A stretch of 64,000 bases of DNA from an uncultured Spirochaetota bacterium (GTDB lineage Bacteria; Spirochaetota; Spirochaetia; SZUA-6; Fen-1364): NCBI GenBank assembly GCA_963734545.1, contig CAVTHO010000007.1:608001-672000 (forward strand), read 5' to 3'. Below the pieces are notes generated by a model, which did not search any database, was not told the origin of the DNA, and was given only the letters and a program-made list of their open reading frames with translations. Made by a program: the position numbers and the translations under genes. Positions 1 through 64,000 of the stretch are shown one piece after another (position 1 is the first letter of the stretch; each line of letters begins with the position of its first letter).

Positions 1-1
1 A

Positions 2-1057
2 GAGATCCTGACGGAGTGGCAGGATGCTCCTTCGGACCTGCTCGTGGCAGCCATACGGTATCTTGCCTCGACGGGAGGAACCTCCGGGCTTGCCGACGCG
101 CTTTCTCCGCTGGTAGATGCAAGCGACGCAGCGGTGGCATCAGCCGCAATCGAAGCGCTGGGCAAGACGGGCAACGCAGCCAGCGTGACGCTCCTCGTCG
201 CCCGGCTCTCGAGCACGGACTTCCCTGATGCGCGCAAGTCGGCCGTCATCCTGGCGCTCGGCGAGTTGAAGGACAACCATGCGGTGGACCGGTTGATGGC
301 AATCGCCCAAAGCCAGGACGAGGACAAGGTGCGCAGGATGTACGCGGCGGACGCCCTGGGCAAGATCGGCGATCCCCGCGCCCTTCCCGTGCTGAAGGCC
401 ATGTTCGACGAGCCCGACGCGCTCATCCGGCTCTATGCCGCCTCGGCTCTCGCCCGGTTCGGCCTCGATTCGGTCTTCCCGATCCTGATCCAGGCCCTGA
501 GAGACGAGAACTGGAAAGTCCGCGAGCAGAGCGCAAGGTCTCTGGCGCGGCCGCTGTCCTCCAGCCAGGCAGCCGCGGCAGTGCCCATACTCACGTTCAA
601 GGCGGAGAGCGATCCGATCAGCCAGGTGCGCGTCGCGTCCATCCAGGCATTGGGAGAGATCGGCGGTGATGCGCCGATGAAGGCCCTCGTGGCCATTTAC
701 GCGGGCTCGGATCACCCGCTGGAAAGCAGGGAAGCGGCGCTCGGTATCGTTGCGAAAAAATCTCTCTCGTCGGGCCTTGACGCGGTGCGCCGCGTGATCA
801 GCGACGAATGGAAATCCTATGATCAGCGGGCCATCGAATTCACGGCAAAAGTGCTCTCCACCGTGAACGCGGCGGAGCTCAGGGACATATTCGTCCGTTT
901 CCTGGACAGTCCGGACGCCGTGGTACGCTCCTACGGGTGCCGGGGAATCGCGGAGAACCATTTCTCCGACCTGAGAGAAAGGCTCCGGCTGATGTCGGAG
1001 AAGGACCCCAACCCCGGCACGCGGAAGGAAGCCGAGCTCAGCCTGGCAAAGCTCTAG
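2..1057 (+). CDS. HEAT/PBS-lyase repeat protein (5' end outside window)
   Basis: Frame is open from position 2. Repeated (V)R..A..ALG.IG motifs (AAIEALGKTG, VRRMYAADALGKIG, VRVASIQALGEIG). Confidence 0.85.
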   Translation, partial: EILTEWQDAPSDLLVAAIRYLASTGGTSGLADALSPLVDASDAAVASAAIEALGKTGNAASVTLLVARLSSTDFPDARKSAVILALGELKDNHAVDRLMAIAQSQDEDKVRRMYAADALGKIGDPRALPVLKAMFDEPDALIRLYAASALARFGLDSVFPILIQALRDENWKVREQSARSLARPLSSSQAAAAVPILTFKAESDPISQVRVASIQALGEIGGDAPMKALVAIYAGSDHPLESREAALGIVAKKSLSSGLDAVRRVISDEWKSYDQRAIEFTAKVLSTVNAAELRDIFVRFLDSPDAVVRSYGCRGIAENHFSDLRERLRLMSEKDPNPGTRKEAELSLAKL

Positions 1058-1067
1058 ACCATCTCCC

Positions 1068-2820
1068 CTACATGCCCGCGCTTTTCGCCTGCCTCAACAA
1101 ATTGTTGATCTCATCCAGCGGCGACACCCACTGACGGAAGTACAGGGACAATTCCATGCCGCGCGGGCTCACGAACGGGATCTCCTTTCCAAGGCAGTCC
1201 TCCACGGGCCCGGAAAGCGTGGGAAAGAGCTCGGCTTTCAAGGCGGTGAACACGTACCGGCCGTCGACATTGCGGATCTCCGCGATCGAGGAGGGAACCG
1301 GCACGAGGAACACGAGGTAGGACGAGAACCTGCCCCCGACGCTGCGCGCCGCGCCCGGTGAGATGCGATGGACGTTGCGGAAGCCGACGCGGTGATTCTG
1401 CAGCCCCACGCGCATCTCGATGAGCGCGGGAAGAGTGGCCTGCTGCATGTGCTGCCGCGGCAGGGCTCTCTTGAGGCTCGTGACGGTCGGCCGAACGCGT
1501 CTGCCGGGAATTGCGGGGGGGCAGCCGGGCCGGTCCGGGCGCCGAGAAGGGGCACAAGCTTGCGGCCGCCCGCATGCGCAGCGGGCGCTCCGGGCGACCG
1601 GCAGCGTCTCCGCCTTACGCCGCCGCGCCCCGGCGGCAGTCCTGCCCGCAGGCACGGCTCTGGCAGACTGCGGGACCGGCGCCTCCACGAGTTTCTTCCG
1701 CAAGAGAAGAAACAGCCTCACCAGCAGGTAGATCAGGGCGATTCCGAGCACGATGTAGAGCACGTAGAGGAAGGTAAGCCGAGGGATGGGGATCCCGCCT
1801 TTGCCCGTGTAGGTGAACGAGAGAGTTCCCGCTGTCGGGGAGATGCGAAGGTCGTCCTGGAACACGAGCTGGACGTGTATCGTCTGGTCTCCGCGGGGGA
1901 AGGAAAGGGGCAGGCGGAGGGGAGCGTCCAGAGATGCCTCACCCATCGCAGGGACCGTGAGCGCGACCTTCTTTTCCAGAAGGTCCAGACCGTCGCTCTG
2001 GATTCCCGACAACCGGACGATGATGGGCTCGTTCCTCCAGTTCTTCACTTTGAAGGGGGCATTGAACCTGTTGCCGACCTTCCCGAGATTGGGCGGAAAA
2101 GTCAGATTGGGAAACCCGGTCGTGCGCCCGGTGACATTCTCTCTGTCGCTCACCGTGTAGGGAACGATTGACACCCCCAGTGTCTGGGCGATGTCGGAAA
2201 GATAGCTCTTCGCGCCTTCCTCGCCCGGCGCAGGCTGGGGCGGGACTTTCAGGATGTCCAGGGTCCAGCCTTCTTTTTTCATGGCCTGGGTCGCGTCCAG
2301 TATTGCGGCGCGAATGCTTTCAGGGCTTCCCCGGTTGGGGCTTCCCGGGAGGAGGATCGTGCACTCCGTCCGTGATGAGCAGGATCTGCTTCGGGTTGGT
2401 CTCGGGCAGCTCCTTGGTGTACTTGTTCAGGAACTGCAGCGCGGAAACCAGGTCCGTGTAGCGCCCGAGCGCGTGCAGGAGCAGGATGCGGCCGAACGCC
2501 CTCTGCGCGGCCTCCTCGCTGTTCACCTCCAGGGAGATCTCGACCTCCGGAGCGCTGGAGAAGCTCAGGAGGTGGAAGGTGTCCCCGCGGTGCAGCTTCT
2601 CGGTGAGCAGGTCCTGGACGAGGTAGTTCATCAGGTCGTCGAAGTAGGGGAACATGCTCTCCGACGTGTCCACCATGACGACCAGGTCGATATTCGCGGC
2701 GGGCAGCGGCGCAGCGGCGCCCGCCAGGAGCGCGAAGACCGCCAAGACAAGCAGGGTACGTGCACGGTGCCCCGCGTCCCTGAAAGACTGCCGCCCGGGG
2801 CGGCCTTTGGAGCTTTTCAT
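1068..2820 (-). CDS. Membrane-anchored VWA-domain protein (frameshifted near 2300 and probably ~1550)
   Basis: Signal-like N-terminus, MIDAS motif DLVVMVDTSESM, RYTD, LLITDG. TM helix FLYVLYIVLGIALIYLLV. Pieces lie in ORFs 2320..3198 and 1068..2282. Confidence 0.75.
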
Positions 2821-2827
2821 AGGTTTT

Positions 2828-5523
2828 TCAGATCCGCCTTCTCGATGTGATTCCACGCTGTAGTGGAACTCGTTCTGGTTGATCGTGAACTTCAACTCTT
2901 CGCCCGGGCGGTGGTCCCACAGGGCCATGCCCAGCGGCGAGAGGTATGAGATGACGTTGCGGCTGGGATTCGACTCCCAGGGCCCCAGGATGACGTACTC
3001 CTCGGGCTGACCGCTCTTACGGTTGTTCAGGCGCACCCGGGTGCCGAAGGCGATGCGGTCCGTCTTCACCTCGTTCTCGTTGAAGATCTGGGCCTGCTGC
3101 ACCTCCTCCTTGAGCCGCGAGGCGGTGACCTTCAGCATCTCCTGCTTCTCCAGGGCGGCCTTGTACTCCGCGTTCTCCCGCAGATCGCCCTTGGCCATGC
3201 GCGACGCCGATCTCCTTCGAGTTCTCGGGGATCTCCACGTCGATGACGCGCTTGAGGTCCTGCTGCTTCTTCTCGAAGCTCGCGCGTGTCACCAGGAGCC
3301 CCAGGCTGACCTTTTCCGCGCCCGGCTCGCCGAGGAAGTGGAAGTCGGGATGCTTCTCCTTGATCCGGTGCTTGAGCTGGATCTTGATGGACGGGATCGA
3401 GCTCCTTCACGTCGTCCACCAGCGTGTACAGGCGCGTGATGGAATCCTGGTCCGCGGCCATGAGGAACTCCAGGAGCTTGCCCTTCGTCGAAGAGGAACT
3501 CCTGGATCTGGCGGTTCGTCTTCCGGTTGGCGCTGGCGTTCTGCTTGTTGGCGATGTCGCGGTAGGTGATGTCCAGGAGGTGGATGAGGCCGATGTAGAT
3601 CTTCTCCCGGGAGATGTTCATCCTCTCCAGCCAGCGCTCGCCGAGGAGGTTCTTCGCGATCCAGACGAACGCGTCCCGCTGCTCGCGGTAGCGGGAGACC
3701 ACGCCGGTGAGCATGCCGCCCAGGGCGTCCCAGAGGCGAGTCGCCACCAGCTCGTCCACGATGAACCGGTTGGGGAACAGGGCGAACAGCCGCGTGAATA
3801 TCGACGGCCAGTCCGTCGATGTTCTTCTTCACGGCCACGAGGAAGTCCCGCCGCAGCTCGGGGTCCTCGATCGCGGGAGAAGGTCTCCTCGAGCTTCTCG
3901 ATCTTTCCGAACAGCTCCTCGAAGCTCGTCTGCACGCCGATCGAGAGGAAGGGGTACAGGGTGACGATCTTCTGCAGCAGCAGCCAGCTGCGCGATCACC
4001 GTCTCCGAGACGGCCGTGTAGCCCTTGAGGAAGCCGGTGAAGTAGGCGAACATCTCGGTGAACCAGTCCGAGTCCGGCTCGGCGTGGCCGGCCTGCGACG
4101 TAGTCTTCGATCGTCTTCACGCGCTCGAAGAAGCCCTTCTCCGCCTTGAACTTGTTGTACGTCTTTTCCTCGAAGGAGATGGGCTTGTCCCGCACCATGA
4201 ACTGGTCGATCTTGTCCGGGAGATTGCCGAACGCGGAATCCTTTTTCAGGATGGAGCGGGCCTCCGTGTTCCACCGCGACCATTCCCCGCGGTGAGCACG
4301 TCCGGCACGAGCTCGGCCTTGATCTTCTTCATGTCCGCGAGGTTCCCGAAGCTCTTGATGATCGTCTTCAGGGCCCAGGCCGGCGTCTTCCTTGACCTTG
4401 CGCGGCGAGCTCTTCCTTCGGCAGGGTCCGCTTGAGCACCCAGATGTGCTCGGGGGAGAGCACCTCCAGGGCGCTGACCGCCATCTTCAGCGACATCTTG
4501 TGCGACGTCTTGTTGGCGAAGTCGATCGTGAACGTGTCGTCCTTGCTCGCGGAGATGCGGCCGATGCCCCAGGTCCGATGGAACACGTAGTTGCCCGTGT
4601 CGAAGCCGATGTGCTTCTCGAAGTCGGCGATGGCCTCGTGGACGTTCCGCCAGTTCTGCGTGAGGTTGGAGATCTTGATGTATTCCTCCAGCTGGCTGTG
4701 CGCGGCGTACTTCTCGCGGTAGCACTCGATGATGTCCTTGCGCGCCGCGTTGTTCTTGGAGTCGTAGGCGAGGATCTTCTTCAGTATCTCGATGGAGGTG
4801 TTCCAGTCCTCCTTCTCCTTGTAGTGCGGGATGAGCGTGACCAGCAGGGAGGCGGCGCGCTCGCCGTTGATGGCGCGCGCGATCCGCCCCTCGATGTGGA
4901 AGAAGAAGTCGATGTCCTCGGGGCTGAGCTTGATGAGCTTGTCCCACAGCTCCTTGACGCTCGCGAACTGCTTCTTGTTGATGAAGCGGTGGATGGCCTT
5001 CTTGTAGTAGTCCACCGCGGCGGGCATGTCCCGTCCTGCTCGCGCTTTTCCCCGAGGATCTTGACGATGTCCGCTTCCTCGTAGTCCACGCGGATCAGGC
5101 GGTCCCAGATCTCGAGCTTCTTCGCGCTCCTCGTCCCGGTTCTCGTAGCACTCCCCGAGGGTGCGCAGGGCGTACTTGTTCTCCCCGTATTCCAGGATCC
5201 GCTCCGCGAGGTACTCCACGACGTTCCACTTGTGGTTGTCCATGAAGATGCTGATGAGCATGATCAGGTTGGTGTCGTCCACCAGCTCGCGGGAAAGGGC
5301 CAGCACCCCGGAGAGGTACAGGGCGATGATCGAGTTGCTCGTGTGCTTGAGGTGCTCCCCGGCGAGCTCGCGGACTTCCTCCGCGATCCCTTCCGCGCGC
5401 GCCCTGCTCGATGAGCGCGTCGAGGTCCTTGAAGTTGGTGATCGAGTAGCTGTTGAGGGTCGCCCGCGTCCACTTCTCCTCGTTGAGCAGATCGGTGATC
5501 GTCTTCAGCAGTTCCGTTGCCAT
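2828..5523 (-). CDS. greA: Spirochaete-type long GreA (N-terminal helical extension plus C-terminal GreA domain), multiple frameshifts
   Basis: N-terminus MATELLKTITDLLNEEKWTRATL is typical of treponemal GreA. C-terminus has GDLRENAEYKAA, ILGPWES.P..NVISYLSPLG. Split over about 7 ORF fragments. Confidence 0.9.
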
Positions 5524-5554
5524 TCTGTACTCCCTCCGTGCGTTCGACGTCGTC

Positions 5555-6518
5555 TCAGGCGGTATATTCCTGGTGCACCCGGGGATCGAGCTCCCGGATC
5601 TTCGCGAGGACCTCCTCGATCCGCTCCCGCGGCTCTCCCGTGGTCAGGTAGTGGTCGATCAGCCAGAAGTAGCGGTTGATCAGCCGCGGCACCAGGCAGA
5701 TCGCGCGCCGCACCCGCCGCGCTGCAGTCCTTCTCCAGCTGGTAGATGGCCTGCTTGAGCTTGCCGAACTCCAGCGGCTTCATCTCCCGCTTCACGTTGA
5801 ACACTCCCCAGATCGCGCCGTACACCGGCATCCACTCCGCGAGCGCCGGCCCCGCGTAGCCCCTGGTCCGCAGCCGCGCCGCCAGGCGCTGCACCAGGGG
5901 GGACTCCAGCCCCGCCAGGTCGACGGCCTGCGGGATCGAGGAAGAAGGCCTCGCGAAAGAACACCTTCGCCGCCCGCGACTCGTTCACGAGCGAATAGCA
6001 GTCGGCCAGCTCCGCGAGGATGCGCGCGATCCTCGCGTCCGCTCCCTGTTGGCGCGCTCCAGGCACTCGATGGCGCGCTCGTAGTTCCCCAGCCCCTTGC
6101 AGCAGCGGCCGATCTGCAGCAGCACGTCCGGGTCCCCCCCCGTCTGGCCGGCTTCCGCCTCCGCCGAGAGGTAGCAGGCCAGGGCGGAAGAGAAGACGAA
6201 CTGCTTGATGGCGAACAGGCACCTTTCCGGCATGTCGGGGAGCCGTTCCGCGAAAGCCTGGAAAAGCCTCCACAGGGCCATGAGCTGTTCCCCCCGCTCG
6301 AAACCATCGCGCGCCGCGTGCTCGCGCTCGAGGCGCTCCTTCCAGAATTCCGCGCACTTCAGAGCGGTGGAGGCACCCGGGTAATCGATGGCAGCCTCGA
6401 GGACCTTCTCGAGAGCGTCGATTGCCTCCGCGAACAGCCCTTCTCTCAGCGCCTGGGCAACCCCGGTATAGAACTGCAGTACCGCCTCGTCCCGGAACAA
6501 GGGCTGTCCCACCGTCAC
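5555..6518 (-). CDS. TPR-repeat protein upstream of greA (frameshifted)
   Basis: DPDVLLQIGRCCKGLGNYERAIECLE TPR motif, followed by fragments LAELADCY..AKVFFREAFF and EWMPVYGAIWGVFNVKRE. Start approximate (GTG 6518). Confidence 0.7.
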
Positions 6519-6713
6519 CTTCCGGTCCTCCGGCCCGAGACCCGCGCCTTTGCCTGCAAGCTCGTGAGATGAGGAAGGGCGCGAACCCTGTGCGGCATGG
6601 AAATCGCGTAAACACGGGCGGAAAAAGCAATTACCGTCTATCGCACCCCGTTCAAAATATCGCACGTCGCAGCGTCTTTCGTCAATGGCAGGATTCTGTT
6701 AGGATGGCCGCGC

Positions 6714-7382
6714 ATGAAGGAAAAGGCCAGAAGAATCCTCATCGCCCCCTCCGTCCTTTCCGCGAATTTCGGGGCTCTTGCGGATGGGGTCCGCCAGGCG
6801 GAATCCATGGGGGGAGATCTCGTGCATCTGGACGTCATGGACGGGAGCTTCGTTCCCCCCATCACCTTCGGAGAAAAAGCGGTGCATGACCTCAGACCCC
6901 TCACGAGACTGCCATTCGACGTGCACCTGATGATCCGCAGGCCGGAACACCACGTGGACGAGTTCTGCGCCGCCGGCGCCGACTACCTCACGGTTCATTT
7001 CGAGGCCACGACTCATCTGCATGCAGTACTTTCATCGATCAGGGAACGGGGCAGGCGCCCCGGGATCGCGCTCGTGCCGTCCACGCCCGCGGAGGCCCTC
7101 AGCGAAGTGCTGCCGCTCGTCGACATTGTGCTTGTCATGACGGTGAGCCCTGGATTCGGAGGCCAGGAGCTGATAACCCGCTGCCTCCAGAAAGTGAAGT
7201 CTTTGCGACGAATGAGGGATGAATCCGGCCTCGATTACCTCATCGAGGTGGACGGGGGTATCAACCGCTCGACCATCGGTGCGGCCCTGGAGGCCGGTGC
7301 GGATGTGATTGTCGCCGGATCCGCTCTCTTCGGCGCCGGGGATCCTGCCGCTGAAGTCGCATTCCTCCGCAGCCCATGGTAA
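6714..7382 (+). CDS. rpe: Ribulose-phosphate 3-epimerase
   Basis: IAPSVLSANF, HLDVMDG.FVP.ITFG, DVHLMI, VMTV.PGFGGQ, EVDGGIN motifs. Confidence 0.97.
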   Translation: MKEKARRILIAPSVLSANFGALADGVRQAESMGGDLVHLDVMDGSFVPPITFGEKAVHDLRPLTRLPFDVHLMIRRPEHHVDEFCAAGADYLTVHFEATTHLHAVLSSIRERGRRPGIALVPSTPAEALSEVLPLVDIVLVMTVSPGFGGQELITRCLQKVKSLRRMRDESGLDYLIEVDGGINRSTIGAALEAGADVIVAGSALFGAGDPAAEVAFLRSPW

Positions 7383-7441
7383 ATTCGGGTTCAGTTTGCC
7401 CCTGTGAGGGTCGAAAGTCTAAGGAGGAGAGAAAAAGGCGC

Positions 7442-8401
7442 ATGATACTTCCCCGGATGGCGCTCGTCCCGCTTCTGACGGTTTTTCTCTGCCTCACGCC
7501 CCCGCTTCTGCAGGCCCAGTCGTCGGGTCCCTCCAGTGACATCAAGGAGGGGATCGACCTGTTCAGGGACGGTCGATACGACAAGGCGATCCAGTTCCTG
7601 CGCACATTTCTCCAAAACACCCCGTACGACACGCAGAAGGCCGCCGCATACCTGCTTCTGGCAAAATCCTATATCGCCATCGGATCTCTGGACGAAGCAG
7701 AGAAGAATCTCGAGTACTACATTGCCCACTACCCGCGCGCGGCCGATATCCAGGAAGCGCTCTACCAGAAGGGCCGGCTTCTCTTCATGCAGGAGGATTT
7801 CGAAAACTCCGTGCAGGCATTGCAGAGCTTCCTGGCCACCTACCCGAGGTCTACGTTCGTGCCCAGCGCCTGGTTCTGGATCGGGGAGAGCCTTTATGGC
7901 CTCGGCCGTCTCGACGAGGCGCAGTCCGCCTACCGAAAGATCCTCACCGACTATCCTTCCAGCGTGAAAGTCGAGGCCGCACAATATAAAGTGTCTCTCA
8001 TCCAGCTCACGCAGAAAGAAGTGGAGCTCGCCCGGCTGCTCAAGTGGAGCCACGAGGAGTTTCTCAAGAGCACGGAGGAGTTTCAGGCAAGGGAGAGAAC
8101 GTACCAGCAGGCGATAGAGGCCTACCAGAAGCGCCTCGCGGGCAGCGGTGCGACTGAAGACCAGAAAACGATAGCAGAGCTGCGGCAGGCATTGGCGAGC
8201 AAAACAGAGGAAGCCAATACTCTTGCCGCGCAGCTTGCGAAATCCGGACCTCCCGGCGGAACCGCTCCCGCGGCGCCGGGCACGCCGGACGCTGACCAGC
8301 TGGCGAAGATGCAGCGATTGCTGGCCGCCGAGCAGAAGGCACTTGCCCTCAAGGAGATCTATCTCTCCTGGCTGGAAGCGCACGTGGGAGCAGGGAAATG
8401 A
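7442..8401 (+). CDS. Exported TPR protein (BamD/CpoB-like TPR plus coiled coil)
   Basis: Signal peptide, AGGAGG RBS upstream, TPRs with YP.S..V..A pattern. Confidence 0.75.
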   Translation: MILPRMALVPLLTVFLCLTPPLLQAQSSGPSSDIKEGIDLFRDGRYDKAIQFLRTFLQNTPYDTQKAAAYLLLAKSYIAIGSLDEAEKNLEYYIAHYPRAADIQEALYQKGRLLFMQEDFENSVQALQSFLATYPRSTFVPSAWFWIGESLYGLGRLDEAQSAYRKILTDYPSSVKVEAAQYKVSLIQLTQKEVELARLLKWSHEEFLKSTEEFQARERTYQQAIEAYQKRLAGSGATEDQKTIAELRQALASKTEEANTLAAQLAKSGPPGGTAPAAPGTPDADQLAKMQRLLAAEQKALALKEIYLSWLEAHVGAGK

Positions 8402-9528
8402 CACCCTTATTGCACGGTCTCGCTCGGATTCCCCGATCCTTTCTGCTGGCCGCCCTGCTCCTGGCAGTGTGTGCGCCGGGATGGTCACTCGATCTCGCCG
8501 ACGGTCCGCTTCGGCTCACGCTGCATGAGCGGTTAGGAAGATTTTCCCTTTCTTTCGTGCCCACGGCTGGCAAGAGCGTTCCCGTCTCCCTGCTTTCGGC
8601 GCAGGATCCACGGACCTCGATGCTCAGCGTGGTGGTCGGCAACAAGATCTACCGAATGGGCGAATCCTCATCGTTCTCCGAAACAGCGGTGAAAATGCCT
8701 CGGGGCGCGCGCTTTGTCTGGAAATCGTCCTTTCTGCAAGTCACGGAAACATTCACCTTCATCTCGTCTCCGGATTCTCCGGTGACCAACGGCGTTCAAG
8801 TCGATGTCGGCCTGAAAAACATATCCGAGAAGAGCTATAATGCGGGCATCCGGTACCTGTTCGACACCTGGCTCGGTGAGGCGAGCTCCGTGCACTTCCG
8901 CACCGACACGCTCTCGCAGATGAGCCGCGAGCTGACGATTCTTCCCCGCGACAACACTCTTTACTGGGCCTCTCCGCTCGTCGGAGATCCCGAGGGCATC
9001 GGCCTCCAGGTAATGACCTCGGGCGCCGGCGTGACCGTTCCCGACCGTGTCGTGTTCGCGAACTGGAAACGCTTGAGCGATGCGGCCTGGAGCTATCAAA
9101 CTTCGGCGGACCGGAATTTCAGCCAGCTTCCGTATTCGGTGAACGACTCCGCCGTGAGCCAGTACTATGATCCGCGTGCCATCCCCCCGGGCGCGGAAGT
9201 GTCGATCACCCTGCTCCTGGGCAAGTTCAGCAGGGAGGGCTTTCGCGCGGCAGGACCGGCGGCGCCCGCGGCGGGAGCCGCTGCCGGACCCGCATCCACG
9301 CAGGCGGCAGCCGCGAGCACCGGGCAGTCACCGGCCGCGGCAAAGACAACGCCGGGTGAAAGCGAAGCGATCCGCGCGGATCTGTCGACCGTGAACCTCA
9401 TTCTCGCTGAAATCGATGCGCTGGCCGCGGCAGGGTCGCTGTCCGAGGAAAAGCTGAGGCAGCTGGAATCAGCCCTGACGGACCTGGGAGGCCGCTCGTC
9501 CCGGTTTGCCGCTCCCGATGGCAAGTAG
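8398..9528 (+). CDS. Exported hypothetical protein
   Basis: Signal peptide, ATGA overlap with upstream gene, beta-rich body and Ala-rich linker. Confidence 0.7.
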   Translation: MTPLLHGLARIPRSFLLAALLLAVCAPGWSLDLADGPLRLTLHERLGRFSLSFVPTAGKSVPVSLLSAQDPRTSMLSVVVGNKIYRMGESSSFSETAVKMPRGARFVWKSSFLQVTETFTFISSPDSPVTNGVQVDVGLKNISEKSYNAGIRYLFDTWLGEASSVHFRTDTLSQMSRELTILPRDNTLYWASPLVGDPEGIGLQVMTSGAGVTVPDRVVFANWKRLSDAAWSYQTSADRNFSQLPYSVNDSAVSQYYDPRAIPPGAEVSITLLLGKFSREGFRAAGPAAPAAGAAAGPASTQAAAASTGQSPAAAKTTPGESEAIRADLSTVNLILAEIDALAAAGSLSEEKLRQLESALTDLGGRSSRFAAPDGK

Positions 9529-9540
9529 GAAAAGTCCCGC

Positions 9541-10614
9541 ATGAAGGGAAAGGGCCTGGGAGACGCGAGGAAACTCTTTCGCGCCCGGAAATTCCCAGAA
9601 GTCATCCGGCTCCTCGAACCGGAGGTATTTCGCCATCGCGAGAGCTTCGAGTACTTCCAGCTGCTGGGGTTTTCCTGCCTGCACGCCGGTGACCTCGGCG
9701 GCGCATTCTCTTACATAAGCCGCGCTCACCAGCTCAAAACGGACGACGTCAGCGCTCTCCTCGGCCTGGCCGCGATCCACTTCAGGCGCTCGGAAAACGA
9801 CACGGCGATCAAGCGCTGGCTCGAGGTGCTGGAAGAGCAGCCATCCAACCGCATTGCGCGCCGCGGGCTCGACCTCCTGCGCCGCGGGCTCGGCAGGGAT
9901 GGTCTGCAGGATTTCATCGATTCCGGCAGGCTGAAGCTCCTCTATCCGCCTCTGCCGCCGCGCATTCGTGGAGTTTCGATCCTCGTCGTCATTCTTACGC
10001 TGCTGATCGCGGCAGGGCTCGGGTACCTTGTGTACAGGGTGCGGGGGACGCCTGCAGAATCGAGACCCGGTGTGGCGGCAATCGAGATACCCCCCGGACT
10101 TTCACGGCTGACCGAGTCGGGAACCGACTTCACCTTCGTGTTCACCGAGAAGGAAGTCAGGCAGGTCTTCCAGAAGGCGAGGGGGCTGCTCCTCGAATAC
10201 CGTGACAACCTCGCCGCCGTGGAAATCAACAGGATTCTCCTCTCGAACGCGGCGCTGGCCATCCAGGAACGGGCGCGGCTGCTCAAGGGTTTCGTCACGC
10301 AGCCCACCTTCGACACGCTGCGCGATTCGTTTCCCTATGCGAAAGTCGCCCTGCAGCCCGCGCTCTATGACGGCTGCGCGGTGAGGTGGAAGGGCAAAAT
10401 CGCGAATCTCCGCGCGGGTAAGGATGCCATGAGCTTCGACTTTCTCGTCGGATACGACCAGGAAAAAGAGCTCGAGGGTATCGTCCCCGTCAGTCTGCCC
10501 TTCGCCGCGCAGCTGGAGAACGGAATAGCGCTCGAAGTGCTCGGCCAGGTAGTGTACCGCGCAGGCAAGCTCGGTCTCCAGGGTATTTCCGTGCACAGGC
10601 TCACCGGTCAGTAA
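9541..10614 (+). CDS. TPR-containing single-pass membrane protein
   Basis: N-terminal TPRs, central TM (ILVVILTLLIAAGLGYLVY), C-terminal possible OB-like beta domain. Confidence 0.7.
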   Translation: MKGKGLGDARKLFRARKFPEVIRLLEPEVFRHRESFEYFQLLGFSCLHAGDLGGAFSYISRAHQLKTDDVSALLGLAAIHFRRSENDTAIKRWLEVLEEQPSNRIARRGLDLLRRGLGRDGLQDFIDSGRLKLLYPPLPPRIRGVSILVVILTLLIAAGLGYLVYRVRGTPAESRPGVAAIEIPPGLSRLTESGTDFTFVFTEKEVRQVFQKARGLLLEYRDNLAAVEINRILLSNAALAIQERARLLKGFVTQPTFDTLRDSFPYAKVALQPALYDGCAVRWKGKIANLRAGKDAMSFDFLVGYDQEKELEGIVPVSLPFAAQLENGIALEVLGQVVYRAGKLGLQGISVHRLTGQ

Positions 10615-10627
10615 CTCGGCGGCCGGC

Positions 10628-11077
10628 GTGCGTGCTGTCGTACAACGTGTCCGCGACTGCTCCGTCAGCGTGGACGGGCAGGTGAAGGGCAGGATCGAAT
10701 CCGGCCTCCTCGTGTACCTCGGCGTGGGCAGAAACGATTCGCAAAAGGACGCGGTCTCGCTCTGCGACAAGATCGTCAATCTGAGGATATTCTCTGACGT
10801 TCAGGGCAAGATGAACCTCTCCGTGCGGGACACGGGCGGAAGCATTCTCGTCGTATCGCAGTTTACCTTGTATGGGGATGCGCGCGAGGGAAGGCGGCCT
10901 TCCTACACCGAGGCAGCGGATCCCGAAAAGGCGCGAATCCTCTACGACCATGCGCGTGCCCTTCTTGCCGCACGCGGCGTGCCGGTGGCTGCCGGTGAGT
11001 TCCAGGCCATGATGGAAGTCACCTACACGAACATGGGACCGGTCACCATCCTCCTCGATTCGGAGAAAAACTTCTGA
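10628..11077 (+). CDS. dtd: D-aminoacyl-tRNA deacylase
   Basis: MRAVVQRV, LRIF.D..GKMN.SV, VSQFTL, GPVT motifs. Confidence 0.97.
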   Translation: MRAVVQRVRDCSVSVDGQVKGRIESGLLVYLGVGRNDSQKDAVSLCDKIVNLRIFSDVQGKMNLSVRDTGGSILVVSQFTLYGDAREGRRPSYTEAADPEKARILYDHARALLAARGVPVAAGEFQAMMEVTYTNMGPVTILLDSEKNF

Positions 11078-11139
11078 GGCCCTCACTCGGGGCATTCCGC
11101 CGGCTCATCTGGTCACACTACCGCGAGAACAAGAGATCC

Positions 11140-11883
11140 ATGCCGTGGAGAGAGACACGGGTTCCCTACCGGATACTCGTTTCCGAATTCATGCTGCAGC
11201 AGACCGGCATCGAGAGGGTCAGGACGAAGTACGCAGCTTTCCTGCATGCTTTCCCCGGGTTTCGCGCCCTGGCGGCGGCGAGCGTGGAAGAAGTGCTGGC
11301 TGCCTGGAAGGGCCTGGGCTACAACCGCAGGGCCCTTGCCCTGCGGGAGGCAGCGCGGCGCATCGTGGAAACGCATCACGGCAGAATGCCCCGCACGGTC
11401 GAAACCCTGATGGAGCTGCCCGGCATCGGCCATGCCACAGCCTCCGCCGTGCTCGTGTACAGTTTCAATTCCCCGCTCCCTTTCATCGAGACCAATATCC
11501 GAAGGGTTTTCATTCACTTCTTTTTTCCCCGCGGCCGCCGGGTCACAGACGCAAAGCTCATGCCGCTCGTGGAAAAGACGCTGGACAAGGACGATCCCCG
11601 CGAATGGTATTACGCTTTGATGGACTATGGCGCCATGCTGGGCAAAACCTCCATGAACGCCAACACGCGGAGCGCCCGCTACCGCATGCAGGCGGCGTTC
11701 GAAGGCTCGCTGCGCCAGTTGCGGGGCAAAATCCTCGCGGCGATGCTGGAACGCGGGCCTGCCACGGAGGCCCAGATCGCACGCGCCATTGGCAGCGCTG
11801 ACGAGCGGCTCGGCCGCGCGCTCGCCCAGCTTGTTGATGAAGGATTCCTCCTCCGTCGGGGCCGCCGCTACTCTTTCAGGTAG
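11140..11883 (+). CDS. mutY: A/G-specific adenine glycosylase-like protein (HhH-GPD), Fe-S-less; true start may be ~11074
   Basis: PWR...PY.ILVSE.MLQQT, W.GLGY.RRA..L, LPGIG..TA motifs. Confidence 0.8.
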   Translation: MPWRETRVPYRILVSEFMLQQTGIERVRTKYAAFLHAFPGFRALAAASVEEVLAAWKGLGYNRRALALREAARRIVETHHGRMPRTVETLMELPGIGHATASAVLVYSFNSPLPFIETNIRRVFIHFFFPRGRRVTDAKLMPLVEKTLDKDDPREWYYALMDYGAMLGKTSMNANTRSARYRMQAAFEGSLRQLRGKILAAMLERGPATEAQIARAIGSADERLGRALAQLVDEGFLLRRGRRYSFR

Positions 11884-12958
11884 TCGTCCGCATTGAACTG
11901 GGCAAGCAGGGACGACAGGGGCAGCTCGCTGTTCAGCCGATAGACGATCTCCGAGGCAAGATGGGTGGAGGAAACCACGCGAAGGCAGGGCAGCCTCCGG
12001 CGGATCTCCGGCGTGCACGGGATGGTGTCCGTCACCAGGATCGTGCCGATCAGCCTCTCGTCGCAGAGCTCTCCGATCCGCTCCAGCGCGGGCGGAGAGA
12101 AAACGGGATGCACGATGGCGATGTTGAGCGCCGCCGGCGAGCGGCTGGCCAGCTCGCGCACCAGCTTGCTCATCGAGTCGCCCGTGTCGATCATGTCGTC
12201 GATGATCCAGAGCGTCTTGCCCTCGATGGGTTCCGCGGTGAGGATGTTGATGGATTCCACCGTGTTGGCCGCGGTGTAGTCCCTCTGCTTGTGGGAGATG
12301 ACGATTCGCGTTCCGAATGACGCGGCGAACCTCTTGGCCAGCCCCTCACCTCCCGCGTCCACGGAGCAGAAGAGCCAGTGATTCCTGACTTCGTCGTGCA
12401 GCCTTTCTCTCGGTCATCACGAAATTGTCGCAAAGTACGTCTTGAGCAGGGCGCGGGCGGGAATATCATCCACCACGCAGAGCGCCGGATCGATGAATGT
12501 CTTGGACTTCTCCGAGTGAAGCTGGAACGTGATGTAGTGATCGATGCCCGAGGCTGATGAGGATCTTGAAGTGCAGCCACAGCCCGACTGAGTTCCTGCG
12601 CGTCAGGCGATCGGACCTCCCGGGGCCGCAGTACGGCTCGAACACCGTGATCCGCTGCGCCTGCGCCCGGCGCAGCGCGTCCACCGCGTGGTAGGTCTCG
12701 ACCTTGTTCTCTTCCGCCGAGAGACCCGCCTCGTTCCGGCCTCCTCCCGCGAACAGGAACACGTCACAGCCGCGCACGGAGGTGCCGATTTCGGCCTCCA
12801 TCTCACCGTCGGCGAACTTCGAAATCGAGATCTCCCCGTGGATGTCTGTCTCTCCTGTGCCCTCCTGGAACCGCGGATACGTGATGCAGGTTCTCGCTCA
12901 CCTGGCGGCTGTAGCCTGCCAGGGCACGAGTTGAGAAGATCTTGAGTCGACCGCGCAT
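11868..12958 (-). CDS. prs: Ribose-phosphate pyrophosphokinase (frameshifted)
   Basis: FADGEME..IGTSVRGCDVF, DAGG, IIDDMIDTGDS, HPVFS, VTDTIP. Inferred start MRGRLKIFS at 12958. Confidence 0.85.
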
Positions 12959-13004
12959 TGGCGCAATCTACCAGAAATGAGGGCAGGAGTCCACGCAGCA
13001 GCGG

Positions 13005-13703
13005 CTATTGCGCCGCGGTATTCCGCGGATTTGGCGCCGCGGTATTCCGCGGATTTGGCGCCGCGATCTCTCGGGCCACTGCCCGCGCCCGATCGACGAT
13101 GAGCTTTTCCCGGGACAGCCGTGCAATATCGGTGCATTGCGCGAGGAAATCGGAACGATGCGTCCTTTCAACCGCGGACAGAAAGTCGAGGACGAGCGCG
13201 AGCTCCTGGGGCTGGATTGCGCCGCTGCCTCTTTCCAGCGCTCTCACGACCCGTGATCCGGCCTGGGCGAGAGCGGGGAGGGCTCTGGGCGTATTCAATA
13301 AGGGAAGGATACGCACGAGGGCTCCCACGAGCTGGGGGTCCCTCCACTCCGCCATTTCTCCTGGCCATCGAATCGAGCTCATTCCGATTGGCCTCTATCC
13401 TTTGGCGAAATCCAGCTCTCCCCGCGTGATGGTTCGAACAGGCCCTGCAGCAGGGTGCGAAGAAGGAGCTCGACCGTGTCGCGCGTCTTCCTGGAGTTGC
13501 CCGCCATCAGCGCGGCGATTATGTTCCCCGCAAAAGGGTCTGCCCGGTTTCCGACTCCCGCGCATACGGAGAGTTTTGTGTCGAAATCCTCACCCTGCAG
13601 GGCCGACAGGAGCACGGGATCCAGAGTCCTGTCGCTGTCCGCCGCGAGCGTTCCCCAGTCTGCGGCTGATGCGCAGAGTGAAACCAGAATCAGCATGAGG
13701 GAA
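13005..13703 (-). CDS. Exported hypothetical helical protein (frameshifted near 13380)
   Basis: Signal-like MSSRAAVSLMLILVSLCASA in ORF 13379..14026, continuing in ORF 13005..13382. Confidence 0.45.
13010..13065. repeat. 24-bp tandem repeat (GCGCCGCGGTATTCCGCGGATTTG, 2.3 copies)
   Basis: Exact copies at 13010-13033 and 13034-13057, partial copy at 13058-13065. Each unit contains a CCGCGG-TATT-CCGCGG hairpin. Confidence 0.9.
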
Positions 13704-13823
13704 ACGGCCGCTCTACTGGACATCCGAGTGCTTCCGGCTATACTTATCGGATTCACGGCCCAATCGGCGAGAAATTCGGGCCGTGTGTGTGTACAGATGA
13801 AAAGGAAGCGAGGCTGAGAAAGA

Positions 13824-15016
13824 ATGGCGAAGAAAGAGGCTCCCTGCCACCGAAAAGAAGTCCGCCGTCCAGGAGGAAAAGACCCGCGCCCTGGAGGCCG
13901 CCCGGCTCCAGATCGAGAAGCAGTTCGGCAAAGGGCTCCCTCATGAAGCTGGGGGAGAACACGGGGCGGCGTGGACGTGGACGTCATCCCCTCCGGCTCC
14001 ATCCTCCTGGACGCGGCCCTCGGCATCGGCGGCTATCCGCGGGGAAGGGTCATTGAGATCTACGGACCCGAGTCCTCGGGGAAAACCACCCTTGCTCTGC
14101 ACGCCATCGCGGAGTCGCAGAAGCAGGGCGGCATCGCCGCTTTCGTGGACGCGGAGCATGCCCTTGATCCCGTGTACGCCAAGAACCTCGGCGTGAACGT
14201 GGACGAGCTCTGGGTGTCCCAGCCGGACACGGGAGAACAGGCGCTGGAGATCGTGGAATCCCTGGTCCGCTCGGGCGCCATGGACATCATCGTGGTGGAC
14301 TCCGTCGCGGCTCTCACCCCGCGCGCGGAGATCGAGGGAGAAATGGGGGACTCCCACATGGGGCTCCAGGCGCGCCTCATGAGCCAGGCGCTGCGCAAGC
14401 TCACCGCCACCATCTCCAAGACAAGGACCTGCCTCATCTTCATCAACCAGATCCGCATGAAGATCGGGGTCATGTTCGGCAATCCCGAGACGACCACCGG
14501 GCGGATTCGCCCTGAAGTTCTACTCCTCCCTGCGCCTGGAGGTGCGAAAGGTGGAGAGCATTGCGCGCGGGAACGAGGAGGTCGTCGGAAACAAGGTCCG
14601 GGTCAAGGTGGTGAAGAACAAGATTGCGCCCCCGTTCCGCAAGGCGGAGATGGACATCATGTTCGGCAAGGGCATTTCGGCCGTCGGCAGCATGCTGGAG
14701 GCCGCCATTCAGACCAACCTCATCGAGAAGGCGGGGAGCTGGTATTCCTACGGGAAGGAGAGGATCGGGCAGGGCGTGGAGAATGCCCGACTCTTCCTCG
14801 AGTCAAACCCCGCGGTCTACGCGGATATAGAGAAGAAGGTCCGGGCAATCCTCTTCCCCAAGCGCGGGAGCCGCCGCTCCGACTGAGCCGGCAGCGGACG
14901 CCCGCGACTCCGCCCGCCGCCTCCGCCCCGGCCTGCCAAGGCCGAGCCAGCCACGGTGCAGGACGGACGCGGAGACCGCGGATGAGGAGCCGGACGGGAA
15001 GAAGGAGCTTTTCTAG
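13824..15016 (+). CDS. recA: Recombinase A (frameshifted)
   Basis: [44 protein letters not shown]. Probable end GAG CTT TTC TAG at 15005-15016. Confidence 0.97.
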
Positions 15017-15039
15017 CCTGTCCGCTCCCCCTCCTGCAC

Positions 15040-15588
15040 ATGAGCGTTCCGGTTCGGCGCGCCGAGCACCGCAATTTGCCGTATTTCATCGCCCTCGGCT
15101 CCAACCTCGGGGACCGGGAGGCAACGCTGCGCCAGGCATGGGCCATGCTGGCGGCCCTGGGCTGCATCGGCGAAGCTCTCCCGCCTGTACGAGACCCGGC
15201 CCATGTACGTCGTGGACCAGCCCCTGTACCTGAATGCGGTCGGCCAGGCTGTCATGCGAATCTCGGGCCAATAGACATGCTGGACCGCCTGCATCACATC
15301 GAAAAGGACCTGGGACGGGATCGCACAAAGGAAATCCGAATGGGACCGCGGACGCTGGACCTGGACATTCTTTTGTGCGGTGACCTCGTCATGGACAGTC
15401 CCGCACTGACCATACCGCATCCGCGCATCACGGAGCGGATGTTCGTCCTGGTTCCTCTGCTTGCGCTCTCACCATGGCTGCGTGATCCGCGCACGGGCAC
15501 GCCCGTATGCAGAATCGCTCGCCCATCTGCAGGCCGGCAGCGAGCGCCTGATGCGGGGGTGTTTACCTTTATCCGTCGGCCGGTATAG
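15040..15588 (+). CDS. folK: 2-amino-4-hydroxy-6-hydroxymethyldihydropteridine diphosphokinase (internal frameshifts)
   Basis: [37 protein letters not shown]. Confidence 0.92.
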
Positions 15589-15716
15589 TATAACTGGCCG
15601 CGCAGAATCGCGGAATACGCGGTCACGAAGCGCCGAGTACGGCGGCGCGGATGCCGTGACATTCATGCGGCGCGGTTTTTCCAAGCCTGAATCGAAGGGA
15701 GTCATGTCTCGTAACC

Positions 15717-16547
15717 GTGTCTGATGTGAGCAAGAACGTGAGCGAGAAGCAGCATTTCCACCTGGGTGATTTCGACGGTCCCCTGGATCTGCTTCTCTTT
15801 CTCATCAGGAAATCCGAGGTCAACATCTACGACATCCCCATCGCCTCGATCACCGAGCAGTACCTCTCGTTCCTGAGCTTCGCCACGCAAGGTGGACCTG
15901 GACACGATGACCGAGTTCTACCTCATGGCGGCCACGCTGCTGTACATCAAGAGCAAGATGCTCCTGCCCGTGGAGCTCAACATGGACGACGAGCTGGAGG
16001 ATCCGCGCAGGGAGCTGGTGGAGAAGCTCATCGAGTACCAGAAATTCCGCAAGCTCTCCGACCTCATGGCGGACAAGGAAGGGGAGGTGGAGTGGATCAT
16101 CGAGCGCACGCGCAGCCAGCGGATCCTTCCGTTCTCGGACGACGGCATCTGGGAGCAGGTGAGCGTCTGGGACCTGCTGCAGACCTTCTCCTCCCTTCTG
16201 TCGAACCTCTCCTCGGAGAGGATCATCGACCTCTACGAAGAGGTCAGCGTCAACGAGAAAATCACCCTGATCGCCGAGATGCTGGAGGAGCAGGACGAGT
16301 TCATGTTCACGGACCTCGTGAAAAAGAGGACCATCCTGGAGATCGTCTGCTCCTTCTGGGCGGTGCTGGAGCTGGTCAAGGAGCGGAGAATCCAGGTGCT
16401 GCAGAACCGGCTCTTCGGCGACATCAGGATTCGCGCGCGACGGGCGGAGCAATCGGAGCAGGACCGGGCACGGAATCCGCCGGGTACGTCGATTCGGGCA
16501 CGGCGCCCTCTGCGGCGGAGGGATCGGACGAGCATGGAACTGAGTAA
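15717..16547 (+). CDS. scpA: Segregation/condensation protein A (frameshifted near 15890; 3' end approximate)
   Basis: [37 protein letters not shown]. Confidence 0.9.
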
Positions 16548-17070
16548 GGACGCGGCCCTCGTCGAGGCGGTGCTGCTGCTGGAAAGCGACCCGGTGGAGC
16601 TGCGGAAGCTCTCCACCATCACCGGCCTCCCGCACGAGGCCGTGCAGGAGGCGATCTCCCAGCTTCGCGCCGCCCTGGAGGGCGACGGGCACGGCCTGGA
16701 GATCGTGGAGATCGGCGGAGGTTTCGCCTTTGCGCCTCGCAAGGATCTCTGGGAACAGCTGCGGGAACGCTACGGCAAGAGCGCGGAGAACCGGCTCTCC
16801 AAGGCGGCCCTGGAGACCCTCGCCATCATCGCGTACTCGCAGCCCATCACGCGCGCGGAGATCGAGAGCATCCGCGGTGTGGCGGCGGACGGCATGATCA
16901 AGCTCCTGCTGAGCCGGAACTTCATCCGGGAGGTCGGCAAGAAGGATGTCCCGGGAAAGCCGGTGCAGTACGGCACCACGCGGGAGTTTCTCAAGGCTTT
17001 CCGGCTGACCACCATCTCGGATCTTCCCAAGCTGGACGGCCTGGAGAGGGAGCGCTTTGAGCAGGAATAG
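16534..17070 (+). CDS. scpB: SMC-Scp complex subunit ScpB
   Basis: [48 protein letters not shown]. Confidence 0.95.
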
Positions 17071-17783
17071 CGCCGATACCGGCATCCGTCTCCAGGTCTA
17101 CCTTGCCCGCTGCGGCCTGGGCTCGCGGCGCAGCTGCGAAACCCTGATCCAGCACGGCAGGGTCACCCTGAACGGAGTGCCCGTGATCAGGATGGGAGAG
17201 AAGGTCCTGCTCAAGGACGTGGTCACGCTGGACGGCAGAAAGGTGACCCCCTCGTCGAAAAGGATCTATCTTGCGCTCCACAAGCCGCGCGGCTACCTTT
17301 GCGCCAACTCCGATCCCGAAGGGCAGGCCGCTCGTAAGCCAGCTTTTCTCCTCGGCCATCCGGGAGCGGCTTTTCCACGTCGGCAGGCTGGATTTCCTTT
17401 CCACCGGGCTGATTCTCTACACCAACGACGGCGAGTTCACGAAGATCGTCTCTCATCCACGCGCTCAGGTGGAGAAGGAGTACCTCGTGGAGACGGGAAG
17501 GGCGGTGGACGAGGACTTCCTCCGCCAGTACTCGAAAGGAATGCAGGGTCGGAGACACGATCTACAGATGCAAGAGCTACGTCCTTCGGGGCCCCCACTC
17601 GGCGATCATCACCCTCACGGAGGGGAAGAACCGGGAGCTTCGCAACGTCTTCACCAGCCGCAACATCCGTCTCAAGAGGGTCCACCGGCTTCGCATCGGC
17701 CCCGTCACGCTGCGCGGCATCCCGCCCGGCCATTTTCGAAGGCTGACGGAAAGAGAGGTCCGATGGTTTTTCGACCATGGTAG
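17057..17783 (+). CDS. rluB: RsuA/RluB-family pseudouridine synthase (frameshifted)
   Basis: [43 protein letters not shown]. Confidence 0.85.
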
Positions 17784-18420
17784 TAGCGATTGACGGCCCT
17801 GCGGGGGTCGGCAAGAGCACGGTCGCGCGCAGGTGCGCCAAGGCGGTCGGATTCCTCTACATCAACTCCGGCAGCTTCTACCGGGCCATCACCCTGGCCG
17901 TCCTGGACGCGGCGATCCCCCCTGACGACCCGGCGGCGGTCATCGAGATCGCACGCGCCTGCCGGCTGGAGTTGCGCGACGGCCGCCTCGACCTGGACGG
18001 GCGGGACGTGGAAGACCGGCTCCGCTCGCGACGCGGTGGACGCATGGGTCGCGCCGCATCTCCGCGATTCCGCAGGTGCGGGAGATCGTGAACAGGCGGC
18101 TGCGCGAGATAGCCGCGCAGGGTGACGTGGTGGTGGAGGGCCGGGACATCGGGACAGTCGTATTTCCCGAGGCGGAGGTCAAGGTCTTCCTGGACGCGGA
18201 CGTGACCACCCGGGCGGCGCGACGGCACGAGCAGGGCATCAGCGGCCTGCCCCTGTCGGAAATCGAGAGGGCCATCACCGAGCGGGACCTGATGGACCGG
18301 AACAAGCCCTCGGGCAGGCTCGCGGCCGCCCTGGATGCACTGCACATTGACACCTCGCTCTTGACCATAGATCAAGTTTGTGAGAGAGTGAGTGACAGCA
18401 ATTCTCGTGAGCAGAAATAA
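17777..18420 (+). CDS. cmk: Cytidylate kinase (frameshifted)
   Basis: [32 protein letters not shown]. Confidence 0.93.
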
Positions 18421-18441
18421 TCCGGGAGATACACGCCGACT

Positions 18442-20143
18442 ATGAGCACAGAAGACAAGAAGAAACTCGCTCCGGAAGCTGAGAACCAGCTCCAGGAGCA
18501 GTACGTACAGTCCCTCCAGCCGATCGAAGAAGGCCAGATGATCCCTGGCCGGGTCATCGAAGTCGACGGCGACTACGTCTACGTCGACGTCGGCTACAAG
18601 TCAGAGGGCAAGATTTCCAGCAACGAGTTCGACACGCCGCCGCAGGTCGGCGAGACCGTCTACGTCATCCTGGTCCGCAAGGAAGGCCGGGAAGGCCAGG
18701 TCATCGTTTCCAAGCGCAAGGCGGATGAGAAGATCTTCTGGAAGGACCTGCGAATCGCCTTCGACGAGCACAAGCCGGTGCAGGGCACCATCGTGCACAA
18801 GATCAAGGGCGGCTACGAGGTCGACCTCGGCAACGATATCCGCGCGTTCCTTCCCCTGTCCAAGGTGGACGTGAAGCGGCCCAGCGAGAACTCCGACTAT
18901 GTCGGGGTGAAGTCGTCCTTCTACATCGACCGCCTGTACGCCAAGGGCAAGACGAACATCGTCGTCTCCCGCCGCGACTGGATGGAAGAGGACATCAAGC
19001 AAGCGCCGGGACGAGTTCTTCGGCCAGGTCAAGATCGGCGACACCGTGGAAGGGATCGTGAAGAGCTTCACCTCCTTCGGCGCCTTCGTGGACCTCGGCG
19101 GTTTCGACGGCCTGCTCCATATCAACGACATGAGCTGGGGCCACGTGACCCGGCCCAAGGACTTCGTGAAGCTCGGGGAGTCGATCCAGCTCAAGGTGAT
19201 CCGCCTGGAGCCCCAGGAAGGCAGGATCAACCTCAGCCTCAAGCACTTCACGGAAGATCCGTGGAACCACTTCGAGGAGAAGTACCACATCGGGGACGTG
19301 GTCAAGGGCAAGGTCACGAAGCTGGCGGATTTCGGCGCCTTCATCGAGATCGAGGAAGGCATCGAGGGCCTCGCCCATATTTCCGAGCTTTCCTGGGTGC
19401 GCAAGGTCAAGCACCCCCGCGAAGTGCTGAAGGTCGGCGACGTGGTGGAGACCAAGATCCTCAACTACGACATCCAGCAGGGGAAGCTCTCCCTGGGCCT
19501 CAAGCAGGTGCTTCCCAATCCCTGGGACGACATCGACCAGAGATACCCGGTGGGCATGCGTCTGACGCGCAAGGTCGTCCGCGCCAGCCCGTACGCGCTC
19601 TTCTTCGAGATCGAAGAGGGCATCGACGGCGTGATGCACGTGGACGACATGTCGTGGACAAAGAAGATCCGGAACGCCTCGTCTTTCGCCAAGCTCGAGG
19701 AAGAGATCGAGGTCATGGTCATCGGCATCGACAAGGAGCGCGCCAAGGTCCAGCTCGGCGTGAAGCAGCTTTCGGAGGATCCCTGGGAGTCCATTGCCCG
19801 CGCGTACCCGCGCGGCAGCGTCATCACGGGGGAAATCACGAACATCACCGATTTCGGCTTCTTCGTGAAAGTGCAGGGCGGCATCGAGGGCCTGGTGCAC
19901 AAGATGAACATCGTGGATGACCGCGTGGAGCCCCTGGACGCCGCCATGGCCAAGTACAAGGTAGGGGACTCGGTGCAGGCGGTGGTCACGGAGTGCAGCC
20001 CGGCGAAGCAGAAGCTCTCCCTCTCCCTGAGAGACTACGTCAAGCGGGTCCAGCGCGAAGAGATGGACAAGTACATCCACGACGAGTCGAAGCAGGACAC
20101 CGTGTCGCTCGGCGACATGCTCAAGGACAAGATCAAGGGATAA
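18442..20143 (+). CDS. rpsA: 30S ribosomal protein S1 (frameshift near 19000)
   Basis: VDVGYKSEG and repeated S1 domains (FGAFVDLGG.DGLLHI.DMSW). Confidence 0.97.
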
Positions 20144-20174
20144 GCCCCGGTCGGGGCATGGGGCGACCAGCAGA

Positions 20175-21698
20175 ATGTTGAGATTCGCCGCGGACCGTGA
20201 GAAGCTGGAAGTCCTTTTCGACATTTACGCGACGGATCAACTCCGCCTACGCGGACATCCGGGGCCTTCTCACGCAGATCATCGAATCGGCAACCGAGCT
20301 CACCGAAGGGGAAGCCTCGTCTCTCATGCTGGTCAACCCGGAGAACAACAAGCTGTACTTCGAGATCGCCCTCGGGCCCAAGGGAGCGAGCCTCAAGCAG
20401 TATTCGGTGAACATGGGCGAAGGAATCGCCGGGTGGGTGGCAGAGAAGAACACCTCCCTCATCGTGAACGACGCCCAGAACGACGCCCGCTATCTACCCC
20501 GACATCGCCCAGAAGATCGGGTTCCCCACGAGCTCCATCCTCGCCGTCCCCATGAGGGTGAAGGACAAGCTCGTCGGAGTCATCGAGATCATCAACAAGA
20601 GGGGCGGAAAGAAGCTTCACGGAAGAGGATCTCCAATGGCTCGAGATCTTCTCCACCCAGGCCGCCATCGCGGTGCAGAACGCCCGCTCCTTCCAGAAGG
20701 TCAGGAACGAGCTCAGCGTGCTGCAGGACAAGGTCCAGGCGGAGCAGGGGTGGCACACGTTCATCGGGGAAAGCAAGGTCATAAAGGAGAAGCTCGACAT
20801 TGCCCGCAAGGCCGCCGAGACCGATTCCTCGGTGCTCCTGCTGGGGGAAAGCGGCGCGGGCAAGGAGCTCTTCGCCGAGCAGATCCACCTGGCCAGTCCC
20901 CGCAGCAGCAAGCCGTTCATACGGGTGAACTGCGCGGCAATCCCCGAGGCGCTCCTGGAAAGCGAGCTTTTCGGTCATGTCAAAGGCGCATTTACCGACG
21001 CTATCGCGGACCGCAGAGGCCGGTTCGAGCTGGCGGATGGCGGCACCCTCTTCCTGGATGAGATCGCCGACATGCCTCTTTCCCTCCAGGCCAAGCTCCT
21101 TCGGGTCATCCAGAGCAGGACATTCGAGAGGGTAGGCTCCAGCGATTCCCTGCAGGTAAACGTGCGCATCATCGCCGCGACCAACCACGAGCTGGAAAGA
21201 GAGGTCGCCGTGGGAAGATTCAGGGCCGACCTCTTCTACCGCCTCAATGTGCTGCCCATCCACATACCGCCGCTCCGGGAACGGAAGGAAGATATTCCGA
21301 GGCTGGCGGAGTTCTTTCTTCACAAGCACTCGCGCGAGACAAAGAAGCAGCTTACCGGATTCAGCGACGAAGCAATGGAGCAGCTTCTTTCCTACTCCTG
21401 GCCGGGAAACGTGCGGGAGCTGGAAAACGCGATTGAAAGGGCGGTTGTTTTCTCCCGGGACGACCGGATACGCGCCGAGTCACTCGCCCTCAACGCGGGA
21501 GGCGCTCCCGGCAGCGAGGCCTACTCGGAGAGGTCCCTCCGTGAGGCATTGAACATATTCAAAAAACACTTTATCACAAAGGCTCTGGAATCCAACGGGT
21601 GGCACCAGACCAGGACGGCCAAAGCTCTGGCAATCCAGCGGAGCTACCTGTCCAAGCTCGTGAAAGAATTGAGCATCATGAAGGAAAGAGGGGTATAG
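20175..21698 (+). CDS. GAF-domain sigma54-dependent activator (NifA/FhlA-like: GAF, AAA+, Fis-type HTH), frameshifted in the 5' part
   Basis: GEGIAGWVA GAF motif, GESGAGKE, ESELFGH.KGAFTDA, GGTLFLDEI, FRADLFYRL, WPGNVREL. Confidence 0.9.
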
Positions 21699-21703
21699 AG
21701 CAC

Positions 21704-22429
21704 ATGCAGCCAGTGCAGCAGCACGCAGGACAGGGTCAGCAGGCGGGGCAGGAGCCGCTCCGGCGCAGAATCAGCAATTTCCTGGCGCACACCATCGACC
21801 GGTTCCGCATCGCATTGTGGGTGATTCTCATTGCGGGCGCCGTGTTCCTGGTCGGATATCTGATCTACACGGAAATCAACAAGAAGCTCATTTACGACTC
21901 CAGCACGATCGCAGAAGGCGCGCAGGACCTGTTCGATAAATGGACGGCGGAGCCGGATGCAGCCAAGAAGGCCGCGCTGGAGAAGGACCTCACCGCGCAG
22001 CTGGACAGGCTCGTGGACAGGTACCCCCGGCAGTACGGCGGACAGCGGGGCCTGTTCCTCCGCGCAGACATGAACTACTCAAGGAAGGCCTGGGACGCGG
22101 CTCTCAAGGACTTTGAGACGCTGGCCGGTCGCTTCCCGAAGAGCTATCTTGCTCCTATCAGCCTTTTCAACGCGGGCGTCTGCGCCGAGGAAAAAGGCGA
22201 CACCGACGGGGCGCAAAAGCTCTACACGCGCGCCTACGTCACCTACAAGGACTCGACGGTCGCCCCGCGATCCATGTTCAACGCGGGCCGCATTGACGAG
22301 CTGAAGGGGGCCTGGGCGGAAGCTCAGAAGAAATATGAGCAGTTGGACGGCCTCTACAGCCAGAGCGTGTGGACGAAGCTGGCGAAAAACCGGCTCATCG
22401 AGCTCAAGGTGCAGGGAAAGATAAAGTAA
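21704..22429 (+). CDS. Membrane-anchored TPR protein (YfgM-like)
   Basis: N-terminal TM followed by TPRs. RBS-like GAGGGG upstream. Confidence 0.7.
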   Translation: MQPVQQHAGQGQQAGQEPLRRRISNFLAHTIDRFRIALWVILIAGAVFLVGYLIYTEINKKLIYDSSTIAEGAQDLFDKWTAEPDAAKKAALEKDLTAQLDRLVDRYPRQYGGQRGLFLRADMNYSRKAWDAALKDFETLAGRFPKSYLAPISLFNAGVCAEEKGDTDGAQKLYTRAYVTYKDSTVAPRSMFNAGRIDELKGAWAEAQKKYEQLDGLYSQSVWTKLAKNRLIELKVQGKIK

Positions 22430-22516
22430 AAGACTCGCTCGCGCATACCCCCGCCGGAAGCTGCCGCGGATGAGCGCGCGGGGGCGCAGCGGGGCCCAAG
22501 CTGAGGAGGGGCGCGC

Positions 22517-24961
22517 ATGGCAGGGAAGAAGACCGCATCGAAGTTCCTGGAAACAAGGTATTTCGGGCTCGTGATCGGGTTCCTGGTCTTCGCCATCCTG
22601 TTTGGCCTCAGCTCCGGCACCGTGCTCATCCGGTTCGCCGAGCAGAAGATGCTCGATCTGAACTTTCGGTTGAAGAACTCGATCACCCGCACCCGTGTCC
22701 AGGAGGGCGTTTCGGTCCTGCAGGCCAATCCGCGCATCTCTCCCGACATTCTCATCGTGGGTATCGACGACAAGTCCCTTGCGCGTTTCGGAAGATGGCC
22801 TTTTCCACGGTACCGGCACGCCGACCTGATGGACTCCTTCTCGCGCATCAGGAACCAGGCCGAACGGGAGAGGGCGCTTTTCATCGACGTCTTCTTCATC
22901 GAGCCTTCGGAAACTCCCGAGGATGACGCACTCCTGGTCTCCAGCATCAAGAGCAACGGCCGCGTTTTCCTCGAAACTGTTCTCACGGAAGAGGAAAACC
23001 CTGCCGGAACCGAAGAGGAGTTTTTCGGCAGGCAGGAAATCCTCGACACGCGCATCGGGACCCTGACGAACGTGAAGGGAGACTGGCTGCGCATCAGCCC
23101 CTTCCTCGGCCTTCAATCTCCCCTCAAGCCCTATTCCCGGGCGACGTTCGCGTTCGGTCATGCGAACTTTCTTCCGGATGCGGACCAGGTATACCGCCGG
23201 CAGCCCCTGGTGACGCGGCTCCTGCGGCTGCAAAAAGAGATCCCGCTGGATCAGCTCACCGTGGACGAGCCCCTGGACAGGGCCGGCTTCGAGCACCTGG
23301 CCTGGATCGACAAGAACAATGTGACCCATGATGTTGCCTATCCCCTGACACCCGCTGTGCTCAGGGACCTGAAAAGCCAGATGGAGAAATCCGCGCCCCT
23401 CAAGATGGAGGAAGCCACAGATACTCAACCTGAAAAGAGCTACTTTGTGGTGAGAAAATACCGTGACGTTTTTCTCCCGTCCATCACCCTTTCGCTGGCG
23501 CTCGACTACATGCACAAGAAGATGTCCGACACCGAGATCGTGCTCGGCCACTACATCCGGATTCCCTCGCCGGAGAAATACAACGTGGACACCCAGCAGT
23601 GGGAACCGTACACGCTGACCATCACCGCTCCCCAGTACGACCAGGATGGGAATGTCACGAAAGAGGGGAAATACAGGAAAGTCCCCGAGGTCCGGATCCC
23701 CATTGATGACAAGGGGTTCATGCTCATCAATTTCATGGGCGAGCCCTCCAGCGCAAATCCCGACGAGCACCAGACTTTCCCCGTGCGCTCCTACTCCGGT
23801 TATGCGGCCTCTCCCCCGGCGCCCGACCCGGCGCGCTGGCCGCCCACGAAGAAGGTGGGCAACACGATCCTCATGGTCGGGCCCTTTTCCCAGGGCATCG
23901 CGGCGGATCAGAAGCCGACTCCCTTCGGGCTGATGTACGGGGTTGAGATGCACGCAAATGCGCTCAATACCATCCTCATGGGGAATTTCCTGAACTATGC
24001 GGAACCGTGGGTCAACACGCTCATCCTTTTTGCGCTGATCATGCTGGTCTCTCTCATGGTTTCGCGCCTCTCCACGATCTGGTCGCTTGTGGTCACGCTC
24101 GCCGCCATTGTGGTGTGCTTTTTCTCCTTCATGCTTCTGTTCGAGTTCAACAACTATGTCCTCACATTCTCCGCGCCCGCGATCGGCGCGTTTCTCAGCT
24201 TCCTCGCCGTTGTCGCCTACCGGACGGTATTCGAGGAACGCGACAAGCGGCGGATTCGAGACATGTTCGGCAAGTACGTGAGCCCCGCGGTCGTCGACGA
24301 GATACTCCAGAACCCCCCCGAGCTGGGCGGCGTGGACAAGGAGCTCACGGTCTTCTTCTCCGATATCCGCGGCTTTACGACCCTGTCGGAGAGCCTGTCC
24401 CCCCAGGAGCTGGTCAATCACCTGAACCAGTACCTGACGGCAATGACCGATCTGATCCTCGAGTACGCGGGAACCCTGGACAAGTACGTCGGCGACGAGA
24501 TCATGGGTTTCTGGGGCGCCCCGCTGCCGCAGCCCGACCACGCGCTCCTCGCGTGCAAGTGCGCCATCAGGCAGATCGAGGTGCTCAACAAGATGAATGC
24601 CGGGTGGCCCGTGGAGAAAAGGCTCGCCATCGGCATCGGGCTGAACACGGGCATCATGACCGTCGGCAACATGGGGTCCATCGGAAGGATGAATTACACG
24701 CTGATGGGAGACATGGTCAACCTCGGCGCGCGCCTCGAGGGCACCAACAAACAGTATGCCACCACCATCATCATGAGCGAATTCACCTATGCCCAGGTGA
24801 AGGACAAGGTGATTGCGCGGGAGCTGGACAATATCCGGGTGAAGGGCAAGAACAAGCCGGTCCTGATCTACGAGCTCATCGACGTGATCGAAGGGCTCGA
24901 GCCGCCCTTGAAAAGCGACGGCAGGGTCAATGTACCCGCCGGGGCAGGGGCAAAGGCCTAG
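22517..24961 (+). CDS. CHASE2-domain class III adenylate/guanylate cyclase
   Basis: IVGIDDKSL..FGRWPFPR and GVEMHAN (CHASE2), three TMs, FSDIRGFT, DKYVGD, GD.VNL.ARLE. The K in DKY and the NxxxR motif fit an adenylate cyclase. Confidence 0.93.
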   Translation: MAGKKTASKFLETRYFGLVIGFLVFAILFGLSSGTVLIRFAEQKMLDLNFRLKNSITRTRVQEGVSVLQANPRISPDILIVGIDDKSLARFGRWPFPRYRHADLMDSFSRIRNQAERERALFIDVFFIEPSETPEDDALLVSSIKSNGRVFLETVLTEEENPAGTEEEFFGRQEILDTRIGTLTNVKGDWLRISPFLGLQSPLKPYSRATFAFGHANFLPDADQVYRRQPLVTRLLRLQKEIPLDQLTVDEPLDRAGFEHLAWIDKNNVTHDVAYPLTPAVLRDLKSQMEKSAPLKMEEATDTQPEKSYFVVRKYRDVFLPSITLSLALDYMHKKMSDTEIVLGHYIRIPSPEKYNVDTQQWEPYTLTITAPQYDQDGNVTKEGKYRKVPEVRIPIDDKGFMLINFMGEPSSANPDEHQTFPVRSYSGYAASPPAPDPARWPPTKKVGNTILMVGPFSQGIAADQKPTPFGLMYGVEMHANALNTILMGNFLNYAEPWVNTLILFALIMLVSLMVSRLSTIWSLVVTLAAIVVCFFSFMLLFEFNNYVLTFSAPAIGAFLSFLAVVAYRTVFEERDKRRIRDMFGKYVSPAVVDEILQNPPELGGVDKELTVFFSDIRGFTTLSESLSPQELVNHLNQYLTAMTDLILEYAGTLDKYVGDEIMGFWGAPLPQPDHALLACKCAIRQIEVLNKMNAGWPVEKRLAIGIGLNTGIMTVGNMGSIGRMNYTLMGDMVNLGARLEGTNKQYATTIIMSEFTYAQVKDKVIARELDNIRVKGKNKPVLIYELIDVIEGLEPPLKSDGRVNVPAGAGAKA

Positions 24962-24967
24962 GGCGGG

Positions 24968-25814
24968 ATGCGCCTTTTCAGACTGCTTGCGATGCTCGGT
25001 ATCATGACAGCGGGAACCGGGTGCGGGTTGCCGGATTCGTACTTTCTCCAGCCCCCTGCGGTGAACGTCCCGGCCACACCCCTGGATCCCACGTTTCGAA
25101 TCGTCGGCACGGACAGGGGGTCCGACACCGGTGCGGATTTCCAGGGCTATGAGCTTTATTACAAGTTCTACGGCGGCACCGGCGACGCTACGTTCAATAG
25201 CGATGCAACCAGTTTTGGCACAGGTTCGACAAACACGGACCTCCAGCAGGCGGGATTTCACCGCCTCTGTCTTGGACCAAACAACCTTGGACCAGGCGAC
25301 TCCGAGCTCCCTGTCGACACGAGCGCTGGATTTGCGAGCGCCCCGCTCATCAATATCAAGCAAATCGATGAGCCAAATATCGGGCTCAAATATTCGGTCA
25401 GAATCAGGTTGAATGATCCTGGCACACCGGAGAGTCCTGCACCCAATACCGCGTCGCTGTCCTACTACGTGTATGCAAAGCCGGGAGTCAGCGCAGCGAT
25501 AAAATACGCGGAGGTGCGAAGGTTCGTGACGCAGACTGGAAACGTCTGCAAGACGTTCGCGTCCAATGACTCTGTTAGCGCCGCTGATCAACTGGGATCC
25601 TCCGACGTATGCTGACGCGGACCTTACGGGCGCCACAGGCCAGGCCATTTGGGGTCAGGTGACTGGCGGTCCGACCCCTGGCTATATCTATGTGATGTTG
25701 TATGCATTCAGCTACGGGATATCAACTGCGGCCGTCGGCGGCGTTGCTGTCAACACTCCGGTTTATTCCTCACCGGTTTATCTTGGGTACGTCACTGCCC
25801 TGGTTAATCCATAG
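24968..25814 (+). CDS. Putative lipoprotein (frameshift near 25590)
   Basis: Lipobox-like AGTGC, DFQGYELYYKFY. Continues in ORF 25566..25814. Confidence 0.6.
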
Positions 25815-25839
25815 CTGACTTTGAAGAAGGGACTTTAAC

Positions 25840-26118
25840 ATGTGGTTTTATTATTTCAGAGTGGGTCTCACCTATGTCACCATCGGGGTAGCTGCGGCGG
25901 TCTTCTTTTTCTTCGTGGTGAAGAAACCGGTGCTGGGAAAGCTGTGGGGAGCGATAGTTGTCGGACTGGTCGGCTCATTCCTCGGAGGGCTGATCGACCA
26001 GCTCTTTTCCAGGGTCATTCAGTACCTCTCCGACGTGAACTCGGTGAATGTCTTTTCCGCGCTGGCAACTTCGCTGCTCATGATCTGGCTGCTTTCTAAG
26101 GCAAGCTACCCGAGGTGA
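25840..26118 (+). CDS. Small membrane protein (GlsB/YeaQ/YmgE-like)
   Basis: IVVGLVGSFLGGLI motif, three hydrophobic segments. Confidence 0.6.
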   Translation: MWFYYFRVGLTYVTIGVAAAVFFFFVVKKPVLGKLWGAIVVGLVGSFLGGLIDQLFSRVIQYLSDVNSVNVFSALATSLLMIWLLSKASYPR

Positions 26119-26127
26119 GAGAGGAGG

Positions 26128-26331
26128 GTGAAACACGTGGACGGAACTGTGCGCGCAAGGATTGCCCCCGGCATGAGGGTTTCGATAGTCCAGAAGGCCG
26201 ACCAGCGCAGCGGCAACCGCACCGAGGGAGTGGTTCGTGACATCCTGACAAGCTCTCCCAACCATCCCCACGGCATCAAGGTCCGGCTCGAGACTGGCGA
26301 AGTCGGCAGGGTGCAGGAAATCCTCGGATAG
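26128..26331 (+). CDS. YwbE family protein
   Basis: IVQKADQRSG..TEGVV.DILT.S..HPHGIKVRL..G.VGRV. Confidence 0.9.
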   Translation: MKHVDGTVRARIAPGMRVSIVQKADQRSGNRTEGVVRDILTSSPNHPHGIKVRLETGEVGRVQEILG

Positions 26332-26361
26332 GGCGGGGGACAGCAAAGCAGCTTTCATACG

Positions 26362-27114
26362 ATGCAAACGCGCAGCACCCGGGTTGGCCGTTTCTGGATC
26401 ATTCTCCTGCTGTCCGCGGCTTTTCTCTTCCAGGAGCTCAAAACACCCGCCCAGAGTTTCCAGATCGATCTCGCGCGGGACGGCATGATCCTTGGCAGCG
26501 GGATTGTTTTTGCAGGGTTAGGGGAGCTGCTGGTCAGGTTTTCGCGTCCAGTGGAGGCACAGGAACACCCCGATATCACGCAGGTGCCCTTGCTCGACCG
26601 GGCAGCCATGTTTCCTTACTCAAAGGAAGGAGACACCGTGAGCACAATCCTTGAGTTTGCCTCACTTTCCGTTCCCGTGGTTCTCTGCGTCTCTACCCAG
26701 CCCGACTCCACGCTCTCTGCGGCGATTCTCTACGCGGAATCGCTTGCCCTGGCGTACGGGACCAAGAATCTGCTCAAATTCCTCTTTCCCCGACCGCGGC
26801 CCTACATATACAGCGGGGGAGCCCCCGGGGTTGACCGGTCAGAGGACGATCTGTCTTTTCCCTCCGGACATGCGACCATGTCGTTCACAGCCGCCGCCTT
26901 TTCGATGTTCCTTTTTTCAAGAGGCTTGCCCGGAGCCGCCAACTATCTTCCCCTTGTCGCAGCAAACTTCAGCCTTGCGGGATTGACCTCTTCGTACCGG
27001 GTCTTGTCCGGAATGCACTTTATTACCGATGTCGCAGCGGGTGCAGTGATCGGCGTTGTCTGCGGCTTTGTAGTTCCGTCTCTTGTCAGGCAGACGCGGG
27101 GGAGGGCCCTATGA
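26362..27114 (+). CDS. PAP2-family phosphatase
   Basis: K..F.RPRP, SFPSGHA, RV.SG.HF.TDV motifs. Confidence 0.9.
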   Translation: MQTRSTRVGRFWIILLLSAAFLFQELKTPAQSFQIDLARDGMILGSGIVFAGLGELLVRFSRPVEAQEHPDITQVPLLDRAAMFPYSKEGDTVSTILEFASLSVPVVLCVSTQPDSTLSAAILYAESLALAYGTKNLLKFLFPRPRPYIYSGGAPGVDRSEDDLSFPSGHATMSFTAAAFSMFLFSRGLPGAANYLPLVAANFSLAGLTSSYRVLSGMHFITDVAAGAVIGVVCGFVVPSLVRQTRGRAL

Positions 27115-27473
27115 AATGGATGAAGGCTCCTGAAGAACTTAAGGATTTACTTGAAACTGCCATGAAAAACATCGATTGCGAAAAGAAGCCCATGTTCGGC
27201 TACCCAGCTTATTTCATCAACAGGAACCTTTTCATCGGAATCTTCCAGGACAAGATCTTTGCCCGTCTATCTGATCATCAGCTGGTTTCGCTCCGCGTAA
27301 AGTATCATTCGATTTCTAATCTTGAGCCTATGCCAGGCAGACCCATGAAAAGCTATTACGTGCTTCCCAAGGATCTGTACTTGAATTCGAAAGCCTTCAA
27401 CAGCTTGATCAAGAGCTCAGCCGACTACACCCGTTCGCTGGCGCCCAAACCGAAGAAGAAGCCAAAAGCCTGA
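27111..27473 (+). CDS. TfoX/Sxy N-terminal-domain family protein
   Basis: KPMFGYPAYFIN.NLF, EPMPGRPMKSYY.LP, LAPK.KK tail. Confidence 0.8.
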   Translation: MKWMKAPEELKDLLETAMKNIDCEKKPMFGYPAYFINRNLFIGIFQDKIFARLSDHQLVSLRVKYHSISNLEPMPGRPMKSYYVLPKDLYLNSKAFNSLIKSSADYTRSLAPKPKKKPKA

Positions 27474-27657
27474 GTGGGGCATTCACTCTGGGAATGCTAC
27501 AGGCTGGGAACACCGCAGGCCTGAAACCATTATTCCTCAACTTCCGATAATAGATATTCTGTCTACTTTCAGAGCAGGCAAATATGCTGGAAAAGATGCC
27601 ATACGCAAGCCATTAACCGCAGCTGCAGCAACGCTATCCCCCCCAAGGGGCCCCCGG

Positions 27658-28626
27658 CTACTGCCCCTGAGACTTGCCTGCAGAGCCCAGTAAAGGCTCA
27701 ATACGAGGAGATCTGACCTGTTGTCGTGAAAGTTCCCGGTATGCCCCCGAGCTCGCAAATCTCGATATCAAGCTCCAGAGCTCCAGTGCGTGCTGCGGAT
27801 AGCCGGCGGCAAATGTTGAGCCGGCAAGGTAGTAAAGATCCTTATATAGCTCAACCTCGCCGGCGAATGCCTGAAGCTCGCCGCTCTTTTCTACCGCGGC
27901 GAGGACGTCCTGCAATGAAGCAAACTCGTAGTTGATGTCTCTCTCGCGGATGTAAGAGTTGATCTCGCTGACCTCATAAATGACGGAGTACAGGAGATGG
28001 GATATCGACTGTGAGAATCGCCCGGTTCGATAGTAGAACCATCCGAGCCTGGAGTGGGCCTTCAACGCAAATGAAGAATCGAATCTGTAGAGCAGCAGCA
28101 CATGGTCCAATCCTTTCTCAAGGTAGTTCTTCTCAATCTGGGTGCGCATGCGCGAGGTGGCCGTCTCAATAAAATGCCTGTCATCTGCCACGACCGCAGT
28201 AAGCTCATCCTCCATGAGCTTGTACAGCTCCTGGCTCTCATACAGGCGAGCCATTCTGTAAAGAACATCGTACTGAGAATCGGAAATGTAAAAGCCCTTT
28301 CTCTGGTTGTATGCTTTCTGATACTGACTGGCAGCCAGGTCAAACTCCCCTTCTTCGAAGTAAACGTCGCCAATCGCCATCTCTGCCTCTGGAAAGATCC
28401 CAGCAGAAGAAATAGCGTCTTTGTAGTATTGAAGAGCTCTGCCAAATTCCTTTGCAGCCATCGAGGCGTTTCCCTGCTCGAAGAGGATCCAATTCTGTGA
28501 CTGCCTGTCCTGACCTGACAGAGGCAGGGCGAGAAATGAGACAAGAAAGACTACCGGGATCCTGCGCAAGATACTGCCTCGCGATCTAAAGCATCCATAG
28601 GCCAATATGGGGTGTCTAAAAAACAT
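27658..28626 (-). CDS. Exported TPR protein
   Basis: Signal-like segment, TPRs (PEAEMAIGDVYFEEGEFDLAASQYQKA). Confidence 0.75.
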   Translation of the reverse strand: MFFRHPILAYGCFRSRGSILRRIPVVFLVSFLALPLSGQDRQSQNWILFEQGNASMAAKEFGRALQYYKDAISSAGIFPEAEMAIGDVYFEEGEFDLAASQYQKAYNQRKGFYISDSQYDVLYRMARLYESQELYKLMEDELTAVVADDRHFIETATSRMRTQIEKNYLEKGLDHVLLLYRFDSSFALKAHSRLGWFYYRTGRFSQSISHLLYSVIYEVSEINSYIRERDINYEFASLQDVLAAVEKSGELQAFAGEVELYKDLYYLAGSTFAAGYPQHALELWSLISRFASSGAYRELSRQQVRSPRIEPLLGSAGKSQGQ

Positions 28627-28720
28627 GACTTGCTTAAGTAAATTGTTCGCTTACGTATTGATGTTTCGAGCAAGTGTAAAAGCACCTCCTCGCTTCACGT
28701 CTTCGAATCGTCTTTCTGCC

Positions 28721-29332
28721 TTACCACCCTGCGCTGAGGACAAGATCGCCTTGGGTCCTGACAAGGTTCCTTATGCTCGTGGTATAGGTCAAAATCCGCT
28801 TGTCATCTGACAGCGATCCAAGCGTGAACTCCTGGATCGGCGTGGGAGCCTCGAGGACGAACGTGAGGTCGTAGCCATCGAAGAATGCATCGATCATTTG
28901 CAGCGAGTCTTCAGTCACCGGCTGTTTGGGCGCGTGCGCGATCAGTTGGGAGAATGTGCGCCGTGAGCCATCCACGCTCAACTTGAGATTCGCGTCACGG
29001 AAGGCGTCCACCTGCGCCAGCGCGTCGAGAGAGTCGAAAGCGAGCTCGACGCGGATCGAGATATCTTTCTCGTTCTCCGTCCGCTCGAACTTCGTCAGCC
29101 GCACCCTGCCCTGAGAGGCCTGCAGCGACCGTTCGAAATCGGCCCTGGCGAGGGGAAGGGGAACGACACCCTTCTCCGAGCTCGTTGTGCCGAGATCCGC
29201 CACCAGCTGGGACACGCGGTAGTTGAGAGCAAGGGTCCCGGAGCCGTCTTCCCTGATCGTCATCCTGCTGTCGATGCCGACGCAGGACATGATAAAAACC
29301 GAGGCTATACAAAGGATGACGATTTTTCGCAT
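28721..29332 (-). CDS. Putative lipoprotein
   Basis: MRKIVILCIASVFIMSC lipobox, I.EDGSG motif, RBS AGGAAAG. Confidence 0.7.
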   Translation of the reverse strand: MRKIVILCIASVFIMSCVGIDSRMTIREDGSGTLALNYRVSQLVADLGTTSSEKGVVPLPLARADFERSLQASQGRVRLTKFERTENEKDISIRVELAFDSLDALAQVDAFRDANLKLSVDGSRRTFSQLIAHAPKQPVTEDSLQMIDAFFDGYDLTFVLEAPTPIQEFTLGSLSDDKRILTYTTSIRNLVRTQGDLVLSAGW

Positions 29333-29410
29333 GGTCTTTCCTGATGTCACTATAGCGGATTCCCGGTCGAATTGCCAGTGGAGCACCCTGGAGTGTCAGT
29401 GCCCTGCCGG

Positions 29411-29727
29411 CCAACCGCGCCAACTCCGCCAGGAACAGAAGGGAGCGCAAGGGCTGCGGTCTCGCTTCCGCAGGCTCTCGGCGTCTGCTGCGCAGCCGCC
29501 TGCCGCCATACGCGTCCCTATCGTCGCTCGACCTCAGCATCCAACTGCGCCAACTCTGCCAGGAGCAGAAGGGAGCGCAAGGCCTACGGTCTCGCTTCTG
29601 TACCTCCCGTACTCGCTCGACCTCGGCATCCAACTGCGCCAACTCTGCCAGGAGCAGAAGGGAGCGCAAGGCCTACGGTCTCGCTTCTGTACCTCCCTGT
29701 ACTCGCTCGACCTCGGCATCCCTGCCT
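29411..29727. repeat. Intergenic tandem array of an ~89-bp hairpin-rich element (about 3 copies)
   Basis: Near-identical units at 29524-29612 and 29613-29702, a diverged partial copy at 29411-29468, and a terminal partial copy ending GGCATCCCTGCC. Confidence 0.9.
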
Positions 29728-30124
29728 ACGACGTTGCGGCGCGGTGGTTATACCAGTTCTTCGCTTTGCGCTTGGTAAGCTGTTCTTCGCGGTGGGCCCA
29801 ATAGTACTGAAGGGTTCTCGAGTTTTCGCAGGAATGGCAGATCGCCTTTCCCTCTCGAAACTCCCTCTGCGGCTGCCATTTGCCGCAACGCTCGCACTTT
29901 CGCTCATTGGCGTGGGGATCTTTGGAGTCTTGCAGAAAATAGTAGCTTGAACGTATTTTCATCAGGTTGCGGTGCGATACCTGGCCCGTCTTCAGCCAAT
30001 GATGAATCGTTGATTGGGTGCGCTGGAACATACGGGCGAGATCCGACTTGGACATCCTCCACGTTCTCATCATCCATTCGAGCATCTCGCGGACGGGAGG
30101 ATCTTCTGGCAATTCTCCTGGCAT
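29726..30124 (-). CDS. HTH plus CxxC-CxxC zinc-ribbon protein
   Basis: MSKSDLARMFQRTQSTIHHWLKTG (Cro/XRE-like HTH), CERC...CHSC. Confidence 0.7.
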   Translation of the reverse strand: MPGELPEDPPVREMLEWMMRTWRMSKSDLARMFQRTQSTIHHWLKTGQVSHRNLMKIRSSYYFLQDSKDPHANERKCERCGKWQPQREFREGKAICHSCENSRTLQYYWAHREEQLTKRKAKNWYNHRAATS

Positions 30125-30135
30125 TGCAGGTACCT

Positions 30136-30158
30136 CGTTACCGGATATATCGGTAACG
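30136..30158. promoter_or_regulatory. Near-perfect palindrome, candidate operator
   Basis: CGTTACCG-GATATAT-CGGTAACG, directly upstream of the GAGGT RBS of the HTH gene. Confidence 0.5.
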
Positions 30159-30201
30159 TACGGCCATTTTCTTAAGCGGATCAGGCATTATGCCGTTTTT
30201 T

Positions 30202-31755
30202 TTATTCCCACTCGATGGTAGCCGGCGGTTTGCTGGAAACATCGTACACGACACGGCCAATTTCCGGAATGTTGTTGGTAAGAGTCGATGAGATCTCCAG
30301 AAGATCGTTCATTTCCATGGGAAAAACGTCCGCGGTTATTGCGTCGAGCGACGTCACCGCGCGCAGCGCGAGAACGTGGCCATACCGCCGCATGTCGCCT
30401 GAGACGCCGACGGAGCGTATCGGCAGAAGGACGCAAAAGGCCTGCCAGATCTTCTCATAGAGGCCCCGTCCCCGCAGTTCCGCGAGAAAGAGGGCGTCCG
30501 CTTTGCGGAGAAGGGCGCTGTTCTCCCTGTTCACCTCGCCGAGGATCCTCACCGCAAGACCGGGCCCCGGGAATGGATGACGGTTGACAACGGCACGGGG
30601 AAGGCCGAGAGTGAGCCCCAGTTCCCTGACCTCGTCCTTGTACAACGAGGAGAGGGGCTCGATGATCTTTCCCTCCGCCCTCATTGCCTCGACAAGCGGC
30701 GAGCGCACGTTGTGATGCGTCTTGATGAGGTGTGCTTTGTCACCGACGCCTCGGCCTGACTCGATGAGGTCCGTGTACAAGGTTCCCTGCGCAAGGAAGG
30801 CATCGCGGATGCCCAGGGCGCGGATCTCCTCCGCCTGCACCTGCATGAACAGGTCCCCGATGATGCGCCTCTTCTGCTCGGGATCCGTCACTCCGGCGAG
30901 TCCGGCAAAGAAGCGTGCGGATGCGTCGATCGAATGCACGTGCACGGCGCCCAGTTCAGCAAGACTTGCCCGCACCTCGTCAGACTCACCCTGACGCATC
31001 AGGCCGGTATCGATGTACATCAAATGGATCCGGCGTGGGTCGAGACTCTTCAGCAGCAGGGCAGCCACGACGCATGAATCGACCCCTCCGGATATGAGGA
31101 GAACGACCTGCCGATCCCCTACCCGCTTCACAAGCTCTTCCCGCTCCCGTGACAGGAATGCCTTCATGTTCCAGTCCTGGCGGGCAGCGCAGATGTCGAT
31201 TGCGAAGGCGCCGAGTATTTCCATGCCGTATTGGCAGTGACTTGCCTCGGGGTGAAATTGCACGCCCCAGATGCGTCTGTTTTCATCGACAAAGGCCGCC
31301 GGAATCCCGCTTTCCGAGCTTCCGATAACGCGAAATCCCCGTGGAGTTGCCGTTACCGAGTCGCCATGGCTCATCCAGGACACGAAGGAATCCTCGGGAA
31401 GGCGGGAAAAGAGTCTCGTCCGGTCCTGAAGGGTGATCCGTGCGCGGCCGTACTCTTTTCGTCCCAGCGCCCTGACGGTACCCCCGTGGTCCGCGCTGAG
31501 GCGCTGGAAGCCGTAGCAAATCCCCAGGATGGGGAGACCCGAGTCGTAAATGCGCGCATCCACCGTGGGAGCATCGGCTTCATAGACCGAGTACGGAGAG
31601 CCGGACAGGATGATCCCTTTCGCCGCCGTGAGATCCATCTCATCGATTCTGGCGTCGCCTCGTACGATTTCACAGTAGACACCCAGCTGCCGGATCCGAC
31701 GCCCGATGAGCTGTGTGCTCTGGCCGCCAAAATCGAGAACCAGGATCTTGTCCAT
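30202..31755 (-). CDS. guaA: GMP synthase (glutamine-hydrolysing)
   Basis: ILVLDFG.Q.TQLI.RRIR, GICYG, QFHPE, SGGVDS, HPFPGPGL, KPPATIEWE. Confidence 0.98.
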   Translation of the reverse strand: MDKILVLDFGGQSTQLIGRRIRQLGVYCEIVRGDARIDEMDLTAAKGIILSGSPYSVYEADAPTVDARIYDSGLPILGICYGFQRLSADHGGTVRALGRKEYGRARITLQDRTRLFSRLPEDSFVSWMSHGDSVTATPRGFRVIGSSESGIPAAFVDENRRIWGVQFHPEASHCQYGMEILGAFAIDICAARQDWNMKAFLSREREELVKRVGDRQVVLLISGGVDSCVVAALLLKSLDPRRIHLMYIDTGLMRQGESDEVRASLAELGAVHVHSIDASARFFAGLAGVTDPEQKRRIIGDLFMQVQAEEIRALGIRDAFLAQGTLYTDLIESGRGVGDKAHLIKTHHNVRSPLVEAMRAEGKIIEPLSSLYKDEVRELGLTLGLPRAVVNRHPFPGPGLAVRILGEVNRENSALLRKADALFLAELRGRGLYEKIWQAFCVLLPIRSVGVSGDMRRYGHVLALRAVTSLDAITADVFPMEMNDLLEISSTLTNNIPEIGRVVYDVSSKPPATIEWE

Positions 31756-33194
31756 CAGCGCGTCAGCTCCGTGCGCAGGCGCTCCATGGCGTGCGCATGG
31801 GAGTCCGCAATGGAGCGGGCGCGTTCGGCGGAGAGTCCCCTGTAATTCGCCGGATCGGAAAAGAAGGCCGCTGCATCAAGACCCCGCGAAGCGGCGAGCT
31901 GCCGCGTGAGGATGTCCCAGAGCGCGGCGTCCTGCCTGAGGATATCCGTGAGCTTCGCGCCGGTTTTCTCGGCCCGCAGCGTCGCGGTGCGCACGCGCTC
32001 GTGGGCTTCCGCATCGCCCCCCAGGGCGATCAGCACGTAGACCGGCTCCGAGAAGATGAGATCTCCCCCGAGGGCGAGATTCTCCGCCATGCGCTTCCTG
32101 TCCACCACGAGTGAACTGATGATCGTGCGCATGCGTTCCGCGGCGGATGCGAGCCCGGCAATGAACTCGGGGACGAATCGAGCGGACGCGGAATTCGTGA
32201 GGTCCCTCTGATGCTCGGAGATCTGGTCCATGAAGAATGTGATGACGCGGGGGCAGAACTCCTTCCAGAGGCTCTTCACATGCTCGGAGTTCCAGGGATT
32301 GCGTTTCTGCGGCATCGTGGAGGAACCCACCTGGGTCGCCGCGAACTCCTCCCGGACCTCTCCGATCTCGGATCTCTGGAGGTTGCGGAGGTCGTCCGCG
32401 AGATTTGCGATGACGCCGAAGGCCGTGTTCAGCTCGAGCAGAAGGGCAAGAAGATATTCCGGCTCGACGAGCTGCGTGGAATGCTCGGAAGGCGTGAGAC
32501 CGAGGATTGCGAGGAACTCGGTCTCCAGCTGCTGCGGATCCTTCACGAGCAGGGAGGTCGCATTGTAAGCTCCCACCGCGCCGGCAAGCTTTCCTCTCAG
32601 CCCTGCCGCCTTTTCGCGGATCCGCAGGATGCTCTTTCCGAGGCGCGCCACGTACTCCGCCAGGGCAAATCCGAACGTGATCGGCACCGCGTGCTGCCCG
32701 TGCGTGCGGCCGATTTGAGGCGTTTCCGCCTCTTCCCTGGCCCGCCGCGCCAGCTCCAGCTCCAGGTCCACGAGGACGGGAAGGATCACGGTGAGGATCG
32801 CTTCCTTGTAGCGGAGCGCGGCCGCCGTATCAAGGATGTCCACGGAGGTCGCGCCCAGGTGCGCATAGGGACGCACCGTCTCCGGAAGATGACGTTTCAG
32901 GACATTGACCAATGCGCGCACGTTATGCTGGGTCTTTGCTTCCTCCGCGTACACTTCCTCGGGGCTGATCTCCGCGGCTGCCGCGTCGAGCCGCTCCTCC
33001 AGTCCGGCGGGTGCTTCCCGCGCCGGCAGGTGCCTGAGCAGAGCCTTCAGCAGCGCGATCTCCACGCGCGCGCAGTACCGTACCGAGGCCTCCTCGCCGA
33101 GGATGGCGCTCAGCCGGGCGAAGAGCGCAGGATCGGAAAGGGAGTAGCGGTGGTCGAGCGGCGATATGTTCTGATAGATGCTGCGCGCGTCCAT
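31755..33194 (-). CDS. purB: Adenylosuccinate lyase
   Basis: ISPLD.RY, H.GATS.DI, GRTHGQHA.P, GSS.MPQKRNP, EHQRDLTNS. Confidence 0.95.
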   Translation of the reverse strand: MDARSIYQNISPLDHRYSLSDPALFARLSAILGEEASVRYCARVEIALLKALLRHLPAREAPAGLEERLDAAAAEISPEEVYAEEAKTQHNVRALVNVLKRHLPETVRPYAHLGATSVDILDTAAALRYKEAILTVILPVLVDLELELARRAREEAETPQIGRTHGQHAVPITFGFALAEYVARLGKSILRIREKAAGLRGKLAGAVGAYNATSLLVKDPQQLETEFLAILGLTPSEHSTQLVEPEYLLALLLELNTAFGVIANLADDLRNLQRSEIGEVREEFAATQVGSSTMPQKRNPWNSEHVKSLWKEFCPRVITFFMDQISEHQRDLTNSASARFVPEFIAGLASAAERMRTIISSLVVDRKRMAENLALGGDLIFSEPVYVLIALGGDAEAHERVRTATLRAEKTGAKLTDILRQDAALWDILTRQLAASRGLDAAAFFSDPANYRGLSAERARSIADSHAHAMERLRTELTR

Positions 33195-33200
33195 GCCGTC

Positions 33201-34607
33201 TCAGGAGGCGCCTTCCGCGCTGGGAGCTAGCTTGACCGTCTCCTGCATCTGGTCCCCGACCAGCGATTCCAGCTTCGCCATCTCCTTTTTCAGATCCTCG
33301 ATGATGCGTGTCACCGCCTCGGCGGAGAAGCGATTGTCTTCCACGACTGATCCGATGCTCTCAATGGCGCCCGTCACCTCGCGGTTTGCGCCAAGCTGCT
33401 CCTTGACCGATTGAGACAGCTCATGGATGAAGCCGGCGTAGGCGCCAAGATCATGGGCGATGGTGTCGAAGATCTTGCCCGCCTCGCGAGAGGACTCCCC
33501 GCCCCGCTCGATCACCGTTTCGATCTGCTTCACCCACTTGCTCACCTCGCTCGCGATTTCGGCGGATTTCTCCGCCAGCGTGCGAATCTCGTCCGCGACG
33601 ACGGAGAAGCCGCTTTGCTCGTCACCGGTGTGCGAGGCCTCGATTGCGGCGTTGAGGGCGAGCAGGTTGGTCTGGTCGGCGATGTCGTTGATGCGCGCGA
33701 GGGCGGCAACCATCTTGTCCACCACGTCATGAATGCCGAGGATCTCCTCGATGACCTTCTTCACGATGGTGTTCCCGCTCTGTGAAAACTGCGCGGTGGT
33801 CCCGATGGTGGTCGCCGATTTCTCGGTGGAATTCGATATGCTTTCCATTGCGCCCTGGAGCTGCTCCGCGGCGGCCGTCACCTGCTCGATTCCCGCCGCC
33901 TGGTTCCGGGCGCCTTCCGATACGGTTGTCGACACTTCCCCGAGCTTGTTGATGAGCTGGTGGAGGTTGAAGATGGATGCGGTCACAATGTCCATGGTCA
34001 TCTTCAGCCGGCGGCTGGCGCGCAGCAGGTCCTCCGTCACGAAGTTGTCCTTCAACACGGTGGTATATCGATGGCACGCGAGCGTGGCGAATGCCCCGAC
34101 GAGCGCGTTCAGGCCGGGAATGATGAGCAGCGCGGCGGCAATGCTGCCGGGGAAACGCAGCACCGCGTAACACGACACCAGGGCCGGCGTGAGAACAGCA
34201 ACGGCCGCTGACACGACGCAATCACGCACCGACATGCGCAAGGCCGCGAGAAGCGTCACGCTCAGGCAGTACGCCTCCAGAACGAAAAGGGTGGAGAGCG
34301 CCTCTTCGATTCGATCCGCGGTCAGGGCGGCGCCTCCCATGAGGAGCACCGCGAGCGCGTCCAGGAGTATCGCCGGCAGGAACAGCGACATCGTCCGCCT
34401 GCGAACATGAAGCATGTGCACGGCGAGTGAAAGACCGCCCAGGCAGGCCATTGTCACCATGGCGACGACGGCCGCCTCCCTCCTGCCCGTTGCCAGAGAG
34501 ATCGCGAGAATGACGCCGGTTGCGCCCAACCGTACGCCGATGGAGAGCCGCTCGGACGTGCCTGCCTGCTCTCCCGATATCTGCGCAAGGCTCGTTGCGG
34601 CTTTCAT
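33201..34607 (-). CDS. Methyl-accepting chemotaxis-like protein with multi-TM N-terminus
   Basis: INDIADQTNLLALNAAIEA...GFSVVADEIRTLAEKS, about six hydrophobic segments. Confidence 0.85.
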   Translation of the reverse strand: MKAATSLAQISGEQAGTSERLSIGVRLGATGVILAISLATGRREAAVVAMVTMACLGGLSLAVHMLHVRRRTMSLFLPAILLDALAVLLMGGAALTADRIEEALSTLFVLEAYCLSVTLLAALRMSVRDCVVSAAVAVLTPALVSCYAVLRFPGSIAAALLIIPGLNALVGAFATLACHRYTTVLKDNFVTEDLLRASRRLKMTMDIVTASIFNLHQLINKLGEVSTTVSEGARNQAAGIEQVTAAAEQLQGAMESISNSTEKSATTIGTTAQFSQSGNTIVKKVIEEILGIHDVVDKMVAALARINDIADQTNLLALNAAIEASHTGDEQSGFSVVADEIRTLAEKSAEIASEVSKWVKQIETVIERGGESSREAGKIFDTIAHDLGAYAGFIHELSQSVKEQLGANREVTGAIESIGSVVEDNRFSAEAVTRIIEDLKKEMAKLESLVGDQMQETVKLAPSAEGAS

Positions 34608-34672
34608 GGAGTATTTGTAGTTGAAAGGCGGCAATTTGTAAAGCAATCCGCCTCCGTGCTATACTGGCGGTG

Positions 34673-36595
34673 ATGGGAAGCACTGACTACGCGGCCCTGT
34701 TCGCAGAGGCGCTCGAGGCCGGCAGGAAAAGAGACTATCCGCGGTCCATCGAGCTGCTGACACGTATCGTGGGAAGCACGGACCGCTTTCCACAGGCCCT
34801 TCTTTACCTGGGCCGCGCCTATCACGCCATCGGCGACTATTCACGCGCCGCGCAGGCGTTGAACTTCTACCTCCGCGGCAGGCCTGACTCCGTGCCGGGA
34901 AATTTCTTCCTCGGGCGCGCGTACATCGCACTGGAAGCGTATCCTGCCGCGGTCCGCCACCTGAGACGCGCCGTCGAGGGCGACGCCGGCTTTGCCCCCG
35001 CCTATGGACTCCTCGGGCTCGCATGTCTGAAGGCGCGAAGACCCGACAAGGCCATCTGGTGGTTCGCAAAGTCACTCGCCATCGATCCACAGAACAAGCG
35101 TCTGCAGGTCGGCTACCTCAATACCGCCCTGGTGCTGGCCATACGGCTCTTCTACCGTGGAGAGCTGATCGATGCCGCCCGACTCTTCACCGAAGTGCTC
35201 GAGCAGAGACGCGCCAGCATCCTCCCCCACTTGTACCTGGCGACGATTTACCGGGAACTTGGCAGGGACAATCTCGCCCTGTACCACATGGACGCCGCTT
35301 CTCAGATCTCGCCGCAGGATCCGTTCCTGCATCTGCAGAAAGCCGTGATCCTGCTCGCACAGGGCGAGAAAGCTTCGGCGGCCGAAGAGATCCGCATCGG
35401 GACGCAGCTCCTCAAGAGCGCCGGCAGTCCGGGAGGATCGCCCGAAGACATCCTCAGGTTCATCACCATCAACCTGTTCAAGGAGAAGCGCTACCGGGAG
35501 ACCGTGTACTACGGCACAAAGCTTCTCAAGGGCGCATACGACGACCCCCAGCTGCACGCGATTGTCGCCGAGGCCTACCGCAACATGGGCGAGCTTCTGA
35601 AGGCGAAGAATCACTATACGCGGGCCATCGAGAAGGATCGCGCGTCCCGAGAGCTCCGGTACGGCCTGCTGGCAGTCCTTTGGGAAAGACGGGAGTTCGA
35701 ACCTCTCCTGTCCGAAGCGGCGCGTATCCTGCAGGCTGACCGGGCCGACGGCCCCGGACGGTATTTCCACAGCCTGGCGCTTTCGCGCACGGGCGCGGCA
35801 ATCGAGCAGGTGCTCGCCGAGCTTCAACAGCAGGTGAAAGCCCGAGGTCCGGACCCCGTGCTCATGGCGGAGCTCGGGGCTGCGTATGTGCGCGCCGGTC
35901 TTCCCGAGCTCGCGGAAGGCTGGTACGTGAGGGTCTTGAAAGTCGCTCCGCCGGACGCGGAGGTCCTCCTGTCCCTCGCCGGAGTGTACAAATCCCTCGG
36001 CAGGCAGGATAGGCGGGGAGAGACATACCGTGCGTACCTCGAGATCCATCCGGAAGACCGCAAGGCGCGCCGCCAGCTCGTGCGCATACTTCTGGAGCTG
36101 GACTCCTTTGCCGATGCCGCCGAGCAGATTGCCATGCTGCTCCCGCTGGAACCGAACAATGTCAAGCTCAAATCGACCCTTGCCGTCTGCTACCGCCGCA
36201 CGGGCAGATTCCCGGAGGCGCTCGTGCTTCTCAAGGACCTTCTCGGAGAGTCTCCGGACTCGCAGGAGCTCATCAAGGCCGCGGTCTTCTGCCTGGACAA
36301 GATGGGGGCACGCGCCGTGGGGGTGCGGGCGCTGGAAAGCTTCATGAAGCAGCACGGGGAGAACCTTTCGCTGATCCTCATGCTCGGAGTGCTCCAGTAC
36401 CAGGCGAGCTCTCTCTCGAAGGCCGCTGAAACCTTCCGCAAGGCACTATCGCTGTCCCCGAAGGACTGGCGTGCCAATCGAAACCTGGGCATGGTCTACA
36501 GGAAAATGGGCAACGATGTATTCGCGGACAAGTTCCTGGCAAAGGCCGCCGAGTACCGCGCCGCGGTGGAGGCGGCCGTGTCCGAGGCGCCCTGA
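34673..36595 (+). CDS. Large TPR-repeat protein
   Basis: Many consecutive TPRs (ALLYLGRAY, AYGLLGLA, ANRNLGMVY). Confidence 0.85.
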   Translation: MGSTDYAALFAEALEAGRKRDYPRSIELLTRIVGSTDRFPQALLYLGRAYHAIGDYSRAAQALNFYLRGRPDSVPGNFFLGRAYIALEAYPAAVRHLRRAVEGDAGFAPAYGLLGLACLKARRPDKAIWWFAKSLAIDPQNKRLQVGYLNTALVLAIRLFYRGELIDAARLFTEVLEQRRASILPHLYLATIYRELGRDNLALYHMDAASQISPQDPFLHLQKAVILLAQGEKASAAEEIRIGTQLLKSAGSPGGSPEDILRFITINLFKEKRYRETVYYGTKLLKGAYDDPQLHAIVAEAYRNMGELLKAKNHYTRAIEKDRASRELRYGLLAVLWERREFEPLLSEAARILQADRADGPGRYFHSLALSRTGAAIEQVLAELQQQVKARGPDPVLMAELGAAYVRAGLPELAEGWYVRVLKVAPPDAEVLLSLAGVYKSLGRQDRRGETYRAYLEIHPEDRKARRQLVRILLELDSFADAAEQIAMLLPLEPNNVKLKSTLAVCYRRTGRFPEALVLLKDLLGESPDSQELIKAAVFCLDKMGARAVGVRALESFMKQHGENLSLILMLGVLQYQASSLSKAAETFRKALSLSPKDWRANRNLGMVYRKMGNDVFADKFLAKAAEYRAAVEAAVSEAP

Positions 36596-36626
36596 AGGCG
36601 TGGAGCGCGGGGCCGTTCGGCTGCCG

Positions 36627-36660
36627 AAAAAAAACGGCCGGGTCTTTGTTCCCCGGCCGT
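36627..36660 (-). terminator. Intrinsic terminator of the cfpA operon
   Basis: Stem ACGGCCGGG/CCCGGCCGT followed on the minus strand by T8 (plus-strand A run 36627-36634), 24 nt after the ppdK-like stop. Confidence 0.8.
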
Positions 36661-36683
36661 CTTCTCGAAAGCTATGAACGATT

Positions 36684-39326
36684 CTAGGCGCCGGCCTTCT
36701 CCAGGTTGATCTGGGCAATTGCCAGCTTGGAAAGAGGTACCTGATAGGGAGAGCAGGACACATAGTCCAGTCCGGCTTCCATGCAGAAGCGGATGTTGTC
36801 CGGGATTGCTCCATGCTCCCCGCACAGTCCCACCTCGAGATCCGGCCGGGTCATCTTGCCTCTCTTCACGGCCATTGCAATCAGCTCCTTCACCTGCGGA
36901 TTCAGGTACTGGAAGGGATTGCCTTCCAGAAGGTCGAACTGGGTGTAGTCCGGCATGAAAGTGTTGAAATCATCCCGCGAGAGACCAATGGTCGTCTGGG
37001 TGAGATCGTTGGTGCCGAATGAGAAGAACTGGGCGTAGTGTGCAAGCTGGTCCGCGCCGAGCGCGGCGGCAGGCAGCTCCACCATGGTGCCGATCTTGTA
37101 GGGAGCAGCTTTTGCCTTGAAAGACGCCCTGACATCGCGTTCGACGTCCGATAGCCCGCGGATCTGTTTTCCCTCGATCTTCTTCCCATAGATGATGAGC
37201 TTCAGCTCATTCTCGTTCATGATGATCGGGATCATGATCTCGGGCTCCACGCGCACCCCTTCCTTCTTCAGGGTGTAGACGGCCTCGAAGATCGCACGGA
37301 CCTGCATCTCATAGATCTCGGGATAGGAGACGGCGATGCGGCAGCCGCGATGCCCCAGCATCGGGTTGAACTCGTGCATCGATTCGCTGCGCAGCCTCAC
37401 GTCCTTCTCCGTCAGCCTCTTGGCGCCCTTTTTCCCCGCGTTGAGATAGCGCATGAAGCGCTCCAGCTCCTGGTCGTTGTGAGGCAGGAATTCGTGCAGG
37501 GGGGCGTCGAGCAGCCGGATGATCACCGGATAGCCTTCCATGATCTTCAGCAGCTTGTAGAAGTCGGCTTTCTGCATGGGGAGAAGCTTGGCGAGGGCTC
37601 TCTTGCGCTCTTCCGACGAGTCGGAAAGAACCATCTCGCGGAACACGTTGATCCGTTTCTCATCGAAGAACATGTGCTCCGTGCGGACGAGCCCGATTCC
37701 TTTCGCGCCGAACTTGCGCGCAAGAGCGGCGTCCCGCGGTTTGTCCGCGTTCGCCCGCACGTGGAAATCCGGCACGTACTTCTCCACCAGGGCGAGGAAC
37801 TCGAGCATGCCCGACTCCTCGGGATCCGGTTCGATGAGCTCCGCCTTGCCGATGTACATCGACGGGGCGCCGTAGAATGGCACATTGAGGGTGATGTAGT
37901 CCCCTTCCTTGATGACATAGCTGCCCACCGTGGCACGGTTGCCCTTGATCTTCATGTCGGGCTTCACGAGGGACACCTTGCCGTACTGCCGCGCAACAAC
38001 CGATGCGTGGGCAGAATAGCCGCCCTCCGTGGAAAGGACGCCGGTGGCGACCTCGATTGCCTTCACGTCCTCCGCAAACGACGAAACCAGGCACAGGATC
38101 AGCTTCGTGTCCAGGCCCTTCTGCTGCGCGAGCTTGTGCGCCTCGAGAAGCCCGTCCGTCGTGAAGTACACTCTGCCGATGGCGGCGCCGGGCGCCCCCG
38201 TGATGCCGCCGGTAAGGACCGGCATGCCCTTGACAGTCGCGAAATCGATGATGGGATGGAGGATCTCGTTGAGCTGGCCCGGCTTGATCTGTTTGACCAC
38301 GTAGCGGTCATCCACGACCTTCCGCGAGTAGAGATCCAGAAGAAGCCGGATGTCCGCCTGGGTCGACTTGGTCATCACGGAGCGCTGGTCGATCAGCCAG
38401 AGGCGCTTGTTCTCCACGGTGAATCGAATGGAGCGGATTTCCTTGAAGTGGTCTTCCACCTTGTGCGCGATCTTTTCGAGCTCCGCGTGGTAGTTCTTCG
38501 AGAAATTGGCGATGTTGGAACCGCTCGTGCCGATGGCATTGAACTTGTTCTGGTAGTATTCGCCCTGGATTTCCTTGTCTCCGGTGACGATGTTGCGGGT
38601 GTAGAACTGACCGTTGGATGAATCCTTCCCGTAGTTTCCGTACACCATGGGCTGAATCAACAGCGCCGTGTCTTCCTGGTTCTGATCGGTGATGGCCAGG
38701 AGGTGGCTGATCCGCGTGAGGGCAATCTCGAGCTGATCGAAGGGATCCATGAAGTAGCCCTTGGGAAGCATTGCCTTGTAGCGCTCGATGCTCGCCTTGC
38801 GCTTCTTTGCGTCCATCTCCGAGCTGAGCTCCACGTCGAGCTCCTTGATGGCCTGCTTCAGGGATTTGGCCTCCTTCTCCTTGTTTTCCAGCTCCGCGAT
38901 GGCCATCTCGATTTCCAGGCTGCCGCGCGTCAGGAATTGAAGCTCGTGCCAGCCGAAGTTTTCCCCGACGAACCGGTTGAATCCGGGGAGCGTTTTGTCG
39001 GTGAGGCCGAAATTGTGCATTGTCGGGTACGATGCGATCACGAGGTTCGGGCTGACGACGATCTTCACGAGCATCGGATTTTCCGCGTCGCCGAAGGCCT
39101 TGCCGGTGAGCTTTGCCAGCCGATCGAACCAGGGGCGGAGCGCGCCCCAGATGTCGAAATCCTCAAGATGCGCCGCCACATCGGCGTCGATGATGAACCC
39201 GGGAAGTATGGGGAGGTCGAGGTCGGCGAGCTCCATGGCCAGACGTCCCCGAATGCCGATCCTCTCCAGGATCGGTGGTTTCACGTTCGCTTCGCCCTGG
39301 TCAAAGAAGTGGATGTTCTTCTTCAT
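36684..39326 (-). CDS. PPDK-like PEP-utilising protein with degenerate ATP-grasp domain
   Basis: GGYSAHASVVAR (phospho-His), GIGL.RTEHMFF, EFNPMLGHRGCR, FSFGTNDLTQ and CGEHG are intact. N-terminal nucleotide-binding motifs are substituted. Confidence 0.85.
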   Translation of the reverse strand: MKKNIHFFDQGEANVKPPILERIGIRGRLAMELADLDLPILPGFIIDADVAAHLEDFDIWGALRPWFDRLAKLTGKAFGDAENPMLVKIVVSPNLVIASYPTMHNFGLTDKTLPGFNRFVGENFGWHELQFLTRGSLEIEMAIAELENKEKEAKSLKQAIKELDVELSSEMDAKKRKASIERYKAMLPKGYFMDPFDQLEIALTRISHLLAITDQNQEDTALLIQPMVYGNYGKDSSNGQFYTRNIVTGDKEIQGEYYQNKFNAIGTSGSNIANFSKNYHAELEKIAHKVEDHFKEIRSIRFTVENKRLWLIDQRSVMTKSTQADIRLLLDLYSRKVVDDRYVVKQIKPGQLNEILHPIIDFATVKGMPVLTGGITGAPGAAIGRVYFTTDGLLEAHKLAQQKGLDTKLILCLVSSFAEDVKAIEVATGVLSTEGGYSAHASVVARQYGKVSLVKPDMKIKGNRATVGSYVIKEGDYITLNVPFYGAPSMYIGKAELIEPDPEESGMLEFLALVEKYVPDFHVRANADKPRDAALARKFGAKGIGLVRTEHMFFDEKRINVFREMVLSDSSEERKRALAKLLPMQKADFYKLLKIMEGYPVIIRLLDAPLHEFLPHNDQELERFMRYLNAGKKGAKRLTEKDVRLRSESMHEFNPMLGHRGCRIAVSYPEIYEMQVRAIFEAVYTLKKEGVRVEPEIMIPIIMNENELKLIIYGKKIEGKQIRGLSDVERDVRASFKAKAAPYKIGTMVELPAAALGADQLAHYAQFFSFGTNDLTQTTIGLSRDDFNTFMPDYTQFDLLEGNPFQYLNPQVKELIAMAVKRGKMTRPDLEVGLCGEHGAIPDNIRFCMEAGLDYVSCSPYQVPLSKLAIAQINLEKAGA

Positions 39327-39348
39327 TCTTGTCCTTCCCTTTCAAATA

Positions 39349-40425
39349 TCAGAACAGGTTCAGGATCGCGCCGACTTGCGCCTTGAGGAAAGCCTCGAAC
39401 ATGTGGCTGGCGCCCTGCCGGAGATAACGCTGGAGCTTGGCCACGTCACGGATGTCGTCTCCCGCCACGGCGATCATGATTGCGCTCCCGTGCTTCACCT
39501 TCCCCCATTTGAAGAGGGTGTTGATGTCGTGGATGCGCTCTCCCTCGTAGAATACGTACACGTCGAGGCCCGGGTACTTGGTCGTATAGCTCTGGATGAT
39601 CTTCTTCCACGCCTCCACGTTGCCGTTGTGGAAAAGCTCGTTCGTCACGGGAATGGAGTACATGGGAGTCATCTTCTTCGGGGCGCCGGAAGGAGCCGCG
39701 GCCGCCGGAGCGGCCGCGGGCGCCTGTGCGACCGGGGCTTGCGGGAACGCGGCACCGGAGGCTGGCACAGCCGCGGCGGCAAGCGCCAGGTCCGCTGCCG
39801 CTGCAGCGCGGGAAGGGCGTTCCTTTGCGGCCTTTCGGGCTCCCCTCGCGGGTGCGGGAGCAGGAGGGGGTGCCGGCTGCTTCTTCTGGACGAACTTGCC
39901 CTTTGTCAGCGCGGCAGGCGTCTTGAGCCTGGCCCCCTCGATGAGCGCGATGAAGAGTGATATCCCATCCTGGTATTTCTTGTCGCCGTCTGTTTCACCA
40001 AAGGCGCCGGCAAAGACCGTTACCAGCTCGTTTTTCTTCAGGATCCTCACGCCGTCCCAGTGCGAGCGGTTCTTGGGGTTCACCACCACCATGCCGAGCT
40101 CGGGATGGGAGTAGGCGACTACCATGTCGATGGCGCGCCAGGTCGCCACCGTCGCGGTGAGGGCGTCGAAGTCCTCGAAGTTCTCCGCGAGGTTGTGGGA
40201 TCGGCACGCGTAATGATACTTGTCCACCAGGAGTGCGTTCAGCGTGGGAGGCACCTGCCTCGGCTCGATCGTTTTGTCGGCAAGGCACTCGCTCAGCGTG
40301 TCCGCCAGGTTGCGCCTGCGCTCGAACTCCCCGATGACCTGTGAAATGAACTTGAAGTGCTTGAGCGAGCGGTTGAAACCTTCCCGCGTGCTGAGCTCTT
40401 CAAATGCATGGAGTTGTTCCGCCAT
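39349..40425 (-). CDS. Conserved hypothetical protein with C-terminal HPr-like domain
   Basis: N-terminal domain, Ala/Pro linker, then MTPMYSIPVTNELFH...NTLFK...HGSAIMIAVAGDD. RBS AGGGG. Confidence 0.75.
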   Translation of the reverse strand: MAEQLHAFEELSTREGFNRSLKHFKFISQVIGEFERRRNLADTLSECLADKTIEPRQVPPTLNALLVDKYHYACRSHNLAENFEDFDALTATVATWRAIDMVVAYSHPELGMVVVNPKNRSHWDGVRILKKNELVTVFAGAFGETDGDKKYQDGISLFIALIEGARLKTPAALTKGKFVQKKQPAPPPAPAPARGARKAAKERPSRAAAAADLALAAAAVPASGAAFPQAPVAQAPAAAPAAAAPSGAPKKMTPMYSIPVTNELFHNGNVEAWKKIIQSYTTKYPGLDVYVFYEGERIHDINTLFKWGKVKHGSAIMIAVAGDDIRDVAKLQRYLRQGASHMFEAFLKAQVGAILNLF

Positions 40426-40452
40426 CTGTCTTTCCCCTTTGACCGTAAATGA

Positions 40453-40482
40453 AAATGGTGACCCCCGGGAGGGTCACCATTT
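40453..40482 (-). terminator. 12-bp stem-loop between cfpA and the downstream gene (partial terminator or mRNA stabiliser)
   Basis: AAATGGTGACCC-CCGGGA-GGGTCACCATTT, followed by TCATTT on the minus strand. Confidence 0.65.
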
Positions 40483-40497
40483 GATTCCCCGATTTCT

Positions 40498-42525
40498 TCA
40501 GATTTCTCTCAGCCCGACGTCACCGCCCTTGCGGGGACGACCTCTTGCTGCCTTGGCCGGCCGGCCGCGGCGTCGCGGTGCCACATCGACGACTCCCTGT
40601 CCCGCCGCCTTGGACGACTTGGCGTCCGCTCCGGGAACGTTGAGCATGTCGAGGTATTCGGACTTCGTGGTCTGCGGGGCTGCGGTCTCATCCGGGGTTG
40701 CCGCGAACGACTGCGCGATGTCCGCGCGGACGGTCGAGCGGCGGCGCGAGAACGAGGCGAATGCCGCGTCCTGGAACCCTTTCGACACCCCGTAGAGGAA
40801 CTCATTGAGGACGTTCGCCATGCCGTCCAGCGTGGCTTTCTTCCTCTTGATGGAAGTGATATTCACGTCCAGCAGGAGGCCCGGCTGGATGTGGTACGGA
40901 TTGATCAGGTACTCGAAGGCGAGGAACTGCTTCTCGAGGAACGAAAGGCGCTCCTCCATGACGCGGCGCTGGATCGGGTAGCGGTAGCCGTAGAGCTTCT
41001 GCAGCTTGTCCCGCATCATGATGATCCGCCGCTTGATCTCGTCCTTCTCCGCGATATAGGTGCGGTTCATGCGCTCCACGTCCGTGTCGCCCGAGCGGAC
41101 AAACGTCACCTCGCTCCATGACTTCTCGATGTCCTCGTACAGCGGGTCCCCTGTCTTCGCCTTGATTCTCCGCTTGATCTTTCCCTTGAGTCTCTTGGCA
41201 AGGTCATTGAAATCGACCACGCCCTTCAGGAACTTCGAGTCTTCGTACACCATTTCCAGCACGTCCCAGAGGTGCTGGATCTCGATCTCGAAAGTCTTGG
41301 CCTGTACGTCGTAGGACTTGCGCTCCTCGAGGAGCTGCGCCTGATCGTAGTATTTCAGACGGATTGCATAGCGCTCGTCCGGCAGGTGGTCAAAGTCGGT
41401 GTCCTCGTACTCGCGCAGGACCAGCTCGCGGGCATTCTTGAGGTTCTCCACGTGCTGGTAGCCCATCTTGGAGGTATCCAGGATCGAGGTGATCGAGTTG
41501 ATTGCCGTGTTGAATCCGCGGTTCCTGATGTTCTCGATGTCGATGATTCTCTTCAGATTCTCGCGGATGTTCACCGGGTCGTACTCTTCAGGATCGATCT
41601 CTGCCCGGAGGCCTTCGACCTTGTCCATCAGGCTCTTTGCGAAGTAGGAATACCGCTGGGACTTCGGGTCATCCTTCTCGTCGGAAGTGAACTTCTCCAC
41701 CCTCTTCATCTTCTCGAAGAGGATTTCGCCGTCACTCAGCTCTTCCCTTCCCTCGTCGATGACCTGGTCCTTGAGCTTCTCGATCTCCTTGTCAATGAGG
41801 TCCGTGATGTTCTTGGAGATCATGTCCTTGATCAGGAACTCGACCGTAACCTGATAGTGGAAGATGGGGCTGATGAGCTCCGAGTCGAGGATATTGACGG
41901 AGAGCTTCACATCCGTGACCGTCTTGGGCTTGTTGGGGTTGTCCTTGAACGAGCACTTCACGATCGAATACGCGTTTTCTCCGCGAATGAACGCACCGAC
42001 GTCCGTCTTCTGCCGCAGCAGGGAGTTGGTGAGGTTCTCAAGGTCGTTCACGCCCCTCTGAATATGGCCCTGCAAGTGGCCGTACATGTTGACGATTGAT
42101 TTCTCGATTTCGCCCGTATTGAACTTGTCAATGCCGCCGACCTGGTCCAGAAGCGCCGCGATCTCCTTGGGAGTGTAGCGCGCGAGAGACTTCATCTCTT
42201 CCTTGTCTATGAAGTTCCTCACCTTCTTCACCATTTCGTCTTCCGACGTGACGATGAAGCGGTTCATCATGTTCTGGTAGTTCTGGTTGAAGTAGTTGTA
42301 TAGCTTCTCCTTGATGCCGCCCATGATGTCGAGTTTTTCAGCGACCTCCTTGGGCAACTTGGAGGTAATGTGATTCATCACTTTGTCTACTTCTTCGCTC
42401 ATCAGGAGGTCAACCTCGGCCTGCTGATCACGGAACTCCTGGGCTAGCGAGTTTCGCGACCCGACCGCGCTCGGCTTTTCCGGGTGGAACACATTCGGGC
42501 TTTTCGGAAGGTCAATGGCAGCCAT
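40498..42525 (-). CDS. cfpA: Cytoplasmic filament protein A
   Basis: N-terminus [30 protein letters not shown] and [17 protein letters not shown] match treponemal CfpA. 675 aa, strong AAGGAG RBS. Confidence 0.93.
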
Positions 42526-42557
42526 AGAAGTCTCCTTTTCTCAGTTTGTTCAAACCT

Positions 42558-42586
42558 AGTAAACCATAAAAGACTATCTCTGTAAA
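42558..42586 (-). promoter_or_regulatory. Candidate sigma70 promoter of cfpA
   Basis: Minus strand TTTACA-17bp-TTTACT in an AT-rich divergent intergenic region. Confidence 0.35.
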
Positions 42587-42663
42587 GCACATTTTTTTTC
42601 TCTCTTCCATTTTACCCACATTTGGTGCATCCTACAAGTACTTTATTCCAAAAGGGGGGCCTT

Positions 42664-44061
42664 ATGGGAGCCTGGAAACGCTTTCTAGCCGCTCTTGCGC
42701 TGTGTGCCGTCCTGGCGTCGCCCGTTGTCGCGGACGTCAGGAAGGACAACATCGACGTGATCATCGCCCTGGACAAGTCCCTCTCCATGGAGAACAAGAT
42801 AGGCGGTGTCAGGGAGTGGGTCAACTCCTCGATAATCGATCAACTCCTGATCCCGGGGGATACTCTCGTCGTCGTGGCGTTCTACGGGAAAGCAGACGTC
42901 ATCATTTCCCATACAGTCAAGGATAATGCCGATAAGAAGGCCCTTCAAGCCATCATCTCGAAGATTAGAGGGAATGGACGTTTTACCGATATTGGCAATG
43001 CGCTCGATGTCGTGCGGGCACAAGTGACTGACCGACAGAGCGATGGGCGGGAGAAGTACATTCTTCTCCTCACGGATGGGATACAGGAAGCGCCTCCATC
43101 GAGCAAGTACTACACCAAGGACGGCAAGTTCAACCACGAGTTCCTCGCCAATACAAAGACGATCCAGGAGAAGGGCTGGAAGATCATGATCCTGGGAATC
43201 GGCACTGACACTGCGGCAAAGGACCTCGCCCACGAGTTGAAGGGCACGTACAACGAAGTCACCGAGAGCGCGACAGCAGGCTCACTGGCGGAGACAACCG
43301 GAGCCTTCTTCGGCACCATCACCGCGGAAGGCGGTGTGCGTGTCGGCGGCGTATCCGCCGACGGCTCGAGCAAGCTCGCCCTCACGCTCAAGGCGTCCGG
43401 GCTGACGAATGACGCGAGCATTACGCTGGACTCCGTCACGGCCCGGATCGGAAACCGCGAGATCCCCAATGTCCTTCCCGCCCCTTTCAAATTCGGCGTC
43501 AAAAAGGAGGGGCCCACGCATGTCAGCGTGCCATTGCGATTCCCCACGGATCTGCCGCAGGGCCCTGCCACCGGTGCGCTTACCTTCTCCTTCGGCTCGG
43601 GAGCCGCCTTCTCCCCTGCAGAGGCAAATGTCTCGTTCGTCGTGAACAACTGGCTGCAGAACAATCTCATTCTCCTCATCTGCGCGGCGGTCATCGTTCT
43701 TCTTCTCGTGGCGTTCCTGGTCATGGTGGTCTGGCGCCTGACGCGGGGAAAGCCTCTTCAGTTCGCTTTGACAATCGACGGGGAGACCGTGGGCGAAGAT
43801 CCCGTTTCCCTGTCTGCAGGCCATGAGATGTATCTCAACGAAAACGCCGGCGTGTTCTCCCTCGTCGCCCACAGAAACGCCAAGTCTCTGGCCCGGTTCA
43901 CCGTCAAGGACGCCAAGCTTCTTCTCGGTGTGCTCAAAGAGGATCGATTCCCCAAGCTGAAGGAGGTGCCGCCCGACGCGCGAGGACATACATTCGTCGT
44001 CCGCTCGGAGAAAGGCGGAAACCTGTCGTTGAAGGTCCAGTCGAAGGAAAGGACGAAGTAG
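42664..44061 (+). CDS. Membrane-anchored VWA-domain protein (Tp0750-like)
   Basis: Signal peptide, IDVIIALDKSLSM, RFTDIG.AL, LLLTDG.QEAPP, TM near aa 350. Confidence 0.8.
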   Translation: MGAWKRFLAALALCAVLASPVVADVRKDNIDVIIALDKSLSMENKIGGVREWVNSSIIDQLLIPGDTLVVVAFYGKADVIISHTVKDNADKKALQAIISKIRGNGRFTDIGNALDVVRAQVTDRQSDGREKYILLLTDGIQEAPPSSKYYTKDGKFNHEFLANTKTIQEKGWKIMILGIGTDTAAKDLAHELKGTYNEVTESATAGSLAETTGAFFGTITAEGGVRVGGVSADGSSKLALTLKASGLTNDASITLDSVTARIGNREIPNVLPAPFKFGVKKEGPTHVSVPLRFPTDLPQGPATGALTFSFGSGAAFSPAEANVSFVVNNWLQNNLILLICAAVIVLLLVAFLVMVVWRLTRGKPLQFALTIDGETVGEDPVSLSAGHEMYLNENAGVFSLVAHRNAKSLARFTVKDAKLLLGVLKEDRFPKLKEVPPDARGHTFVVRSEKGGNLSLKVQSKERTK

Positions 44062-44182
44062 ACTGAGCGCGATCGCGGCCTTCCTCTTCGATATCGGGCC
44101 CGTCCAGAAGCTCCCGGGCTTTGGAGACGATTATCATTTCTCCCTCCTGCCCTTCTGGGGAAATCATTGCCTCGTTGATTTC

Positions 44183-45244
44183 ATGCTCGCCAACTTCGGG
44201 CTTTCCCGGGATGTCGATGTGACGATCGTGCTGGACGAGTCAGCCCGCGCCACCTCTCTCGCACTCTCGACACGATGGAAGAAGCAGATGGCGAGGGTAC
44301 ACCTGCTCGAGGGCGGTCTCGAGGAGCTGGTCCGGCTCATGGATGCCAGCGGCGCGGAGCAGATCGTGCTTGCCTCTCTCTCTTCCGTGTGCATCCTCGA
44401 GCCGGCTGCGCTTCTCGCCACTGCTGCGGACGCCTCTGCACAACTGGTCAAGATCTCCATCAGGCGCACGCCGATCGAGATGTACTGCGGGGGACGCGCC
44501 CACCTTCGCAGGATTCTCCTCGAGGCCGCTGCGCGCGCGCCCGGAAAGAGAAAACTGCGGGAATGCCTTTTCGAACAGGCGCTGCACTCCCGCATCGACC
44601 TCATCGAGGATCTGCCGGGGGAGCTGCTTTTCCAGAACGACCTGATGGACTATTACACCAACAATCTCTGGGTCATCTCCCATTGCGGAGACGAGCGTTT
44701 CCAGGGCGTGCTCGCCCGGCTGCCCGCTCTCGCCGACAAGGGCGCCGAGTCCCATGTCACGGAGAAGGGCTCGATAAGAAACTCCTGGCTCGCTTCCGGT
44801 GTCGAGGTCGAAGGCTCCGTCGAAGATTCCTTCATCTTCCCCAATGTCGTGATCAAGAGGAACGCGCTCATCTCCCGTTCCGTCGTGCTGAACGGCAATA
44901 GAATCGGCGCCGGCGCGGAAATTCGCAACGCCTTGATTCTCCCCTTTACCGCCGATGTTCCGCGCTCCGCTTCCAACATCGGAGACAATTGTGCGATAGG
45001 CGCCAAGACCTCCACCATGAAGAACGGCGATTTCCCCGGGCAAATCAGGGACGGGATCAGCGTCATCGGCACGAATGTGGACCTTCCCAATGGCTTCCGG
45101 GCCGAAGCCGCGACCTATGTGGCCCCCGGCGTGCCCTCATCGGTCCTGCGCAGGGCGAAGATCCTTCGCAGGGGCAGCAGCGCTTTTGTTGACGACGCGG
45201 TCCCTGGTCCGCGACGCGTGGTGGAGGCAGGGAACGCGCGGTGA
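44183..45244 (+). CDS. GlgC/GlgD-like nucleotidyltransferase-fold protein with left-handed beta-helix (5' end uncertain)
   Basis: DYY..NL and GSIRNSWLASGVEVEGSVEDSFIFPNVVI..NALISRSVVL hexapeptide repeats. Confidence 0.6.
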   Translation: MLANFGLSRDVDVTIVLDESARATSLALSTRWKKQMARVHLLEGGLEELVRLMDASGAEQIVLASLSSVCILEPAALLATAADASAQLVKISIRRTPIEMYCGGRAHLRRILLEAAARAPGKRKLRECLFEQALHSRIDLIEDLPGELLFQNDLMDYYTNNLWVISHCGDERFQGVLARLPALADKGAESHVTEKGSIRNSWLASGVEVEGSVEDSFIFPNVVIKRNALISRSVVLNGNRIGAGAEIRNALILPFTADVPRSASNIGDNCAIGAKTSTMKNGDFPGQIRDGISVIGTNVDLPNGFRAEAATYVAPGVPSSVLRRAKILRRGSSAFVDDAVPGPRRVVEAGNAR

Positions 45245-46221
45245 ACGCCTTTCAGGGTGCCATCGATTTTCTCACCCGCACACAGCGCTTCATCATCACC
45301 TCCCATGAGACGCCGGATGCGGATGCCATCGGCAGCGAGTGCGCCATAGTGAGGGCCCTGCGGGGCCTGGGCAAGAAGGCGATCATCCTGAACGCGGATC
45401 CGATTCCTCGCAAGCTCACCTTTCTTGATCCCGACAAGCTCATCCAGGTTCTCGAGCGTGAGGATCAGCTCCCGGCGGACCTGGGGGAGTTCTCTTTGCT
45501 TATGCTGGACACAAACGACGCGCAGAATATCGGGCAGATCGCCTCCCTGGTGCTTCCCCGGGTGCGGGAGCATTTCATCATCGACCACCACGAGCAGGAA
45601 GAGGATCTGCTGGCGGGCAACTTCATCCAGAAAAGCGCTTCTTCCACCGCTGAGATAATCTACCAGCTCCTGCGCGAGATGAACGTCACCATCGACCTGG
45701 CAATGGCGCAGGCCCTGTTCACGGGCATCGTCTATGATACCGGCTCGTTCATCTATCCCAAGACCACGGCGCTCACGTTTGAGATTGCGCGGGACCTTGT
45801 GGCCAAAGGGGTCCGTCCGAATGTCGTGTACTCGAAGCTCTACGAGAGCAACTCCATCTCGGCTCTCATTCTGCAGACGCGCGTGCTCGCCACGCTGGAG
45901 CTGTTTTTCTCCAATCACGTTTCCCTCTTGACAATGACGCGCGAGATGGTCGTAGATTCAGGAGCCAACTACGAAGAGGCCGACCAGCTCATCAACATTC
46001 CGCTGAGGAGTGAGGATATTCGGGTTTCGGTATTCTTCAAGCAGAACCCCGCGGGATTGCTTCGCTGCTCGCTCCGCTCCAAGGCGAACATCAACGTCGC
46101 GGAAATAGCCCAATCCTTCGGGGGAGGCGGCCATCGAACAGCAGCAGGATTCAAGTGCCATGAGAGCATGGAGAAGACGAGGCAGATCGTGCTCGAAAAA
46201 CTGAGTAAGCTTTTCCCATGA
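45241..46221 (+). CDS. nrnA: DHH/DHHA1 bifunctional oligoribonuclease/PAP phosphatase
   Basis: SHETPDADAIGS, IDHH, GI..DTGSF, SLRS, FGGGGH..AAG. Confidence 0.9.
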   Translation: MNAFQGAIDFLTRTQRFIITSHETPDADAIGSECAIVRALRGLGKKAIILNADPIPRKLTFLDPDKLIQVLEREDQLPADLGEFSLLMLDTNDAQNIGQIASLVLPRVREHFIIDHHEQEEDLLAGNFIQKSASSTAEIIYQLLREMNVTIDLAMAQALFTGIVYDTGSFIYPKTTALTFEIARDLVAKGVRPNVVYSKLYESNSISALILQTRVLATLELFFSNHVSLLTMTREMVVDSGANYEEADQLINIPLRSEDIRVSVFFKQNPAGLLRCSLRSKANINVAEIAQSFGGGGHRTAAGFKCHESMEKTRQIVLEKLSKLFP

Positions 46222-47757
46222 CCGATTTCCCCCTGCCGTTCCGCGTCGCCGCGCTTGCGGCCGCGGCCCTTTTCATCCTCGGCTCCTGCCAGCGCGCCCC
46301 CGTCCCTCCCGGAGGGGTGCGCATCGTCCCCCAGCCGCCCGGCGCGTCCGCCGCCGCGGCCCCGGCTCCGGCCGCGGCGGACGCGCGATTTGACCCGAAT
46401 GCGCTGCGTCCCCGCATTGTCGTCGATCCAGGTGACTCGGTGCTGCAGGTCGTGAATGCGAATCTCGATCAGACTCCCTACGGAAAGCAGGTCATCGCGG
46501 TCAAGCGCACCGGCGAGGTGGACTCCCCGATCAGGATCATCGTGGCCGATGCCGATCCCGCGCGGGGTACCTACTATTACCAGAGCTGGGAGTCGCCGAC
46601 AAACGCCACCGACACCCGCTTCTTTTCCCTCTCCGTGAAGGACCTTATCGGGGACCACGTCATGGAGATCGTGGCCAGCGGCATGAACAGCGTGGGCAAG
46701 CTCACGATCGACGTTTTCCGGCCCGTCACCTCGGCGCCGGGCAAGGAGCTCACGTACAAGGCCATCTGCCAGCTCGTTGCGGATGAGATTTCCATCGAAG
46801 AGGCCGATCGGGCGGAGAGCTACTCGACCGACCCGAAGCCCGGGCCGAGCTTCCCGGTTGTGGCGTACCTGCGGGATCCGGACTCCCAGAACGCAAGGGA
46901 CCTCGTAAGGATCCGCTACACGTGGAACCCAGCCGAAGGACGCTACGTGCCCGGCTCTCCCGAGAAGATCCCCGGTGAGAAGGTCCAGCAGGCGCAGGTG
47001 GAGACTCTCTATAACAGCAGCGGTGAGGATGTCTTCGAGCAATTCATTGCCCGGGTCCTGGGTCCAGCTCCAGCCCGCAAAAAACGGGAAGGGTCCCGAT
47101 GCAATAGCTTCCATCATCAACTTCGATCCTCGCGGAAGAAAGATCGCCCTCTCGTCGGGAAACACGCAGGAGGTCTACCTGTGGCGGCAGTCCGTCCGCA
47201 CGATCTACAATTCTCTTCGCGCAATAGGCGAAAACGAGACAGTTCTCGATATCCATCTCGAGAGCCGATTCAATATCACCGTCGACTCGGTGAACAGCCT
47301 CATGGTCAGCATCAGCGGCAGAGATTCGGAAGAATCGCGGCCGGTGCGATACACCAAGGTGACCGAAGATATCCAGGCGAATCTGATCGGGCGCCCGGAT
47401 ACGCAGGTCGTGATTGCGCCGCTGACCCTGAGCGGATACTACGCGGGGGACGACGGTCTCGCCATGGATTTCGCCGGATCCGGGCTGACCTGGACCTCAA
47501 AGGGCCAGCGTCGGGCGGGAAGCTTCGTCCTCTTTTCTCTCGGACCGCGGACTATTCTCAGCACGAGAGTGATCGGTCCACGAGGCACCCCCGACCAGAT
47601 CTCATCATGGCTCGTGGATTTTCACGAGAGGAAAGACTCCCTGCACGTCGTGCGGACACTGGGCCTTTCTCCCGTGCTGCTGACGGTAAAAGGGTATGAA
47701 GAGGCAAAAGGGGATGCGCTCGTTCTCGAACAGATCCAGGAATTGAAGAAGAAATAG
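46218..47757 (+). CDS. Pallilysin (Tp0751)-related lipoprotein/adhesin (frameshift near 47050)
   Basis: Lipobox LGSC. WE..T.AT...FSLSVKDLIGDH..EIVASGMN resembles my recollection of Tp0751. Continues in ORF 46975..47757. Confidence 0.65.
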
Positions 47758-47762
47758 CGGCG

Positions 47763-48818
47763 CTATTTTTCCGTCACCAGGATTCCGCTGAACCCCTCCT
47801 GGAGCAGCTTTGAAAGAAGCGCGCGGGCCTGAGCCGCGTCCAGCCCGACACCGACGAAGACCCGGTAGTGTTCCTTGCCCTGCAGCGTTTCCGTCCTCTG
47901 GATCGGGGAAAAACCACGCTTCGACAGCTCCGTGAACAGGTCGTCAGCGTTTTCCTTCACTTGAAACGAACCGGCCTGCACCGCTGCTTTGCCGGGCTCC
48001 GCCGTCTGGGGCACGGGTGAAGACCGGCCGGGCGCTTCCCCTGCCACAAAATCATCAGGGCTCGGCATGAGAACCACCGGCGCTCCCCCGGGGCGTGCGA
48101 CAAGAGCCGTCTCAGGGGCGCCGGGAAAGGCCGCCGAGAGACGGGCCCGCACGTCTGCCAGTCCCTTCTGATCCTCGGCGGCCCTCGCCCGCACGTACAT
48201 GACCCAGAGCGCCTTGAGTGCGATGTCGGGGTCCCCGGACGACCCGGCAAGATTCACGAGGGCGGATTCAGCGGAATCCGTGTTCCCTGCTTCGATCTCG
48301 GCGAGAACCTGCAGCAGGGTCTCTGCGGCCCCGGCCCGGCCCTTGAGCCCGGCGAGACACTTCGCCATGGCATCGGTTTCATGCATTTGAAGAGAAAGAA
48401 GAAACGCGGAAACCAGGGTCGTGTCGGCCGCTCCTTCGGCGTAGGCGCTGAGATAGGCGTCGCGCGCTTCCCCGGTCATTCCCCCGATTTCGAAAAGCCG
48501 GGCTATTGCGGTGAACTGGTCCGCTGCACCGGGCAGGCCGCGTCCGGTCTTGAGAAATCCGAGTGACGCGTCGCGCAATGCGACGTAGTCATTCTCGAGC
48601 CTGAAGTAGGAAGAAAAAACGCGCGCGGAACCAGGAGCCCCGGCGTTGGTCTGGAGCCAGGCCGCGTACAGCCGCGCGGCCCCCTCTGCGTCACCCGCCT
48701 TTTCGCGTTGCTGCGCGCGGGGAATCAGCGGGTCTGCTTCGAGCGCCGCCGAGACAAGAAGCAGAAATACAATGAGAAACGGCAACCCGCCAGGGCTTTT
48801 CATATGTCGCGGGATCAT
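47763..48818 (-). CDS. SPOR-domain protein
   Basis: C-terminal VQAGSF..KENA..L...L.K.GF, YRV.VG. Signal peptide. Confidence 0.8.
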   Translation of the reverse strand: MIPRHMKSPGGLPFLIVFLLLVSAALEADPLIPRAQQREKAGDAEGAARLYAAWLQTNAGAPGSARVFSSYFRLENDYVALRDASLGFLKTGRGLPGAADQFTAIARLFEIGGMTGEARDAYLSAYAEGAADTTLVSAFLLSLQMHETDAMAKCLAGLKGRAGAAETLLQVLAEIEAGNTDSAESALVNLAGSSGDPDIALKALWVMYVRARAAEDQKGLADVRARLSAAFPGAPETALVARPGGAPVVLMPSPDDFVAGEAPGRSSPVPQTAEPGKAAVQAGSFQVKENADDLFTELSKRGFSPIQRTETLQGKEHYRVFVGVGLDAAQARALLSKLLQEGFSGILVTEK

Positions 48819-48828
48819 GCGCGCTTCC

Positions 48829-49177
48829 TCAGGACCTTGATCGCAGCCCTCGAAAGAATTTGACAAGCGAGTATATTCCGCCACCAAGAAAGACAAGACC
48901 GGCTGCCCCAATTAGCCATGGAAGTGGGCCGCCAAAAATGCCAGTAAGCAGTATTGCGCCGCCTGACAACAGCAGTGACGATTCCCGCCGTCCTGTCAGA
49001 CCGGGATCGGCTGAGGGCAAGGCCGCCGATCGCAAGAACCGCGCCGACTGCTATGCCGAACCAGCCCCAATGGGCAAGGAGGCTCGCAAGCACGAGAAGC
49101 GTTCCCCCTCCGGCGACAGCTCCGACACCTTTCACGCCCTGCTTCGTGAGTTCGCTCCTGGGCACTATGTCACTCAT
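48829..49177 (-). CDS. Small Gly-rich membrane protein (frameshift near 48960)
   Basis: MSDIVPRSELTKQGVKGVGAVAGG, GGAGG RBS, four hydrophobic segments across two frames. Confidence 0.6.
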
Positions 49178-49250
49178 ATACATCCTCCATCTGGTACACA
49201 ATGTACTGGGCGGCGCGTAAAAGTGTCCAGAGATCCAGTTCCGCCTCGAG

Positions 49251-49280
49251 TTGACATTGGCAGCATAAACCCTCTAGAGT
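49251..49280 (+). promoter_or_regulatory. sigma70-like promoter, probably leaderless
   Basis: TTGACA-18bp-TAGAGT, 6 nt before ATG 49287. Confidence 0.5.
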
Positions 49281-49286
49281 ATCGGC

Positions 49287-50162
49287 ATGCGTCCCCTGAC
49301 GAAGCGGATCGCGCTCCTCGTCTCGTTGTTCTCGCTCGTCATTGGTTTGTTTCTGCTGGGGTATAATCTCCATTTCATCTCCGAGGAAGCGCGCTCCACT
49401 GCGCTCAATCTCTGGCCCATCCTCCTGGTGATTGCCGGCATCATGCTCGTGTTCGACTCGACCAAGAAACGCGTTTCCGCTCACGCTTCGGACGTGAGGA
49501 TCATGCAGTTTCCGATCCCGATGCCCCCCGGAGCCACGGAGCTTGCCTTCCGCGTGCATTTCTCCTATGGCAGACTCGTCGTCGGGCGCTCGTCCGGAGC
49601 CCCCTGCCTGGTCACGGAGCAGGTGGGATCGGGCGCTTCACCTGCAATCACCCAGGCGATGATGGGTGACAGACCTGAAATCTCGATCGCGATCAGCCAG
49701 CCCATCTTCCCCTCGCATTTTCAGCTCAGGAACACATGGCGCCTGAACCTGCCGCACGGAATGACTCTGCGGCTGGCGCTGCAGCTGCATGAGGCTGATC
49801 TCCGCATGGACCTGCGCGGGCTGGAGGTGGAGTCTCTGGATCTGCGCACGGACTCCGGCGCACAGGAAGTCCTTCTGGGCCGGCCGCGGAAAAAGCTCTC
49901 GGGACAGATCTATTCATCGGGAAGCGATCTCTCTCTCGTGCTCCCCTCTCACGTGTTCGCATGGGTGCGTCTCCTGAACCCTTTCTGCAGGGTCGACTAC
50001 CCCCAGGGGGACCTGGAAAAGAGGGAGGATGGCTCGCTCGTCACTCCCACTGCCGGTGATGCCCAGGGAACCGTGGAAATTGCGGTGGACGGTCCCATCC
50101 ATAATCTCGTGCTCGACGTCGAAGACGCCGTCATCGACGGCGGAGCCGGCGCGGCAACTTGA
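49287..50162 (+). CDS. Membrane protein with LiaF-like TM region and beta-solenoid adhesin-like domain
   Basis: LWPILLVIAGIML TM motif, DLRMDLRGLEVESLDL repeats. Confidence 0.55.
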   Translation: MRPLTKRIALLVSLFSLVIGLFLLGYNLHFISEEARSTALNLWPILLVIAGIMLVFDSTKKRVSAHASDVRIMQFPIPMPPGATELAFRVHFSYGRLVVGRSSGAPCLVTEQVGSGASPAITQAMMGDRPEISIAISQPIFPSHFQLRNTWRLNLPHGMTLRLALQLHEADLRMDLRGLEVESLDLRTDSGAQEVLLGRPRKKLSGQIYSSGSDLSLVLPSHVFAWVRLLNPFCRVDYPQGDLEKREDGSLVTPTAGDAQGTVEIAVDGPIHNLVLDVEDAVIDGGAGAAT

Positions 50163-50210
50163 TGAAGTGATCACGGCGTGCTACGATTCCCATACACCGG
50201 GAGAAGAATA

Positions 50211-50813
50211 GTGAAACGACCCTGCAGTCTCGTGTGCGCGATCGTGGTTCTTTTTGCATGCGCCGCCGCGCCCCTCTTCGCCGCCGGGGATTCCGGTAAC
50301 ACGCCGTCCCAGTATACGCTCGGCGATCAGACGATGTCGATCAATGCGGGATTGTTCATCCCCCTTTTCCTGCTGCCCACCGGTACAGTGCTGCTCGCGG
50401 GAAGTCCCCCGCAGCTCTCGCTCGGTGGAGTCGGATCGCTGTCCTGGGCCGCGTACGTGGCCCCCCAGATACGAATCGGCGCTGAAATCGGAGGGTCATT
50501 CTGCTTCTCCCCCAACATGAACGCCCTTCTCATGCTGCCTGTCATTGCCAAGGCCTCGTACGTGTTCACCGTCTACCCGTTCGAGATTCCCGTTACTCTC
50601 GGCGTGGGCATGAATATCATTTCGTACGTCGATCAGCATTACTTCGATCTTCTGATCAAGCCGGGGGCCGCCCTGTACTATATATTTAATTCATCATGGT
50701 CATTCGGGCTGAATGTCAATTACTGGATCGACATGCAGTTCTCTTCCGCGCCGGGCATGTCGCGCACGGGGAACTTCCTGGAGACATCGCTCTCGGCGCT
50801 CTACCATTACTAG
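50211..50813 (+). CDS. TP0733-family (OmpW/OprG-like) outer-membrane beta-barrel
   Basis: Signal peptide, GDQ..SI..GLFIPLF, FEIP..LGVG, SWSFG, GNFL, aromatic C-terminus YHY. Confidence 0.75.
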   Translation: MKRPCSLVCAIVVLFACAAAPLFAAGDSGNTPSQYTLGDQTMSINAGLFIPLFLLPTGTVLLAGSPPQLSLGGVGSLSWAAYVAPQIRIGAEIGGSFCFSPNMNALLMLPVIAKASYVFTVYPFEIPVTLGVGMNIISYVDQHYFDLLIKPGAALYYIFNSSWSFGLNVNYWIDMQFSSAPGMSRTGNFLETSLSALYHY

Positions 50814-50823
50814 GGGACACGAA

Positions 50824-51972
50824 ATGAAGCTACGGTCCGCTCTTCCGCTTTCCGCCGCGCTCACATTGATTGGAGCCCTCTTCGCATGCACCGCGAACGG
50901 GGGATCGATCTACGCCACGATCGAGACAGAGCAAAAGGTGGTCACCTCGACACTCGAGCAGACGATTACCGTTCTCGATATCGTCAAGGTCGCGTCTGCC
51001 CCGCTGCCGTATTTCGTGGCTGCCGGTGCGGTCTACCACGGGGCACTTCCTGATGCGGACAATGTCATCGGCTGGCCGACTGTCGGCAGGGATCCCGTTC
51101 CCGTCACACCCCCTGCCAAGGGAGCATTGTGTCTGGCGCTGACCTATTTCGACAACGGGGTCCCGCTGGAGAGGGGACTATACGGCGGGTTCTTCGCGGA
51201 TGGGCCTGGCATGGGGTTGTACAAGGCGGATCCCGTGAGCCCGAGTTTTGCCACACCCATTGCAGCCATGTCAGGAAAACAGATTACCCATCTCTACTCT
51301 GACACTCACCAATCTCTTCGCGGTCGTCGCGACGCCGGGCAACAGCGGTTTTACGTACAGTCTCGAGTTCTCGACTGACGGCACCAATTTCAATCCGGCA
51401 ACGACCCCTGACGGCGGTTCCCCTGGCAGGCCTTCCAAGAATAACAGGGGTCGCCTTTTTCAAGGGCAACTACTACGTGACTTCCGGCACGACTTTGTAC
51501 GCCGGCCCCACTCCCACTTCACTGAGCCCGGTCGCCAGCATTCCAAACGGCGGCACCGACGTGCTTGAAGGTCTGACCGCGGACACGACCTACCTCTTCG
51601 TGCCGTCCAATAACGGAACCGTATTCTACACCGACAGACGGCACGACGTGGTCCATCGCCGCCACCAGGGACGAGATAAACGGCCACAGGATCGTCTTTC
51701 TCACGGTCTCGACTCAGGTGGGGACGTCTGGTCCTACTTATCTCGTGGGAGCAGATGGCGCCGGCTTCTACTATCTCAACGCGGGCACCGCCGCCCTCTC
51801 CCGATTCTCCGATGTGACAGTGACAGGCCTGTATGCAGGCTCGGTGCGGCGAATCTTCGTCGATCCGCCGCAAAGCAACACCGTGTTCATGGGCGCGGCG
51901 GGCACCGGACTCTGGCGCACCAATTTTGATCCGGCAACGGGGAACGTCATCTCGACCTGGATCCACGAATAG
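50824..51972 (+). CDS. Putative surface lipoprotein, beta-propeller-like (two or more frameshifts)
   Basis: Lipobox LFAC followed by GSIYATIETE, and a C-terminal GAAGTGLW motif. Confidence 0.55.
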
Positions 51973-51986
51973 GACAGGCCGCAGGC

Positions 51987-52577
51987 TCAGATTATTCCCG
52001 CGAGCTCCGGGTCCTCGTCATAGTAGTGCGCCTTTTTCTCCGCTTCGCTCAGCCCCACGAGCTCATGGCTCATGTAGTGGATCCAGAAATCGTCCTCCGG
52101 TGTCGCGAGCTCATGGAATCGGCACCAGTAGTCCGGCTGGACGGGGAGCTGCTTGGCAAGGTAGCGGCGAAGCTTGTAGTCGTGAACAGCCACCCGTACA
52201 TCTTCCCGCGGGATTCCCTTGTCCATGATGATCTCCACGAGATGGTTGACCGTCCTTCCCGAATCGAAGATATCGTCGACGAGAAGGACCTTGTCCCCGC
52301 TGCGCAGGTATTCCGGGTTGTACGTCCATCCGTCCACGCGCACCCTGTCCTGCAGTCCGACGTCCCGGTAGGAGCGCGCGACGACCGCGGCGTAGAATAT
52401 GGGGCGCCGGTCCTTGCGTTTCATCTTGAAGTACTCGCTCATGACGTTGCCCATCGCCGCCCCGCCGCGCAATGAAACATAGATCACGTCGGGGATGAAA
52501 CCTTCCTGGTGGACCCGGTGCGCCAGCTTGATGGCATTGTTGCGCACCGTCTGGTAAGAGAGGAATTCCTTGCGCAT
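51987..52577 (-). CDS. Type I phosphoribosyltransferase
   Basis: SLRGG and VLLVDDIFDSGRT PRPP-binding loop. Confidence 0.9.
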   Translation of the reverse strand: MRKEFLSYQTVRNNAIKLAHRVHQEGFIPDVIYVSLRGGAAMGNVMSEYFKMKRKDRRPIFYAAVVARSYRDVGLQDRVRVDGWTYNPEYLRSGDKVLLVDDIFDSGRTVNHLVEIIMDKGIPREDVRVAVHDYKLRRYLAKQLPVQPDYWCRFHELATPEDDFWIHYMSHELVGLSEAEKKAHYYDEDPELAGII

Positions 52578-52589
52578 GTGACGGGTATT

Positions 52590-53339
52590 CTACTCGAAAA
52601 GGGTGAGGATTTCCATGCGATCCCGCAGGATCGCGACCGTATGCTCGAAATGCGCCGAATCGTCCCCGTCAGCCGTCACGACCGTCCAGCCGTCTTCAAG
52701 GAGCTCGATGTCGCCGGTGCCGGCGTTGATCATCGGCTCGATGGCGAGCACCATTCCCTCTTTCAGGCGCGGGTTGGGTCCCGGGCCCACGTAGTTGGGC
52801 ACCTGGGGGTCCTCGTGCATGGCAAACCCGGTGCCGTGGCCGCAGTACTCCCGTACGACGCCGAACGTATGACGCGCCGCGTGGTCGTACACCGCGCGCG
52901 AGATGTCGCTGATCCTGTTGCCCGGTACGGCCTGCGCAAGACCCCGCTCGAGGCATTCCTGCGTGACCTGCATCAGTTTTTCGCGCTTCTTCGATGTTGC
53001 TCCCACGGCGAGAGTGATCGCCGCATCGGAGAAATATCCGTTGAGGTCGACGCCGAGATCGATGCTGACAATGTCTCCCTGCCGAAGCTTTCGTGCCCCC
53101 GGAATCCCGTGAATGACCTCGTTGTTCAAGGACACGCACAGTGAGGCCGGGTAGTTCATATACCCGAGGAAGGCCGGTTTGCCGCCGTGGCTTTCGATCC
53201 AGGAACGTGCGAAGGAATCCAGTTCGTGCGTGCTGATCCCCGGAGCAACGAGCTTCTTGAGCTCCTCCAGGGTGACGGCGAGCAGACGGCCGGATTCCCT
53301 GATACCGGCTATCTCCTTTTCATTCTTGAGACGGATCAT
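52590..53339 (-). CDS. map: Methionine aminopeptidase type I
   Basis: CVSLN.EVIHGIP, GHG.G..MHEDP, AIEPM, SAHFEHT. Confidence 0.97.
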   Translation of the reverse strand: MIRLKNEKEIAGIRESGRLLAVTLEELKKLVAPGISTHELDSFARSWIESHGGKPAFLGYMNYPASLCVSLNNEVIHGIPGARKLRQGDIVSIDLGVDLNGYFSDAAITLAVGATSKKREKLMQVTQECLERGLAQAVPGNRISDISRAVYDHAARHTFGVVREYCGHGTGFAMHEDPQVPNYVGPGPNPRLKEGMVLAIEPMINAGTGDIELLEDGWTVVTADGDDSAHFEHTVAILRDRMEILTLFE

Positions 53340-53346
53340 CACGCGC

Positions 53347-53811
53347 CTACTTGCCCGCGTCATCCTTCTCCTTGTCCCTGGCCTTTTCCCTCTTTTTTTC
53401 CTTGATGATCGACGAAAATGCGTCCTCGGTTTCCGTGCCGAACGCTTCTTCGATTATCCGCTTGGCGTCGTCCGTCTGCCCCGACGTGATCGTGACCTTT
53501 CCCTCGGTGATGACTCCCGGCTCGACGATGAGCTTCGGCGTCATGATGTTGCCCAGCACCCTTCCGGTATGCAGGAGGCTGACTTCCTCCGCCGCGGAGA
53601 TATTGCCGATAAGCGTGCCGGCAATGGTGACCCTGCGCGCCTGGATGTCCGTCTTGACCTTGCCCGTCGGCCCGACGGTAAGCTGGTCGTCCGTCCGGAT
53701 GTCGCCCTGGAACTTGCCCTCGATAAGGATGGAACCGTTCACATAGAACCGGCCGTCAAAAATCGATCCTTCACCAATGACGCAGTTGTTCGTATCATTC
53801 TTGTTCGGCAT
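53347..53811 (-). CDS. Bactofilin (polymer-forming cytoskeletal protein)
   Basis: IGEGS.FDG......ILIEGKFQGDI, V.I.G.L.GNI.A...V.L..TG.V.GNI. Confidence 0.9.
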   Translation of the reverse strand: MPNKNDTNNCVIGEGSIFDGRFYVNGSILIEGKFQGDIRTDDQLTVGPTGKVKTDIQARRVTIAGTLIGNISAAEEVSLLHTGRVLGNIMTPKLIVEPGVITEGKVTITSGQTDDAKRIIEEAFGTETEDAFSSIIKEKKREKARDKEKDDAGK

Positions 53812-53871
53812 TGTCTCTCCTTTTGCCGGTGCCGGTCCCTGCAGGATTACCCGCGGTTCGGGAAGAAGATA

Positions 53872-55530
53872 TCACTGTTGTCTCCCCGCTTCAAGTTTTC
53901 TCAATAGCAGGGCGGCGCGAAGGTTCCGCGGGTTCAGATCAAGCGAGCGCAGGAAAGCCTCCCGGGCCCCGTCTTCGTCTCCGTCCAGAAGCCGCGCTGA
54001 CCCGGTCAGCATCTCGATGCGGGAGAGCACGTCGAAGCGCTCCGCGGGATTTCCCCTGCGCGCGTATTCGTCCGCCGCAATGCCCAGCTCGGCAATTGCC
54101 GCTTTCCCGCTGCCGCGGCGAAGGAGAACGAGCGAGAGGTTATAGCGTGCGATTCCGTCGCCGGCAATCGCAGCCGCGCGTCGGAATGCGTCCGAGGCAG
54201 CGTCGTCGTCGCCCCGCATCGCCGCCACCATGCCCTCCGCAAGCATCAACTGCTGTCCCGGCGCGCCACCGGCAGCCGCATGCTGCTGAATGGCGATCCC
54301 GGCGCCATCCCAGTCATGAGAGGCGATCAAGGCCGATGAAAGCGCGGCGAAAATCGCCTTGTCGGAGGGGACTCGATCAAACGCCTTCCAGAGCCTGGCG
54401 CGGTACCCTTCAGGAGACAGGCCGGGCGCCTGCAGGTCGAGAAGGAAGAGCGCAACCTCCCCGTCCTCGGGATTTTCCGCGGCCAGTTTCGAAAGAATCG
54501 ATATCGCATCGTCCACGTTTCCCAGCCGCGACTCGAGCTGGGCCTGCTGAAGGCGGAGCTCCCGTGACTGGGGAAAAAAAGCCAGGCCGTCCTTGAGACG
54601 GCCGCGCGCGAGCGCCATGTCTCCTCTGCCCTCTGCGTGGAAAGCCAGATTGGCATATGCGGTCCAGGTCAGTGCGGGGGCCAACGACAGGGCGCGGAGG
54701 AGCAATTTTCCTGCATCAGCCGGCCTGCCGACCTCCTGGTAGGAGTCCGCAAGGACCAAGGCAACATCCGCGCGGTCGGGCCTGTCCCTGTCCAGCCTCT
54801 TGAGCCGTTCGATTGCGCTCCTGAAATCGCCCCCGTCGTACGAGATCAACGCTGCCGGCTCATCAAAGGCCGGCTCGCCGAGTCCGGTCCCTGCAATGTC
54901 TTTTGCTCTTTCGAGATTGCCTGATTTCATTGCCAGAAGAGCCGCATCCAGTGACAGGCGCGCATCACCCGTGCGGCGAGCTGCGTCGGCGTACACCTCG
55001 GGGCTCTGGCTCTCATCAAGGGAGAGAAGGTCACGGTAGAGAGGTTCTGCTGGTTTCCACTTCCTGCCCCTTTTGAGGACTGTCTCGCCCCGAATAAGGT
55101 CGCCCGTTTCAGCGGGAAGGGAGCCGCGTGCAATCACCTTTTCCGCTTCTGCAAGGCGTCCGGCCCGCACACATGCCAGCGCGGCTGCTGCACGGATGCG
55201 CGCGCTTCCTCCAGCCGCCGAGAGCGCCATGAGCCCGAGTCGGGACATCGCACGATAGTCTCCGCTCGCGCTGCCCGCCTCGAATGCCCGCTTCAGCAGG
55301 CGGAGAAGGTCGTCCTCGCCAGCAGGCAGACTCCTTATTCCGTCGAGCAGGTCCTGCGCAGTTGAAAGCGCTCCGGCGTCGAGCGCTGCGTCCAGCGATC
55401 GGAGAGTCGACAGGAAATCGCTCTGTGGGACGGGGGGAGCGGGATTCAGGATCAGATAGAGCGCTGCTGCGGCCGCCAGAAACGCGAAAACAACGGCCAC
55501 GGCGGCAATGAGCCTGCGCGGGTCCTTCAT
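53872..55530 (-). CDS. Membrane-anchored TPR protein
   Basis: N-terminal TM, Ala-rich TPRs, AFLRSLDLNPRNLRA. Confidence 0.7.
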   Translation of the reverse strand: MKDPRRLIAAVAVVFAFLAAAAALYLILNPAPPVPQSDFLSTLRSLDAALDAGALSTAQDLLDGIRSLPAGEDDLLRLLKRAFEAGSASGDYRAMSRLGLMALSAAGGSARIRAAAALACVRAGRLAEAEKVIARGSLPAETGDLIRGETVLKRGRKWKPAEPLYRDLLSLDESQSPEVYADAARRTGDARLSLDAALLAMKSGNLERAKDIAGTGLGEPAFDEPAALISYDGGDFRSAIERLKRLDRDRPDRADVALVLADSYQEVGRPADAGKLLLRALSLAPALTWTAYANLAFHAEGRGDMALARGRLKDGLAFFPQSRELRLQQAQLESRLGNVDDAISILSKLAAENPEDGEVALFLLDLQAPGLSPEGYRARLWKAFDRVPSDKAIFAALSSALIASHDWDGAGIAIQQHAAAGGAPGQQLMLAEGMVAAMRGDDDAASDAFRRAAAIAGDGIARYNLSLVLLRRGSGKAAIAELGIAADEYARRGNPAERFDVLSRIEMLTGSARLLDGDEDGAREAFLRSLDLNPRNLRAALLLRKLEAGRQQ

Positions 55531-55955
55531 GCCCCGCTCGCGGCCAGCTTCTTTCGTACCCCGTCGAGCACTCCGTTGACAAACCGGTACGAATCAGCCG
55601 TTCCGTACGTCTTTGAAATATCCACCGCTTCGTCGATGGTGACCGTCGGCGGGATGTCGCTCTGGTGCAGGAGACAGTATACGCTCATGCGCAGAAGGGC
55701 GAGGTCGACGCGGTTGAGGCGGCTGAAGTCCCAGTTCTCCAGCTGGCTCTTTATGATTTCGTCGATCCGGGGGAGGTTCTCCAGGGCCCCTGTTATCAGA
55801 AGACGCGCGAAGGCGAGCGTTTCGGGAGACATCTTCACCGCCCGGTCTCCGTCCATCCATGAAAAGTCGAGCAGCTCCGGGACGCTCGCCCCCGACAGGT
55901 CATATCTGTAGAGCGACTGGAACGCGATGATCCTTCCCTTCCTCCGCGCGCCCAT
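55527..55955 (-). CDS. nusB: Transcription antitermination factor NusB
   Basis: RRKGR..AFQ.LY, W...RL..VD.A.LR, IDEAV.I.K.YG, FVNGVLD. Confidence 0.96.
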   Translation of the reverse strand: MGARRKGRIIAFQSLYRYDLSGASVPELLDFSWMDGDRAVKMSPETLAFARLLITGALENLPRIDEIIKSQLENWDFSRLNRVDLALLRMSVYCLLHQSDIPPTVTIDEAVDISKTYGTADSYRFVNGVLDGVRKKLAASGA

Positions 55956-55984
55956 GACTCCCCGATGCGCCGCCGCCTCCCGGA

Positions 55985-57040
55985 TCACCAGTTGATATTG
56001 TCGTCGAACACCTTTATCTCTGCCTGCTTCTTGAGATCCGCGACAAGCTCATCCAGCGCCTTCGCAATGACGTCACGCTGGCGCTGCATGGCGAGAGTGG
56101 TCTTGATGTAATCCCGCACCGGGACCTGGTTCAACGGAGGGACCTTGTCGTCAAGGGTGAGGATCTTTGCATCTGACTTGTTCACCACCTGCACGATGTG
56201 GTAGCCCTGGTTGGATTGGATGACTCCGCTCGTGTCACCCTTCTTCAGCTTGAAGACAGCGTCGAAGAAGTCGTTGCCGAATATCTGTTTCTGCTGCTGG
56301 TTGGACCGCAGGAGAGGGCCAATGTCGCCTCCCTTGTACTTCGAGGTCGTATCTTCGGAGTATTTCATGACCAGGTCCCCGAACGCCGCCCCGGCTTTGA
56401 GCTCCTTGTATATGTCCTGCGCCCGCTTCGCGGCCTTGTCCTTGTCCTCTTTGCTCGTCAGCAGGTGCGTGTCGATGAAGAGATGCCGCAGGACCACCAT
56501 GTCGTCCCAGAAAAAACTCCCCTTGTTCGAATCGTAGAAGTCCTGCACATCCTGGTCGGTCACCGGCTTCACGCCTTCGATGAGGCCCTTTCTCTTTGCC
56601 AGAGTATAGTTGATCATGAGTTTTTGTTCGCGGACGCTCTTGAGATAATCTTCCCAGTTTCCGCCCGACATCTTGACGTATTGCTGCAGCTCCGCTTCCG
56701 TCATGTCCCGCCCCAGGTTGGTGGCCGCGCCGGCCTGTTTCGCCGTATTGGCCAGCTCCTGCTTGACTTCCGCGTCCGAGACGATGATTTTGTCACGCTC
56801 CGCCGCCTGCCCGATGAGAAGGGTAACCACGAGCTTGTCCAGGACGATCCTTCGTTCATCGAGGGTAAGCGCGCGCCTCGCCTGGGCTTCGAACGGCGCG
56901 AGGGCCTTCCGCAGCTGGCTGACGGAGACCGAGGCGGTTTTCGTGAGCCTGACCGTCGCGGCCGGCTTGTCAATCGCCTGTGCCCCGGCCGCCGTGGACG
57001 CGACTGCGAGAATTGTCGCGAGAATCAGGAATCTTTTCAT
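55985..57040 (-). CDS. Parvulin-type peptidyl-prolyl isomerase (SurA/PrsA-like)
   Basis: F..L..KYSED..SK..GGDIG, SGVI.S..GYHI. Signal peptide. Confidence 0.9.
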   Translation of the reverse strand: MKRFLILATILAVASTAAGAQAIDKPAATVRLTKTASVSVSQLRKALAPFEAQARRALTLDERRIVLDKLVVTLLIGQAAERDKIIVSDAEVKQELANTAKQAGAATNLGRDMTEAELQQYVKMSGGNWEDYLKSVREQKLMINYTLAKRKGLIEGVKPVTDQDVQDFYDSNKGSFFWDDMVVLRHLFIDTHLLTSKEDKDKAAKRAQDIYKELKAGAAFGDLVMKYSEDTTSKYKGGDIGPLLRSNQQQKQIFGNDFFDAVFKLKKGDTSGVIQSNQGYHIVQVVNKSDAKILTLDDKVPPLNQVPVRDYIKTTLAMQRQRDVIAKALDELVADLKKQAEIKVFDDNINW

Positions 57041-57108
57041 CGTGAAATACCGCTCCTCTGTTGTGTATGTCGGGGCTGACTGCAGCGATCGTCAGTTAAT
57101 AGAAGGCA

Positions 57109-57918
57109 TCAGGAATTGTCAAGGCACACGGGGTATCCGATCCTTTCCATGAGCTTCTTCACCCCTGACAGCTTCCGATCCAATTGTAGCCCCTTTTGAA
57201 GATAATGCAAAGCTGTGTCCTGCTGTCCCAGTGATGCGTACACCTCGGCAAGCTTCTTGCAGAAGAATGCATTGTCCTTGCGGGAGAAATTCAAGCGGAT
57301 CATTTCCTTCAACCGGGCAATCGCATCTGCCGCCGCGAGGCCGGGAAGCATCTTGAAACACAGCAGGGTCCGCAGGCGGTCGATCACTTCGTCGATGAAG
57401 TGATGGAAGTAAGGCTTGTCCCGCTCGTAGAAATACAGCTTGCGATACAGCTCGTATGCCTCCGCGTAACGCAGCCGGGCCTCGAATACTTCCGCCAGCA
57501 GGAAAGCGCAATCCATGTAGTCTTCCCGGGAGAGATACTTCTCCAGCTCGAATCCGCGCCCGTTCGTGAGGCTTTCATACAGCTCGACGGCTTCGTCCTG
57601 GTGGTTGGCAAGCAGATCGTGGAAAATCAGCTTCGACTGGCTCAGCGGATCATTGGTGCGCCGGCGGAGAAACTCACGATAGTCGAAGCCCTGCACGCGC
57701 AGATAGGCCAGAAGCGCCCGATCATACTCGTCACGCTTGTCGATGTCATTCAGGACCTCGTAGGCGGTGAGGAGCAGGCGCATCTCCTCCTCGGAGCGCT
57801 GCTCAGCCTCGGGACGGACATCGGGGTGTATCTCCTTGGCCCGTCTGCGGAAGGACTTCTTTATTTCCTGGGCCGTGGAGTTCTGGGCAATTCCGAGGAT
57901 TTCGTAGTAGTTGATCAT
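57109..57918 (-). CDS. J-domain (DnaJ-like) protein with C-terminal TPRs
   Basis: NYYEILG, IK..FRR.AK..HPD, AYEVL.D..KR..YD. Confidence 0.9.
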   Translation of the reverse strand: MINYYEILGIAQNSTAQEIKKSFRRRAKEIHPDVRPEAEQRSEEEMRLLLTAYEVLNDIDKRDEYDRALLAYLRVQGFDYREFLRRRTNDPLSQSKLIFHDLLANHQDEAVELYESLTNGRGFELEKYLSREDYMDCAFLLAEVFEARLRYAEAYELYRKLYFYERDKPYFHHFIDEVIDRLRTLLCFKMLPGLAAADAIARLKEMIRLNFSRKDNAFFCKKLAEVYASLGQQDTALHYLQKGLQLDRKLSGVKKLMERIGYPVCLDNS

Positions 57919-58044
57919 CGTAGAGTGCTATGCAGATGGTAATGTCTCACTGGATCGTCTGTCAAGATGTGTGCGCCGAACTGGGTCATTCTGACCCTTG
58001 CGCACCAATTTGACCAATTCATTCGGGCGTGATAGGGTCTTTCC

Positions 58045-58818
58045 ATGTTCGGATTTCTCATCAAGAAGGCCTTTTTCGACATGTGGGACAACCTGTTCCG
58101 CATCATCATCATGAATATTGGCTATATCGCTGTTTTTGCGATTTTTTTCCTGCTTGCGCCTCTCGTGACGTCGCTGCCTTTGCTCTTTTTCGCTGTCGTG
58201 GCTCTCGGAATAGCTGCCCTCTCCGTCTACACGGGGGCGGTAAGCCGGATGTGCGCGGACATCGCGGATTACCGTCAGCCCGGCTTTGCCGATTTTTTCC
58301 GATTCCTGAAGGAAAGCTTCCCTTCGAGCCTTCTCTACGCCCTCGTGCTCACCGCGTACACGCTGGTGGTATGGTATGCCTTCCAGTTCTACGGCGGAAT
58401 GAAAAGCCTGCTGGGGCCGCTCGCCGTCGCTCTCCTGTTCTGGGTCACCGTCGCTTGTGTTTTCGCCGGGCAGTATTTTTTCCCCATTCAGTCACGGCTG
58501 GACAGGAAATTCCGGAAGATCTTTCGAAAAACATTCCTCGTCTTTTTCGACAATCCCGGCTTCTCCATCGGCCTGCTCCTCTGCGCGTTCATTATCCTGA
58601 TCGTTTCATTCTTCACGGCGCTGCTGCTGCCGGGGATTACGACGCTGCTTCTCTGGTGGAACATCGCGTTCAAGCTGCGGCTGTACAAGTATGACTGGCT
58701 CGAGCAGAATCCCGGCGCCAAACGCCGGCAGGTTCCCTGGGACGCTCTCCTGGTGGAGGACAGGGAAAGAGTGGGCAAGCGCACGCTGAAAGGAATGATC
58801 TTTCCCTGGAAGGAATGA
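58045..58818 (+). CDS. Conserved multi-pass membrane protein
   Basis: MFGFLIKKAFFDMWDNL...RTLKGMIFPWKE, five to six TMs. Confidence 0.75.
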   Translation: MFGFLIKKAFFDMWDNLFRIIIMNIGYIAVFAIFFLLAPLVTSLPLLFFAVVALGIAALSVYTGAVSRMCADIADYRQPGFADFFRFLKESFPSSLLYALVLTAYTLVVWYAFQFYGGMKSLLGPLAVALLFWVTVACVFAGQYFFPIQSRLDRKFRKIFRKTFLVFFDNPGFSIGLLLCAFIILIVSFFTALLLPGITTLLLWWNIAFKLRLYKYDWLEQNPGAKRRQVPWDALLVEDRERVGKRTLKGMIFPWKE

Positions 58819-58913
58819 GACTCGGACCTCTTTCCGTACCTCCGTAGGGCGGCAGGCGCGCTCGCGCGCCGGGAGCCCGTGTACTCGTCGGCCCTCTTAC
58901 CGCGCCCGACGCG

Positions 58914-58940
58914 CCTTCCGCTCCTGGCGGAGTTTGCGCG
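58914..58940. repeat. Inverted dispersed copy of the 29.4-29.7 kb repeat core
   Basis: CCTTCCGCTCCTGGCGGAGTTTGCGCG vs reverse complement of copy 1, CCTTCTGTTCCTGGCGGAGTTGGCGCG. Confidence 0.7.
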
Positions 58941-58966
58941 TCATTTGGCGCGGTAGACCTCCCTGT

Positions 58967-59380
58967 CTATGTCACATGCAGCCGCTTTCCGATCTCCTCC
59001 GCCTCGGCGGGAGAACGCAGGATATCCGAGCTCTTGATGAGCATCCCCTCCCCCTCCATGCACTTCATCAGCGCGGAAAGGGATTTGGCAGCGCCGAATG
59101 TCGCTTTCGACACGAATGCATAGGATCTCTTTCCCGCCACGGCCCCGGCCGAGGCGAGAAAAGTGCGTACCGATTCCGGGATCTTGCCGCCGAATGTGCT
59201 GATCGGCTCCGCTCCCAGGACGATGTACTGGTAGATGGTCAGCTTGACATTCGGGTCTCGCGCGCCGTCAAAGGTGTCGACCTGGTTTCCCTGGCTCCCC
59301 ACGCCTCGAGCGATGGCCTGGGCGAGCCCCATGAGCTTGCTACGATTCTGTCCAGAGAAAAAGACTACCGCCACTCTCAT
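58967..59380 (-). CDS. Flavodoxin-fold protein
   Basis: MRVAVVFFS....K...LA.AIA.G, Y.YIVLG, GKIP..V..FL. Confidence 0.65.
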   Translation of the reverse strand: MRVAVVFFSGQNRSKLMGLAQAIARGVGSQGNQVDTFDGARDPNVKLTIYQYIVLGAEPISTFGGKIPESVRTFLASAGAVAGKRSYAFVSKATFGAAKSLSALMKCMEGEGMLIKSSDILRSPAEAEEIGKRLHVT

Positions 59381-60068
59381 CGCTCTTCTTCGCCTCCGTG
59401 TCCGGTTGGTTAAGCAGCTGTCGCAATATCATCCGCGTGCGGCTCACGCAGAAATAGGCTGTCAGCTCTCCTGCAGACGCCTTGCGTCTGTCCGTTGTCA
59501 GGTCCGCCACCTCCGCCTTTTCAAGCGATATCCGGGCGTATCGCACTCTTCCTCTCCTGCTCTTGGTCACCGTCATCTCGAGGTACTTTTCGTCACGCAC
59601 GCGAAAAACCGGGATCTTTTCATGCACGACCATGTTGCGGATCCACCGTATCTCGTGCGCGAGCAGGAGCGTGCGGCCGTCCGTGATGATTCCCTCCGCC
59701 CGGGCCAGGTCGAGCATGTCCACGAGCTCGAGCTCCAGCAGATCATGCCGGGTCTGGAGCCATCTCTTCTCGCCCTGTCGCGCGAACTGGACCGCGCCCT
59801 TGCGATCCAGCAGGACTCCCAGGCGGTAGATGAGACCCTGCTCCAGCAGCGTCCCCGAGAGTATACATGCACTCTCGGCGAATCCGAAGTAGTAGGTCTG
59901 GTGCATCTGCGCGAGGAGGAATTTCACTCTCCCGCTGCCCGGGCTTCCGCCGATGTGAATCCGCTGATAATTGAGATGCGCCCTGCGGACGGCTGCCTCT
60001 CGCAATCTTTTTTCACCATAGCGCTGCCGCAGTGTGCTGAGGTGCCGCTCTGTACTCTCCCCGAGCAT
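59340..60068 (-). CDS. Hypothetical protein with HEPN-like RxxxxH motif
   Basis: AESACILSGTLLEQGL helix and IRWIRNMVVH. Start chosen from promoter geometry. Confidence 0.55.
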   Translation of the reverse strand: MLGESTERHLSTLRQRYGEKRLREAAVRRAHLNYQRIHIGGSPGSGRVKFLLAQMHQTYYFGFAESACILSGTLLEQGLIYRLGVLLDRKGAVQFARQGEKRWLQTRHDLLELELVDMLDLARAEGIITDGRTLLLAHEIRWIRNMVVHEKIPVFRVRDEKYLEMTVTKSRRGRVRYARISLEKAEVADLTTDRRKASAGELTAYFCVSRTRMILRQLLNQPDTEAKKSDESGGSLFLWTES

Positions 60069-60074
60069 TGCGGT

Positions 60075-60104
60075 AGTATAGTTTTTCCGGAAAAACATGG
60101 TCAA
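60075..60104 (-). promoter_or_regulatory. Promoter TTGACC-18bp-TATACT with a perfect 16-bp palindrome in the spacer
   Basis: GTTTTTCCGGAAAAAC at 60081-60096, between divergent ATGs at 60068 and 60097. Confidence 0.6.
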
Positions 60105-61224
60105 GACAAAAGCCACACTTCTTGCGAAAGCCGCACTTCTTGCGGCCCTTGTCGTCCTTCTGGCGTGCTGCACGCAACGGCAGCAGGGCTTCCTGCTCCA
60201 TCCCGAGAGCATGGCGATTCCCGTGAACACGCCGGGCCGGTTCATGTCGCTCGCGGTGGCCGGCACGAACCTGCTGGCAGTTTTTTCCGAAAAAGAGACC
60301 ACCACGTTGAAATTCATGCAGCTCCCCCTCGGCGCCCGCCTGCCGGCTGAGGCCCCTGCTCCGACGATCGTGGACAAGGTCGATGTGTCACCGCCTCTCT
60401 TCCCTGCATTCGGTTCCCACGTGCTTGCCGCGCGCGGTGACGCAATCGACATCCTCTATCTGGATCGAGAAAGCGAGGACAGGTTCGTTCTGAAGCTCGC
60501 ATCGAAATCGCTGGAGGCGCCGCTGTGGAATCTCGACGTCCTGGAGCCCGCAGGTGAACCACTCGCGGTGCTCCCTGCTGAAAATGGAGGCGTAACCGCA
60601 TTCTGGTCGGCGGGTGGGATTCTCTCGCGCAGGCTCCCCGGTGCTTCACCTCTGTCGACATTGCGGAGCTCATTTCAACCCGCCGGGCAGGCAAGCGTCT
60701 TTGCACCTGACGGATTCACCGTGTTTGATGCTGTCTCAGGCTCCCTGATCGTGGTGCGGGGGAGCGAAGACGGCTTCATCAGCCGCGAGCTCGCGGGGGC
60801 AACTTCGGTCCATTCGTCACTCCTCGGGTCGAACGGACTGCTCGCCGTGCTGACGTGGGATGCCCTGACACGGCGCCTCTCTCTCCTGGAGCAGCAGGCG
60901 GACATGCAGAAGATCTCCCGCACCACTATTACTTTGAGCGAAGGGACGGACGCATTGGCCTTGCTGCCCGCCCCCACGCGATCGACCTACATGTTTCTCT
61001 TCGATGAGGAACGACAGATGGGCGGCATACGCGTGCAGCACCAGCTTTCGATCATCGCTCCGGGATACCTGCTGGGCGCAATCGGGGCTCGGTACAGGAA
61101 AGCCACCCTTCTCTCCGGGACAGAGCCGATAGAGGGTTTTTCCGCGGTCGAAGCGCAGGGCGCGCTCTACGTTCTCGCGCTCCAGGGGCGTCTCACGCTC
61201 CTGCGTCTCGGGCTCGGCAGATAG
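60097..61224 (+). CDS. Putative lipoprotein, beta-rich
   Basis: LVVLLAC lipobox after a basic N-terminus. Confidence 0.6.
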   Translation: MVKTKATLLAKAALLAALVVLLACCTQRQQGFLLHPESMAIPVNTPGRFMSLAVAGTNLLAVFSEKETTTLKFMQLPLGARLPAEAPAPTIVDKVDVSPPLFPAFGSHVLAARGDAIDILYLDRESEDRFVLKLASKSLEAPLWNLDVLEPAGEPLAVLPAENGGVTAFWSAGGILSRRLPGASPLSTLRSSFQPAGQASVFAPDGFTVFDAVSGSLIVVRGSEDGFISRELAGATSVHSSLLGSNGLLAVLTWDALTRRLSLLEQQADMQKISRTTITLSEGTDALALLPAPTRSTYMFLFDEERQMGGIRVQHQLSIIAPGYLLGAIGARYRKATLLSGTEPIEGFSAVEAQGALYVLALQGRLTLLRLGLGR

Positions 61225-61306
61225 GCTGCGACCGCGGCCCTGCCCGCAAGGTACCGCAGCCGGCCGGCGGAATACAGCGGCCCGCGAGCGGAATACCGCA
61301 GACGGA

Positions 61307-61978
61307 CTAGTTGACGATGACTATTTTCGATCCGAGATGTTCGTACAGGAACTTCTGCGCCCATGCATGCCATGCGCTGAAATCACCGCCCTCGCGCTCC
61401 GCTGCGGGACCGGCCGCCAGGAATGCCTGCAGCTCCGCGATTCTCTCCCGCGCGCTCTCGGGAACTGCACCGGCCTTCAAGAGAGCATCAGCGGCCCGCA
61501 GCATGCCGCAGGTCTGATCGAGAGAGATACCCCGGGTTTCGGCGAGCTTGCGCAGGGCCTCGCACACCACTGTTTCCAGCACTCCCAGCGCCTTTTGCCC
61601 TTCTCCCCTTTCCGCGAACAGGAGCGCGCGGGAAAGGAACGAGTTGAAAATGTTGACGCTGAGCATGAGATCCTTGTGGTAGAAATACCCCTTCCGAATG
61701 TCGTCACGCGCCCCCTGAAGGATCCCCAGGTAGAGCAGCGTAGAATTGTAGTGGTCGAAGAACTTGAGATTGGCGAAACTGTCGTAGTGTGGACTGGACG
61801 TGCCGAAGGTTGAGCGGAGAAGGGTCAGGCAGCTCGTACGCCATGCTTCGAACGCCTGCGCATCTATCGCCTTTTTCGCGCCGGCGAAATACATCTTCTT
61901 GCACTCATCCTTGATCAGCTCGCCCTTGCTTATAAGGTCGTCGAAGAGCCCGATCACATTTTTGGGAACATCCACCAT
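61307..61978 (-). CDS. DUF4145/HEPN-like protein lacking the RxxxxH motif
   Basis: W.TS..TLL...FG..SPHY..F, LGIL..A.DD...G, LRKL....GI pattern. Confidence 0.5.
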   Translation of the reverse strand: MVDVPKNVIGLFDDLISKGELIKDECKKMYFAGAKKAIDAQAFEAWRTSCLTLLRSTFGTSSPHYDSFANLKFFDHYNSTLLYLGILQGARDDIRKGYFYHKDLMLSVNIFNSFLSRALLFAERGEGQKALGVLETVVCEALRKLAETRGISLDQTCGMLRAADALLKAGAVPESARERIAELQAFLAAGPAAEREGGDFSAWHAWAQKFLYEHLGSKIVIVN

Positions 61979-62043
61979 CGCTGTATATTAGTCTGATGAG
62001 ACCTTTGGTGTCAATGACAGGTGCAAGTGATACTATCGCATGT

Positions 62044-62526
62044 CTATAATTTCCTGTACACCTGGTCTATCTCCGGCTCTTTCACCACGAGAATCGAGCA
62101 CTTGGAATGTTTCAAAATCTCGCGGTGCTGGCGGCTGAGAGCGTCCCGAAAGCTTCCTCTCTCCTCGAAACCGCCCAGGAGAATAAGGTCAGCGCCATTC
62201 TCCTCGGCGGCTTCGACGATTTCTGTCGAGATCGCGCCACGCCGCAGCAGCTTGTCCACCGCAACGCCTTTCTTTTCGGCCAGCTCGTCCACGTAATTGA
62301 GATAACGCTGACCATTCTGCTCGAGGCTCCTCTCATATTCGGAGCTCTCATCTTCCACGAAGATCTTCGACAAGAGCAGCTCCTTGAGCGTGGCCGTGTC
62401 CACGACATACACCGCCAGGAGCTTGCAGCGGTAGAGCTTCGCCATGGCAATGCCGTACTTGGCGGCATTGATGGAAGCCTCGGACCCGCTGACCGCAACC
62501 ACGATTTTCTGCAGCAGCAACTTCAT
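62044..62526 (-). CDS. Universal stress protein
   Basis: KIVVAVSGSEAS..AA, YVVD, G....EIV..A.E..ADLI.LG, CSILVVK. Confidence 0.9.
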   Translation of the reverse strand: MKLLLQKIVVAVSGSEASINAAKYGIAMAKLYRCKLLAVYVVDTATLKELLLSKIFVEDESSEYERSLEQNGQRYLNYVDELAEKKGVAVDKLLRRGAISTEIVEAAEENGADLILLGGFEERGSFRDALSRQHREILKHSKCSILVVKEPEIDQVYRKL

Positions 62527-63153
62527 ACTCTGTCTCCCAGCAGGCGCGCTTTCAGGATCTTCTGCACGAAGAAGACCTCGCGCTCTCTCTCTTCGAGCAC
62601 GCCTTCGATGAACTTCTTTGTATCTTCGACGTCGGGGATCACGATCCGCTCGAGCGCGTTGACGCGTCGCTGCGTCTTTCGCACTTCCTTTGCCAGGCGC
62701 CACACCATTGTCCGTATTTCCGCCATTCGCGCAATCGAGCTTCAAGAGCTCGAAGAACTCGATCGTCAGCCTGTCACACGAGCTGTCCGTGCTCATGAAC
62801 GAGTACTTCAGCTCCATGTGCGGCATATCCATCTCGAGGGTCGGCAGAGGGATCCCCATCAGCTTTCCCTGCCTCTCGCGCACCGCATAGTCGAATCGTA
62901 TTCCCGCGCTCACGTCGCGAGCCGTCTCCCGCCCCATGCGTGCGAGCATGTTCTTGAGGGACCCGTAGGAGGTCGCGATCCTCTTGTCCATGTCGTGCTC
63001 GAGCAGCTTCACTTCCTCCACCATGCGCATGAGCTCCATGATCAGGATCTCACGCTTCTGCTCCAGCAGCTCGAATCCCTCCCGCGCGATGCCGAGCTGC
63101 TCCTTGACGGAGAGGAGGGACGATTTTGTCGGGGGAACATCGTAACGCGCCAT
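62523..63153 (-). CDS. V/A-type ATP synthase subunit D (frameshift near 62735)
   Basis: PTKS.L, G.ELL.QKR..L, L..EV.KT.RRVNALE..VIP. Confidence 0.92.
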
Positions 63154-63154
63154 G

Positions 63155-64000
63155 CTACTTCTTCGTGCCCCCCGCCCGCTCCTGCAGCGGCGCATCGCTG
63201 CCGGAAGGGAAATACTTGCGCAGCGTCTCCTCCCTGACCCTGTACAGCTCGGTCCGCGGCAGCGCGGTCAATATCTTCCAGCCGAGATCGAGGGTCTGGT
63301 CGATGCTCCGATTTTCACGCTCCCCCTGGGCGAGGAACTCTCTCTCGAAACGGTCCCCGAAGCTGAGGTACCCCTTGTCCAGATCGGACAGCTCTTCTTC
63401 ACCGATGACAGCCGCGAGCGACCTGATACTCTTGACCCGCGAATAGCCGGCGAAAAGCTGCGACGCGAGCTCCTTGTGGTCTTCCCGCGTCATTCCCGGG
63501 CCGATCCCGTCCTTCATGAGCCGGGAAAGCGAGGGGAGCCCGGCGACCGGTGGATAGATGCCTTTCTGGAACAGCTCCCGCTCCAGCACGATCTGCCCTT
63601 CGGTGATGTAGCCCGAGAGGTCGGGCACCGGGTGGGAGATGTCATCATTGGGCATTGTCAGCACGGGGATCTGGGTGATGGAGCCCCGTGAGCCTTCGAT
63701 CTTGCCGGCCCGTTCATACAGGGAAGCGAGGTCGGAGTACAGGTAGCCCGGATATCCCTTTCGCGAGGGGATCTCTCCGCGAATTGTGGACACCTCGCGA
63801 AGCGATTCGCAGTAGTTTGTCATGTCCGTCATGACCACGAGCACGTGCATGTCGCACTGGTAGGCAAGGTACTCCGCCGCGGTAAGAGCGCAGCGCGGCG
63901 TGATCAACCTTTCTATGGACGGATCGTCCGCGAGGGAAAGGAACATGACCACGTTGGCCAGGACCCCGCTCTCCTCGAAGGTCTGGATGAAAAACCTCGC
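63155..64000 (-). CDS. V/A-type ATP synthase subunit B (5' part outside window)
   Basis: [55 protein letters not shown]. Confidence 0.97.

What the first reader, a model, noticed from the sequence alone, without database searches (positions are those of the whole stretch)
38380..39326. PPDK homologue with a systematically degenerate nucleotide-binding domain
Seen vs canonical PPDK motifs (C. symbiosum numbering from memory): GGKG (K22) -> GIRG; VSVRSGA..SMPGMMDT (R92) -> VKIVVSPNLVIASYPT; SW...RA..YR absent; AQGEDVVAG -> NKFNAIG; DMEFT (D321/E323) -> SIRFT; LQTR (Q335) -> IDQR. Scaffold motifs (LPGF, MVYGN, FYTRN..TG) persist and the ORF has no frameshift, so this is not decay or sequencing error. 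The His loop GGMTSH is GGYSAH, so the regulatory Thr is replaced by Ser. Inference: the protein can autophosphorylate from PEP but cannot use ATP/AMP/PPi, and a ppdK annotation would wrongly imply gluconeogenic or PPi-dependent glycolytic flux.
Basis: partly seen in the sequence, partly recalled or inferred. Interest (0 to 1): 0.75.

Follow-up and report, generated by a model that had tools for sequence, protein, structure and literature searches.

The report
Filament-linked PPDK look-alike of spirochaetes
This gene looks like the glycolytic enzyme pyruvate phosphate dikinase but has a rebuilt ATP-binding part, and it always travels with the genes of the spirochaete cytoplasmic filament, so it is probably not a normal dikinase, which matters because the syphilis bacterium has only this version.

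Summary
ORF 36684-39326 (-), 880 aa, is a full-length PPDK homologue below NCBIfam's PPDK cut-off (664.8 vs 843.45 bits). The ATP/Mg residues are replaced (K22R, R92V, D321S, E323R, Q335D). The catalytic His and all PEP/pyruvate-site residues are kept.

This is remodelling, not decay. The replacements are fixed across the family (R92V in 64 of 64), N-domain dN/dS is 0.078, and the fold is still PPDK-like.

The gene is third in a cfpA / TP0747-like / PPDK-like cluster. In 401 spirochaete genomes, all 131 with the TP0747-like gene carry a divergent PPDK-like gene, and 129 of these also have cfpA. Of the 128 found by the N-domain profile, 117 have a second PPDK-family match. This genome has a canonical ppdK elsewhere, plus pyruvate kinase.

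The family includes T. pallidum TP0746, where it is the only PPDK homologue. One lineage lacks the N-domain altogether.

Best reading: a PEP-charged phospho-His protein working with the TP0747-like protein at the CfpA filament. What the rebuilt domain binds is unknown.

The scan noted this family before, on another genome (e1-5048468). I found no paper on it in the held library.

The parts
36684..39326 (-). PPDK-like ORF, 880 aa, of the TP0746/TDE0844 type ('putative PEP-binding protein')
   Evidence: TIGR01828 scores 664.8 bits, below the 843.45 cut-off. It aligns end to end with solved PPDKs (1vbg E 9.7e-152).
38292..39326 (-). N-terminal domain (residues 1-345): ATP-grasp fold kept, nucleotide/Mg site remodelled (R26, K88, V90, F131, F262, S299, R301, D313)
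   Evidence: Residue mapping. Family-wide states. AF2 model has pLDDT 91.4. Foldseek top hit is PPDK 5jvn, E 2.4e-23, TMq 0.84, 20-23% identity. dN/dS is 0.078.
37827..38291 (-). Central swivel phospho-His domain (residues 346-500); the catalytic His440 codon is at 38007-38009
   Evidence: Pfam PEP-utilizers on residues 409-481. His is kept in 64 of 64 relatives.
36687..37826 (-). C-terminal PEP/pyruvate-binding domain (residues 501-880) with all catalytic residues
   Evidence: PF02896 E 1.4e-73. R548, R604, E750, N773, D774 and C835 (equivalent to R561, R617, E745, N768, D769 and C831) are kept in 64 of 64 relatives.
39332..39340 (-). Shine-Dalgarno-like AGGGAAGGA ahead of the ATG; only 22 nt separate it from the stop of the upstream gene
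   Evidence: Read directly from the sequence.
39349..40425 (-). TP0747-like gene (358 aa): N-domain with an HPr-like fold at residues 72-166, an Ala/Pro-rich linker, and a very conserved C-domain (residues about 250-358)
   Evidence: No hit in the local Pfam copy. The Atlas places it in clusters carrying Pfam PF27497 TP_0747_N. Alignment A2. Model. VIA Z 8.0-8.3 to HPr.
40498..42525 (-). cfpA, the cytoplasmic filament protein A gene (675 aa)
   Evidence: NCBIfam NF040882 scores 1165.3 bits against a cut-off of 500.

Best explanation
The ORF is not a working pyruvate phosphate dikinase. It belongs to an old, separate clade of PPDK paralogues, mostly or wholly spirochaetal, that also holds T. 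pallidum TP0746 and T. denticola TDE0844. These are encoded with the cytoplasmic filament gene cfpA and a TP0747-like gene. SHOWN: the three-domain PPDK architecture is present. The catalytic His and the PEP/pyruvate site are intact. The canonical ATP/Mg/Pi ligands are replaced by a different residue set that is itself conserved, and two lid segments are deleted. All three domains are under purifying selection. The gene co-occurs almost perfectly with the TP0747-like gene and with cfpA. Most genomes carrying it have a second PPDK-family gene. INFERRED, in order of decreasing confidence: (1) the protein still charges His440 from PEP, releasing pyruvate. (2) It does not run the AMP + PPi <-> ATP + Pi half-reaction. 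(3) The phospho-His state, or the phosphoryl group itself, is used in the filament system together with the TP0747-like protein, by analogy with PTS Enzyme I, which has a His domain plus a PEP domain and acts on HPr. The rebuilt N-domain would serve as a docking or acceptor site. The analogy rests on two points: the HPr-like fold in the partner, and a natural variant (G295) that lacks the N-domain and so has Enzyme-I-like architecture. The acceptor and the cellular output (filament assembly, anchoring, cell division) are unknown.
For: Residue replacements. Family-wide in 64 full-length proteins from 79 loci: K22->R in 63 (1 gap), S90->K in 63, R92->V in 64, Q277->F in 64, E323->R in 56 (H 3, K 3, G 2), Q335->D in 49 (E 13, N 2). 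His455 and six PEP-site residues are kept in 64 of 64. Scores fall below the PPDK cut-offs. The fold is kept. Median dN/dS is N 0.078, His 0.055, C 0.055 over 36 pairs. Gene cluster: cfpA lies upstream in 63 of 79 loci, and the other 16 have under 1.4 kb of upstream flank; the TP0747-like gene is present in 70 of 79. Phylum scan of 401 genomes: cfpA in 132, TP0747-like in 131, and a divergent N-domain in 128, plus G121 and G156 (divergent copies) and G295 (N-domain-less). So 131 of 131 TP0747 genomes have a PPDK-like gene, and 129 of these also have cfpA. 117 of the 128 have a second TIGR01828 match. The own genome has a canonical ppdK and pyruvate kinase. On a tree built from the His and C-domain columns only, a 30-row clade with SH-like support 100 holds every divergent row and none of the 53 fully canonical rows. 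TDE0842-0844 are repressed together (PMC3914990, passages and Table 5). The partner's residues 72-166 match whole HPr/NPr chains at Z 8.0, 7.7, 7.1, 6.6 and 6.2. These are the top five of 48,161 chains, and the next row scores 5.6. In family f27 and in G010, the TP0747-like and PPDK-like genes stay adjacent while cfpA lies elsewhere.
Against: No biochemistry exists for any member. Basic residues persist at the old phosphate site (R26, K88, R301, R315), and Q240 is invariant, so some phosphoryl or nucleotide ligand may still bind. In G088, whose protein falls in the T. pallidum cluster, this is the only PPDK homologue and no pyruvate kinase was found. That would fit a working enzyme, although the genome does have GTP-PEPCK and OadA as another route from PEP to pyruvate. 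The HPr likeness is at fold level only. Profile-profile probability is 1-3%, no conserved His sits at the His15-equivalent position, and Z near 8 is within the range the tool calls common. Co-occurrence counts come from related genomes and are not independent. One deep clade member is labelled as a Proteobacteria MAG.
Confidence: 0.55

Rival explanations
1. It is a working PPDK with an unorthodox nucleotide site. R26 would replace K22, K88 would replace R92 from two residues earlier on the same strand, and R301 would stand in for the Mg ion.
For: The fold is kept and the N-domain is under purifying selection. Basic residues are retained. G088 (T. pallidum cluster) has no other PPDK homologue and no pyruvate kinase. 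Papers treat TP0746 as the glycolytic enzyme (PMC10013896 passages).
Against: Both metal ligands are replaced by non-ligands, D321 is variable, and two lid segments are deleted. 117 of 128 genomes have a second PPDK-family match. The gene's distribution tracks cfpA and the TP0747-like gene. G295 has lost the whole N-domain yet keeps the gene beside the TP0747-like gene. G088 has PEPCK and OadA. G130 and G175, which also lack a canonical copy, have pyruvate kinase.
Confidence: 0.12
2. It is a PEP-driven phosphotransferase for a small-molecule substrate bound in the rebuilt N-domain, in the way rifampin phosphotransferase reuses the swivel-His chassis. On this view the link to cfpA is regulatory or historical only.
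For: The superfamily has precedents for new substrate domains (rifampin phosphotransferase, PMC4844700 passages; Foldseek rows 17-22). The N-domain has a conserved, polar and basic signature of its own.
Against: Co-occurrence with two filament-cluster genes is near perfect across 77 or more genera. No transporter or metabolic gene is conserved in the neighbourhood. The N-domain is dispensable in G295.
Confidence: 0.15
3. It is a pure pseudoenzyme: a structural bridging or anchoring piece of the filament ribbon with no phosphotransfer at all.
For: It is tightly linked to cfpA. A reference-list title (Izard 2004, seen only as a citation in PMC3398590) reports unidentified bridging and anchoring components on treponemal filaments.
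Against: The catalytic His and every PEP/pyruvate-site residue examined are invariant in 64 of 64 relatives. dN/dS of those domains is 0.055. A purely structural role would not need them.
Confidence: 0.08
4. It is a decaying gene or a sequencing artefact.
For: None beyond the low PPDK_N score.
Against: The 880-aa ORF is intact. Full-length relatives occur in 64 of 79 loci, and the rest are cut by contig ends or assembly breaks. dN/dS is 0.03-0.18. The N-domain model has pLDDT 91.4.
Confidence: 0.01

Closest known systems
Pyruvate, phosphate dikinase (EC 2.7.9.1; TIGR01828; solved: C. symbiosum 1dik/1kbl, maize 1vbg, Flaveria 5jvj/5jvn)
   Same: Same length and three-domain order. The alignment runs end to end (E about 1e-150). 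The swivel His and the PEP/pyruvate TIM-barrel site are identical in the catalytic residues. The N-domain fold is the same (TMq 0.84).
   Different: It scores below the equivalog and PPDK_N cut-offs. K22, R92, D321, E323 and Q335 are replaced, and the lid segments are deleted. It forms a separate clade from canonical PPDKs, including those of spirochaetes. It is encoded with cfpA rather than alone. Most genomes carrying it have a second PPDK-family match, and this genome has a canonical ppdK.
T. pallidum TP0746 and T. denticola TDE0844 ('pyruvate phosphate dikinase' or 'putative PEP-binding protein')
   Same: Same clade and same signature (GIRG, K-x-V, R at E323, E at Q335). Same position after cfpA and a TP0747/TDE0843-like gene. 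The G088 protein is 99% identical to the cluster named T. pallidum.
   Different: They are 55-57% identical overall to the window's protein. The G088 genome lacks a canonical PPDK and pyruvate kinase, whereas this genome has both.
PTS Enzyme I (TIGR01417) acting on HPr
   Same: It has a phospho-His domain plus a PEP-utilizers_C domain charged by PEP. The neighbour gene encodes an HPr-like fold. The N-domain-less variant in G295 has Enzyme-I-like architecture.
   Different: It scores only 113 bits against a cut-off of 341.7. It has no Enzyme I N-terminal HPr-binding subdomain. The partner has no sequence similarity to HPr and no conserved active-site His. Genuine ptsI and ptsH genes exist elsewhere in these genomes.
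Rifampin phosphotransferase and PEP synthase (same swivel-His superfamily)
   Same: They show that the chassis can be re-used with one substrate domain exchanged (PMC4844700 passages; Foldseek E 4e-07 to 5e-06).
   Different: Those enzymes keep a working ATP-grasp site (K22 is essential in RPH) and change the other domain. Here it is the reverse.

Membership tests
Pyruvate, phosphate dikinase (TIGR01828 equivalog) | Whole-protein score at or above the curated cut-off (843.45 bits) | tested here: not met
   664.8 bits. The genome's other copy scores 947.7 bits.
Pyruvate, phosphate dikinase (TIGR01828 equivalog) | Three domains in order: ATP-grasp, swivel His, PEP/pyruvate barrel | tested here: met
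Pyruvate, phosphate dikinase (TIGR01828 equivalog) | ATP/Mg/Pi-site residues K22, R92, D321, E323 and Q335. Numbering is read from the 1dik alignment. Their roles are recalled from Ye et al. 2001, which I saw only as a citation; the K22 role is stated in PMC4844700. | tested here: not met
   They are R, V, S, R and D here. The same holds family-wide.
Pyruvate, phosphate dikinase (TIGR01828 equivalog) | Catalytic His455 and PEP/pyruvate-site residues R561, R617, E745, N768, D769 and C831 | tested here: met
   All present, and kept in 64 of 64 relatives.
Pyruvate, phosphate dikinase (TIGR01828 equivalog) | Catalysis of ATP + pyruvate + Pi <-> AMP + PEP + PPi | not testable with these tools
   Needs an enzyme assay.
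cfpA-linked PPDK-like clade (TP0746/TDE0844 type) | Signature G-x-R-G, K88-x-V90, F262, a basic residue at the E323 position, and D or E at the Q335 position | tested here: met
cfpA-linked PPDK-like clade (TP0746/TDE0844 type) | Encoded downstream of cfpA and a TP0747-like gene | tested here: met
   Window genes 40498-42525, 39349-40425 and 36684-39326 all lie on the minus strand. The same order is seen in 63 of 79 loci.
cfpA-linked PPDK-like clade (TP0746/TDE0844 type) | Falls inside the clade on a tree that leaves the N-domain out | tested here: met
   30-row clade with SH-like support 100. This is FastTree only, with no bootstrap.
PTS Enzyme I (TIGR01417) | Score at or above 341.7 bits and an N-terminal HPr-binding domain | tested here: not met
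   113.3 bits, and only the C-domain matches.
HPr (PF00381), tested for the neighbouring TP0747-like protein | Sequence-profile match and a conserved active-site His15 | tested here: not met
   No Pfam match. hhalign probability is 1-3%. No conserved His lies near residue 85. The fold-level match is Z 8.0-8.3, rmsd 2.0-2.4 A, over 79-81 of 83-85 residues.

The most novel reading that the evidence does not exclude
cfpA, the TP0747-like gene and the PPDK-like gene would encode a PEP-fuelled, Enzyme-I/HPr-like phosphorelay dedicated to the spirochaete cytoplasmic filament ribbon. PEP would charge His440, and the signal or phosphoryl group would pass through the HPr-fold TP0747-like protein to control filament assembly, anchoring or cell division. 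That would tie the cytoskeleton to the glycolytic state. As a corollary, T. pallidum would have no true PPDK and would make pyruvate from PEP by another route, such as GTP-PEPCK plus oxaloacetate decarboxylase.
Probability: 0.15. Interest if true: 0.85.

Novelty: new variant of a known kind. Interest (0 to 1): 0.62.

Why it matters
There are three reasons. First, annotation: JGI, UniRef and several papers call this family PPDK, so metabolic reconstructions of spirochaetes credit them with a PPi-linked PEP/pyruvate step that this protein probably does not perform. For the syphilis agent it is the only PPDK homologue and no pyruvate kinase was found, so the last step of its glycolysis may need redrawing. 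Second, cell biology: the CfpA filament ribbon has no known partners or regulators in the papers I could see. Two strictly co-inherited genes are concrete candidates. Third, enzyme evolution: this would be a case where the swivel-His chassis keeps the PEP half-reaction and re-purposes the ATP-grasp half, or in one lineage discards it.

Tried and rejected
Complex prediction. I ran PPDK-like residues 1-520 with the whole TP0747-like protein. It returned ipSAE 0.00 and 0.00, verdict 'no answer'. This is no evidence either way. The C-domain of the PPDK-like protein and CfpA were not tested.

HPr homology by sequence. hhalign of three slices of the TP0747-like alignment against 25 spirochaete HPr sequences gave probabilities of 1.3-2.6%. 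Pfam at E up to 10 gave only ubiquitin at E 0.08. I first thought the invariant His266 of the C-domain might be the HPr-like His. The unbiased structure search then placed the HPr-like fold in residues 72-166, where no His is conserved. The C-domain matched only generic alpha/beta folds at Z 5.6 or below.

Expression. Two peat metatranscriptome runs each held 0.05 of the sampled words. When laid, their contigs were mostly 90-95% alike. They covered cfpA and the conserved C-domain part of the ORF, and none bridged two genes. This gives no statement on expression or co-transcription of this locus.

Promoter and terminator scan of 36300-43000. It found 1 promoter-like site and 5 terminator-like sites, no more than in shuffles (means 2.1 and 6.5). 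None lies between the three genes on the minus strand.

Papers not held. PMC94976, PMC94139, PMC178068 and PMC2519799 were not available. I therefore could not check whether the published T. denticola cfpA mutant is polar on the two downstream genes, or whether the early cfpA papers mention them.

Alignment slip. L057 was dropped from alignment A3 because its range contains a stop.

Decay or assembly artefact was rejected.
Full report
WHAT IS THERE. The finding lies in ORF 36684..39326 on the minus strand. The ORF is 880 aa with no internal stop. The finding's coordinates, 38380-39326, are residues 1-316. Pfam finds a strong PEP-utilizers_C domain (E 1.4e-73) and a weak mobile His domain. It finds only a sub-threshold fragment of PPDK_N: 24.3 bits against a cut-off of 27, on residues 274-324. 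NCBIfam's PPDK equivalog TIGR01828 aligns end to end but scores 664.8 bits against a cut-off of 843.45. Against solved structures the protein aligns over its whole length with maize and C. symbiosum PPDK (E 9.7e-152 and 4.4e-150).

THE OBSERVATION. I numbered the 1dik alignment by hand. K22 becomes R26 and G21 becomes I25. S90 becomes K88 and R92 becomes V90. G101 becomes A98, M103 becomes Y100 and R135 becomes F131. Q277, E279 and D280 become F262, A264 and I265. D321 becomes S299, E323 becomes R301 and Q335 becomes D313. Q240, E271 and R337 are kept. Residues 212-215, 229-234 and 285-291 of the C. symbiosum enzyme have no counterpart. H455 is kept as H440, and T453 is S438. That these positions matter is recalled knowledge (Ye et al. 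2001, which I saw only as a citation). The tools support it in part. The PDB holds K22A, R337A and T453A mutant structures of this enzyme. PMC4844700 states in the passages I read that Lys22 of PPDK was implicated in gamma-phosphate binding, and that the equivalent K22A kills rifampin phosphotransferase.

NOT DECAY. A search with residues 1-360 returned 1128 proteins. The best 120 were all about 880 aa and 56-98% identical in this domain. Where named, they come from Spirochaetia MAGs and are called either 'putative PEP-binding protein' or 'pyruvate, phosphate dikinase'. From 79 genome loci I extracted 64 full-length proteins (the other 15 are cut by contig ends or assembly breaks). In these, the replacements are themselves fixed:
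- K22->R in 63 of 64 (1 gap)
- S90->K in 63 of 64
- R92->V in 64 of 64
- Q277->F in 64 of 64
- E323->R in 56 (H 3, K 3, G 2)
- Q335->D in 49 (E 13, N 2)
- R135->F in 52
- D321 is variable
- T453 is Ser in 40 and Ala in 24

The catalytic His and R561, R617, E745, N768, D769 and C831 are kept in 64 of 64. Mean pairwise identity is 0.49 for the N-domain, 0.65 for the His domain and 0.66 for the C-domain. Among nine close relatives (36 pairs), median dN/dS is 0.078, 0.055 and 0.055 for the three domains. dS is about 1.0-1.1, so it is near saturation. An AlphaFold model of the N-domain has mean pLDDT 91.4. Its best structural matches are PPDK nucleotide-binding domains (5jvn E 2.4e-23, TMq 0.84, 20-23% identity), followed by rifampin phosphotransferase and PEP synthase. 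The domain is folded, constrained and rebuilt. It keeps basic residues (R26, the new K88, R301, R315) but loses both acidic or amide metal ligands and two lid segments.

A CANONICAL COPY EXISTS. The same genome has a PPDK at G000:C9:281389-284095 scoring 947.7 bits. It carries GGKG, VSVRSGA..PGMMET, AQGEDVVAG, DLEFT, LQCR and GGMTSH. In the assembly that gene is split by a one-base frame change (L001 3668-3687). This may be an assembly error. The genome also has pyruvate kinase (562 bits). No PDRP (PF03618) was found, in a genome that is 89% complete.

THE CONTEXT. Two genes lie directly upstream on the same strand. The first, 40498-42525, is CfpA, the cytoplasmic filament protein (NF040882, 1165 bits against a cut-off of 500). 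The second, 39349-40425, encodes a 358-aa protein with no hit in the local Pfam or NCBIfam copies. The protein Atlas places it in Spirochaetota clusters carrying Pfam PF27497 'TP_0747_N'. Only 22 nt, containing a Shine-Dalgarno-like AGGGAAGGA, separate it from the PPDK-like ATG. cfpA lies upstream of the PPDK-like gene in 63 of 79 loci. The other 16 loci have less than 1.4 kb of upstream sequence. The TP0747-like gene is found in 70 of 79. The literature matches this. In T. denticola, TDE0842 (cfpA), TDE0843 (hypothetical) and TDE0844 ('pyruvate phosphate dikinase, putative') are repressed together (PMC3914990, passages and Table 5). In T. pallidum, TP0748 is cfpA and TP0746 is 'Ppdk' on the same strand (PMC3373638 table rows).

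DISTRIBUTION. I scanned 401 Spirochaetota genomes. TIGR01828 hits 275, of which 261 are over the cut-off. A profile of the divergent N-domain (A1, 23 sequences) gives a split distribution: 119 genomes at 312 bits or more, 9 at 241-266 bits, and canonical PPDKs at 192 bits or less. I fetched five of the nine intermediate genomes, and all five carry the divergent signature. CfpA is found in 132 genomes and the TP0747-like protein in 131. Overlaps:
- all three genes: 126 genomes
- every one of the 128 PPDK-like genomes has the TP0747-like gene
- two of them (G044, G333, both fragmented assemblies) lack a detected cfpA
- three genomes have cfpA only (G228; G286, a fragment; G312, cut by a contig end)
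- 267 genomes have none of the three

Three further genomes have the TP0747-like gene and cfpA but fell below my profile threshold. On inspection, G121 and G156 carry divergent-type copies (587 and 601 bits). G295, a complete single-contig genome, carries a 586-aa version. It lacks the N-domain entirely and starts directly after the TP0747-like gene (L130 1474..3234 and 3231..4307). So 131 of 131 TP0747 genomes have a sub-cut-off PPDK-like gene, and 129 of those have cfpA. The genomes are related, so these counts overstate independence. Even so, the pattern spans at least 77 genera and includes whole genera lacking all three genes (for example g8, 0 of 29 for cfpA). In family f27 and in G010, the TP0747-like and PPDK-like genes stay adjacent while cfpA is elsewhere. 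117 of the 128 genomes have a second TIGR01828 match. Eleven have only the divergent one.

A SEPARATE CLADE. A search of 1.84 billion cluster representatives gave 19,003 hits (1,949 at E 1e-30 or better). Of the best 150, I kept 123 with lengths of 780-1050 aa and dropped 27. I added six reference sequences. I scored five ATP-site positions in each. I then built a FastTree tree from the His and C-domain columns only, so that the trait's own columns are left out. A 30-row clade with SH-like support 100 contains all 17 rows with the R-K-V signature, 12 rows with 0-1 canonical residues and 1 row with 2. It contains none of the 53 fully canonical rows. The canonical PPDKs of spirochaete genomes G015 and G286 fall on the other side. 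Of ten deep members looked up by name, three carried an organism label: two Spirochaetota MAGs and one 'Proteobacteria bacterium' MAG. 'Spirochaete-only' is therefore likely but not established.

THE SYPHILIS AGENT. Genome G088 (1.1 Mb, one contig) has a single PPDK homologue at 608.5 bits. It carries the divergent signature: GIRG, LLKVVLSP, EVRFT, LIEQK. It lies after cfpA and a TP0747-like gene. Its product is 99% identical over the 360-residue N-terminal region searched to a 901-aa cluster named '[Treponema pallidum]'. NCBI calls that cluster 'putative PEP-binding protein' and UniRef calls it 'Pyruvate, phosphate dikinase'. No pyruvate kinase was found in G088 (0 candidates). It has an Enzyme-I-like gene (345.7 bits summed), a GTP-PEPCK (544 bits) and OadA (939.6 bits). 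A PEP to oxaloacetate to pyruvate route is therefore encoded. Papers treat TP0746 as the enzyme converting PEP, AMP and PPi to pyruvate and ATP (PMC10013896 passages; PMC8525777 passage). The other two well-assembled divergent-only genomes, G130 and G175, have pyruvate kinase.

THE PARTNER PROTEIN. In the alignment of 26 TP0747-like proteins (A2), the N-domain (about residues 1-175) is moderately conserved. An Ala/Pro/Lys-rich linker follows. The C-domain (about residues 250-358) has long invariant runs (V-x-NELFHNGNVEAWK, LFKWGKVK-x-G). The AlphaFold model has mean pLDDT 78, with both domains confident and the linker not. Foldseek found nothing at E 0.001 or better, but its weak top rows were almost all HPr. 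VIA-align against 48,161 representative chains ranked HPr/NPr chains first to fifth. They scored Z 8.0, 7.7, 7.1, 6.6 and 6.2, with rmsd 2.2-2.6 A and 79-81 residues aligned, covering whole chains. All matched model residues 72-166. The next row scored Z 5.6. The tool warns that Z near 8 can reflect a common arrangement. There is no sequence support (hhalign probability 1-3% against 25 spirochaete HPr sequences). No His is conserved at the His15-equivalent position. This is a fold-level lead, not membership.

HOW IT MOST LIKELY WORKS. Shown: an intact PEP/pyruvate site and swivel His; a folded, constrained N-domain without the canonical nucleotide and metal ligands; and strict co-inheritance with the TP0747-like gene and cfpA. 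Inferred: PEP charges His440. The AMP/PPi half-reaction is lost. The phospho-His state or group is used with the TP0747-like protein in the filament system, in a way that resembles Enzyme I acting on HPr. The G295 variant lacking the N-domain shows that the conserved core of the family is the His domain plus the PEP domain next to the TP0747-like gene. I put about 0.85 on 'not a canonical PPDK, and a member of the filament-linked clade'. I put about 0.55 on the mechanism as stated. The rivals are a working but unorthodox PPDK (0.12), a small-molecule phosphotransferase (0.15), a pure scaffold (0.08) and decay (0.01).

NOVELTY. The scan had already noted this family on another genome (e1-5048468), with the same reading. 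I re-derived that reading independently. New here are the three-way co-occurrence counts, the tree, dN/dS, the N-domain-less variant, the HPr-like fold of the partner, and the alternative PEP-to-pyruvate route in G088. In the held library, searches for TP0746, TDE0844, TP0747/TDE0843 and related locus tags, and for cfpA together with dikinase, found only papers that list the gene as PPDK. None discusses an atypical ATP site or a link to the filament. Papers outside the library, including four I could not open, may bear on this.

Noticed in passing
L001 3668-3687 (G000:C9, about 283556-283575): In the assembly, the genome's canonical ppdK is split by a one-base frame change just before the PEIMIP motif. 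It could be an assembly error or a real pseudogene.
   Followed up: partly
L130 1474..3234 (-) and 3231..4307 (-) (G295:C1): A complete genome carries a 586-aa PPDK-like protein that has the His and PEP domains only, with no ATP-grasp domain. Its start overlaps the stop of the TP0747-like gene. The cfpA match in that genome lies about 160 kb away and is read through a TAA.
   Followed up: partly
window 39349-40425 (-), residues 72-166: The TP0747-like protein's N-domain has an HPr-like fold (Z about 8) without HPr's active His. An invariant N-P at residues 116-117 ('INPKN') sits roughly where HPr has 'NGKS'.
   Followed up: partly
window 42622-44061 (+) and 34670-36595 (+): A VWA-domain membrane protein gene lies divergently upstream of cfpA, and a large TPR gene lies convergently downstream of the PPDK-like gene. 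Both are conserved in position in most related loci.
   Followed up: no
P0255 (representative library; cluster member named Spirochaetota MAG): In my alignment, one clade member shows Tyr at the catalytic His position and Leu at the Thr453 position. This could be loss of the His or a local misalignment.
   Followed up: no
97 rows outside the 30-row clade: 46 of 99 other PPDK-homologue representatives lack one or more of the five ATP-site residues in my alignment. Many align only from about residue 220 onward, so this may be misalignment or further N-domain-divergent families.
   Followed up: no
P0392 (member of the P0254 cluster): A member of the divergent clade is labelled 'Proteobacteria bacterium' MAG. 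This could be a binning error or an occurrence outside the spirochaetes.
   Followed up: no
G286:C25:5815-6678: A genome of the same genus as G088 has only a cfpA fragment (374 bits, model positions 291-578). It has no TP0747-like or divergent PPDK-like gene, but it has a canonical PPDK and pyruvate kinase. This looks like joint loss of the module.
   Followed up: partly
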